Shown here in pieces: positions 1 through 46,097 of a DNA stretch of 46,097 bases. Source of the stretch: an uncultured Bacilli bacterium (GTDB lineage Bacteria > Bacillota_I > Bacilli_A > RF39 > UBA660); assembly GCA_947628895.1 (NCBI GenBank), contig CANRBS010000005.1:1-46097 (forward strand), in the 5' to 3' direction. The notes beneath the pieces are model-generated. The model worked only from the letters and a program-made list of their open reading frames with translations. It was not told where the DNA came from and did not search any database. Numbering within the stretch: the stretch's first letter is position 1; every line of letters begins with the position of its first letter. The position numbers and the translations under genes are program-made.

Positions 1-79
1 TCTTATTTTCTTTTAAGCTTGACACAAATTGAAATAAGTAATAAAATATTGTAGCTTTAAGAAAAGGAGGAATTAATTT

Positions 80-493
80 ATGAAAAGAAAATATGTAAAA
101 TTATATTTAGAAAATTGTAGTTTTTGGCAAACAAATCATGATAAAAGAATAGTAGAAGAGAAAAATTATGAATTAAAAGATGAAAGTATTTTAAATTATA
201 TTTATTTTAAACAAATAACTCCAAATATTTTAGAAGAAGAGCTTACAAATGAAAAAATTATATTAGATTCAAATACAAAAAATATTATCTTACCAAAAGG
301 AATAAAAATAGATCCTAATAATTTTAGCGAGTGTAGTATAGAAGAAATTATAAATACATTTAATGAAATGAAATTAAAAAATTTAAATAAAGAATATTAT
401 CAAACACTTTGTGATTTTATTTATAGAAGTAATATATGTGGTCGTGCAGAAGAAAGAAAAAATAATATTTCATTAAATTTATCAAATAAATAA
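80..493 (+). CDS. hypothetical protein
   Basis: 137-aa ORF with AAAGGAGG RBS, upstream TTGACA, and a downstream hairpin plus T-run; no recognisable motif. Confidence 0.7.
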   Translation: MKRKYVKLYLENCSFWQTNHDKRIVEEKNYELKDESILNYIYFKQITPNILEEELTNEKIILDSNTKNIILPKGIKIDPNNFSECSIEEIINTFNEMKLKNLNKEYYQTLCDFIYRSNICGRAEERKNNISLNLSNK

Positions 494-567
494 GATATTT
501 ACAAAAAAGTAATATCTTTTTTATTGTTTTAATGTTATAATTTTAATAGTGTTTTTAGGAGGAAATT

Positions 568-978
568 ATGAAGTTAACTAGAACAGAAGCAAGAGAAAAA
601 ATAATGATTATTTTATATCAAATAGATTTTTATATGAAAAATAATATTTCATATGATTTAGAAGATGTATTTAAAGAGAACTTAGAAATAGATAATAAAT
701 TTGTAAGAGATATTGTAAATGGTGTTTTAGAAAAAATAGATAATATTGATAAAATAATTAGTAAATATTTGGAAAATTGGGATTTAGATAGACTTGGTAA
801 AACTGATAAAGCTATTTTAAGACTTAGTACTTATGAAATGTTATATTATGATACTCCTAAAGTTGTTGTAATTAATGAAGCTATTGAACTTGCAAAAAAA
901 TATAGTGATGATAAAATAGTTAAATTAATAAATGCAGTTCTTGATAAAGTAAGAGATAATGAGGTAATAGATGAATAA
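568..978 (+). CDS. nusB: transcription antitermination factor NusB
   Basis: RTEAREK N-terminus, WDLDRLGKTDKAILRL, VINEAIELAKKY, INAVLD; precedes xseA. Confidence 0.95.
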   Translation: MKLTRTEAREKIMIILYQIDFYMKNNISYDLEDVFKENLEIDNKFVRDIVNGVLEKIDNIDKIISKYLENWDLDRLGKTDKAILRLSTYEMLYYDTPKVVVINEAIELAKKYSDDKIVKLINAVLDKVRDNEVIDE

Positions 979-2311
979 TGAATATCTAACAGTTTCAGAT
1001 ATTAATAAAATAATTAAATATACAATAGAAGGGAATGAAGAGCTTAGAAGTGTCTATCTTAAAGGTGAAATTAGTAATCTTAAATTTCATGGAAGAGGGC
1101 ACTTATATTTTTCATTAAAAGATGAAACAAGTAAAATAAATGCAGTAATGTTTAATTATGCAAGATCATTAGTAAACTATATTCCAAAAGATGGTGACTC
1201 TGTACTTGTACATGGAAGAATTGGAGTATATGAGATAGGTGGAAGTTATCAAATATATGTAGATGAAATGAGCTTGGATGGTGTTGGAAATCTTTATGTA
1301 TTATTTGAAGAATTAAAGAAAAAACTTGCAAAAGAGGGATTATTTGATAAAGAACATAAGCAAAAAATAAAAAGAGTTCCAAGAAAAATCGGTGTTATAA
1401 CAGCACCAACAGGGGCAGCAGTAAGAGATATAATTTCTACTATTAATAAAAGATTTCCAATGACAGAAATATATTTATTTCCAACATTAGTTCAAGGAGA
1501 AAATGCAGCAAAAAATATAGTTAAAATGATAGAACTTGCTAATACATTTGATGATATTGATACAATTATACTAGGCCGTGGTGGTGGATCTATTGAAGAT
1601 TTATGGGCATTTAATGAAGAAATAGTAGCAAGAAGTATATATAATAGTAGAATACCAATAATTAGTGGTGTTGGTCATGAAATAGATTTTACAATTAGTG
1701 ATTTTGTAGCTGATTTAAGAGCACCAACTCCAACAGGAGCAGCACTTCTTGCAACACCTGATATAGAAGAAGTAAGAAGGTATTTTAAAAATGCAATGTC
1801 ACGAGCACATTCATCTATAGATAATATTATTTTTAGTTATAATCAATTATTAAATAAATATAAATCAAATTATATATTAAATAATCCTATAAGATTATAT
1901 GAAATGAAAATACAAAAAATAGATAATTTATATGATAGATTAAATAACTATATTAATAATTATTTAGATAATTATAAACATATAATAGATAAATATAAAT
2001 CAAATTATATACTTAATAATCCTAAAATGTTATATGAAATTAAAAGTCAAAAAATTAGTATGCTTAAGGAAAATATTGGTAAATTAGCAAATAAAACTAT
2101 TGAAAATAATTTAAATAGAGTAAATACATTAAAATTAAAACTAGAATTATTAAATCCTAAAAATATAATTGATAAAGGTTATTCTATTGTATATAAAGAT
2201 AATGAAATTATTAAAGATATTAATACATTAAAAATAAATGATGAAATTAATATAATGGTAAAAAATGGAAAAATTACCGCAAATGTAAAAGGAGTAAGTA
2301 AAAATGAGTGA
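971..2311 (+). CDS. xseA: exodeoxyribonuclease VII large subunit
   Basis: GEISN..GHLYFSLKD, GRGGGSIEDLWAFNEE, GVGHEIDFTISDFVADLRAPTPTGAA. Confidence 0.97.
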   Translation: MNNEYLTVSDINKIIKYTIEGNEELRSVYLKGEISNLKFHGRGHLYFSLKDETSKINAVMFNYARSLVNYIPKDGDSVLVHGRIGVYEIGGSYQIYVDEMSLDGVGNLYVLFEELKKKLAKEGLFDKEHKQKIKRVPRKIGVITAPTGAAVRDIISTINKRFPMTEIYLFPTLVQGENAAKNIVKMIELANTFDDIDTIILGRGGGSIEDLWAFNEEIVARSIYNSRIPIISGVGHEIDFTISDFVADLRAPTPTGAALLATPDIEEVRRYFKNAMSRAHSSIDNIIFSYNQLLNKYKSNYILNNPIRLYEMKIQKIDNLYDRLNNYINNYLDNYKHIIDKYKSNYILNNPKMLYEIKSQKISMLKENIGKLANKTIENNLNRVNTLKLKLELLNPKNIIDKGYSIVYKDNEIIKDINTLKINDEINIMVKNGKITANVKGVSKNE

Positions 2312-2534
2312 AAGTAAAAAAGAAAAAAAATTTGAAGATGCAGTAAGAGAACTTGAAACAATAGTTTCAGAACTTGAAAGTGGTGAACTTGACTTGGATA
2401 AGTCTATTTCTAAATATACAGAAGCTATGAAATTAATAGATTTTTGTGAAAAAAAGTTAAATACTGCAACTACTACTATTAATAAAATAGTGGATGAAAA
2501 TGGTAAAATTTCAGACTTTGAAATAGAAGAATAA
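2304..2534 (+). CDS. xseB: exodeoxyribonuclease VII small subunit
   Basis: FEDAVRELETIVSELESGELDLDKSI; overlaps the xseA stop. Confidence 0.95.
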   Translation: MSESKKEKKFEDAVRELETIVSELESGELDLDKSISKYTEAMKLIDFCEKKLNTATTTINKIVDENGKISDFEIEE

Positions 2535-2615
2535 ATAATATAGAAATATTTGGTTAACTAATAATTGGTTAGTTAAATATATAAAATAAGTTAAAAATAA
2601 TAATGAGGTGATATC

Positions 2616-3605
2616 ATGAAAAAAGTGATTATTACTATATTTATTATTTTATTTTTGCCTGTTTATGTATTTGCATACTCAAAAAATGTAATTCCTGGTG
2701 GAGAAAGTGTTGGAATACAAATAAATTCTGATGGGCTAATAGTAGTAGCTTATTATAAAGTAAATGGTAAATATATTGCTAAAGATAATATAAAAATAGG
2801 TGATAGAATAACAAAAATAAATAATCAAGAAGTATCTTCTATTAGTGAACTTACTAATGTAATAAATAAAGAAATTACTGATTCATTAAGTGTTGATGTA
2901 GAAGTTATAAGAAATAATAAAAGTGTAAAAACTAAATTAAAGCTAGAAGTAGAAAATTCCGTATATAAAACAGGATTATATATAAAGGATAGTGTTACTG
3001 GACTTGGAACACTTACATATATAGATCCAATAACTAAAGTTTATGGTTCTTTAGGACATGAGATAATACTTAGTGAAACTAATGATAGAATTGAAGTTAA
3101 AGATGGTAATATTTTACTTAGTAAAGTTACTAATATAAATAAAAGTAGAAATGGAAAAGTAGGAAGTAAGAATGCTAATATTTTATATAATAAAAAAATT
3201 GGAACAATATCTAAAAATATAAATACTGGTATATATGGATTTTATACTTCATCACTTCCAAATAAAAATACTATGGAAGTTGCAGAATTCTCTGAAATTA
3301 ATAAAGGAAATGCTTACATTTTAACAGTTACTAAAGATAATGAAGTAAAAAAATATAATATTAATATAATAGATAAATATTATAATAAAAAAGATACTCA
3401 AAAAGCTTTTAGTTTTGAAGTTACAGATAAAGATTTAATAAATAAAACAGGTGGTATAGTTCAAGGAATGAGTGGATCGCCAATAATTCAAAATAATAAA
3501 TTAATCGGAGCAGTTACAAATGTTGTAATTGATAATGTTAAATTAGGTTATGGAATAAGTATAATAACAATGCTAAAATCAGGAGATGAACTATTATATA
3601 ATTAA
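2616..3605 (+). CDS. spoIVB: SpoIVB peptidase (S55) with PDZ domain
   Basis: GLGTLTYIDP, SLGHEI, TGGIVQGMSGSPIIQN, GAVT. Confidence 0.9.
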   Translation: MKKVIITIFIILFLPVYVFAYSKNVIPGGESVGIQINSDGLIVVAYYKVNGKYIAKDNIKIGDRITKINNQEVSSISELTNVINKEITDSLSVDVEVIRNNKSVKTKLKLEVENSVYKTGLYIKDSVTGLGTLTYIDPITKVYGSLGHEIILSETNDRIEVKDGNILLSKVTNINKSRNGKVGSKNANILYNKKIGTISKNINTGIYGFYTSSLPNKNTMEVAEFSEINKGNAYILTVTKDNEVKKYNINIIDKYYNKKDTQKAFSFEVTDKDLINKTGGIVQGMSGSPIIQNNKLIGAVTNVVIDNVKLGYGISIITMLKSGDELLYN

Positions 3606-3634
3606 GAAAATTTTTATTGTCTTTTTAAATTTAT

Positions 3635-3764
3635 AAAAAAAGAACATTATATTAAGTATTTTAAGGAACTAACCAATAATTAGTTATATGAATAAAAAGA
3701 TGTAAATCTATTATTCTATTTGTAGTGTTTTTTGAATAAATAAATACTTTAATAAAATGTTCTT
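3635..3764 (-). ncRNA. candidate structured small RNA (possibly 6S-like)
   Basis: Minus-strand promoter directly upstream; 5' and 3' ends pair over ~20 nt (3743-3764 with 3639-3660); internal hairpins; ends in a U-run; no ORF. Confidence 0.4.
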
Positions 3765-3770
3765 AAGTAT

Positions 3771-3799
3771 AGTATAACACTACAATATAATTTTGTAAA
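3771..3799 (-). promoter_or_regulatory. sigma-A type promoter (TTTACA-17 bp-TATACT, extended -10 TG)
   Basis: Reverse complement of 3794-3799 and 3771-3776 with an exact 17-bp spacer. Confidence 0.55.
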
Positions 3800-3869
3800 G
3801 TATAACATTATATTTTGATATTAAGTAAAAAAATGTTGATTTTTATTTAAAATTATAGTATTATTAACT

Positions 3870-3945
3870 AGAAGTTGTCCCCAGTTTAGAAAGTCTCTGA
3901 TTCTATACTTAGGATATACGGATATTTAGGAAAAGGAGGATGTTT
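3870..3945 (+). promoter_or_regulatory. putative S15 autoregulatory leader RNA
   Basis: GC-enriched imperfect hairpin (tcc..agt.tagaa / ttcta.act..gga) directly 5' of rpsO, where Firmicutes carry an S15 leader. Confidence 0.4.
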
Positions 3946-3949
3946 TAAA

Positions 3950-4219
3950 ATGGCATTAAGTAAAGAAAAGAAAACTTCTATTATAGAAGAATTCGCTAGA
4001 AACAAAAAAGACACTGGTAGTGTTGAAGTACAAGTTGCTCTTTTAACTGAAAGAATCAATAGATTAACAGAACATATGAAAGAACATACACATGATTATC
4101 ACACTAACCGTGGACTACTACAAATGGTAGGAAAAAGAAAAAGTTTACTTGATTATCTAAAAAAAGAAGATGTACAAAGATATCGTGAACTTATCAAAAA
4201 ATTAAATTTAAGAAAGTAG
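3950..4219 (+). CDS. rpsO: 30S ribosomal protein S15
   Basis: [36 protein letters not shown]. Confidence 0.98.
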
Positions 4220-4241
4220 GCACTTGTTTTAAGTGCCTTTT
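4218..4241 (+). terminator. hairpin between rpsO and pnp
   Basis: aggcactt-gtttt-aagtgcct followed by ttt. Confidence 0.7.
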
Positions 4242-4262
4242 ACTTTAAGAGAGGAGAAGTAT

Positions 4263-6440
4263 ATGAAAAGAGTATTTGAATATGATTTTCAAGGTAGGAA
4301 ATTGGTAATAGAGCATGGAGAATTAGCTAAACAAGCAGGTGGTGCAGTACTTGTAAGATATGATGATACAGTTATATTATCTACAGCTGTTATGAGTAAT
4401 AATGTATCAACTGCAGACTTCTTCCCATTAACAATCCTTTATCAGGAAAAACTATATTCTGTTGGTAAAATCCCAGGAGGATTTATTAAAAGAGAAGGTC
4501 GTCCAACAGATGAAGCAACTCTTACTGCAAGAGTTATTGATAGACCTATAAGACCAATGTTTGATGAAAACTTTAGAAATGAAGTACAAGTTGTAAATAC
4601 AGTTTTAAGTGTAGACCCAGATAGAACACCAGAAATGACTGCAATGTTTGGTTCATCTCTAGCACTTTGTATTTCTTCAATTCCATTTGATGGTCCAGTA
4701 TCTGGAGTAATAGTTGGTAAAATTGATGGGGAACTTAAGATTAACCCAACTTGTGAAGAAATGGAAAGAAGTACAATTAATTTAACTGTTGCTGGTACTA
4801 AAGATGCTATTAACATGGTAGAAAGTGGTTCTAAACAAGTAAGTGAAGAAGAAATGTTAGAAGCATTAATGTTTGGTCATGAAGCAGTTAAAGAGTTATG
4901 TATGATCCAAGAAGACATTATAAGTGAAATAGGAGAAGAAAAAATAGAAGTTACACTAGCTACTATACCAGATGAATTAAGAAGTGAAGTAGAAGATGAT
5001 ATCAAAGAAGATATGATTGCAGCTATTCAAATTAAAGATAAACTTGAAAAGTATGCTAGAATTGATGAAGTAAAAGAAATGGCTGTTACTCACTATAGTG
5101 AAAAACATGAAGGCGAAGAAGATTTAGAAAGTAATTTAAAACTTGTTAAAAAAGTTGCTGATGAAATTGAGGGTAATGAAGTTAGAAGACTTATTACAAA
5201 TGAACATATAAGACCAGATGGAAGAGATATGGATGAAATAAGAGAATTATCAGCAGCCGTAGATTTACTTCCAAGAACACATGGTAGTGCATTATTTACA
5301 AGAGGACAAACTCAAGCACTTGCTATTACTACACTTGGTGCACAAAATGAAGAACAAATTTTAGATGGACTTGGACTTGAAGACTCTAAAAAGTTTATTT
5401 TCCATTACAACTTCCCAGCATTTAGTGTTGGTGAAACAGGAAGATATGGAGCACCTGGTAGAAGAGAAATAGGACATGGAGCTCTAGCAGAAAGAGCACT
5501 TTTACAAGTTATGCCATCTCAAGAAGAATTCCCATATACAGTAAGAGTAGTATCTGAAGTATTAGAAAGTAATGGTTCATCTAGTCAAGCAAGTATTTGT
5601 GCTGGATGTATGTCATTAATGGCTGCAGGTGTACCAATTAAAGCACCAGTTGCAGGAATTGCAATGGGACTTATTACAGAAGATGGAACATGTGACTCTA
5701 AATATACAATTTTAACAGATATTCAAGGACTTGAAGATCATATGGGAGATATGGACTTCAAAGTAGCTGGTACTAGAAAAGGAATTACAGCTCTTCAAAT
5801 GGATATTAAAATTAAAGGTGTTACTAAAGAAGTATTAAGAGAAGCTTTAGAAAAAGCACATAAAGCAAGAATGAAAATACTTGATGTTATGGAAAATACT
5901 ATTCCAGAAGTAAGACATGAATTATCACCATATGCACCTAAAATTAGAACTATGAAAATAGAACCAGAAAAAATTAAAGATGTTATTGGAAAAGGTGGAG
6001 AAACTATTACTAAGATTATATTAGAATCAAGTAATGTTCCATCAGTAAATCATAAAGATGCTGTTAAGATTGATATAGATGATGATGGAAATGTAATATG
6101 CTATCACATGAAACAAGAAGTTTTAGATAAAGCAATTTCTATGATTGAAGATATTACAAAAGAAGTTGAAATTGGAAAAGTATATACAGTAAAAGTAGTA
6201 GATATTCAAGACTTTGGTGCTTTTGTAGAATTATGGCCAGGTTGTGAAGGACTAGTTCATGTATCTCAACTTGATAATAAGAGAGTAAATCATCCAAGTG
6301 ATATTCTTAAAGTTGGAGATGAAATTGTAGTTAAAGCAATTGGTTATGATAGAAAAGGTAAATTAAACTTATCAAGAAAAGAATTATTACCAAAAGAAGA
6401 AAAGAAACCAAAAGATAAAAATTCTAAAAAAGAAGAGTAA
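4263..6440 (+). CDS. pnp: polyribonucleotide nucleotidyltransferase (PNPase)
   Basis: [52 protein letters not shown] and S1 domains; ATG at 4263 preferred (GAGGAG RBS). Confidence 0.98.
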
Positions 6441-6448
6441 AATTAAAT

Positions 6449-6485
6449 AAAATTTCCATTTAGTTAAAGTGGAAATTTTTATTTT
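6449..6485 (+). terminator. intrinsic terminator after pnp
   Basis: aaaatttcca...tggaaatttt stem followed by a T-run. Confidence 0.75.
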
Positions 6486-6528
6486 TTAATTTCAAAGATT
6501 TAAAATTGTCAAGATATAAAAGTACCTC

Positions 6529-6558
6529 TTGATAATATTTGAGTATATAAGATATAAT
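6529..6558 (+). promoter_or_regulatory. sigma-A promoter of pilin paralog 1 (TTGATA-18 bp-TATAAT)
   Basis: Same position and boxes as the promoters of paralogs 2 and 3 but lacking the TA tract. Confidence 0.6.
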
Positions 6559-6590
6559 AAAACATATAGAATAGAGAAGAGGTAATCAAA

Positions 6591-8288
6591 ATGAAAAATA
6601 GAAAAGGTTTTACATTAGTAGAACTTTTAGCTGTAATAGCAATTTTAGCAATACTAGTAATCATAGCTTTGCCTAATGTGCTTAAAATGTTTAGGGATGC
6701 AAAAGTAAATACATTTACTCGTGAAGTACAAAATATAATTAGAAGTGCTGAAGATAAATATGTATCTTCATCAATTGGAAATAAAGAAATAAAATGTTTT
6801 GATAGTAGTACAAATGCATTAAATTTAGATGGAAGAAGTAATATATTGTATGTAGTTAAATTTAATGATAAAGGAAAGATAATAGAGGTAAGGGCAAGAG
6901 ATGAGGCAAATGAATTAATAGCAAATAATTCACTTGGAATACAAAGAGAAGACATAGGAAAAAAGTATAAAGTAAATGAAGCAAAAACACAAATATTAGA
7001 TTGTAGAGGAAATGAGTTAACAAGTGGAGAAAAAGTAGTATATAAAGAAAGTGAATTAAATGGGTCTGATCCAGTACTAGGAAGTGGAATGATACCAGTA
7101 ATGTTATCAGATACAGGAGTAGTAACATATGCACATGAATATGATGAGTGGTATAAATATTCATCAAAGAAATGGGCAAATGCAGTAATACTAGTAGACA
7201 AACCAAGTAAAGAGTATACTGAAGGAGATACAATATTAGAAAGTGATATAAGGGCATATTTTGTATGGATACCAAAATATAGTTATAGAATATTTAATTT
7301 GGGAGATTATGAAGGATTAGAAAGTAGTGAACCAGAAAAAAGTAGTGCTCAACAAATAGAGATAGAATTTGGAACAAGAACAACAGGAGAAGCAGAAGGT
7401 GAATGTATAACACCAATGGAAAGTGGACTTTCAAGAGCAAAGAATGCCACAAAAGATTGTCAGGTTGGAGACTTAATGACACATCCAGCATTCTTATCAA
7501 TACCATCAAATGGATTTTGGGTAGGAAAATTTGAAACAGGCTATAATCAAAATGAAGATCCAAGTCAACCTATAACTGATGAAAATATATCTACTTGGAC
7601 AAAAGAACAAGCACAAATAGATGCAGAAAATCCAACAAATATAATAGTAAAACCAAATATATATTCATGGAGATATACAACAGCATATAATGTCTTTATG
7701 AGTGCCTACAATTTTAATAGAAACCTAGATAGTCATACAATGAAAAATACAGAATGGGGAGCTGTAGCATATTTATCACACTCTATATATGGAATACAAA
7801 ATGAAGTAAGTATAAATAAAAATAGTAATTTTTTAACAGGATATGCAACTAATTCAAAATGGAATACAGATACTGGAAAATTAGCTAGTACTACAGGAAA
7901 TATAACTGGAGTATATGATATGAGTGGTGGAGCATATGAATATATGGCATCATATATTGATGGATTACCACAAACAATAAGTGGAATGGAAAGTATAGTA
8001 TCAAATGAAGAATATAATAAATATTTAGATAAATATTCAAAATTAATTACTTCAGCTACGGCATATAAATATAGAATACTCGGAGATGCAACAGGAGAAA
8101 TGGGACCATTCTATAATAATAAAAGTACATGGTATACTGATAATGCAATTTTTATTGATGAGACTAATCCTATTTTCTTTCGTGGTGGCTACATTAGTAA
8201 TACTAATGATGCTGGTCAGTTTAACTTTCATCACTATACTGGAGCACCTGTTAATCATCATAGCTTTCGTATGATTCTTGTCCTTTAA
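6591..8288 (+). CDS. type IV prepilin-like protein with C-terminal CLec/FGE-like variable domain (paralog 1; putative DGR target)
   Basis: KG|FTLVELLAVIAILAIL prepilin motif; GFWVGKFE, NTEWGAVAYL, GNITGVYDMSGGAYEY, RGG..G.F.F..G...FR C-terminus. Confidence 0.85.
   Translation: MKNRKGFTLVELLAVIAILAILVIIALPNVLKMFRDAKVNTFTREVQNIIRSAEDKYVSSSIGNKEIKCFDSSTNALNLDGRSNILYVVKFNDKGKIIEVRARDEANELIANNSLGIQREDIGKKYKVNEAKTQILDCRGNELTSGEKVVYKESELNGSDPVLGSGMIPVMLSDTGVVTYAHEYDEWYKYSSKKWANAVILVDKPSKEYTEGDTILESDIRAYFVWIPKYSYRIFNLGDYEGLESSEPEKSSAQQIEIEFGTRTTGEAEGECITPMESGLSRAKNATKDCQVGDLMTHPAFLSIPSNGFWVGKFETGYNQNEDPSQPITDENISTWTKEQAQIDAENPTNIIVKPNIYSWRYTTAYNVFMSAYNFNRNLDSHTMKNTEWGAVAYLSHSIYGIQNEVSINKNSNFLTGYATNSKWNTDTGKLASTTGNITGVYDMSGGAYEYMASYIDGLPQTISGMESIVSNEEYNKYLDKYSKLITSATAYKYRILGDATGEMGPFYNNKSTWYTDNAIFIDETNPIFFRGGYISNTNDAGQFNFHHYTGAPVNHHSFRMILVL
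8130..8288 (+). repeat. DGR-like variable region VR1
   Basis: 52 codons, gap-free against VR2/VR3; 45 of 52 codons end in C/T. Confidence 0.65.
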
Positions 8289-8486
8289 TTTTTTAATAGA
8301 TTTATATAAAAATATATTTATAAATTAAAAGATTAATATTTAATATAATTTTTATAATTCATAAATAAAAAATCATTAAAAAGAAAATTTTGTATCAATA
8401 AAGTGTTAAAAATTTTCTTTTTTTATTGTACTTTATAAAAAATAATGATAAAATTATTTTGTAAAGTAAAGGAGAGTAAGGAAGAT

Positions 8487-10076
8487 ATGAAGAAAAAATT
8501 AACATTAAGCTTATTAACATTTTTTGTGTTTTCTGTTTTAACATTAAATGTTAATGCAACATTATTAGAAATTCCTATAGACACAGATGCACAAGCACCA
8601 GTTGATATTCCAAAAGAAAACTCACAATTATATGCAGCATTAACTGAAAAATTTGATTTTAGTAAAATTAAATTTACTGTTGATGGTAATGATAATGAGT
8701 ATATTGCAGGACATACTAATATGCAAAAAATTATTTTAACTGAAAGTTTTGATACTACTAAAAGTGGTCTTGCAGTTTTAGGAGATAAATGGTTTACTGC
8801 ATATTGTTTAGATGGAGATTTAAAATATCCACAATATGGTTATTTTAATTCAGCTGCAGCAGTAGCAGCAGAAGCATTAGATTCTGGAAAAACAGAGGAA
8901 GATAAATTAAAAATTTATATTTTAGCAGCATTATTAAATAATAGTGGATTATATGATGCATTAGAAAAAGCAAAAGGATATTCAGTAGATCCAGTTGTTG
9001 ATTACACTATTTCTGGTGGTAAAGATGCTAAAACTACATTAGAAGATTTAAGAGCTGGAAAAGAAATAACAATTGATGTACAAAAAGTTACATATCATGA
9101 TTTAAGAGGTGGACAATTAGAAATACCAGCTAAAGATTTAGCTAAAAGTGATGTTTCTACTTATACATTAAAATTCAAATTAGAAGATGCAGTATTAGAT
9201 AAATATACAACTACAAAAATGAATGATAGAACTTATGATCATGCATTATGGATTTTAGAACACTCATATCCTACAATGCCATTAAATACTTCATTAGATT
9301 ATGCTGGAGTTGATAGTGTAAAATTAAAAGAAGAATTAAAGACTCTAGATAAATCTATTAATGATGGTAACATTGATGGATATTTAAAAAATTATGTATA
9401 TTCAACAATACAATATTCTATTTGGAAAGTATACGATGGTATTAACAATGATGGTAAAAAATTAGGTAATACTTTAGTAGGAAGTGAAGAATTAAATAAA
9501 TTATATCAATTCTTAATTAAAGATAGAGAAGAATACAATGGTTATAGTACATTAAATTTCACTAACAAATTAAATTTAGAACAACCTGCTAGTGGAAAAG
9601 AAATATTTAAAGAAACTGATTCAGCTTATACATATGGACCATATAAAGCATCATATGATGTTCTAAGTGGTGGAAATGTTGAATTAACTATAACTAATGC
9701 AAATAAAGATGGAATTAAAATTGTTGATGAAAATGGTACAGTAATTAATCAAATTGAACCAAATAAACCATTCTATATTGAATGTAATAAAAAAGAAAAA
9801 ATAGCAAATGTTTCAATTAAATTAACTTTAAAAGGAGCATCTGCATTTGAACCAGCAACAAATAGAGGTAGAATTTATTATGCATTATATCCTCTAGCTC
9901 AAAATGTTATGTCTGGTGGAAAAATTGTTAATTTAGATTTAGAAAAATCATTTGATTTAGTTTATAATCCAAAAACAGGTGTTGAAAATGTTGCAGTATT
10001 ATTATTAATTACTTTAGTTGCATTTTCACTTGCATACTTAGTATTAAGTTATAAATCAAAATCAGTTGAACTATAA
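8487..10076 (+). CDS. surface-anchored thioester-domain (Cys-Gln TED) adhesin-like protein
   Basis: Signal peptide MKKKLTLSLL..VNA (ATG 8487 after a strong RBS); AYCLDGDLKYP and IQYSIW motifs; NPKTG + hydrophobic segment + charged tail. Confidence 0.75.
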   Translation: MKKKLTLSLLTFFVFSVLTLNVNATLLEIPIDTDAQAPVDIPKENSQLYAALTEKFDFSKIKFTVDGNDNEYIAGHTNMQKIILTESFDTTKSGLAVLGDKWFTAYCLDGDLKYPQYGYFNSAAAVAAEALDSGKTEEDKLKIYILAALLNNSGLYDALEKAKGYSVDPVVDYTISGGKDAKTTLEDLRAGKEITIDVQKVTYHDLRGGQLEIPAKDLAKSDVSTYTLKFKLEDAVLDKYTTTKMNDRTYDHALWILEHSYPTMPLNTSLDYAGVDSVKLKEELKTLDKSINDGNIDGYLKNYVYSTIQYSIWKVYDGINNDGKKLGNTLVGSEELNKLYQFLIKDREEYNGYSTLNFTNKLNLEQPASGKEIFKETDSAYTYGPYKASYDVLSGGNVELTITNANKDGIKIVDENGTVINQIEPNKPFYIECNKKEKIANVSIKLTLKGASAFEPATNRGRIYYALYPLAQNVMSGGKIVNLDLEKSFDLVYNPKTGVENVAVLLLITLVAFSLAYLVLSYKSKSVEL

Positions 10077-10084
10077 AAAATTAT

Positions 10085-10120
10085 AAGAAAACATTTAAAA
10101 AAGAAGTGTTTTCTTTTTTT
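10085..10120 (+). terminator. intrinsic terminator
   Basis: aagaaaacattt...aagtgttttctt stem followed by a T-run. Confidence 0.7.
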
Positions 10121-10157
10121 ATGGCTAATAATATAGTAGAGGGAAGAAAGGAGTGTT

Positions 10158-10880
10158 ATGGATGATATAATTGAATACTTATCAAATTTATTAGGAGAAA
10201 TAAATATTAAAAAGCTAATATTTCCAACAATAATTATAATTTTATTTATAGGTTCTTTTACTTATTTATTTTATACAATTAAAAATATTGAAAAAAATAA
10301 TAACAATATTGAAAGTAATATTATAAAAGAATCTAGTACAACAAAAGAAGTAAAAGAATATATTTATGTAGATGTAAAAGGTGAAGTTGCAAATCCAGGA
10401 GTATATAAATTAAATAATAATTCAAGAGTAATTGATGCAGTGGAAGCATCTGGTGGTATAACTGATAAAGCAAATACTAGATTTATTAATTTATCTAAAT
10501 TATTAGAAGATGGAGATGTAGTAGTAGTATATTCAAATACTGAAATAGAGACCGCTAAAAAAGAAAATATAGTTTATGTTGAAACTCCATGTGTATGTGA
10601 AGAAGTAAAAAATGATGCTTGTTATAATGAAGAAAAAGAGGAAGAAAAAAAAGAAGAACAAAAAGATAAAAATCAAAATAATACAAATACTAAAATAAAT
10701 ATAAATACTGCGAGTATTGATGAGTTAAAAACTATAGATGGTATTGGAGATGCTAAAGCAAGTGCTATAATAGAATATAGACAAAAAAATGGTAATTTTA
10801 AATCAATAGAAGATATTATTAATGTAAGTGGTATTAGTGAAACACTTTTCTCTAAGATTAAGGAAAATATTACTGTGTGA
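10158..10880 (+). CDS. comEA: competence DNA-binding protein ComEA
   Basis: N-terminal TM; YVDVKGEVANPGVY (SLBB); ININTAS..EL..IDGIG..KA HhH domain. Confidence 0.95.
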   Translation: MDDIIEYLSNLLGEINIKKLIFPTIIIILFIGSFTYLFYTIKNIEKNNNNIESNIIKESSTTKEVKEYIYVDVKGEVANPGVYKLNNNSRVIDAVEASGGITDKANTRFINLSKLLEDGDVVVVYSNTEIETAKKENIVYVETPCVCEEVKNDACYNEEKEEEKKEEQKDKNQNNTNTKININTASIDELKTIDGIGDAKASAIIEYRQKNGNFKSIEDIINVSGISETLFSKIKENITV

Positions 10881-12930
10881 TTCATTTTATATAATATTAC
10901 TATTTTTAACTATATTTTATTTATTAATATATAATTTAACATTTAAAATAGAAAGTATTTATAATATTAATGAAACTAATTTTACGGTTAAAATTATTAA
11001 TTATAAAATAGATGGAGATAAACTTAATTTAACATTAAACAATAATTTAATAGGGACATATTATTTTAAAATGGAAAGTGAAAAAAATGATTTTATAAAT
11101 AATTATTCATTAAATGATACTATTAAAATAAAAGGTAGTTTAACTATTCCAAATAATAATACAATACCAAATACATTTAATTATAAAAAATATTTATATC
11201 ATAAAAATATTAAATATATTTTAAATATTGAAAGTTTTAAAAAAATAGAAACTAATAAAAATATATTATATAAAATTAAAAATTATTTTTATAAAAGAAT
11301 TAATAATATGAAATATAATAATTATATGTTTGCATTTATTCTTGGTGATAGTACACGGATAAATAATGATAGTTATAATAATTATAAAATAAATGGTGTT
11401 ACTCATTTATTTGCATTATCTGGTCTTCATGTATCTATGTTTTCTTCAATACTTTTATTTATATTAAAAAAGTTGAAATTTAATGAAAAATTATCTTTTA
11501 TATTTAGTAGTATATTTTTATTATTTTTTTCATTTATAGCATCATTTTCTCCATCAATATTACGAGCAGTAATATTTTTTATGTTATCTAATATTAATGA
11601 AATATATTATTTTTATATTAAACCTAAAAATTTATTATATTTAACATTTATTATTTTAATATTAATTAATCCAAATTATATATTTAATACTGGATTTATA
11701 TTATCTTTTACAATTACATTTTTTATATTATTTGTAAATGAAAATATTAAAATAGATAAATATTCTTTATTAAAAATAAGTCTTTTTTCATTTTTATCAA
11801 GTCTGCCAATTATAATAAATTTAAGTTATGAAATAAATATAATTGGTTTTATTAACAATCTAATATTTATACCATTTGTAAGTTCAATAGTTTTTCCATT
11901 ATCATTAATTTGTTTGTTATTTAAAAGACTTAGTTTTATATTAAATATATTTACAAATATTATGGAAACTATTTCTTTAATTAGTACAAAGATTTTAAAT
12001 TTAACAATTTATTTTCCAAAGTTTAATATATTTGAAATAGTAGTTTATTATATCTTACTTATTTTAATAATAAAAAAATATAAAAAATTAATTTATGTTT
12101 TATTTTTATTCTTATTAATTATTTATATAAAACCATATTTTAATAAAAATACTTATGTTTATTATTTAGATGTATCACAAGGTGATAGTAGTTTAATATT
12201 AACTAAAAATAATAAAACTATATTAATAGATACTGGTGGTATTATAGATAGTAAAAAGGAAGAATGGAAGAAAAGAAATAAAGAATTTAATTTAATGACT
12301 TCAAATATTATTCCATTTTTTAAAAGTATTGGAATAAAAAAAATAGATTATTTAATTCTTTCACATGGTGATACAGATCACATGGGATATTCAATTGATT
12401 TATTAAATAATTTTAAAGTAAGTGAAGTTATTTTTAATAAAGGTTCATTTAATAATTTAGAGAGTGTTTTATTAGAATTTATTAAATCAAAAAATATAAA
12501 ATATGATAGTAATTTAAATTATTTAAATGTTGATAATATAAATTTACAATTTTTAAATACAGATATTTATGATAATGAAAATGATAATTCAAATGTTATT
12601 TATACAGAAATTAATAATTATAAATTTTTATTTATGGGGGATGCTAGTAGTAAAAGAGAAGAAGATTTAATAAATAATTATAATTTAAATAATATAGATT
12701 TTTTAAAGGTATCACATCATGGATCTAATACATCAACTAATAAATATTTTACTAGTATTATTAATCCTAAATATTCTATTATTTCAGTTGGTAAAAATAA
12801 TAGATATAATCATCCAAGTAGTGAAGTCTTGAATAATTTAGTGAATAGTAAAATTTATAGAACTGATTATAATGGTACAATTGAAATAAAATTCAATAAT
12901 AAATTAAATATAAAAACTTATTTACCATAG
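10828..12930 (+). CDS. comEC: DNA uptake channel ComEC/Rec2
   Basis: HLFALSGLHV, PSILRA, LDVSQGDS, LSHGDTDHMG, KVSHHGS, N.YNHP; exact start uncertain. Confidence 0.95.
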   Translation: MVLVKHFSLRLRKILLCDSFYIILLFLTIFYLLIYNLTFKIESIYNINETNFTVKIINYKIDGDKLNLTLNNNLIGTYYFKMESEKNDFINNYSLNDTIKIKGSLTIPNNNTIPNTFNYKKYLYHKNIKYILNIESFKKIETNKNILYKIKNYFYKRINNMKYNNYMFAFILGDSTRINNDSYNNYKINGVTHLFALSGLHVSMFSSILLFILKKLKFNEKLSFIFSSIFLLFFSFIASFSPSILRAVIFFMLSNINEIYYFYIKPKNLLYLTFIILILINPNYIFNTGFILSFTITFFILFVNENIKIDKYSLLKISLFSFLSSLPIIINLSYEINIIGFINNLIFIPFVSSIVFPLSLICLLFKRLSFILNIFTNIMETISLISTKILNLTIYFPKFNIFEIVVYYILLILIIKKYKKLIYVLFLFLLIIYIKPYFNKNTYVYYLDVSQGDSSLILTKNNKTILIDTGGIIDSKKEEWKKRNKEFNLMTSNIIPFFKSIGIKKIDYLILSHGDTDHMGYSIDLLNNFKVSEVIFNKGSFNNLESVLLEFIKSKNIKYDSNLNYLNVDNINLQFLNTDIYDNENDNSNVIYTEINNYKFLFMGDASSKREEDLINNYNLNNIDFLKVSHHGSNTSTNKYFTSIINPKYSIISVGKNNRYNHPSSEVLNNLVNSKIYRTDYNGTIEIKFNNKLNIKTYLP

Positions 12931-12941
12931 AAAGGAAAATT

Positions 12942-13829
12942 ATGAATTATTATAATGAAATAAAAAGTGAGTTAATTAATAATGAAATAACAAAGAAAAT
13001 TAAAACTTATAGTAAAAGTAAAAATGAGTTAATAACATATTATAATGTTGGAAAAATGTTGAATGAAGCAGGTAAACATTATGGTAAATATATAATTAAA
13101 GAATATTCAAAAAGATTAACTGCTGAATTAGGAAAAGGATATACATTTTCTTCACTTACGAGAATGAAAAAATTTTATTTACTTTTAGAAAAAGTTGCGA
13201 CAGTGTCGCAACAATTGTCATATGGACATTATATTGAATTGTTACCACTTAAAAATATTAATGAAATTAAATATTATATAAATATATGTGAATGTCAAAA
13301 TTTAACAATAAGAGAGTTAAGAAATAAAATAAAAAATAGTGAATATAGAAGATTAGATGAAGAAACAAAAAATAAATTAATAAACAATAAGGAAACAAGT
13401 GTTATTGATTATGTTAAAAATCCAATATTAATTAAAAGTATTGATGATTATGAAAATATATCTGAAAAAATATTACAAAAATTAATATTAGAAAATATAG
13501 AATCTTTTATGAATGAGCTTGGAAATGGTTTTTCATTCATTAGAAGTGAATATAAAATTAAAGTAGGAAATGTTTATAATTATATAGATTTACTTTTATA
13601 TAATATTAAATATAATTGTTATGTTGTAATTGAACTAAAAGTTACAGAATTAAAAAAAGAACATATAGGTCAAATTCAAATATATATGAATTATATTGAT
13701 AAAAAGATAAAGACATTTAATCAAGATAAAACTATTGGCATAATAATTTGTAAAAAAGATAATAAATATATTGTTGAATATTGCAGTGATAAAAGAATTA
13801 TAACAAGAGAATATAGTATAGTTATATGA
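12942..13829 (+). CDS. YhcG/DUF1016 PDDEXK nuclease-domain protein
   Basis: VKNP, FMNELGNGFSF, YIDLLLYN..YVVIELK, GQIQIYMNYID, TIGIIICK. Confidence 0.88.
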   Translation: MNYYNEIKSELINNEITKKIKTYSKSKNELITYYNVGKMLNEAGKHYGKYIIKEYSKRLTAELGKGYTFSSLTRMKKFYLLLEKVATVSQQLSYGHYIELLPLKNINEIKYYINICECQNLTIRELRNKIKNSEYRRLDEETKNKLINNKETSVIDYVKNPILIKSIDDYENISEKILQKLILENIESFMNELGNGFSFIRSEYKIKVGNVYNYIDLLLYNIKYNCYVVIELKVTELKKEHIGQIQIYMNYIDKKIKTFNQDKTIGIIICKKDNKYIVEYCSDKRIITREYSIVI

Positions 13830-14118
13830 CATTCTAAGATTTGTCAATAATAAATTTTTATGATATTATAGACACTACAAAAAAATTACCAATATATGAT
13901 TAAAATTAATTAAAAACAAATACGAAATTAGAATAATATATTATAGATAATTATATAATTAATATAGTTATCTTAATTATAAAGGTATAAAATCCCGTAA
14001 TTTATTTAATATAATCATCCTTCTCTTAAAATCAATTTTAGTAAACTTATTACATGTAATCCATAAAATACTTATAGAGCCACCAACCACTTAAGTGGGG
14101 AAAGTGTTTATATAGATT

Positions 14119-14154
14119 AAAGAAATTATTTCAAGTTATGAAATAGTTTCTTTT
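14119..14154 (+). terminator. intrinsic (possibly bidirectional) terminator
   Basis: aagaaattatttca-agtta-tgaaatagtttctt followed by tt. Confidence 0.7.
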
Positions 14155-14190
14155 ATTATAAACTAAGATGTAAAAATAATTATGTGCCTC

Positions 14191-14219
14191 TTGATATATA
14201 TATATATATACGATATAAT
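14191..14219 (+). promoter_or_regulatory. sigma-A promoter TTGATA-17 bp-TATAAT with (TA)8 tract
   Basis: ttgata tatatatatatatacga tataat; (TA)8 at 14195-14210. Confidence 0.75.
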
Positions 14220-14250
14220 AAGGGAGTAAAAATAGAGAAGAGGTAATCAA

Positions 14251-15999
14251 ATGAAAAATAGAAATGGTTTTACATTAGTAGAACTTTTAGCAGTCATCGC
14301 GATACTAGCAATATTAGTAATTATAGCACTTCCAAATGTTTTAAAAATGTTTAGAGATGCAAAAGTAAATACATTTACCCGTGAAGTACAAAATATAATA
14401 AGAAGTGCTGAAGATAAATATGTATCTTCTTCAATTGGAAATAAAGAAATAAGATGTTTTGATAGTAGTACAAATGTATTAAATTTAGATGGAAGAAGTA
14501 ATATATTGTATGTAGTTAAATTTAATGATAAAGGAAAAATAATAGAAATATCTGCAAGAGATGAATCAAATGAATTAATAGCAAATAATACAAATGGAAT
14601 ACAAAGAGAAGACATAGGAAAGAAATATAAAGTAAGTGAAGCAAAAACAAGTATAACTGATTGTGATGGAAATGAACTAGTAGGTGGAGAAAAATCAAAA
14701 ACAAAATACACAGAAAGTGAATTAAATGGAGCTGATCCAGTACTAGGAAATGGAATGATACCAGTAATATTATCAGATACAGGAGCAGTAACATATGCAC
14801 ATGAATATGATGAATGGTATAAATATACTGAAAAGAGATGGGCAAATGCAGTAATATTAGTAGACACACCAAGTAAAGAATACATTGCAGGAGATACAAT
14901 ATTAGAAAGTGATATAAGGGCATATTTTGTATGGATACCAAAATATAGTTATAGAATATTTAATATGGGAGATTATGATAGTGCTCAAGATACAAAACCA
15001 GAAAGTCAAATAAGAGAAATAGAGATAGAATTTGGAACAAGGACAACAAGTGAAGTAGAAGGTGAATGTATAACACCAATGGAAAGTGGATTATCAAGAG
15101 CAAGTGGAGCCACAAAAGATTGTCAAGTTGGGGACTTAATGACACATCCAGCATTTTTAAGTATACCATCAAATGGATTCTGGGTAGGAAAATTTGAAAC
15201 AGGATATAATCAAAATAGTGATACAACAAAACCTATAACTGGTGAAAATATAGCTACATGGACAAAAGCAAATGCACAAGTAAATGAAGAAAAACCAGCA
15301 AATTTAATAGTAAAGCCTACCGTATACTCATGGAGAGGTTCAATACTCTACAATTTATTTATGAATGCTTACAATTTTAATAGAAGTTTAGATAGTCATA
15401 TGATGAAGAATACAGAGTGGGGAGCAGTAGCCTACTTGTCACACTCAAAATATGGAATAAAAGATGAGGTAAGAATAAATAATAATAGTAATCTTTTAAC
15501 AGGATATGCAGCAAACGAGAAAGATGCGACAGCTAGTACAACAGAAAATTCAAAATGGAATACTAATATAGGGTATACTGCATCAACGACTGGAAATATA
15601 ACTGGTATTTATGATATGAGTGGTGGTGCTTGGGAATATATGGCATCATATATTGATGATGTAAGTCTAACAACAAGTGGAATGATAAATATTGTAACAG
15701 ACAAAACATATGAAATATATTTAGACAAATATTCAAAATTAGTTACATCATATACTTCATATAAATATAGAATCCTTGGAGATGCAACAGGGGAAATGGG
15801 ACCATTTTGGGGTAATAATTCTTCAAACTATCAAAGTACATGGTATGCTGACTATGCAACATTTCCTCATGGTTCTTCTGCTTGGTTTGGTCGTGGAGGT
15901 TACTGTACTCAAACACCTCTTACTGGTCAATTTTACTTTCATCTTAATCCTGGAGGTGTGCATGCTAATGATGGCACTCGTATGGTTCTTACTCCTTAA
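14251..15999 (+). CDS. type IV prepilin-like protein with C-terminal CLec/FGE-like variable domain (paralog 2; putative DGR target)
   Basis: NG|FTLVELL; near-identical N-terminal half to paralog 1; YDMSGGAWEY, WFGRGG..GQFYF..G...GTR. Confidence 0.85.
   Translation: MKNRNGFTLVELLAVIAILAILVIIALPNVLKMFRDAKVNTFTREVQNIIRSAEDKYVSSSIGNKEIRCFDSSTNVLNLDGRSNILYVVKFNDKGKIIEISARDESNELIANNTNGIQREDIGKKYKVSEAKTSITDCDGNELVGGEKSKTKYTESELNGADPVLGNGMIPVILSDTGAVTYAHEYDEWYKYTEKRWANAVILVDTPSKEYIAGDTILESDIRAYFVWIPKYSYRIFNMGDYDSAQDTKPESQIREIEIEFGTRTTSEVEGECITPMESGLSRASGATKDCQVGDLMTHPAFLSIPSNGFWVGKFETGYNQNSDTTKPITGENIATWTKANAQVNEEKPANLIVKPTVYSWRGSILYNLFMNAYNFNRSLDSHMMKNTEWGAVAYLSHSKYGIKDEVRINNNSNLLTGYAANEKDATASTTENSKWNTNIGYTASTTGNITGIYDMSGGAWEYMASYIDDVSLTTSGMINIVTDKTYEIYLDKYSKLVTSYTSYKYRILGDATGEMGPFWGNNSSNYQSTWYADYATFPHGSSAWFGRGGYCTQTPLTGQFYFHLNPGGVHANDGTRMVLTP
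15841..15999 (+). repeat. DGR-like variable region VR2
   Basis: 52 codons, same length as VR1 (159 nt with stop); 41 of 52 codons end in C/T. Confidence 0.65.
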
Positions 16000-16007
16000 C
16001 TTTTTAA

Positions 16008-16044
16008 AGTAGTTATTTTGAAATATTAAATAACTATTTTTTTT
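16008..16044 (+). terminator. intrinsic terminator after paralog 2
   Basis: tagttattt...aaataacta stem followed by a T-run. Confidence 0.7.
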
Positions 16045-16088
16045 ATGTTTGTCTTTTTATTTTTTTAAAAATAATTTATAATTAAATT

Positions 16089-16979
16089 ATGGATAAGGAA
16101 AAGTTTGAAAATTTAGATGTTATTAAATCTTTTAGTGATTATTTAAAAACTAAAAATTATTCTGATAATTCATATATTTCATATTTAAATGATTTATATT
16201 ATTTTTATATGTTTGTTCATAAAGATTTAGTTAAAGTAACTGAAGAAGATATTAGAGATTATTTAGATTATTTAAATTTACAAAAGGAAAAACCAACTTC
16301 TGTTAGGAGAAAAATAAGTACATTTAAAACATTTTATAAATTTTTATATTTAAATAATTATATTGATAAAAAAGATTATCCACTTGTTAAAATTGTATAT
16401 CCTAAATTAGAAAAAAGATTGCCTAAATTTGTATATTATAATGATTTACTTGAAATATTAAAAGAATCATTAAATGATAGTGATGGTATTAGAGATAAAT
16501 TAATAATTGAAATGCTTTATGCTACTGGAGTTAGAGTTAGTGAACTTGTAAATATTAAATATAGTGATATTGATTTTAATAATAGAAGAATTAGAGTTTG
16601 TGGAAAAGGAAATAAAGAAAGAGTTGTATATTATGGTGAATATGCAGAAGATGCATTAAAAGAATATATGTCTACTCATAAAAAGAATGAAGAAAATTAT
16701 TTATTTACTAATAGTAGAGGTGGTAATTTAACTGATAGAGGTGTTAGATATATAATAGATAATATAATGAATAAATTATCTATTAAAGTACATGTAACAC
16801 CACATGTTATAAGACATACATTTGCCACTGATATGTTAAATAATGGATGTGATATTAAAATAGTACAAGAATTACTGGGACACTCAAGTCTTAGAACTAC
16901 TGAAATATATACACATGTCACTAATGAAAGAATAAAAAAAGTATATTATGATTGTTTTCCAAGGAGGGAAGAGAAGTGA
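16089..16979 (+). CDS. xerC: tyrosine recombinase, XerC/XerD family
   Basis: LYATGVRVSEL, GKGNKER, PHVIRHTFAT, LLGHSSL..TEIY: complete catalytic set. Confidence 0.85.
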   Translation: MDKEKFENLDVIKSFSDYLKTKNYSDNSYISYLNDLYYFYMFVHKDLVKVTEEDIRDYLDYLNLQKEKPTSVRRKISTFKTFYKFLYLNNYIDKKDYPLVKIVYPKLEKRLPKFVYYNDLLEILKESLNDSDGIRDKLIIEMLYATGVRVSELVNIKYSDIDFNNRRIRVCGKGNKERVVYYGEYAEDALKEYMSTHKKNEENYLFTNSRGGNLTDRGVRYIIDNIMNKLSIKVHVTPHVIRHTFATDMLNNGCDIKIVQELLGHSSLRTTEIYTHVTNERIKKVYYDCFPRREEK

Positions 16980-17743
16980 ATAAATTATATTACAGATATG
17001 GAGCAATGAATTCAGGAAAAACTACATTATTATTACAAGTTGCTCATAACTATGAGGAAAGAGGAATGAAAGTATTAATATTGAAACCTGGTATTGATAC
17101 TAAAGGGGATAATAAAATAGTTACAAGAATAGGACTTGAAAGAGAAGTAGATTATTTAATACATCCAGATGAAGATTTATCTATTTATTTAAAATCTATA
17201 AGTAATGATATTTCATGTGTACTTGTAGATGAATCACAATTTCTATCAAAAGAACAAATAGATGAATTATATAAATTTACTAAATTAAAAGACATATCAG
17301 TAATATGTTATGGTCTTAGAAGTGACTTTAAAACTAATGCATTTCCTGGTAGTAAAAGATTATTTGAAATTGCAGATGTTATGGAAGAGATGTATACTAC
17401 ATGTAGATGTGGAAAAAGAGCTAAATTTAATGCTAGAATTGTAAATGGAGAGTTCACATCAAGTGGAGAACAAGTTGCAATTGACGGAGAAAATGAAGTT
17501 AAGTATGAATCATTATGTGGTAAATGTTATTTAGAAAAAGTACTTAAAATAACTAATTATGATTATAATAAAGAAAATAATAGTATTAAAGATAGATTAA
17601 TTGCTTATAAAGAAGAATTAGAAAAAAATAATAAAGAAAGTTCTAGTACATTAAAAAAATATAGAAAATCAATACTTGTTAAAATAAGAAATGAATTAAG
17701 TGAAAACTTACATAAAAATGATTATACTAGAAAACTAAAATAG
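16976..17743 (+). CDS. tdk: thymidine kinase, copy 1 (C-terminal extension)
   Basis: YGAMNSGKTT, VDESQFL, YGLRSDF, Zn-binding CRCG..LCGKC; GTG start at 16976 after AGGAGG. Confidence 0.93.
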   Translation: MNKLYYRYGAMNSGKTTLLLQVAHNYEERGMKVLILKPGIDTKGDNKIVTRIGLEREVDYLIHPDEDLSIYLKSISNDISCVLVDESQFLSKEQIDELYKFTKLKDISVICYGLRSDFKTNAFPGSKRLFEIADVMEEMYTTCRCGKRAKFNARIVNGEFTSSGEQVAIDGENEVKYESLCGKCYLEKVLKITNYDYNKENNSIKDRLIAYKEELEKNNKESSSTLKKYRKSILVKIRNELSENLHKNDYTRKLK

Positions 17744-17752
17744 GAGGATATT

Positions 17753-18355
17753 ATGAGTAAATTATATTATAGATATGGGACAATGAATTCAGGAAAAACT
17801 ACACTTTTATTACAAGCTGCTCATAACTATGAAGAAAAAGGAATGAAAATATTAATTTTAAAACCTAAAGTTGATACTAAAGGAAATGATAAAATAATAT
17901 CAAAATTAGGTCTTAAAAGAAAAGTAGATCATTTAATAAGCCAAGATGAAAAATTAAGTACATATTTAAATAATATAGATAAAGCCGTATTTTGTATATT
18001 TGTAGATGAAGCTCAATTTTTAACTAGAGATCAAGTAGATGAATTATTTATGTTTACTAAATTAAAAGATAGACCAGTTATTTGTTATGGACTTAGAAGT
18101 GACTTTAAGACTATTTCTTTTCCAGGCAGTTTAAGATTATTTGAAATAGCTGATGATATGGAAGAATTACATACAATATGTAAATGTGGAAGAAGAGCTA
18201 GATTTAATGGAAGAATAGTAAATGGAGAGTTCACTTCAAGTGGAGATCAAGTAGCAATTGATGGTGAAAATGAAGTTAAATATGAAGCTTTATGTGGTAA
18301 ATGTTATTTAGAACAAGTACTTAAAATAACAGAAGAAAAATTTAGTGAGGAATAA
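17753..18355 (+). CDS. tdk: thymidine kinase, copy 2
   Basis: YGTMNSGKTT, VDEAQFL, YGLRSDF, CKCG..LCGKC. Confidence 0.93.
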   Translation: MSKLYYRYGTMNSGKTTLLLQAAHNYEEKGMKILILKPKVDTKGNDKIISKLGLKRKVDHLISQDEKLSTYLNNIDKAVFCIFVDEAQFLTRDQVDELFMFTKLKDRPVICYGLRSDFKTISFPGSLRLFEIADDMEELHTICKCGRRARFNGRIVNGEFTSSGDQVAIDGENEVKYEALCGKCYLEQVLKITEEKFSEE

Positions 18356-18356
18356 A

Positions 18357-18815
18357 ATGAATAATAAAGGATTTTCATTATTACAAATATTATTAATTTT
18401 AGTACTTTTAGCTATTATAATTGTAGCAGTAAAATTAAAAACAAATAATACAAATGAACAAGAAAAAGAAAATAATTCTATACTTGAAAGTACTTTTATA
18501 AGTGAAGTTACTTCAATTATATATAATGCTAAAACACAATTTTTAACAGATTCATTAAATAATAAAGTTAATTTATGTTATGATAGTAAAACAAATCCTC
18601 TTGATTTAAGTTCAAATGATAAAAAATATTATTTAAAATTAAATGATAAAGGAGAAATAATTGACTTAATTGTTCAAAATGATAAGTTTGAAATAGTTAT
18701 ACTTGATAATAATGTTATTAATATTTATGATATTGGTACTAGTTCTTCAGATAAAAAATATAAATCTACTTTAATTAATAAAGATACTGAAATATTAAAT
18801 TGTTTAAATAATTAA
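18357..18815 (+). CDS. small pilin-like protein (no Glu5)
   Basis: MNNKG|FSLLQILL; body aligns with the pilin domain of the large paralogs (TF..EV..II, CYDS.TN, LNDKG.II, terminal Cys). Confidence 0.75.
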   Translation: MNNKGFSLLQILLILVLLAIIIVAVKLKTNNTNEQEKENNSILESTFISEVTSIIYNAKTQFLTDSLNNKVNLCYDSKTNPLDLSSNDKKYYLKLNDKGEIIDLIVQNDKFEIVILDNNVINIYDIGTSSSDKKYKSTLINKDTEILNCLNN

Positions 18816-18898
18816 AATAATTCCTGTAAAAGCGAATTATTTTTTTAATCAATTTTATTAGTTTATTTTTTTAAACATATATTGTATAATTAAAGAAG

Positions 18899-19204
18899 GT
18901 GAATTTTATGGAAGATAAAATTGAGTTTAGAGATTTAAAAGAACTTTATAATAGAAGTAAACCTGCATTATATTCTAAATTAAAAGAAATTAGAAGATTA
19001 AATTTTAATTTTGTAACTATGAGAGATATATGGAATTATTTAGTAGATAATGTATGGAATAATAAAGTTAATTTAGAACTTCATGAATTAATAAATGATA
19101 TATTAAATGCTGATAATTATAAAATAAATGATTATGTTATGGAAAAATTAGATAAATTAAAAAATAATGAAGATAAAAAAGATATTGTGAACAACTTAAT
19201 CTAG
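18899..19204 (+). CDS. ComN-like post-transcriptional regulator family protein
   Basis: PALYSK..E......VT..DIWNYL...W.....LHELINDIL; directly upstream of secDF as in Bacillus. Confidence 0.65.
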   Translation: MNFMEDKIEFRDLKELYNRSKPALYSKLKEIRRLNFNFVTMRDIWNYLVDNVWNNKVNLELHELINDILNADNYKINDYVMEKLDKLKNNEDKKDIVNNLI

Positions 19205-19213
19205 GAGGAATTT

Positions 19214-21436
19214 ATGAAAAAATTAATTAAACCAATTTTAGTTTTAGTACTTATAGTTTTATTTGGATCATTTATGATTAAACCAATTATTAATAATATT
19301 TCTTATGGTATTGATTTACAAGGTGGATTTGAAATTTTATATAATATAGAACCACTTGAAGAAGGAGATACCCTAACACAAGATGATTTAGAAAATACAT
19401 ATAAAGCTATAGTTAATAGAATTGATACATTAGGAGTATCAGAACCAGTTATTACTGTTGAAGGAGATAATTTAATTAGAATACAACTTCCAGGTGTATC
19501 AAATGAAGAAGAAGCAAGAAATAGAATTAGTACAACAGCAGTACTTTCTTTTAGAGATGTTAATGATAACTTACTTTTAACTAGTGATATACTTGGTCGT
19601 CATGGTGCCTCTTTATCACAAAATGAAAAAACATTTCAATATCAAGTTAAATTAGATGTTAGTGATACGACTAAATTTTATGAAGTTACTAAAGAATTAA
19701 GTGAAAAAAGTGATGGAAATAATAAAATGATTACTTGGCTTGACTTTGATAGTGAAACTGATTCATATAGTACTCTTACAAGTGAATGTGGAACATCTAA
19801 TAGTAAATGTATATCAGAAGCTTATGTTAATGAAGGACTTAATAGTAGTAGTGTAGTAATTGAAGGTAGTTTTACTAAAGAAGAAGCACAAAATTTAGTA
19901 GATTTAATTAATAGTGGTTCTCTTCCAACTAAACTTACAGAAGAAGCAACTCCAAGAAGTGTATCTCCATCTTTTGGTGAAGAAACTATATTAAAAACTG
20001 GTATTGCTGGAATAATTGCATTTGCTATAATTTCACTTATATTAATAGTTAAATATAGATTAAGTGGTGTTATTAGTAGTGTATGTTTATTTGTATATAT
20101 GATTTTAGTATTCTTGTTATTTAATGGAGTAGATGGAGTACTAACACTTACTGGTATTGCAGCATTAATATTAGGTATTGGTATGGCAGTAGACTCAATT
20201 ATTATTGCTAATGAAAGAGTTAAAGATGAACTTTCTAAAGGTGAAAAATTAAATGTAGCATATAAAGAAGGAAATAAAAGTAGTTTAACTTCTATAATAG
20301 ATGCTAATATCACAACATTCATCGCAGGAGTTATTCTATATATATTTGGTGAATCATCTGTTAAAGGTTTTGCAACTATGTTATTAATTACTATTTTAGT
20401 AACAGCACTAACTACAGTACTATTATATAGATTAATATTAAATGCATTTGTTAAATCTAATGTATTTAAAGATAAACAAAAATTATTATTTGGAGCATCA
20501 AGTAAAAAGAAAGAAATTAATTATGTAAAAATTGCTAAATATCCAATGATTGCTTCTTCCATAATAATTGTACTTGGTATTTGCTTTGTAATATTTAAAG
20601 GATTTAATTTTGGAGTAGATTTTACAGGTGGAACAAATATTAATTTATCATCTTCAAATGATATTGATTTTAATAAAGTAAATGAAATAGTAAAGGGTTA
20701 TGATGTTAGAGATTATGACTATTATATTGGAACTAAAAAAGAAGGATATGTTGTATTAAATGAAATATTAGATGAAGAAAAAGAATTAGCCGTTAAAAAT
20801 AAATTAAATGATTTAGGAATAGAAACATCATCTAATGAAATTAGTACACTTGTAACAGAAAGCCTAACTAAAAATGCAATTAAATCATTAATTTATTCAC
20901 TTATTGCAATTATAATTTATGTAGCTATTAGATTTAATATAAATTATGCTATTAGTGGAATATTAATGTTATTACATGATGTACTTATAATACTTTCTAT
21001 ATTTGCAATATTTAATATATCAGTAGATTTTATAATTATTGCCTCTCTACTTACAATTATTGGTTACTCAATAAATGATACGATAGTTGTATTTGATAGA
21101 ATTAGAGAAAATAAAAAGACACTTTATAGAAATAAAAAACGATTAACTAAAGAAGAACTTACAAATTTAGTAAACACATCATCAATCCAAACAATTAATA
21201 GAAATATATGGACTAGTATTACAACAATAGTAGCAATAGTAACATTACTTTGTGTTGGTTTAAATGATATCTTAACATTTAATATTGCTATATTAATAGG
21301 GCTAATTGCTGGTACAATATCTTCATTATTAATTGGTCCTAAAATTTGGTTAATGCTTGAAAAGAAAAGTATGGAAAAACCAGATGATGAGGATGATGAA
21401 ATAGAAGAATTAAAAATTAAAGGAATAAATTCGTAA
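19214..21436 (+). CDS. secDF: fused protein translocase subunit SecDF
   Basis: GIDLQGG, RIDTLGVSEP, GMAVDSII, SIIDANITT, GVDFTGG, IGYSINDTIVVFDRIRE. Confidence 0.96.
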   Translation: MKKLIKPILVLVLIVLFGSFMIKPIINNISYGIDLQGGFEILYNIEPLEEGDTLTQDDLENTYKAIVNRIDTLGVSEPVITVEGDNLIRIQLPGVSNEEEARNRISTTAVLSFRDVNDNLLLTSDILGRHGASLSQNEKTFQYQVKLDVSDTTKFYEVTKELSEKSDGNNKMITWLDFDSETDSYSTLTSECGTSNSKCISEAYVNEGLNSSSVVIEGSFTKEEAQNLVDLINSGSLPTKLTEEATPRSVSPSFGEETILKTGIAGIIAFAIISLILIVKYRLSGVISSVCLFVYMILVFLLFNGVDGVLTLTGIAALILGIGMAVDSIIIANERVKDELSKGEKLNVAYKEGNKSSLTSIIDANITTFIAGVILYIFGESSVKGFATMLLITILVTALTTVLLYRLILNAFVKSNVFKDKQKLLFGASSKKKEINYVKIAKYPMIASSIIIVLGICFVIFKGFNFGVDFTGGTNINLSSSNDIDFNKVNEIVKGYDVRDYDYYIGTKKEGYVVLNEILDEEKELAVKNKLNDLGIETSSNEISTLVTESLTKNAIKSLIYSLIAIIIYVAIRFNINYAISGILMLLHDVLIILSIFAIFNISVDFIIIASLLTIIGYSINDTIVVFDRIRENKKTLYRNKKRLTKEELTNLVNTSSIQTINRNIWTSITTIVAIVTLLCVGLNDILTFNIAILIGLIAGTISSLLIGPKIWLMLEKKSMEKPDDEDDEIEELKIKGINS

Positions 21437-21452
21437 CTTCTAATGAAAGGAA

Positions 21453-23582
21453 GTGAAAATAATAAAAAATTATACTTATAATGATTTAATAGAATTATTA
21501 AATACATATATGGATACCGTATATATTGATTTTATTAATAAATATTATGAACAAGCTAAAATAATATATGATGGCATGAAAAGAAATAATGGGGAAGAAT
21601 ATATTACTCATCCTATTAATGTTGCATATATTTTAGCATCACTTAAAATGGATCCAGTAACTATAGGTTCTGCTTTAATACATGAAGCTATATCATTAAA
21701 TAAAATGACATATGATGAGATAGTAGATTCGTTTGGAGTAGATAGTGCTAATATTGTAAATGGTGTTACTAAAATAAGTAATTTAAGGCAAACATTTAAA
21801 ATAAATAATCCAGAAAAATATAGAAGAATAATAGTAGGTCTTGCAGAAAATCCAGCAACATTATTTATTAAATTTGCAGATAGATTACACAATCTTAGAA
21901 CTCTTGATTTAAGTGATGAAGAACATAAAAAATATATAATAGATGAAACACAAAACATTTATATACCGATCGCACATAGACTTGGTATGAAAAAAATGAA
22001 AAGTGAACTTGAAGATTTATGCTTACAATACAATGATAGTGAAGGATATAATAAAGTATTAGATAAAATAAATTCATCTAAAGCTGAACTTGAAAAATCA
22101 CTTGCTAAAATGAAATATGAAATAATGCAAATACTTGATGCACACAATATTAAGTATCAAATATTATCGCGGGTTAAATCAGTTAGAGGAATTTATAATA
22201 AACTTAAAAATGGTAAAAAATGGGAAGATATTTATGACTTACTAGGTCTTAGAGTTTTAGTTGATGATGTAGAAGATTGCTATAGAGTAATTGGTCTTGT
22301 TCAAGCTAAATATCAACCAATTCCAAATAGATTTAAAGATTATATTGCAAATCCAAAACCAAATCTATATCAAAGTTTACACACAACAATATTTGGTGAA
22401 GATAAAAGAATATATGAGTTGCAAGTAAGAACTTATGATATGGATGAAATAGCAGAAAAAGGTGTAGCATCTCACTGGAGTTATAAAGAACATATTGATG
22501 GAAGTGTTAAAAATAATTTAGATAAAATATTAGAACAATTTAGAGTTTTAGTAGAAGTAAATGATATGGAAAAAAATATGGATTTCTTTGTAAATATCAA
22601 AGATGAACTTAAAGGAAGTGATATTTATGTATATACTCCAAAAGGAGATATAATAGAGCTTCCTCAAGGAAGTACACCAATAGATTTTGCATATAAAATA
22701 CATAGTGAAGTAGGTAATACTACAACTGGTGCACTAGTAAACTCTAAAATGGTAAAACTAGATTATGAACTTAAAGATGGAGATTTAGTAGAATTAATAA
22801 CTCAAAAAGGACATGCTCCATCTAAAGGATGGTTAAAGTTTGTTAAAACAGATAGTGCTAAGAGTAGAATTAAATCATACTTCTATAAAAAAGAAAGAGA
22901 AAAATATATATCACTTGGTCATGATATGATGGCAAGTGAATGTAAAAAAAGAAACTTAGATATAAATGAAATATTAAACGATGAAAATATGGAAAAACTA
23001 TCTAAAGCTCTTGGAATAGAAACTTTAGATGACTTATATTTCTCTGTTGCAACTATGAAGTTTTTACCATCATCTATTCTTAATAGACTTGAAGTAAAAG
23101 AACCAAAATCTAAAGTACTTACATTACCAAAACAAAAAGGTTCATCTAAAAATGGTATAGTAATCGCGGGATCTACAGATATATTATCAACACTTGCAAC
23201 TTGTTGTAATCCTGTTTATGGTGAAGATATAGTAGGATATATAACAAGGGGTTATGGAGTTAAAATACATTCTAAGAATTGTCCTAATATTGATTTAAGT
23301 AGTGATAGAATTATTGAAGCTTCTTGGGAAAATGATGTTGATAATAGATATAATGCAAAATTAAAAGTATATATTGATGAAGTAAGTGATATACTTCTAA
23401 ATATTATTACACTAGCTACTAAAAAAGAAATAATAGTAGATTCAATAAATTTAATAAATAGAAATAAAGAATTATTTTATGATATAAATTGTAAAGTAAA
23501 AAATATAAAGTCTTTACATGAGTTCATAGATGAAATAAAATTAATTAAGAGTGTAAAAGCCGTAGAAAGGATATTTATCTAA
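21453..23582 (+). CDS. relA: long RSH (p)ppGpp synthetase Rel
   Basis: IKFADRLHN, RVKS, YQSLHTT, ELQVRT, TGS (TPIDFAY..H), CCNP, ACT domain; precedes dtd. Confidence 0.95.
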   Translation: MKIIKNYTYNDLIELLNTYMDTVYIDFINKYYEQAKIIYDGMKRNNGEEYITHPINVAYILASLKMDPVTIGSALIHEAISLNKMTYDEIVDSFGVDSANIVNGVTKISNLRQTFKINNPEKYRRIIVGLAENPATLFIKFADRLHNLRTLDLSDEEHKKYIIDETQNIYIPIAHRLGMKKMKSELEDLCLQYNDSEGYNKVLDKINSSKAELEKSLAKMKYEIMQILDAHNIKYQILSRVKSVRGIYNKLKNGKKWEDIYDLLGLRVLVDDVEDCYRVIGLVQAKYQPIPNRFKDYIANPKPNLYQSLHTTIFGEDKRIYELQVRTYDMDEIAEKGVASHWSYKEHIDGSVKNNLDKILEQFRVLVEVNDMEKNMDFFVNIKDELKGSDIYVYTPKGDIIELPQGSTPIDFAYKIHSEVGNTTTGALVNSKMVKLDYELKDGDLVELITQKGHAPSKGWLKFVKTDSAKSRIKSYFYKKEREKYISLGHDMMASECKKRNLDINEILNDENMEKLSKALGIETLDDLYFSVATMKFLPSSILNRLEVKEPKSKVLTLPKQKGSSKNGIVIAGSTDILSTLATCCNPVYGEDIVGYITRGYGVKIHSKNCPNIDLSSDRIIEASWENDVDNRYNAKLKVYIDEVSDILLNIITLATKKEIIVDSINLINRNKELFYDINCKVKNIKSLHEFIDEIKLIKSVKAVERIFI

Positions 23583-24037
23583 TGAGAGTAGTTATTCAAA
23601 GAAGTAAAAAAAGTAAAGTAACAATTGATGGTAAAATAAATGGAAAGATTGATCATGGTTTTGTTATCTTAGTTGGATTTACGGAAGGTGATAATGAAAA
23701 AATATTAGATAAAATGATTAATAAGATTATTAATTTACGAATTTTTGAAGATGAAAATGGTAAAATGAATAAAAGTATACTTGATACTAAAGGTAGTATT
23801 TTAAGTATTAGCCAGTTTACTTTATATGCATCTTGTACTGAAGGAAGAAAACCATCATTTATAAATGCATTAAATCCAGCTACCGCGACTATACTTTATG
23901 ATAAATTTAATCAAAAATTAAGTGAATTTGTAAGTGTAGAAACTGGAATATTTGGAAGTGATATGAAAGTTGAAATATTTAATGACGGACCTGTAACAAT
24001 AATTTTAGATAGTAATGAAATATGTAAAAATGCATAA
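23582..24037 (+). CDS. dtd: D-aminoacyl-tRNA deacylase
   Basis: MRVVIQR, SQFTL, NDGPVT. Confidence 0.97.
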   Translation: MRVVIQRSKKSKVTIDGKINGKIDHGFVILVGFTEGDNEKILDKMINKIINLRIFEDENGKMNKSILDTKGSILSISQFTLYASCTEGRKPSFINALNPATATILYDKFNQKLSEFVSVETGIFGSDMKVEIFNDGPVTIILDSNEICKNA

Positions 24038-24085
24038 TGATTTTTTATGCATTTTTTGATATAATAAGAAAGGAAGGTGATAATT

Positions 24086-24520
24086 ATGAGTGAAAAGGGA
24101 CTTACATTAAAAAAATTATTAATGATAATATTTATAATTGTATTAATAGTACTTGGTGTATTTTATTTTAAAAATGCATCTAAAAAGACTAAGGAAACTG
24201 CTTTCGTAAATGATGTTCAAAATTTAATAAAATTTGCAAGAGAAAATTTTACTTCAAGTCTACTATTAGAAAAAGAAAAGAGTTGTTTTCATAGTGAAAC
24301 AAATCCAATAAAAGTTGTTTTAGCTGATACTAGTTTAAAATATTATGTAAAATTAAATGAACAAGGAGAAGTTACAAATATAGTTGTTACAAGTGATATT
24401 TTTGAATTTACTGCAAATGGTGATAAAATTAATGAATTAGATGTTGGTTCACGATCTTCAAATAGAAAGTATAAAGTTAGTGAATTAAAAGATGACACAA
24501 TTATTCCAAGTTGTCAATAA
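24086..24520 (+). CDS. small pilin-like protein (no Glu5)
   Basis: MSEKG|LTLKKLL + TM; F..DVQNLI, CFHSETN, YYVKLNEQG, RKYKVSE, terminal Cys shared with the large paralogs. Confidence 0.72.
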   Translation: MSEKGLTLKKLLMIIFIIVLIVLGVFYFKNASKKTKETAFVNDVQNLIKFARENFTSSLLLEKEKSCFHSETNPIKVVLADTSLKYYVKLNEQGEVTNIVVTSDIFEFTANGDKINELDVGSRSSNRKYKVSELKDDTIIPSCQ

Positions 24521-24637
24521 TGTAATTTAATAGATATAAAAGTACAAATTTATTTGATACTTTTTTATTTGTAAAAAATAATCTATTTTGTTTTTAAATA
24601 TAAAAAAATGTGTTAGAATAAAAATAGAGGTGAAATT

Positions 24638-25654
24638 ATGTCATATATTATTAACAGAATAAAAAGTATTCAATTTAAAAGAATGAATGAAGTATTAAAT
24701 AGGGAGGCATCATTAAACAATAGAAGTAGACTTTCTATTAAAATGGATTATTTAGGATGTGTCTTTAAATATAAACTTGGTTATGTTGATTATATGAAAG
24801 GTAATTATGCTAATTTAAATGATACTGATAGAAGCAAAATGTTAAATACAGAAAACTATAGAAAATTACTTGCATATTTAAATCCTATTAAATATAGAGT
24901 AACTATGGATGATAAAATAGTTTGTAATAAAATTTTTCATAATTATATAAAAAGAGATTATATTGATTTAAGAGTAACTAGTCTTAATGAATTTAAAAAA
25001 TTTGTAAAAGAAAAAGAAATTGTTTTTGCTAAACTAGTTGATGGTTTTGGTGGAGATGGTGTTAAAAAAATAGTTGCAAATAACATTGATGATTATGAAA
25101 AATTATATAAAGATTTAATTGAAAAAAGACAATATTTAATAGAAGAAAAAATTATTCAACATAAAGAATTAGATAAAATTAATGAATTTGCTGTTAATAA
25201 TATAAGAATAGTAACTATATTAAAAGATGGAGAAGTAAATATATTTGAAAGAATACTGCGTATAAATGATGGACTTACTGATACAATTAGTTCTCATGAC
25301 ATTCAAGGAAGACTTGATGATAAAGGTAATTTAATATCTAGAATGGTTGATGATGACTTAAATGTATTTGAAACTCATCCTGTTACTGGATTTAAATTTG
25401 AAGGTATTAAAATACCATTTATGAAAGAAACAATTGAATTATGTGAGAAGGCTGCTCTTGAAGTTCCAAATATTAGACTTATTGGATGGGATATAGCAAT
25501 TACTAAAGATGGACCTGAAATTATTGAAGTAAATCCATATCCATGTTATACAAATTATCAATATTATTTAATGCATGATGACGATGAAAAAATGAATTAT
25601 TTAGAGCAAATAAAAGATATTTTAGGAAGTGAGATTGAAAATGTTAAGTGGTAA
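24638..25654 (+). CDS. sugar-transfer associated ATP-grasp protein
   Basis: DDK, K..DG.GG.GV, EEKIIQH, VNNIRIVT, HPVTG, IGWDIAIT..GP.IIEVN. Confidence 0.8.
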   Translation: MSYIINRIKSIQFKRMNEVLNREASLNNRSRLSIKMDYLGCVFKYKLGYVDYMKGNYANLNDTDRSKMLNTENYRKLLAYLNPIKYRVTMDDKIVCNKIFHNYIKRDYIDLRVTSLNEFKKFVKEKEIVFAKLVDGFGGDGVKKIVANNIDDYEKLYKDLIEKRQYLIEEKIIQHKELDKINEFAVNNIRIVTILKDGEVNIFERILRINDGLTDTISSHDIQGRLDDKGNLISRMVDDDLNVFETHPVTGFKFEGIKIPFMKETIELCEKAALEVPNIRLIGWDIAITKDGPEIIEVNPYPCYTNYQYYLMHDDDEKMNYLEQIKDILGSEIENVKW

Positions 25655-26699
25655 TACTCTAGAAATTAACTTAAAAGGGATTTTTCATAATGTAAAAGAG
25701 ATTACTAATAATTATAAATATAAATATTATATTGGAGTAGTTAAAGCAAATGCCTATGGTTGTGGGTATGATAAAGTAATTAAAACTATGGAAAGTGCCG
25801 GAATAAATTATTTTGCTGTCGCGAATATTGATGAAGCATTGATGGTAAGAAAATATACTAAAAAAGGAATATTAATATTAACACCAGTTTTTCCAGAAGA
25901 CATAAATAAATGTATTAGAAATAATATTTCAATTACTATTGATGACATTAATTATTTAAAAGCTATTAAAATTACTCGTAAATTAAAAATACATATTAAA
26001 GTAAATACTGGAATGAATAGATTTGGTAGTAATGATGTAAATGAAATAAAAGAAATAATTAATTATTCACAAAAAAATGGCATAAAAGTAGAAGGTATAT
26101 ATACTCATATATATTATGCAGCTAATAAAAAGCAAGTTGATTCTCAAATAGATGTATTTAATTATATTTTTAGTAAATTAAATTATGATTTTCCAATGGT
26201 TCATATTATGAATAGTGAATCATTACTTCTATATGATAAATTTAAATATACAAATGGTATTAGAATAGGTGACTTATTATATGGACTTACTTTAGATGAT
26301 AGATTTGAATCAGTTATTAGTTTAAAAAGTCATATTATTAGAATAAGAAAACTTAAAAAAGGTGATACGGTTGGTTATGATGGAGCTTATACTGCAGAAA
26401 AAGATAATGAATTAATAGGTATTATACCAATTGGATATGCAGATGGATTATTAAAACCAAATAAAGGAAGATTCGTATATATAAATGATAAAAAATATAA
26501 AATAGTAGGTAATATATGTATGTGTAATGCATTTATTAAAATAGATGAAACCGTTAAATTATTTGATACAGTTTATTTAATTAAAGATTCAAAAGATGTA
26601 ATGAGAATATCTGAATATTTAAGTGATACTTATAATGAAGCTCCAAGTGAAATTACATGTGTAATAGATAATAATATTAAAAAAACTTATATAAATTAA
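25641..26699 (+). CDS. alr: alanine racemase family PLP enzyme
   Basis: VVKANAYG, HIKVNTGMNRFG, GIYTH, VGYDG, IGYADG, VGNICM; start 25641 assumed. Confidence 0.85.
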   Translation: MLSGNTLEINLKGIFHNVKEITNNYKYKYYIGVVKANAYGCGYDKVIKTMESAGINYFAVANIDEALMVRKYTKKGILILTPVFPEDINKCIRNNISITIDDINYLKAIKITRKLKIHIKVNTGMNRFGSNDVNEIKEIINYSQKNGIKVEGIYTHIYYAANKKQVDSQIDVFNYIFSKLNYDFPMVHIMNSESLLLYDKFKYTNGIRIGDLLYGLTLDDRFESVISLKSHIIRIRKLKKGDTVGYDGAYTAEKDNELIGIIPIGYADGLLKPNKGRFVYINDKKYKIVGNICMCNAFIKIDETVKLFDTVYLIKDSKDVMRISEYLSDTYNEAPSEITCVIDNNIKKTYIN

Positions 26700-26745
26700 T
26701 GATACTTATGTATCATTTTTTAATGTAAAAATAATTATGTGCCTC

Positions 26746-26774
26746 TTGATATATATATATATATACGATATAAT
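26746..26774 (+). promoter_or_regulatory. sigma-A promoter TTGATA-17 bp-TATAAT with (TA)8 tract
   Basis: Within a 79-bp block (26723-26801) identical to 14168-14246. Confidence 0.75.
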
Positions 26775-26806
26775 AAGGGAGTAAAAATAGAGAAGAGGTA
26801 ACAAAA

Positions 26807-28555
26807 ATGAAAAATAAAAATGCTTTTACATTAGTAGAATTATTAGCAGTAATAGCAATCTTAGCAATACTAGTAATTATAGCACTACCAAATGTACTTA
26901 AAATGTTTAGAGAAGCAAAAATAAATACATTTACCCGTGAAGTACAAAATATAATAAGAAGTGCTGAGAGTAAATATGTATCTTTGTCTATTGGAAATAA
27001 AAATACAAATTGTTTTGATAGTAGTACAAATACATTAAATTTAGATGGAAGAAGTAACATATTATATGTAGTTAAATTTAATGATAAAGGAAAAATAATA
27101 GAGATAAATGCAAGAGATGAAGCAAATGAATTAATAGCAAATAATACAAATGGAATACAAAGAGAAGACATAGGAAAAAAATATAAAGTAGAAGCAGCTA
27201 AGACAAGTATAACTGATTGCAAGGGAAATCAGTTGATTGATGGTGAAAAGCCAAAAACAAAATATGTAGAAAGAGAATTAAATGGAGCTGACCCAGTATT
27301 AGGAGATAAAATGATACCAGTAATGTTATCAGATACAGGAGTAGCAACATATGCACGCGAATATGATGAATGGTATAAATATACGGCTAAAAGATGGGCA
27401 AATGCAGTAATATTAGTAGACAAACCAAGTAAAAGTGATTATAAACCAGGAGATACAATATTAGAAAGTGATATAAGAGGATATTTTGTATGGATACCAA
27501 AATATAGTTATAGAATATTTAATTTAGGAGATTATGAAGGATTAGAAAGTAGTAAACCGGAAGATCAAAAAAAGACAATAGAAATAGAATTTGGAACAAG
27601 AACAACAGGAGAAGTAGAGGGTGAGTGTATAACACCAATGGAAAGTGGTTCATCAAAAGCAAGTGGAGCCACAAAAGATTGTCAAGTTGGAGATTTAATG
27701 ACCCATCCAGCATTCTTATCAATACCATCAAATGGATTTTGGGTAGGAAAATTTGAAACAGGATATAATCAAAAAGCCGACCCTAGTCAACCTATAACTG
27801 ATGAAGATATAGCTACATGGACAACAGCAAATGCACAAGTAAATAGTGAAAAACCATCAAATATAATAGTAAAACCAACCGTATATTCATGGATGGGTGC
27901 AACTATATATAATTTATTTATGAATGCTTACAATTTCAATAGAAGTTTAGATAGTCACATGATGAAAAATACTGAGTGGGGAGCAGTAGTATACTTATCA
28001 CATTCAAAATATGGAATAAAAGATGAAGTAAGAATAAATAATCATAGTGGATATTTAACAGGCTATGCAGCAAATGAACCAAATGCAAGTGGGAGTACTA
28101 CAGCAAATACAAAATGGAATACTACTAATGGTCATACTGCTTCAACAACCGGAAACATAACAGGAGTATATGATATGAGTGGTGGTGCCTGGGAATATAT
28201 GGCCTCTTATATAGATGGAAAAACTGGAAGTAGTGGAATGGATAGTATAATAACTAATGAAATATATAATAAGTATTTAGATAAATATTCAAATTTAAGT
28301 GAAAGAACATCATATAAATATAGAATACTCGGAGATGCTACAGGAGAACTCGGACCATTTTGGAGTAGTAGTGGAACCTATCAAAGTGCATGGTATGCCG
28401 ACTATTCGAGCTTCTTTGAGCCTATTTCTCCTTGGCTCAGTCGTGGGGGTGGATGCTATCGTACCATTTTTTCTGGTCAGTTCGGCTTTTACATGAGCAG
28501 TGGTGAAGCCAGCTCTAGTGTTGGCTCCCGTCTTGTTCTTACTCCAATAGATTAA
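26807..28555 (+). CDS. type IV prepilin-like protein with C-terminal CLec/FGE-like variable domain (paralog 3; putative DGR target)
   Basis: NA|FTLVELL; YDMSGGAWEY; PWLSRGG..GQFGF..G...GSRLVL. Confidence 0.85.
   Translation: MKNKNAFTLVELLAVIAILAILVIIALPNVLKMFREAKINTFTREVQNIIRSAESKYVSLSIGNKNTNCFDSSTNTLNLDGRSNILYVVKFNDKGKIIEINARDEANELIANNTNGIQREDIGKKYKVEAAKTSITDCKGNQLIDGEKPKTKYVERELNGADPVLGDKMIPVMLSDTGVATYAREYDEWYKYTAKRWANAVILVDKPSKSDYKPGDTILESDIRGYFVWIPKYSYRIFNLGDYEGLESSKPEDQKKTIEIEFGTRTTGEVEGECITPMESGSSKASGATKDCQVGDLMTHPAFLSIPSNGFWVGKFETGYNQKADPSQPITDEDIATWTTANAQVNSEKPSNIIVKPTVYSWMGATIYNLFMNAYNFNRSLDSHMMKNTEWGAVVYLSHSKYGIKDEVRINNHSGYLTGYAANEPNASGSTTANTKWNTTNGHTASTTGNITGVYDMSGGAWEYMASYIDGKTGSSGMDSIITNEIYNKYLDKYSNLSERTSYKYRILGDATGELGPFWSSSGTYQSAWYADYSSFFEPISPWLSRGGGCYRTIFSGQFGFYMSSGEASSSVGSRLVLTPID
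28391..28555 (+). repeat. DGR-like variable region VR3
   Basis: Gap-free with VR1/VR2; 42 of the first 52 codons end in C/T; conspicuously GC-rich and A-poor for this genome. Confidence 0.7.
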
Positions 28556-28564
28556 CATAATTTT

Positions 28565-28602
28565 AAACATTGATGTTAAATTACTAACATTAATGTTTTT
28601 TT
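28565..28602 (+). terminator. intrinsic terminator after paralog 3
   Basis: aaacattgatgtta...taacattaatgttt stem followed by a T-run. Confidence 0.75.
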
Positions 28603-28658
28603 CTTTATCTTTCTTTATTAAATGATTTATTTATTGTATAATATTTTTAGGTGAGTAT

Positions 28659-31226
28659 ATGAAAAAAAGAGCAATATTAATTGATGGAAATAACTTATTA
28701 TTTAGAAGTTATTATGCTACTGCTTATATGGGAAATTTAATGAAGAATTCTAAAGGTGTACCTACAAATGGACTTTATGGATTTGTAAATATGATAAATA
28801 AAATTATTAATGAAGAAGCACCTGAATATATAATGGTAGCATTTGATAAAGGACATAATTTTAGAAAAGATTTATATGAAAATTATAAAGATGGTAGAAT
28901 TGAAACACCACAAGACTTGTTAGTTCAATTTCCTATTGCTAAAGAAATATGTACACTTCTTGGTATTAAATATATTGAATGTGATAATTATGAAGCTGAT
29001 GATATAATTGGTACATTTGCAAGAATGGCTGATGAAGATAAAGATTATAATGCTACAATTATTAGTAGTGATAAAGATTTATTACAATTAATTAGTGATG
29101 AAGTTGATGTAAAATTATTAAAACAAAAAGATTATGTTATTATGAACCCAGAAACATTTAGAGAAACTTATGGAATAGAACCAATTAGAATGATAGATTT
29201 AAAAGCATTAATGGGAGATGCATCTGATAATATTCCTGGTGTTAAAGGAATAGGTGAGAAAACAGCCTTAACTTTATTACAAAAATATGAAACATTAGAT
29301 GGTGTATATGAACATTTAAATGAAATAAGTGAAAAAACAAGAGAAAAATTAATTAATGATAAAGAAAATGCCTATTTTTCATATAAACTTGCTACTATTT
29401 ATAAAACAATTGATTTTGATTATACATTTGAAAGTATTAAATATAATGGACCTGATACTGAAAAATTAATTGATAAATATAAAGAACTAGAATTTAATTC
29501 ATTTTTAAAAAGTATTCCAACTAAAATAGATAATTCTAATATTGAATATGAAGAAGTTAAAGGAAAAATAGAATTAAGTGGTAAATATAGTTTCTATTTA
29601 GAATTAAATGGTACTAATTATCACACTGCTGATATGATTGGAGCATCTATTTATGATGGTAAAAAATCATATTATTTTGATAAAGCTAGTTTAATGTTAA
29701 ATAAAGATTTACTTAATGATATTGAAGTAACTTTTGATTTAAAAAAGAATATTGTTTATTTAAATAGATTAGGAATTAGTACTAATAGTAAATTTGATAC
29801 ATTAATCGCAAGTTACTTACTTAATTATAATGTTAAAGATGATGTATCATATTTAGCTAATACTGTAGGAATACAACTTGCATATTATGATAATATTATT
29901 GGTAAAAAAAGTACTATGACTCATGAAGAAATAATGTCTACTATAGTTAAAAAAGCTAAATATTTATATGATTATGAACAAAGTTTTCAAGATAAATTAG
30001 TATCAGAAGAATTAAATGACTTATATTATAATATAGAACATCCATTAATTAGTGTTTTAGCTGATATGGAAATTACTGGTATTAATGTTAAAAGTGAAGT
30101 AATTGATGAATTAAAAGAAGATATTAAAGTAAAATTATCAAACTTAGAAGATACTATTTATAATTATGCAGGTGAAAAATTTAATATATCAAGTCCAAAA
30201 CAACTAGCATATATTTTATATGATAAATTAGGTTTACCAAAAGGAAGAGGTAAGAATGCTAATTCTACTGCTCATGATGTATTAATTAAATTCGTAAACT
30301 CTCATCCAATTATAAATGAATTACTTGAATATAGGAATTTAAATAAGCTTTACACAACATACTTAGATACTTTTAATGATTATATACATGAAGATAATAA
30401 AATACATACAATATATAAGCAAACAGGGACAAGAACTGGTAGACTTTCATCAATTGATCCTAATCTTCAAAATATACCAGTTAGAAGTGAAGAGGGTAAG
30501 AAAATAAGAAAAGCATTTGTTGCTAGTGAAAACAGTGTATTATTATCTAGTGATTACTCTCAAATAGAACTTAGAATACTTGCTCATATTAGTAATTGTG
30601 ATAAATTAAAACAAGCATTTATTAATGGTGAAGATATACATACACATGTAGCTGCTGATATATTTGGATGTGATGAAATAAGTGTAACTCCTAATATGAG
30701 AAGAACTGCTAAAGCTGTTATATTTGGTATTGTTTATGGTATTAGTGGTTATGGGTTAGGTGAAAACTTAGATATAAGTGCTAGTGAAGCAAAACAATAT
30801 ATTGATAAATATTTAAATTTATATCCAGAAGTTAATAATTATATGAACGAAATAGTTGAAAAAACAAGAGAACTTGGATATGTAAGAACTCTTTTAAATA
30901 GAAAAAGAGAAATAGAAGAAATTAAAAATACTAATCATTTAATAAGAGCTATGGGAGATAGAATGGCATTAAATACACCAATTCAAGGAACTAGTGCTGA
31001 TATATTAAAAATGGCTATGATTAAAATTTATAATGAATTAAAAGAAAAAGGTTATAAAACTAAAATGTTATTACAAGTACATGATGAATTAATATTTGAT
31101 ACTCCAAATGATGAATTAAATGATGTTATTGAACTTGTTAGAAACACTATGGAAAACATATATAAATTATCAGTACCACTTAAAGTAGGTATTGATTATG
31201 GTAAAAACTGGTATGAAGCAAAATAA
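28659..31226 (+). CDS. polA: DNA polymerase I
   Basis: LIDGNN, YEADDIIGT, GDASDNIPGVKGIG, TGRLSS.DPNLQNIP, DYSQIELR, LLQVHDEL. Confidence 0.98.
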   Translation: MKKRAILIDGNNLLFRSYYATAYMGNLMKNSKGVPTNGLYGFVNMINKIINEEAPEYIMVAFDKGHNFRKDLYENYKDGRIETPQDLLVQFPIAKEICTLLGIKYIECDNYEADDIIGTFARMADEDKDYNATIISSDKDLLQLISDEVDVKLLKQKDYVIMNPETFRETYGIEPIRMIDLKALMGDASDNIPGVKGIGEKTALTLLQKYETLDGVYEHLNEISEKTREKLINDKENAYFSYKLATIYKTIDFDYTFESIKYNGPDTEKLIDKYKELEFNSFLKSIPTKIDNSNIEYEEVKGKIELSGKYSFYLELNGTNYHTADMIGASIYDGKKSYYFDKASLMLNKDLLNDIEVTFDLKKNIVYLNRLGISTNSKFDTLIASYLLNYNVKDDVSYLANTVGIQLAYYDNIIGKKSTMTHEEIMSTIVKKAKYLYDYEQSFQDKLVSEELNDLYYNIEHPLISVLADMEITGINVKSEVIDELKEDIKVKLSNLEDTIYNYAGEKFNISSPKQLAYILYDKLGLPKGRGKNANSTAHDVLIKFVNSHPIINELLEYRNLNKLYTTYLDTFNDYIHEDNKIHTIYKQTGTRTGRLSSIDPNLQNIPVRSEEGKKIRKAFVASENSVLLSSDYSQIELRILAHISNCDKLKQAFINGEDIHTHVAADIFGCDEISVTPNMRRTAKAVIFGIVYGISGYGLGENLDISASEAKQYIDKYLNLYPEVNNYMNEIVEKTRELGYVRTLLNRKREIEEIKNTNHLIRAMGDRMALNTPIQGTSADILKMAMIKIYNELKEKGYKTKMLLQVHDELIFDTPNDELNDVIELVRNTMENIYKLSVPLKVGIDYGKNWYEAK

Positions 31227-31230
31227 ACCA

Positions 31231-32364
31231 TTAGAATTTTAATGGTTTATTTTTTATTTCATCACTACTTATATCTTCATAAATATATGAGTAAATATCA
31301 GTAACTCTTTTTTCTATATTAAGTGTTTTATACTTTTTAGTATCATATTTATTTAAGATAGGGAATTCTAAATTAGATTTTATTTCATTTAAATATTTTT
31401 GTCCTTCATTACTAAATCCAAGTATTCTAATATATTCAATATCTAAATCTTTATTTTCATCTTTAGTGAATGAACATAATATATGATTTAACATTCTTGA
31501 TATTTTATTATAAGTATATCTTTTAGTTTTAATATTTTGTATTAATTCATCTAATGAGTTTGATTTATTTATAGAACTTTTTATTCTTGTACTTAGTCCT
31601 TCATCTACATCTAAATATTTTTCTAAATTTTCTTCTGATAATATTTTATATTTTAAACATTCAAAATATTTATTATTAATATTTTTATCTTTAAGTATTT
31701 CATATACATTTTGTGGTACTTTATCTTTAATACTTTGATTATTTATGATTCTATTTCTTATGTTAGAAGATGATACTATATTAGAACTATCTAATAAGTC
31801 ATGATAATCATTAGTTCTTTTAATATTAAATATTTCTATATTATAATTATTTTTTATTATTTCTTTTATATAACTTAGTGCTAGTAAATCATTAGGACTT
31901 TTAATTTCATAATTATTTAAGTCTTTTAGAGCTTTATTTAGAGCAGTAGGGTAATTTATTCCAGAACTTAGATATTCTTTTACTTTTAAATCAAATTCAT
32001 TATTATTGATTTGTGTTTTAGCACAAGAAATAATTTCATCTATATTTTCAGTTTCACTTCCAAAACATAAAGTATCTATATGAACAGCATTTAAAAGTTT
32101 TAAAGCATTATGAGCAAATATATCACTACTTTGAGTAGAGAATACATAAGGAAGTTCTATTACAATATCAACTCCATTTAAAATAGACACTTTAGTTTTA
32201 TCCCATTTATTTAATATAGATAAGTTTCCTCTTTGAGTAAATGAAGAAGATGTGCATACTATAATAATTGAATCTTTATATTTTTCTTTTATTTTTTTAA
32301 TTTGATATAAGTGTCCATTATGAAATGGGTTATATTCAACTACAATTCCTATTATCTTTTTCAT
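31231..32364 (-). CDS. tmcAL: tRNA(Met) cytidine acetate ligase (YlbM-like nucleotidyltransferase)
   Basis: EYNPFHNGHLY, FTQRG, ELP, PNDLL...Y, KTKRYT; divergent from rpmF as in Bacilli. Confidence 0.92.
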   Translation of the reverse strand: MKKIIGIVVEYNPFHNGHLYQIKKIKEKYKDSIIIVCTSSSFTQRGNLSILNKWDKTKVSILNGVDIVIELPYVFSTQSSDIFAHNALKLLNAVHIDTLCFGSETENIDEIISCAKTQINNNEFDLKVKEYLSSGINYPTALNKALKDLNNYEIKSPNDLLALSYIKEIIKNNYNIEIFNIKRTNDYHDLLDSSNIVSSSNIRNRIINNQSIKDKVPQNVYEILKDKNINNKYFECLKYKILSEENLEKYLDVDEGLSTRIKSSINKSNSLDELIQNIKTKRYTYNKISRMLNHILCSFTKDENKDLDIEYIRILGFSNEGQKYLNEIKSNLEFPILNKYDTKKYKTLNIEKRVTDIYSYIYEDISSDEIKNKPLKF

Positions 32365-32520
32365 AAATACTCCTTTTTTTCATAAGATATTATAGCAAAT
32401 TCATAAAAAAACTACAATTTTTATAAAAAATGATTAATTTTACTTGATATTTTTTATTATTTATGAGAAAATACATTAGCAAAGAAAAAATGTTTATCTT
32501 GATGTGAAGGAGGAATAAAA

Positions 32521-32733
32521 ATGAAATTAGATATTACTTTATTTGGTGCATTACCTTTTAGAAGAATTAGTAAAACTGCTAAAAGACAAAGAAGAACTCA
32601 TTTAAAGAAAACTGCTCCAACTGTTACAACTTGTAGTAATTGTGGTGCTGTTGTAGCTCCTCATAGAGCATGTACTAAGTGTGGATACTATAAAGGAAAA
32701 GAAGCTATTAAAGTTACTAAAGAAGAAAAATAA
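32521..32733 (+). CDS. rpmF: 50S ribosomal protein L32 with N-terminal extension
   Basis: PFRRISKTAKRQRRTH, CSNCG..PHRACTKCGYYKG. Confidence 0.95.
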   Translation: MKLDITLFGALPFRRISKTAKRQRRTHLKKTAPTVTTCSNCGAVVAPHRACTKCGYYKGKEAIKVTKEEK

Positions 32734-32744
32734 ATTATTAAATT

Positions 32745-32766
32745 ACAACCATTAAGGTTGTTTTTA
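32745..32766 (+). terminator. intrinsic terminator after rpmF
   Basis: acaacc-attaa-ggttgt followed by ttttt. Confidence 0.75.
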
Positions 32767-32789
32767 TTTACAATTTATGATATTATTTT

Positions 32790-33042
32790 TGCAAGAGCTA
32801 TGAATAGGAAGAGTAATTTATTAATTTATTATAGAGAGTTATCAAATGGTGAAAGATAATATAAATTATAAATGAAAGACACCTAGGAGCTATTTATTTG
32901 AAATAATAGTAGAATAAATCGTAAGTAAAACGTTAAATTACTAGAGTGATTATATAAATTTATATAATAAATTGGGTGGTACCGCGGATTAAAATAAAAA
33001 ACAGTTATTCGTCCCTTGTGGATAATGTAACTGTTTTTATTT
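32790..33042 (+). promoter_or_regulatory. T-box riboswitch (Asp, GAC specifier)
   Basis: AGAGA and GGTGAAA stem I motifs; GAC at 32878-32880; TGGGTGGTACCGCGG at 32973-32987; terminator aaaaacagtta..taactgttttt. Confidence 0.92.
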
Positions 33043-33054
33043 TAGGAGGGTATA

Positions 33055-34368
33055 ATGAATAAGAAAAATTTAAATGAATTAGAAAAATATTTAGATGAAA
33101 ATATTACTATTGTAGGATTTGTTGATAATATTAGAGACTTACAATATGTACAATTTCTTATTATTAGAGATAGTTATGGAAAATTACAAGTAACTATTGA
33201 AAAGAATGAAGAAAATAATAAATTAAATGAAATAGTTTCTAATTTATCATGTGAAAGTACAGTAAAAATTACAGGAAAACTTATAAAAAATGAAAAAGTA
33301 AAATTAAATGGTATGGAATTAATACCAAATGGAATTATAATAACTAGTAAATGTTTAGAAGAATTACCTATCAATTACAAAGAAATGAATTCTTCTTTAA
33401 TTGATACTAGATTAAATTATCGTTTTTTAGATTTAAGAAATGAAAAAAATAATTTAATGTTTAAAGTTCAAACTTGCCTTATTAATGCTATGAGAGAATT
33501 TGTTGTAAAAAGTAATTTTGTTGAAATCCACACACCAAAAATTATTAGTGCAGCAAGTGAATCAGGATCTGATGTTTTTGAACTTAAATATTTTGATAGA
33601 AAAGCATATTTAGCACAAAGTCCTCAATTTTATAAACAAATGGCAATGTGTAGTGGTTTTGAAAGAGTATTTGAAATAGCACCTGCTTTTAGAGCAGAAA
33701 AATCAAATTCTTATAGACATACTACTGAATTTACATCTTTTGATATAGAAATTAGTTATTTAGAAAATTTAGAAGAACTAATGGATTTTGAAGAAAATCT
33801 TATAATTGCTGGATTAAGTGAAGTAAAAGAAAAATATGAAAGTGAAATTAAAAGATTATTTAATGTAGATATTATAATTCCTACTAAACCATTTCCAAGA
33901 ATTAAATTAGAAGAATTATATAAAATTTTAGAAGAAAAATATAATTTTAAAATGAATTATGAAGATGTAGGAGATATGAATGCTGAATCAGAAAAACTAG
34001 CATCAAAATATATAAAAGAAAAATATGGACATGAATTTGTATTTATTACTGATTTTAGTGCTAAAAAAAGAGCATTTTATCATAAAAGAGAAAAAGGAAT
34101 ACCACAAGGTGCTGATTTGATATGGAAGGGTTGTGAAACAACTACTCTTGCTATTAGAGAAAATAGATATGAAATTTTATGTAATCAAGCAGAAGAAAAA
34201 GGTTTAAAAGATGATGTTAAATTCTATTTAGAATTCTTTAAATATGGATGTCCTCCACATGGTGGATTTGCAATTGGAGTAGATAGATTAACTATGTTAT
34301 TACTTGAAACAATGTCTTTGAAAGAAACAATGTTTATATTTAGAGGACCAAGTAGAATAGAACCATAA
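33055..34368 (+). CDS. aspS: aspartyl-tRNA synthetase, short archaeal/eukaryal-type (likely non-discriminating)
   Basis: RLNYRFLDLR, YLAQSPQFYKQ, FRAE.S...RH.TEF, GCPPHGGFAIGVDR; 437 aa, too short for a GAD insert; Asp T-box. Confidence 0.92.
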   Translation: MNKKNLNELEKYLDENITIVGFVDNIRDLQYVQFLIIRDSYGKLQVTIEKNEENNKLNEIVSNLSCESTVKITGKLIKNEKVKLNGMELIPNGIIITSKCLEELPINYKEMNSSLIDTRLNYRFLDLRNEKNNLMFKVQTCLINAMREFVVKSNFVEIHTPKIISAASESGSDVFELKYFDRKAYLAQSPQFYKQMAMCSGFERVFEIAPAFRAEKSNSYRHTTEFTSFDIEISYLENLEELMDFEENLIIAGLSEVKEKYESEIKRLFNVDIIIPTKPFPRIKLEELYKILEEKYNFKMNYEDVGDMNAESEKLASKYIKEKYGHEFVFITDFSAKKRAFYHKREKGIPQGADLIWKGCETTTLAIRENRYEILCNQAEEKGLKDDVKFYLEFFKYGCPPHGGFAIGVDRLTMLLLETMSLKETMFIFRGPSRIEP

Positions 34369-34391
34369 AAATAATAATTTAGGAGGATAAT

Positions 34392-34943
34392 ATGAATGAA
34401 TTAAATACAAAAAAGCTTGAAACAGAAAGGTTAATATTAAGAAAATTTGAATTAAGTGATGCTGATGGTATGTTTAATAATTGGGCAACTGATGAAAAAT
34501 CTTGTAGATATTTAAGTTGGAGTGTACCTAAAAATGTTGAAGAAACAAAGTCAGTAATAAAGTCTTGGATAGAAGAATATAAAAATGGAAGTTATAATTG
34601 GATAGTTGAATTAAAATAAACACATGAAGTAATTGGAAGTATTTGTGTAATATCAACTAGTAAAATGAATTCAACTGCTGAAGTTGGATACTCTTTTGGT
34701 TCTAAATATTGGGGATGTGGTTATGCAACCGAAGCATTAAGAAGAGTATTAGAATATTTACTTAATGATTGTGGATTTTATTTAATTGAAGCAGATTATA
34801 TAAGTGGGAATCCTGCTAGTGGAAGAGTTATGGAAAAAGCAGGAATGCATAGAGATGCAATTCTTCGTGAAAGAGGATATAATAAATATACAAATGAAAG
34901 AAATGATACAATTGTTTATTCTATAAAAAGAGATGAATTGTAG
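34392..34943 (+). pseudogene. RimJ/RimL-type GNAT acetyltransferase with in-frame stop
   Basis: LETERLILR..; TAA at 34617-34619, then the same frame continues THEVIGSI..AEVGY..YWGCGYATEAL..NPASGRVMEKAGM. Confidence 0.85.
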
Positions 34944-35050
34944 GGTAAACAACAAAAGAGAAAATAAGTAAGTAAAGTTGTAATTTACTTACTCTTTTGT
35001 TAAAATTATAATTAGTTTATTAAAACTAATTATAGATTGGAGATGAGATA

Positions 35051-36097
35051 ATGAGTAAAATAGAAGAACAAAATAATTTATTAATATATAAAAATAAAGA
35101 TGGCAATATAGTTGTTGATGCAATCTATAAAGATGAAACCCTATGGCTTACACAAAAAGGTATGTCTAAAGTCTTTGATGTTGGAGTACCAGCAATTTCA
35201 AAACATTTGAGAAATATATTTGATGAGGAAGAATTAAATGAGAGTATGGTTGTTTCCAAAATGGAAAATACCACTCAACATGGAGCGATTAAAGAAAAAA
35301 CACAAACAAATGAGGTTAAGATTTATAATCTTGATGCTATTATTGCAGTAGGTTATCGTGTTAATTCTAAAAAAGCAACTGAATTTAGAATTTGGGCAAC
35401 AAAAATACTAAAAGAATATATGATAAAAGGTTTTGCTCTAAATGATGAAAGATTTATAAATGGAAATAAATTTAGCATTAAATACTTTGATGAATTATTA
35501 GAAAGAATTAAAACCATTAGAGTAAGTGAAAGAATGTCTTATCAAAAAATAACAGATTTGTTTATTGCAACATCATCTGATTATAATCCAAAAACTGAAG
35601 AAGCATACACATTTTTTAAAATTGTACAAAACAAATTGCATTATGCAATAAGTGGTCATACAGCAGCAGAATTAATTTATACAAGGGCTAATGCTAATAA
35701 AGTAAATATGGGACTTACTAATTGGAAAAATAGTCCTGATGGGTTAATATATAAATATGATGTTTCTATAGCTAAAAACTATTTAAATGAAGAAGAATTA
35801 AATAAATTAAACCGTTTGACTATAGCATTTTTAGATTATGCTGAAGATATGGCTTATGAACATAAAGTGATGACTATGAACGATTGGATAAATGCAACCG
35901 ATAAATTATTAAAATTTAGAGAAAAAAATATTTTGACTAATTCTGGTAAAATAACCCATAAAGCTGCAGTTGATAAAGCTGAGAGGGAATATGAGAAATA
36001 TAGAGTAATTCAAGATCAAAAATATATATCTTCAATGGACGAATTCTATAAGAGATATTTTAAAGAAAATAAAGAGAGTAGTGATAAAAATGAATAA
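35051..36097 (+). CDS. RhuM family protein
   Basis: ETLWLTQK, YNLDAIIAVGYRVNS..AT.FR.WAT, IR.SER..YQK, VQNKLHYA. Confidence 0.9.
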   Translation: MSKIEEQNNLLIYKNKDGNIVVDAIYKDETLWLTQKGMSKVFDVGVPAISKHLRNIFDEEELNESMVVSKMENTTQHGAIKEKTQTNEVKIYNLDAIIAVGYRVNSKKATEFRIWATKILKEYMIKGFALNDERFINGNKFSIKYFDELLERIKTIRVSERMSYQKITDLFIATSSDYNPKTEEAYTFFKIVQNKLHYAISGHTAAELIYTRANANKVNMGLTNWKNSPDGLIYKYDVSIAKNYLNEEELNKLNRLTIAFLDYAEDMAYEHKVMTMNDWINATDKLLKFREKNILTNSGKITHKAAVDKAEREYEKYRVIQDQKYISSMDEFYKRYFKENKESSDKNE

Positions 36098-36146
36098 TAA
36101 TAAAACAAATATCAACTATTTGATTGCAATTTATTTAACCATTTAG
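36090..36146 (+). pseudogene. rbgA 5' stub 1 (MNNNKTNINY) fused to a conserved junction motif
   Basis: aataaaacaaatatcaactat matches rbgA start aataaaacaaatattaattat, then ttgattgcaatttatttaa. Confidence 0.7.
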
Positions 36147-36311
36147 TTGATGAGCAATTATAAACAAAGTTTTATTAAAAATTAAATCATGTATGGTTTA
36201 TTAAAAATGGATTAAAATTGATGAGAATCGATAATAATATAATATAAAATGGATTATGCCAATTAACTCTTTAGGATTAATAGTTAAAAGTTAACAAAAA
36301 AATTTATAGAG

Positions 36312-36842
36312 GTGATAAATTTGAAAAATATTGAACTATATGTACCAAAATTAAAAGATTACTGGTATGAAGAAAAAATACAAAAAGATCTATTATCTAT
36401 GAATTATAATGCGGGATATGATGTTTCTTATTATGGATATCATTATGATACTGGATGTATTGATTTTCCAAAAGAAAAATGGAAAGAAACTTATGAAAAG
36501 AGAAAAGATAAAAATAAATATTTTGCTTATATTAAAGATTTGGATTTAAATGAATATGTTGGATATGTAAATTATCATTACAATGGAAATGAAAATAGAT
36601 ATGAATGTGGAATATTAATAGAGAACAAATATAGAGGCTGTGGTTATTCAAAGTTAGCTTTAAAATTATTGTGTCAAGTAGCTAAAGAAAACGGAATAAA
36701 GGAATTGTATGATAATTTTGAAAAAGATAGAGATAAGGCTTTACAATTATTTAAATCAGCAGGTTTTAAAATTGTTGAAACACAAACTTGGAAAAAATTT
36801 GATAAAATGGTAGAAGGTGTATTAATTAAAATTGATTTATAA
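36312..36842 (+). CDS. GNAT family acetyltransferase
   Basis: VGYVNY, ECGILI..KYRGCGYS, LFKSAGF. Confidence 0.8.
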   Translation: MINLKNIELYVPKLKDYWYEEKIQKDLLSMNYNAGYDVSYYGYHYDTGCIDFPKEKWKETYEKRKDKNKYFAYIKDLDLNEYVGYVNYHYNGNENRYECGILIENKYRGCGYSKLALKLLCQVAKENGIKELYDNFEKDRDKALQLFKSAGFKIVETQTWKKFDKMVEGVLIKIDL

Positions 36843-36948
36843 AAAATGATATAAATGGACAATCAACAAAATAAGTTACTACTTTTTTGATTAGGAATTA
36901 GACAACTGATTACGATAATGAAACTATACAAAAAGTATCTACTATAAA

Positions 36949-37068
36949 ATGAAAGGTAAAACGAAAAAAGAAAGATTTGAAATATTAAGTGATATATGTA
37001 AATATCAATTAGATATTTTAAATAATTTTGAAAAAATTAAATTATTAAATGAAAAAGGTAGTGATTAA
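36949..37068 (+). pseudogene. short ORF or 3' remnant of an eroded gene
   Basis: 39-codon frame ending ...ggtagtgattaa, the same RBS-bearing tail style as the rhuM genes, directly before stub 2. Confidence 0.35.
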
Positions 37069-37069
37069 A

Positions 37070-37129
37070 ATGTCAAATGAAGAAAAAAATTTTCAAAAAA
37101 CAAACATCAATTGGTTGATTACGATTTAA
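37070..37129 (+). pseudogene. rbgA 5' stub 2 (MSNEEKNFQKTNINW) fused to a conserved junction motif
   Basis: aaaacaaacatcaattgg then ttgattacgatttaattaa. Confidence 0.7.
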
Positions 37130-37313
37130 TTAAGAACACTTGTAACTTCTTATAAATAAAGGAACTTATCTAATTTTGATTTTTCATCTTTTTATTAAAT
37201 AAGGATCAAAATATTAAAAAATTATTAAGATTATAGTATTTTTAGTATAATTTGTATTAGAAATTAGAAGGGTGATTACGACATTTAAGAACATATGAAA
37301 AGGAGATGATAAA

Positions 37314-38339
37314 ATGACAAAAGATTTAATGATTAGAAGTAGTGCTGAAGAGTTTATTACTTTTAAAGTACAAGAAAAAGATAAAGGTATTCAAGTAAGA
37401 TATGAAAGTGAAACTCTTTGGATGACTCAAAAGGCAATTGCAGAACTTTTTGATGTTCAAAGACCAGCTATTACAAAACATTTGAATAACATTTTTAAAG
37501 AAAATGAATTGGATAGAAAAGCAGTATGTTCCATTTTGGAACATACTGCTGAAGATGGAAAAAAGTATCAAACAAAATATTATAATTTAGATGCAATAAT
37601 TTCTGTAGGATACAGAGTGAATTCAATTAGGGCTACTCAATTTAGAAGATGGGCTACTAGTGTTTTAAAGACTTTTACGATTCAAGGTTATGTATTAGAT
37701 AAAGAAAGAATGAAAAACGGCTCATTTATTGATAAAGATTATTTTGAGAAGTTACTTGAAGAAATAAGAGAAATACGATTGTCTGAAAGAAGATTTTATC
37801 AAAAAGTAACAGATATATATGCAACAAGCATTGACTATGACCCTAAATCTCCTATTTCTATAGATTTTTTTAAAAAAGTTCAAAACAAAATGCACTACGC
37901 TGTTTCAAAACAAACTGCTGCTGAAATAATATATGATAGAGTAGATGCGAATAAAGAACATATGGGTTTAACATCATGGAAAAATTCACCAAATGGAAAA
38001 ATAATAGAATCAGATGTTATTATTGCTAAAAATTATTTATCTGAAGAAGAAATTAAAGATTTAGAAAGAATTGTTAGTGCATTTTTAGAAATTGCAGAAA
38101 ATCGGGCAAGAAGACATATACCAATGACAATGGAAGATTGGGCAAATAGAATTGATAAATTTTTACTTGCAGATGATAGAGATATATTAAAAGATGCCGG
38201 AAAAATATCACACGAAATTGCTTGTGATAAAGCTTTAACAGAATTTGAAAAGTATAGAATAAAACAAGATAAATTATATAAATCAGATTTTGATTTGTTA
38301 ATAGAAGAAAGTAAAAGTAGTGGTGATAAAAATGAATGA
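37314..38339 (+). CDS. RhuM family protein (second, divergent copy)
   Basis: ETLWMTQK, YNLDAIISVGYRVNS.RATQFRRWAT, IREIRLSERRFYQK. Confidence 0.9.
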   Translation: MTKDLMIRSSAEEFITFKVQEKDKGIQVRYESETLWMTQKAIAELFDVQRPAITKHLNNIFKENELDRKAVCSILEHTAEDGKKYQTKYYNLDAIISVGYRVNSIRATQFRRWATSVLKTFTIQGYVLDKERMKNGSFIDKDYFEKLLEEIREIRLSERRFYQKVTDIYATSIDYDPKSPISIDFFKKVQNKMHYAVSKQTAAEIIYDRVDANKEHMGLTSWKNSPNGKIIESDVIIAKNYLSEEEIKDLERIVSAFLEIAENRARRHIPMTMEDWANRIDKFLLADDRDILKDAGKISHEIACDKALTEFEKYRIKQDKLYKSDFDLLIEESKSSGDKNE

Positions 38340-38784
38340 CAAAGAAAAAAACTATAATTCTCATGCAAAATTTATGGCAGATATAGCTTTAGCAATACTA
38401 GAAGGCAATAAAGATGTACTTGATGTAAACGGAGTCAAAGAAATAATATCGTTATATTTATTAATTCCGTATATCTATAAAGGACCATCTGGACAATTAG
38501 AGACCCCAGGACCTAATTATATTGTTCCTAAAGTGCGCGGAAATTTTTGTGACGATATAACACTGGAAAATTTGAGAGATGCTTTATGCCATTCTTTTAT
38601 TACAACAGAAGAAGATAAAAATGATGGAACTATGCATGGGAAATATTTAATATTAGATGATAGAGCCAAATATAGTAGAAAAGAACATGATAAATTATCT
38701 TCTAAATTAGGTACGACCTGTATCGATACTAATTATTCGCATAGAAAACTAGTTGAATTATTTAATGAAATTATTAATAATTAA
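38332..38784 (+). CDS. hypothetical protein with HEPN-like RxxxxH motif
   Basis: LENLRDALCHSF; ATG at 38332 overlaps the rhuM 3' end. Confidence 0.55.
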   Translation: MNDKEKNYNSHAKFMADIALAILEGNKDVLDVNGVKEIISLYLLIPYIYKGPSGQLETPGPNYIVPKVRGNFCDDITLENLRDALCHSFITTEEDKNDGTMHGKYLILDDRAKYSRKEHDKLSSKLGTTCIDTNYSHRKLVELFNEIINN

Positions 38785-38798
38785 AATGGAGGTTAATT

Positions 38799-39659
38799 AT
38801 GATGAATGAAAATAAAACAAATATTAATTATTATCCAGGCCACATGTATAAAACTAGAAAAGATATTAAAAATATTATTTCTAATATTGATATAGTAATA
38901 GAAGTAATAGATTCAAGAATACCATTTTCATCTAGAATACCTGATTTAAAAAATATAATTAATGGTAAAAAAAGTATTATTGTATTTAATAAATATGATT
39001 TATGTGATGAAAGTATTACTAATAAATGGATAGAAAAATATAAAAATGAAGGAAGTATTGTAATTACTAGTGATGCTAAAAATTCAAATGACTATAAAAA
39101 AGTTATTGAAGAGGTTAAATCATTAATGATAGAAATAAATGAGAAAAGACATCTAAAAGGACTACTTCCTAAAAAAGCAAAATGTTTGATAATAGGAGTT
39201 CCAAATGTTGGAAAAAGTACTTTAATTAATAAACTTATTGGTAAAAGTATATTAGGTGTTGGAAATAAACCAGGTGTTACTAAAAAATTAAATATTGTTA
39301 AAATAAATGAATATATGGATTTAGTAGATACTCCAGGAATATTATGGCCTAAATTTGAAAATAATGAAGTTGCATTAAATCTTGCAAGTATGACAATTAT
39401 TAAAGAAGAAGTATTAACAGTAGAACAAATAGCAATTCATATTTTAAAGAAATTAAGTGATTATTATCCATCAATATTAAGTAAAGAATTTGGAATAGAA
39501 AAGTATAATGATGAAGAAGTAGAAGAGTGTTTTACAAAAATTTCTAAATATAAAAATATAATAGTTAAAGGTGAAGTTGACTATGAAAGAGTAAGTACTT
39601 TAATACTAAATTCTATAAAACAAGAGAAGGTAAAAAAGATTACATTTGATAGAATTTAA
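38799..39659 (+). CDS. rbgA: ribosome biogenesis GTPase RbgA (YlqF)
   Basis: YPGHM, DSRIP, NKYD, GVPNVGKS, PGVT, DTPGILWP. Confidence 0.96.
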   Translation: MMNENKTNINYYPGHMYKTRKDIKNIISNIDIVIEVIDSRIPFSSRIPDLKNIINGKKSIIVFNKYDLCDESITNKWIEKYKNEGSIVITSDAKNSNDYKKVIEEVKSLMIEINEKRHLKGLLPKKAKCLIIGVPNVGKSTLINKLIGKSILGVGNKPGVTKKLNIVKINEYMDLVDTPGILWPKFENNEVALNLASMTIIKEEVLTVEQIAIHILKKLSDYYPSILSKEFGIEKYNDEEVEECFTKISKYKNIIVKGEVDYERVSTLILNSIKQEKVKKITFDRI

Positions 39660-39753
39660 AATGTAATTTTTTTTTGTAAAAATTTTGTGTTTTTTGTTTA
39701 CATTTTTTTAAATAACTTTTATAATAATAACTCATGAAGAGGAGGAGTAAGAC

Positions 39754-42072
39754 ATGATTAAAAGTAATTTACCTGTTATACTACTAAAGAATCTAGTACT
39801 CCTTCCATATCAAGAAGTAAGGATAGAACTTAAGAGTAATATAAGTAAGAAAGTTACTGAAATATCAAGTCTATATCATGATAGTGAAGTTTTAGTTGTA
39901 TGTCCTCTTGATAATCTTGAAGAAAATCCTGATACAAGTGATTTACCAAGAATAGGTGTAGTAAGTAAAATAAAAAGTGTAATTGATCTTCCTAATGGTA
40001 ATAAAAGAATTATTGTATCTGGTTTATATAGAGTTAAAGTAATTAGTTATGTAAATTATTCAAATGAAGAAGAAATACTTGATAGTATTATTACAAATAT
40101 AGAAAATAAAGATAGTGAAATTGAAACTACTGCATATACTAGAAAATTAATGAGTGAGCTTGAAAACTATGTTAATAAAAATCCATTTGTAACAAACTCA
40201 ATAATGGCAGAAGTTAAATCAAATATTTCACTTGATAAATTAACAGATTTAGTAGGAAGTTTTTTATCACTTACATTTGAAAAAAAACTTTCATTAATGC
40301 TTGATAGTTCACCAATTAGTAGAAGTAAAACTTTAATAAAAGAACTTGCTATTGAAAGTGCTGTAATAGATCTTGAAGGACATATTGAAACTGAAATTAA
40401 AAAAGGTCTTGATGATGAGCAAAAACAATACATATTAAAAGAAAAATTAAAAGTTATAAAAGATGAACTTGGTGAGAATTTAACAAGAGATGAAGAAGTT
40501 ATTAATTTAAGAGATAGAGTTAATAATGGAAAATTCCCAGAAAGAATTAAAAATAAATTATTAAGTGAAATTGATAGATATGATTCTTCTAGTGAAATGA
40601 GTCCTGAGACAGGAATTATTAGAAACTATATAGAATATTTACTTGAAATACCATGGTACAGAGAAACTAAAGATGAAAAAGATTTATCAAAAATAGAAAA
40701 GAAATTAAACTCATCTCACTATGGTATGATTGAAGCTAAAAATAGAATTATAGAATATACTGCTGTTAAAAGTATAGAATCAAATATAAATAGTCCAATT
40801 ATATGCTTAGTTGGTCCTCCTGGAGTTGGAAAGACTACATTTGCAGAATCAATTTCTAAAGCATTAAATAAAAAATTTGTAAAAATATCTTTAGGTGGTA
40901 TGAGTGATTCAGCAGAACTTGTAGGTCATAGAAGAGCATATATTGGATCAAACCCAGGTAAAATAATTACATCATTAATTAAATGTGGTAGTAATAACCC
41001 AGTATTTTTACTTGATGAAGTTGATAAATTAAAAAAAGATTATAAGGGAGATCCTGCATCTACATTACTTGATATATTAGATGTAAGTCAAAATAAAAGA
41101 TTTACAGATAATTATGTAGATGAAGAAGTTGATTTAAGTAAAGTATTATTTATATTAACTGCAAATGATATATCTTCAATTCCACTAGCACTTTTAGATA
41201 GACTTGAAATAATTAATTTAGAAGGATATTCTGATAATGAAAAATTATATATTTGTGAAAATTATTTAATACCAAATATATTAAAACGGCATGGCCTTAA
41301 AAATAATTCAATTAAGTTTGATAGTACTACTATTAAAAAAATAATAGAAGAATATACAAGTGAAGCAGGAGTAAGAGAACTAGAAAGATGTATAAGTAAA
41401 ATAATAAGAAAAGTAATTACTGAATATATAAAATCATCTAAAAAAGTAATAAACATAAGAATTACTGAAAGTGATTTAGAACATTATTTAGAAAAAGAAT
41501 TGTTTTTAAATGTAACAAAAAGAAAAATTACACATACTGGAGTAGTAAGATGTATTGCTTGTAACCATTTAGGTGGACAAACACTTGATATTGAGGCCTC
41601 TTTCTATAAAGGTAGTGGTAAATATACTTTTACTGGTTCACTTGGAGCCGTAGTAAAAGAAAGTATTGAAGTATCTCTAAGTTATATTAAAAGTAATGCT
41701 AAAAAATTTAATATTGATGAAAATTTCTTTAAAGAAAATGATATTCATATTCATTTTACAGAATCTAGTATATCAAAAGATGGTCCATCTGCTGGGTGTG
41801 CAATTATAACAGCTATACTTTCATTAATAAAAAATAAAGTAATAAGTGAAAATATATCAATGACAGGTGAAGTATCTCTAAAAGGTGATATATTAAAAGT
41901 AGGTGGTTTAAAAGAAAAAATAACTGCTGCTAAGAGAAATAAAATAAATACAATATATATTCCAGAAGATAATAAAAGTGATATTGAATGGATGAGTAAA
42001 GATTTAAAAAATAGTATAAATATAATATTAGTATCAAATTATGAAGATATATATAATGATTTATTTAAATAA
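39754..42072 (+). CDS. lon: ATP-dependent protease Lon
   Basis: GPPGVGKT, LLDEVDK, EAGVRELER, KDGPSAG, GGLKEK. Confidence 0.96.
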   Translation: MIKSNLPVILLKNLVLLPYQEVRIELKSNISKKVTEISSLYHDSEVLVVCPLDNLEENPDTSDLPRIGVVSKIKSVIDLPNGNKRIIVSGLYRVKVISYVNYSNEEEILDSIITNIENKDSEIETTAYTRKLMSELENYVNKNPFVTNSIMAEVKSNISLDKLTDLVGSFLSLTFEKKLSLMLDSSPISRSKTLIKELAIESAVIDLEGHIETEIKKGLDDEQKQYILKEKLKVIKDELGENLTRDEEVINLRDRVNNGKFPERIKNKLLSEIDRYDSSSEMSPETGIIRNYIEYLLEIPWYRETKDEKDLSKIEKKLNSSHYGMIEAKNRIIEYTAVKSIESNINSPIICLVGPPGVGKTTFAESISKALNKKFVKISLGGMSDSAELVGHRRAYIGSNPGKIITSLIKCGSNNPVFLLDEVDKLKKDYKGDPASTLLDILDVSQNKRFTDNYVDEEVDLSKVLFILTANDISSIPLALLDRLEIINLEGYSDNEKLYICENYLIPNILKRHGLKNNSIKFDSTTIKKIIEEYTSEAGVRELERCISKIIRKVITEYIKSSKKVINIRITESDLEHYLEKELFLNVTKRKITHTGVVRCIACNHLGGQTLDIEASFYKGSGKYTFTGSLGAVVKESIEVSLSYIKSNAKKFNIDENFFKENDIHIHFTESSISKDGPSAGCAIITAILSLIKNKVISENISMTGEVSLKGDILKVGGLKEKITAAKRNKINTIYIPEDNKSDIEWMSKDLKNSINIILVSNYEDIYNDLFK

Positions 42073-42141
42073 AAAATATTCTTTTGAAGTAATATTCATA
42101 AAGAATATTTTTTTTCATATATATTAATGAAAGGAGAGGTT

Positions 42142-42909
42142 ATGAAAGAAATTATCCCATTAAAAAAAGATATTATTTTTAAGACTAAAATTGGTGAAAT
42201 AACAAGTATTGATTTAGAACATGAATATGCCGTAAAAGATGAAATAATTGAAGGTACCGTAGTAATATCTGGAACTTATAAAATGACTGAGGCTAGTGTG
42301 TTAGATGAAGAATTCTATTATAAAATTCCTTTTTCTATAGCAGTTTCAAGAAAAATAAAAAAAGATACAATTAAAATAGAAATTGATAATTTTACTTATG
42401 ATATTTCAAAAGATGTATTAAGAGCAAATATAGATTTAGAATTAACTTGTGAAGAAGATAAGGAGGAAGATAATGTGATTGAAGATATTAAAGATAAAAG
42501 TGATTATTCAAGTGATGATTTTATGCAACAATATTTTAAAGAAGAAGAAAATATTGAAAATGAATTAGATAATGAAATTAATACAAATATAAATGATAGT
42601 TTTAATGATATAGATTTAAGTACAAATACATTAGAAGATAATGATTTAACACTAAATTTAGATAATAAAACTACAGTAAATAATGAAACTACAGATATTG
42701 ATTTAAATGAAAATATAAATAATATAACAAATATAATAAATAATGAAAATAAATATTATACATATAAAGTTTATATTGTAAGAACTGGAGATACAATTGA
42801 ATCAATATGCTCTAAATATAATGTAACTATAAATGATTTAAAAGATTACAATAATTTAAATGAAATTAATGTTGGAGATAAGATAATTATTCCACAAATA
42901 AATGAGTAA
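42142..42909 (+). CDS. SpoVID-like protein with C-terminal LysM domain
   Basis: N-terminal SpoVID-like beta region, acidic/Asn linker, YIVRTGDTIESICSKYNV LysM; followed by a ysxE-like gene. Confidence 0.7.
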   Translation: MKEIIPLKKDIIFKTKIGEITSIDLEHEYAVKDEIIEGTVVISGTYKMTEASVLDEEFYYKIPFSIAVSRKIKKDTIKIEIDNFTYDISKDVLRANIDLELTCEEDKEEDNVIEDIKDKSDYSSDDFMQQYFKEEENIENELDNEINTNINDSFNDIDLSTNTLEDNDLTLNLDNKTTVNNETTDIDLNENINNITNIINNENKYYTYKVYIVRTGDTIESICSKYNVTINDLKDYNNLNEINVGDKIIIPQINE

Positions 42910-43720
42910 AAAATATAAAAATAATGTAATAATTAAAGATAATGAAGTTATAAAAAAAAGAAGCGATAAAGTACTTGAATTATATGATTATTTAGAAACA
43001 AGAGGATTTGATAATTTTCCAAAAATAGAATCCAGTGATGAAGATACAATTAAAACAGAATACATTGAAAGTAAAAAATATCATGAAGTAATAAAAGGAG
43101 TAGAATTTATTAAAACTGTATCAATGTTACATTATAAAACTATATTTTATAAAGATGTGAGTAAAAATAAATATAGAAAAATATATAATAAATTAAATAA
43201 TAATATTGAATACTTAAAAAATTATTATGAGAATATGATAAGTAAAATAGAAGAAGAAATATTTATGTCTCCATCACATTATTTATTTGCAAGAAATTAT
43301 ACAGCAATTGATAGTTCACTTAAATATGCTAGTAGTACATTAAAAAAATGGTTTAAAACCGTTGAAAATAAATCTAAAGAAAGAGTTTGCATTGTTCATA
43401 ATAATTTATCACTTGATCATTTTATAAGAGGGGATAAAAATTATCTTATTAGTTTTGATAATTATTTGGTTGATACTCCTGTACTTGATTTATATAAATT
43501 TTATAAAAAAGAAGGATTTAAATTAGATTTTAATTACTTATTAAATGTTTATAATGAAAATTTAAGTCTTTTAGAAGAAGAAAAAATGATGTTAAACATT
43601 TTGATTTCAATACCTCCTAAAATTATTGATGTTGAAAATGAATACATGAATTGCATTAATATTAAAAATGCTTTTAATTATATTTATTCAGGAATGAATA
43701 TTGTAAGTGAAAATATATAA
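42902..43720 (+). CDS. YsxE/CotS-like spore coat kinase-fold protein
   Basis: YL..RGF..F, LH.KT, MSPS.Y, CIVHNNLSLDHF, LISFD; synteny with the spoVID-like gene. Confidence 0.7.
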   Translation: MSKKYKNNVIIKDNEVIKKRSDKVLELYDYLETRGFDNFPKIESSDEDTIKTEYIESKKYHEVIKGVEFIKTVSMLHYKTIFYKDVSKNKYRKIYNKLNNNIEYLKNYYENMISKIEEEIFMSPSHYLFARNYTAIDSSLKYASSTLKKWFKTVENKSKERVCIVHNNLSLDHFIRGDKNYLISFDNYLVDTPVLDLYKFYKKEGFKLDFNYLLNVYNENLSLLEEEKMMLNILISIPPKIIDVENEYMNCINIKNAFNYIYSGMNIVSENI

Positions 43721-43797
43721 TAAAAAATCTACTTAAATAATAGTAGATTTTTGTTTTGTTTTGTTATATAATGTATAAAGAATAGGATAAGAAGATT

Positions 43798-44967
43798 ATG
43801 AAAAATAAAAATAAGAATGGTTTTGTATCTATGACACTAGTATATACATTTCTAATTGTATTTTTATTTTTGATGCTTGCTATTTTAAATACATATTCTG
43901 AAAAAAATAAATTTTTAGAAGCAATAGATGAAAAAATAAATAGTGATATATCATCTTCTAAAGAAACTAAAAATACTTTATTAAATAAATTATTATTAGA
44001 TAATTCTCCTGTTTTAGATACAGATATAAAGTTTCATAAAATAAGTAATTTACATGTTGCTAATGGAAATGGACTTTTTTATACAGAAGATATTACTAAA
44101 ACTGATTTAAATTTAGACGGAATGAGTGGCAGAATGTATTATTTTAGAGGAGAAGTTGAAAACAATTATATAGTTTTAGGAAATAGTTGTTTTAGAATAA
44201 TGAGAAGTAATGAAGATGGAAGTTTTAGGTTGCGTTATGGTGGAAAATATACTGGTGGAGAATGTCCTAAAACAGGAGTACCTGTAAGTATTGCAACTAG
44301 TGCATATAATACAGATGATACTAATCCTGAAAGTGTTGGATATATGTATGGAGATTTATCTTTAGGTGTTTTAACTCCAAGAAGTAATTTAAAAGATATT
44401 TTAGATAATTGGTATTCTGAAAATATAAATGGAACAGAGCAGTCAGTATATGTTGTAGATACTGTATTTTGTAATAATAGAAAAATTGTTGAAGGAGAAA
44501 ATGATATAGTATATTATAATGCATCTAGATTAGTACCTACTATAATAGATCCATTAGTTCAAAACCCTTATATTGATAATTTAGAAATAAAAGATTTAAC
44601 ATTTAAATGTGATAATAAAGAAGATAGATTTACTTTATCAACATATTCATATGGTAATGACACAACAGGTAATATGCTATTAAATTATCCAGTAGGATTA
44701 GTTACTATTGAAGATCTTATTTATGCTGGTGGATTATATGAGGAAGTAAATGATAGATTTTATATGAATACAGGATCTTCATATTGGACTATGAGTCCAT
44801 ATGGATTTGATACATATGCTACTAATGTATATTTAAAAGATGATGGAACAATTAGTCATACTAGATTGAGTGAAGTATTAGATGTAGTTCCTGTTATATC
44901 AATAAACTCAAATGTAATTATAAAGTCAGGTAATGGAGAATATAATAAGCCATATATAATAATGTAA
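43798..44967 (+). CDS. minor pilin-like (no Glu5) protein with large C-terminal domain
   Basis: KNG|FVSMTLVY + TM; YYFRG.V.NNY, FRIMR.N.DG, PVGLVT, YWTMSP, VVPVISI, G.G....PY. Confidence 0.7.
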   Translation: MKNKNKNGFVSMTLVYTFLIVFLFLMLAILNTYSEKNKFLEAIDEKINSDISSSKETKNTLLNKLLLDNSPVLDTDIKFHKISNLHVANGNGLFYTEDITKTDLNLDGMSGRMYYFRGEVENNYIVLGNSCFRIMRSNEDGSFRLRYGGKYTGGECPKTGVPVSIATSAYNTDDTNPESVGYMYGDLSLGVLTPRSNLKDILDNWYSENINGTEQSVYVVDTVFCNNRKIVEGENDIVYYNASRLVPTIIDPLVQNPYIDNLEIKDLTFKCDNKEDRFTLSTYSYGNDTTGNMLLNYPVGLVTIEDLIYAGGLYEEVNDRFYMNTGSSYWTMSPYGFDTYATNVYLKDDGTISHTRLSEVLDVVPVISINSNVIIKSGNGEYNKPYIIM

Positions 44968-44979
44968 GGAGGTTTTTTT

Positions 44980-45516
44980 ATGAAAAAAAATGGTTTTGTA
45001 TTTATTGAAAGTGTTATAGTGTTAATGGTTGTAGCATTAGCTTTAACTATGCTTATTTCTAGTTATTCTTTGATTTCTAGAAAAACTAATGAAAAAGAAT
45101 ATTATGATAGAGCATCAGATAAATATTTATTATATTCACTTAGTAATATAGGTGTTACTGATGAATGTAATTATAGTAAATCAGGTAGTTGTGGATTTGC
45201 TGGAATAAATTTTCAAGCTAATGAAGATAATTGTGATGGTACAAGACTTGGTTATTTATTAAATAATTGTTCTTCAACATTTAAAGATATGGATATAAGA
45301 TATATATATGTAGTAGATAATATAAAGACTGAACTTAATAATGGATCAGCTGTTAATAAATATGATAATGGAACCATTGAATATATGAAAAGTTTAAAAA
45401 AGTGTAATGATAAAAATGATTCTAGTAATAGTTCTACTTGTAGTGATCCAATTCCTTATATGATTGGAGTATTTTATAGGAGTGGAAATTATTACTATGC
45501 TTCAATAGAATTGTAG
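44980..45516 (+). CDS. type IV prepilin-like protein
   Basis: MKKNG|FVFIESVIVL + TM; six Cys. Confidence 0.8.
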   Translation: MKKNGFVFIESVIVLMVVALALTMLISSYSLISRKTNEKEYYDRASDKYLLYSLSNIGVTDECNYSKSGSCGFAGINFQANEDNCDGTRLGYLLNNCSSTFKDMDIRYIYVVDNIKTELNNGSAVNKYDNGTIEYMKSLKKCNDKNDSSNSSTCSDPIPYMIGVFYRSGNYYYASIEL

Positions 45517-45525
45517 GTGTATATT

Positions 45526-46097
45526 ATGAAAAATAAAAAAGGATTTACATTAATAGAAGTAATAGTAAGTATAATATTAGTAAGTGTAATATTAGTATCA
45601 CTTTTGACTACATTAGTAAAATTAAGAGAGACATATAGTGAAATACATGAAAATAGTGATGTACTAGTATATGGTTCATCAGTATCAAGAGTAATAAATA
45701 ATGATTTAATAAAGAATAATGGAATAAGATACATGACATGTAGTAGTACAGGAGAAGAATGCGACTTAATATTAGGAAATGATACATTAAGAAAATTAGA
45801 AATAATACCAGTAAATGATGATGAAACAAAAGATAATGTAATACATGAAGATGTAAAAACAACATTAAAATATACAGATACAACAAATGAAGAAAATCCA
45901 AAATTAATATATATGAAGACATTAAGATTGGATAGATATACAAATGAAAAGACAAAAGAAATAACAACAGATGGATATAACTTTTTAACAATGAAAACAA
46001 ATTTGTATGAATATCCAAATGGAAAAGATGAAACAACAGATATTTTATCAAAAATAAATATAGAGATATATAATGGAAAAGATACAAATGATAAAGG
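45526..46097 (+). CDS. type IV prepilin-like protein (truncated by window end)
   Basis: MKNKKG|FTLIEVIVSIILVSVILVSLL; frame open to the end of the window; absent from the ORF track. Confidence 0.85.
   Translation, partial: MKNKKGFTLIEVIVSIILVSVILVSLLTTLVKLRETYSEIHENSDVLVYGSSVSRVINNDLIKNNGIRYMTCSSTGEECDLILGNDTLRKLEIIPVNDDETKDNVIHEDVKTTLKYTDTTNEENPKLIYMKTLRLDRYTNEKTKEITTDGYNFLTMKTNLYEYPNGKDETTDILSKINIEIYNGKDTNDK

Follow-up and report, generated by a model that had tools for sequence, protein, structure and literature searches.

The window, a stretch of 46,097 nucleotides on contig CANRBS010000005.1 of an uncultured Bacilli bacterium, carries the following features upstream of and within rbgA, an essential ribosome-assembly gene:

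33055..34368, plus strand: Asp-tRNA(Asn) ligase gene (Pfam tRNA-synt_2; NCBIfam NF003483, 443.7 bits against a cut-off of 353)
34392..34943, plus strand: split GNAT acetyltransferase gene, with an in-frame stop at 34617-34619
35051..36097, plus strand: RhuM-family gene 1 (RhuM1; PF13310, 2.6e-99; PADLOC PDC-S05, 5e-131)
36090..36119, plus strand: stub 1, a stranded rbgA start, MNNNKTNINY (then LIAIYLTI and a stop), with its GTGAT motif inside the RhuM1 tail
36120..36168, plus strand: left end of the next unit (TTGATTGCAATTTATTTAA ... TTATAAACAAAG), directly after stub 1
36312..36842, plus strand: GNAT acetyltransferase gene 2 (Acetyltransf_1)
36949..37068, plus strand: KilA-N C-terminal remnant of 39 aa, 75% identical to residues 243-274 of a 298-aa protein of genome G010
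37070..37114, plus strand: stub 2, a stranded rbgA start of the type carried by KilA-N units, MSNEEKNFQKTNINW (then LITI and a stop)
37115..37163, plus strand: left end of the rbgA-proximal unit (TTGATTACGATTTAATTAA ... TTATAAATAAAG), directly after stub 2
37314..38339, plus strand: RhuM-family gene 2 (RhuM2; PF13310, 3e-109)
38332..38784, plus strand: 150-aa ORF, possibly a HEPN nuclease, whose start overlaps the RhuM2 stop
38799..38831, plus strand: live rbgA start, MMNENKTNINY (then YPGHM), with the RBS GGAGG at 38789-38793
38832..39659, plus strand: resident rbgA body, starting at YPGHM (TIGR03596 positions 1-276 aligned from residue 9)

The live rbgA is a TIGR03596 YlqF equivalog (302.9 bits against the NCBIfam cut-off of 208.2) and shares 96% amino acid identity with that of the closest relative, G058. 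Upstream of it lie two dead copies of its start, and everything that an earlier note had read from the sequence about them holds: both break at the codon of the live start and run on into a common non-rbgA end. Homology is lost after a Trp/Tyr codon in all three starts (36119/36120, 37114/37115, and 38831/38832), this codon being TAT in two of the three copies, as against TGG. Stub 1 matches the live start at 27 of 31 nt, and the RBS-like GTGAT reported ahead of each stub is indeed there, 5-6 nt before both ATGs. Copies of TTATAAAYAAAG lie downstream of the stubs, at 36157-36168 and 37149-37160. A 19-nt pattern, AAAACAAAYATYAAYTRKT, has three matches in the window and TTGATTRCRATTTAWTTAA has two, as against none for either in each of 100 shuffles; both patterns were taken from the tested copies themselves, which makes the shuffle tests alone circular, and independent support for these junction patterns comes from other genomes.

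We compared the locus with 53 metagenome contigs and about 45 genomes of the genus, and find the interval upstream of rbgA to be neither conserved nor colinear in relatives. In an outgroup (G028), lepB directly adjoins rbgA; in members of the genus the two are 6-10 kb apart, with mostly unique, co-oriented genes between them. A variable stack upstream of rbgA, holding up to five stranded starts, is found in many uncultured gut bacteria. Among loci with at least 1 kb of upstream sequence, stubs are present in 6 of 32 from genomes and 19 of 35 from metagenomes; many of the latter belong to just two species, so that these counts are not independent. In all 49 stubs of these 25 loci, rbgA homology ends after one common codon, and the stub starts differ greatly in length and sequence. 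The junction motif is conserved across stubs of other loci: TTATAAATAAAG, allowing up to two mismatches, lies 20-60 nt past 23 of the 49 stubs as against 90 of 1,840 random positions, and the left-end type of stub 1 also follows stubs in G010, L056, L058, L064, L076, and G050. The start MSNEEKSFQKTNINW, near-identical to stub 2, is live in L081, L090, and L105 and stranded in L082, L083, L086-L088, L094, L097, and L101. The rbgA N-terminus ahead of the Ile-Asn/Gln-Trp codons is exchanged between strains; rbgA bodies that are 98-100% identical carry at least four different live N-termini, which in other contigs recur as stubs.

Clustering of 45 inter-junction segments gives 22 families, with recurring units that span 0.7-5.6 kb, among them a ~1-kb KilA-N unit and a ~1.2-kb RhuM unit, found in varying orders and with varying neighbors. 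The KilA-N unit (F1, nine copies) is followed by F2, F3, F8, F19, or rbgA; F1 stands before F2 in G010, L087, and L088, and the order F2, F5, F1 is found in L082 and L101. Both the variable content and the variable order that had been proposed for the cassettes are borne out, unit content differing even among strains of one species: F1 then rbgA (L081, L105), F1 and F2 then rbgA (L087, L088), or F2 and F16 then rbgA (L089), where F2 and F16 are free of recombinase genes. Between L083 and L090/L097, F1 shows 98.7-98.8% identity as against 82-83% for the rbgA bodies, and judging from these identities it has passed between species. The RhuM1-type cargo of F2 is paired with three different N-termini, which a simple insertion model does not predict. 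In this clustering the two units of the window are singletons among the 22 families, and neither a circular form nor an empty/filled pair was seen for them.

RhuM1, the cargo of the unit ending in stub 1, has homologs (77-80% identical) that immediately precede an rbgA start or stub in G010 and lie near rbgA in G018, G042, and G043; those of RhuM2 (84% identical) immediately precede the live rbgA of G006 and, in G054, form part of another unit. GNAT gene 2 shares 92% nucleotide identity with a gene directly before rbgA in G058 and 68-69% amino acid identity with genes of G014 and G016 that lie ~3 kb ahead of rbgA. GNAT genes are present as had been described, except that ORFs 34392-34619 and 34665-34943, over which the N and C halves of Acetyltransf_3 are spread, are one stop-split gene, 94.6% identical in nucleotides to an intact 188-aa gene in G058. 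The 39-aa ORF, previously called a gene remnant, is one, and can now be named as the C terminus of a ~280-300-aa KilA-N protein that is intact in metagenome contigs and in G010, where it carries the PF04383 domain. The designation HEPN-like for 38332-38784 is a lead only: PF18736, a HEPN family, occurs in 26 of 30 neighbors in a language-model feature search (atlas scores 0.94) and an R-x4-H motif is visible, as against no match in Pfam, PADLOC, or NCBIfam; none of the fetched rbgA loci holds a homolog. On the left, the array is bounded in this contig by the gene that had been labeled aspS, which is an Asp-tRNA(Asn) ligase gene (NF003483) and probably itself accessory, there being no homolog at E ≤ 1e-50 in any of the four close relatives searched and no such gene in the 10-12 kb preceding rbgA in any relative.

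Secondary decay is evident in the window: one GNAT gene is split, the KilA-N gene has an internal deletion, and a KilA-N-type unit contains a GNAT module. The array is probably inactive at present. G058 lacks window positions 36874-38801 and the RhuM1/stub 1 block, and the difference ends at the start ATG (38802), not at the junction codon. Given this end point and the position of the GNAT module, ordinary deletion and recombination also shape the island, and part of the mosaic stems from deletions or insertions that are not site-specific.

A likely counterpart of the co-occurring recombinase that the earlier note had proposed to look for is a family of large serine recombinases (LSRs) linked to the site, with remnants directly before rbgA starts in many arrays. 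Immediately upstream of rbgA, G010 and G050 each have a gene combining Resolvase, Recombinase, and Zn_ribbon_recom domains, interrupted by one stop codon in G010 and by one frameshift in G050, where it sits at the right end of a stub-bounded 10.7-kb unit; LSR fragments precede rbgA starts or stubs in G017 and 13 metagenome loci, and in L123 (G053) such a fragment is ~0.8 kb away, upstream of the start of rbgA. Within the genus we find no unbroken rbgA-adjacent LSR, the copies in G010, G017, and G050 all being broken. A genome-wide LSR scan returned 80 loci, of which only the six with at least 38% identity sit at the rbgA site: in five, rbgA follows after 50-150 bp, and in the sixth (L131) a left end with the TTATAAATAAAGG motif is joined to an rbgA-type start. 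Two intact tandem LSRs occur in four of these six loci, in other genera, and the remnants in the arrays are closest to the rbgA-proximal member of the pair. The site LSRs reach 57-94 bits with the CcrB model, against a cut-off of 900, and are therefore not Ccr. Going by this sequence-level linkage, the recombinase for the rbgA units is most likely an LSR of a clade dedicated to the site. No LSR lies in the window, and no member of the site-linked clade in its genome (92% complete), where the best LSR (contig C13) reaches just 30-39% identity to the clade. The window units lack an integrase, from which the earlier note concluded that a recombinase must act in trans or be lost, and the linked enzyme is a serine one, unlike the tyrosine type of Tn5253.

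We consider it likely that the 34.4-38.8 kb region is the rbgA-proximal part of a hypervariable island, formed by repeated site-specific insertion of small mobile units. Each unit would have a ~45-bp left end, cargo co-oriented with rbgA, and a right end bearing an RBS and a replacement rbgA start. Insertion at or beside the Trp/Tyr codon just ahead of the conserved YPGHM, where the exact crossover base would lie, would fuse the incoming start to the resident rbgA body and leave the old start as a dead stub joined to the incoming left end. Because the old start is stranded upstream, the newest unit would adjoin rbgA, and the last-inserted unit presumably supplied the live start at 38799. Larger units would carry the LSR gene, or a pair of such genes, at their right end, and the enzyme would catalyze the exchange through circular intermediates; 1-2 kb recombinase-less units, such as those of the window, would be mobilized in trans, as recombinase-less SCC-like cassettes are by Ccr. 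The central proposal of the earlier note, that units carry cargo plus a replacement rbgA N-terminus and push the old start upstream, thus gains backing from recurring units, order changes, strain differences, and a site-linked recombinase. We found no published description of such a cassette stack at the rbgA start.

It is unlikely that the arrays are only a graveyard, in which full-size elements with their own recombinase inserted and then shrank by deletion, the 1-2 kb units had no mobility of their own, and order differences reflect independent acquisitions and homologous recombination between strains. Truncated LSR genes fused to other fragments (F5, F7, F13, F14, L065) speak for this history, as do the deleted KilA-N and split GNAT genes of the window, some unit-unit joins without a left end (L082 at 7304), and a difference between G000 and G058 that is not bounded by the junction. 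However, F1 and F2 hold two constant boundaries in at least five different neighborhoods and have no recombinase scar between cargo and start, the KilA-N ORF of G010 running straight into the rbgA start, and F2/F16 are precisely present or absent in strains of one species; on a graveyard reading, identical clean deletions would have had to recur.

That a tyrosine recombinase acts in trans (the Int/Xis of a visiting Tn5253-type conjugative element, or host XerC/D), the LSR genes being cargo or derived from unrelated elements, seems very improbable: LSRs are the sole recombinase genes at the site and always lie beside the junction, a position typical of integrases; their association is clade-specific across genera (6/6 closest LSR loci); representatives of 20 of the 22 unit families contain no tyrosine recombinase ORF among ORFs of at least 60 aa; and the two units of the window have no tyrosine recombinase domain. 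We set this against the 9-12 bp common to recombining partners, which is typical of tyrosine systems, the five PF00589 matches in the genome, one of them XerC-like within the window at 16089-16979, and the streptococcal conjugative elements, Tn5253 included, that target the rbgA 5' end with tyrosine integrases, as described in the available portions of three reports (PMC8571831, PMC6079316, PMC4701971).

We give slightly less credence still to the absence of any site-specific system, with the rbgA 5' end duplicated or gene-converted and the island shuffled by unequal homologous recombination among repeats. Left ends do weakly resemble post-junction rbgA (...ACGACTTATGGAAAAC vs. ...CCACATGGCTAAAAC) and N-termini are exchanged between units of equal cargo, but homologous exchange of direct repeats deletes or duplicates without reversing unit order, the break codon is the same in 49/49 stubs despite starts so unlike one another, and the stub sequences, at 75% identity over 51 nt, diverge far beyond recent duplicates. 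Chimeric joins at a repeat in a metagenome-assembled genome can hardly be credited, even with 76 contigs, 4.6% contamination, and contigs ending exactly at rbgA residue 10-11 in four genus genomes (G004, G013, G060, G063), as run X1 contains short contigs that span the two stub junctions and the join of RhuM2, ORF, and rbgA with 0-2 differences (pieces 36010-36332, 37044-37351, 38310-39579), positions 38310-38824 are unchanged in runs from other studies, and dozens of independent assemblies have the same architecture. Run X1 may be the source sample.

Turning to known systems, the description of this locus as integron-like stands as an analogy only. The rbgA arrays share with integrons a fixed insertion point that gains mostly single-gene, co-oriented cassettes, in variable order and common to several species; they differ in having no IntI tyrosine recombinase and no attC hairpin sites, in an insertion point inside an essential coding sequence, and in units that carry translation signals for the resident gene, with no reliance on a Pc promoter. 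Islands that replace the 5' end of their target include SXT in prfC and dusA-specific islands, which are single large elements with tyrosine integrases, and to our knowledge no cassette stacks have been described for them.

The earlier note was correct that rbgA is an integration target of streptococcal Tn5253-type elements. According to the available portions of two reports, integration of Tn5253 follows nucleotide 20 in the coding sequence of rbgA, the element itself contributing attR; such elements bring a replacement upstream region and first codons (attR = attTn), the old copy remains as attL, and the recombinase genes lie at the right end, beside rbgA (PMC8571831, PMC6079316). As portrayed there, they are conjugative, of the 60-kb class, and use a tyrosine Int/Xis, whereas here we find LSRs, units that mostly measure 0.7-5.6 kb and hold one to a few genes but no recombinase, and as many as five tandem stubs. 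The target gene, and apparently the spot, are the same as in the present arrays, nucleotide 20 lying, as we take it from the pneumococcal rbgA N-terminus, just past the conserved Trp codon. In the available text of Ambroset et al., supplementary tables aside, serine integrases target rumA, hsdM, traG, and mutT, not rbgA (PMC4701971).

By analogy of function, the closest counterpart of the rbgA stack is the SCC composite island. In the accessible parts of the sources, SCC/SCCmec at rlmH and the Enterococcus cassette chromosome use LSRs, often paired, to insert into the end of a conserved housekeeping gene, which is thereby restored, and their cassettes stack in tandem between gene-end repeats, with recombinase-less units mobilized in trans and cargo rich in anti-phage genes (PMC11470126, PMC6222049). 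The cargo of the rbgA arrays likewise includes RhuM (PDC-S05), an OLD/GajA-like ATPase, KilA-N, Bro-N, and the HEPN-like ORF. The LSRs here are not Ccr, the units are much smaller and mostly single-gene, and the site lies at the 5' end of rbgA, as against the 3' end of rlmH, so that each unit must bring an RBS, a start codon, and N-terminal codons.

We read the order of features in the window from its open reading frames (ORFs) and the sequence itself, together with Pfam, NCBIfam, and PADLOC annotation:

33055-34368, + strand: Asp-tRNA(Asn) ligase gene
34392-34943, + strand: GNAT gene split by a stop
35051-36097, + strand: RhuM gene 1
36090-36119, + strand: stub 1
from 36120, + strand: left end after stub 1
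36312-36842, + strand: second GNAT gene
36949-37068, + strand: C-terminal remnant of a KilA-N gene, 39 aa
37070-37114, + strand: stub 2
from 37115, + strand: left end after stub 2
37314-38339, + strand: RhuM gene 2
38332-38784, + strand: 150-aa ORF
38799-39659, + strand: rbgA (YlqF equivalog)
from 39754, + strand: Lon

We call “stubs” the stranded rbgA starts upstream of the live gene, “junction” the Trp/Tyr codon before the conserved YPGHM, and “units” the segments between junctions, each consisting of a left end, cargo, and a replacement rbgA start. Genomes are labeled G (the window genome being G000), fetched genomic or metagenomic loci L, contigs C, and unit families F. The earlier note had described dead rbgA starts broken at one codon and followed by a shared continuation, and this is confirmed by the stub and left-end matches in the window and by the 49 stubs collected across genome and metagenome loci. 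The pattern AAAACAAAYATYAAYTRKT, common to the stubs and the live start, has three matches in the window, and TTGATTRCRATTTAWTTAA, directly after both stubs, has two, versus none for either in each of 100 shuffles, both patterns being derived from the same window copies that the shuffles were set against; TTATAAAYAAAG lies 37 nt and 34 nt further downstream, after the continuations of stub 1 and stub 2, respectively. A repeat finder aligns stub 1 with the live start at 87% identity over 31 nt, and with stub 2, left end included, at 75% over 51 nt. There are no further start copies in the 1.46-Mb, 76-contig genome by DNA search and peptide-pattern scan: the latter returns the three window copies and otherwise chance matches, and the former, over the rest of the genome, weak AT-rich matches only, the best of which (contig C40, minus strand) we rejected by eye as a seemingly AT-rich chance match.

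The upstream interval proved neither conserved nor colinear among relatives, a comparison that the earlier note had called for. We located RbgA in 47 of 50 genus genomes and, in a wider sample, in 37 of 41, and compared two sets of fetched upstream regions, 18 and 20 in number, with the window. The Asp-tRNA(Asn) ligase gene is absent from all 38, and a genome-wide search of four close relatives finds no homologue at E<=1e-50. Clustering of ORFs from the first 18 regions and the window shows that the genes are mostly unique to one locus and co-oriented. The upstream anchor is rplS-lepB: lepB abuts rbgA in an outgroup (G028) and lies 6-10 kb from it in four genomes (G002, G011, G016, and G058). 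This ancestral linkage is kept in G058, the closest relative (RbgA 96% identical), and is broken in the window genome, in which rplS-lepB was seen on a separate contig (C1, 27150-28022) followed by unrelated genes.

The same relative carries the first GNAT gene in intact form (94.6% nucleotide identity, 188 aa), split in the window by an in-frame stop at 34617-34619, and the second GNAT gene (92%), and lacks RhuM gene 1 and stub 1. Since its second GNAT gene directly precedes rbgA, window positions 36874-38801 have no counterpart there. This difference stops at the ATG, not at the junction; in addition, the KilA-N gene of the window is internally deleted and a GNAT module sits inside a KilA-N-type unit. 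Events other than site-specific ones have thus also shaped the window.

We further observed that the region upstream of the ligase gene and its first ~9 codons (32994-33081) are similar to the beginning of the intact G058 GNAT gene (locus L109, 7157-7242; 80.7% over 88 nt), and that the window GNAT start (34386-34410) has another ribosome-binding site and a shortened start relative to that gene; this likeness is a “new start, old start” footprint at a second gene. Between the first GNAT gene and RhuM gene 1, a boundary with no stub, an inverted repeat with a T-run (34968-34992) looks terminator-like by eye and is followed by a promoter-like site (34984-35012). Scans of 32.7-39.0 kb return 34 promoter-like sites, fewer than the shuffle mean of 51.8, and no plus-strand terminator inside the array, both results being uninformative on unit expression.

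Stubs recur well beyond the window. We scanned metagenome contigs with RbgA, which returned 53 loci (best identity 78%) and no contig of the window's own species, although the scanned records may omit near-identical ones. Stubs were called in all translated frames as an Ile/Val-Asn/Gln-Trp site whose preceding 8 residues resemble a live RbgA start. Among loci with at least 1 kb of upstream sequence, 6 of 32 from genomes (G000, G010, G025, G042, G044, and G050) and 19 of 35 from metagenomes have at least one stub, rising to 14 of 18 metagenome loci with at least 8 kb, with a maximum of five per locus; two species dominate the metagenome set, and its stub loci are therefore not independent. These counts leave out 11 loci in which the script detected no live junction, one of which (G054) does have a stub. 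In all 49 stubs, rbgA homology ends after the Trp (rarely Tyr) codon. The left ends that follow are of about a dozen types, having ...ACGAYTTATGGAAAAC... and CTTATAAATAAAG in common; with up to two mismatches, CTTATAAATAAAG occurs at +20 to +60 in 23/49 stubs versus 90/1840 random positions. Four contigs of other genus genomes (G004:C27, G013:C24, G060:C21, and G063:C19) end exactly at RbgA residue 10-11, the junction, as population heterogeneity there would give. Of 36 distinct left ends examined, four are followed by a degenerate second left-end motif (GGTGATTACGAC... / GGTAATAACGACTTATGGAAAAC), which lies immediately ahead of the cargo gene, 117-161 nt past the junction (window 37272-37288 and 36908-36917; L047, from G010, ~4450-4470; L094 ~4381; L105 ~8051); a fifth downstream match (L080) looks unrelated. 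This putative element may have been left behind by a lost unit, as a scar, or may be a second binding site.

The inter-junction segments, 45 in total, cluster into 22 families. F1 (~1 kb; nine copies) pairs a KilA-N gene with the start MSNEEKSFQKTNINW, and F2 (~1.2 kb; five copies) carries a RhuM gene. Unit order changes from locus to locus: F1 is followed by F2, F3, F8, F19, or rbgA itself, and we find F1-F2 in G010, L087, and L088, and F2-F5-F1-F3 in L082 and L101. By their RbgA bodies, the loci fall into two species groups, with 98-100% identity within and 82-83% between them. One group has the arrays F3, F6-F1, F8, and F7-F6-F1-F19 before rbgA, and the other has F1-type, F1-F2, and F2-F16. 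Such differences inside species groups mean that F2 and F16, which have no recombinase, are precisely present or absent at the junction, and the 98.7-98.8% identity of F1 across the two groups shows transfer between species. Cargo comprises KilA-N, Bro-N, and RhuM proteins, ADP-ribosylglycohydrolase, a UDG-like protein, an RNase T-like exonuclease, an OLD/GajA-like ATPase, GNAT enzymes, and, judged by eye from translated ORFs, membrane proteins. One cargo type can bear different rbgA starts, and the arrays show that RbgA in these bacteria can carry nearly any stretch of 7-30 residues as its N-terminal extension. Unit recurrence, changes of order, and transfer between species together support the mechanism proposed at the outset, in which cassettes replace the rbgA N terminus.

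The window is a small, partly decayed example of this widespread cassette stack at the rbgA start. Its stub 2 and KilA-N remnant are a decayed F1-type unit, and its two RhuM genes have homologues (77-84% identical) that directly precede rbgA starts in G010 and G006 and also occur in G054, inside another unit. We also noted that the beginning of the 150-aa ORF (MNDKEKNYNSH...), which overlaps the RhuM gene 2 stop, is similar (38332-38375) to the join between RhuM and the rbgA start in G006. A third junction, now degenerate, may lie here, in which case this HEPN-like ORF would have taken over a former rbgA start as its own.

All recombining partners have AT(H)AAYTGG in common, and the bases that follow vary (T, G, or A), one unit family having two versions of the first three post-junction bases. 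Given the mixture of TAT and TGG in the window, crossover before that codon and crossover after it both need extra assumptions. Public runs were available as short assembled contigs: those of run X1, possibly the source sample, bridge both stub junctions, and 38310-38824 is unchanged in runs of other studies. Two joints, one from 38330 to 38802 that would leave out the 150-aa ORF and a back-joint from 38337 to 37097 (the RhuM gene 2 end with a TTGATTACG-type left end), were dismissed: they come from complex metagenomes, and their flanks are 21-30 nt long at a similarity threshold of 90%. Run depth is much higher over the two RhuM genes because many organisms contribute to it, and does not indicate copy number.

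No recombinase domain is found in the window between 33 and 40 kb. The PF00589 match nearest to the array, an XerC-like gene (16089-16979), lies 22 kb upstream of rbgA, and nothing points to a link between the two. It scores 291.9 bits for XerC (cut-off 335) and 126 bits on the integron-integrase model (cut-off 265), below the threshold in both cases. No tyrosine recombinase was seen among the ORFs of 20 listed unit-family representatives. Large serine recombinases (LSRs), in contrast to the window, do lie beside the site in other genomes and loci, with Resolvase, Recombinase, and zinc-ribbon domains in G010, G050, L129, L131, L132, and L133. In G010 the gene lies immediately before the rbgA start and contains one TAA stop; in G050, where its position is the same, it is full length but for one frameshift, and closes a 10.7-kb unit whose other end is marked by a stub. 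The frameshift falls in an A-run (L118, oriented coordinates ~10920-10935) and could reflect either a mistake in assembly or true inactivation. Remnants include 118 aa before the rbgA start in G017, fragments before an rbgA start or stub at 13 metagenome loci, and a C-terminal fragment ~0.8 kb upstream of the rbgA start in L123 (G053). PF07508 recombinases occur in 44/50 genus genomes, within 1 kb of rbgA only in G010, G017, and G050.

A scan with a three-sequence LSR alignment against one genome per species returned 80 loci. Six reach at least 38% identity; in five of these, rbgA follows at a distance of 50-150 bp, and in the sixth (L131) an rbgA-type start is joined to a left end with CCCTTATAAATAAAGG. 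No rbgA is near any of the remaining 74, whose identity is 32% or less. Four loci (L129, L131, L132, and L133) encode two intact tandem LSRs each, of 550-571 aa and 523-532 aa, and remnants in the arrays are 39-61% identical to the rbgA-proximal member of the pair versus 28-50% to the distal one. Annotated genes in the larger LSR elements (L129-L133) are the recombinases, a DUF6870 ORF, and a ParA-like ORF; we observed the DUF6870 ORF ahead of the tandem pair in all four of these loci, conserved at 91 aa (L129 7391-7663; L131 7389-7664; L132 968-1246). The window genome has four LSRs, the nearest of which (contig C13) is 30-39% identical to the site-linked clade and lies in an unrelated context; the clade itself is absent from the window array and the rest of its genome. 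Judging from gene context and similarity, the recombinase most likely belongs to this dedicated LSR clade, without a member in the window genome.

We tentatively propose that the first codons of rbgA may act as a serine-recombinase capture platform in uncultured gut Bacilli, at which one-gene cassettes lacking a recombinase would be cut out, passed between species, and inserted again in trans. Many such cassettes would be of a phage-defence flavor. Each would supply the ribosome-binding site and N terminus of rbgA, and in doing so would also couple its own transcription to this essential gene. Should the units indeed move in trans, this would be a second, independently evolved cassette-capture system. 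It would then also be a natural hotspot in which to look for the defence genes of an uncultured lineage, and could yield serine recombinases whose bacterial target site is defined and conserved.

Two components of the system are already known separately: insertion at the rbgA start, from Tn5253, and tandem accretion of recombinase-less cassettes, from the Ccr-driven cassette chromosomes (SCC/ECC). That rbgA is a target of streptococcal Tn5253-type elements, as the earlier note stated, is borne out by two papers (PMC8571831, PMC6079316), which place integration after nucleotide 20 of the coding sequence, with attL equal to attB, attR the element's own copy, by which the gene is restored, and tyrosine int/xis genes at the right end. 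Another (PMC4701971) describes use of the rbgA 5′ end by streptococcal conjugative elements with tyrosine integrases, the streptococcal serine integrases targeting other genes, and PMC7168690 reports, in Streptococcus suis, partial elements at rbgA and, more generally, tandem accretion. The units share with Tn5253/Tn5252, as those papers describe it, site-specific insertion in the first rbgA codons with duplication of the start. They differ in that the tyrosine integrase and excisionase at the right end are replaced, where a recombinase is present, by genes with Resolvase, Recombinase, and Zn_ribbon_recom domains; Pfam finds no conjugation genes among the window unit ORFs.

The likeness to SCC/ECC lies in tandem accretion that includes recombinase-less units, with repeats of the target-gene end between them. 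SCC/ECC insert at the 3′ end of rlmH and not at a 5′ end, as at rbgA, and the intact site-linked LSRs are not CcrA/B or CcrC, scoring 57-94 bits for CcrB and 85 for CcrC against cut-offs of 900. Enterococci have a related system (PMC6222049). Literature searched for rbgA/ylqF with serine recombinases, tandem accretion, or integron-like cassettes describes no such arrays, although supplementary tables could hold relevant rows. Within that literature, the combination appears new: stacks at one codon of an essential gene, built of mostly single-gene units that each rewrite its N terminus, linked to a dedicated serine-recombinase clade, and common to several species of small-genome gut bacteria. 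The window array lacks the IntI-type tyrosine recombinase gene found at the integron insertion site. Integron cassettes are bounded by attC sites, imperfect inverted repeats with a hairpin fold; at the ends of the units, a repeat search finds as inverted repeats only 70-80% AT-rich background pairs. As in integrons, co-oriented and mostly single-gene cassettes are added at one fixed site, and the capture platform, if true, would be a functional counterpart of the integron, independently evolved with a different recombinase and a different site logic.
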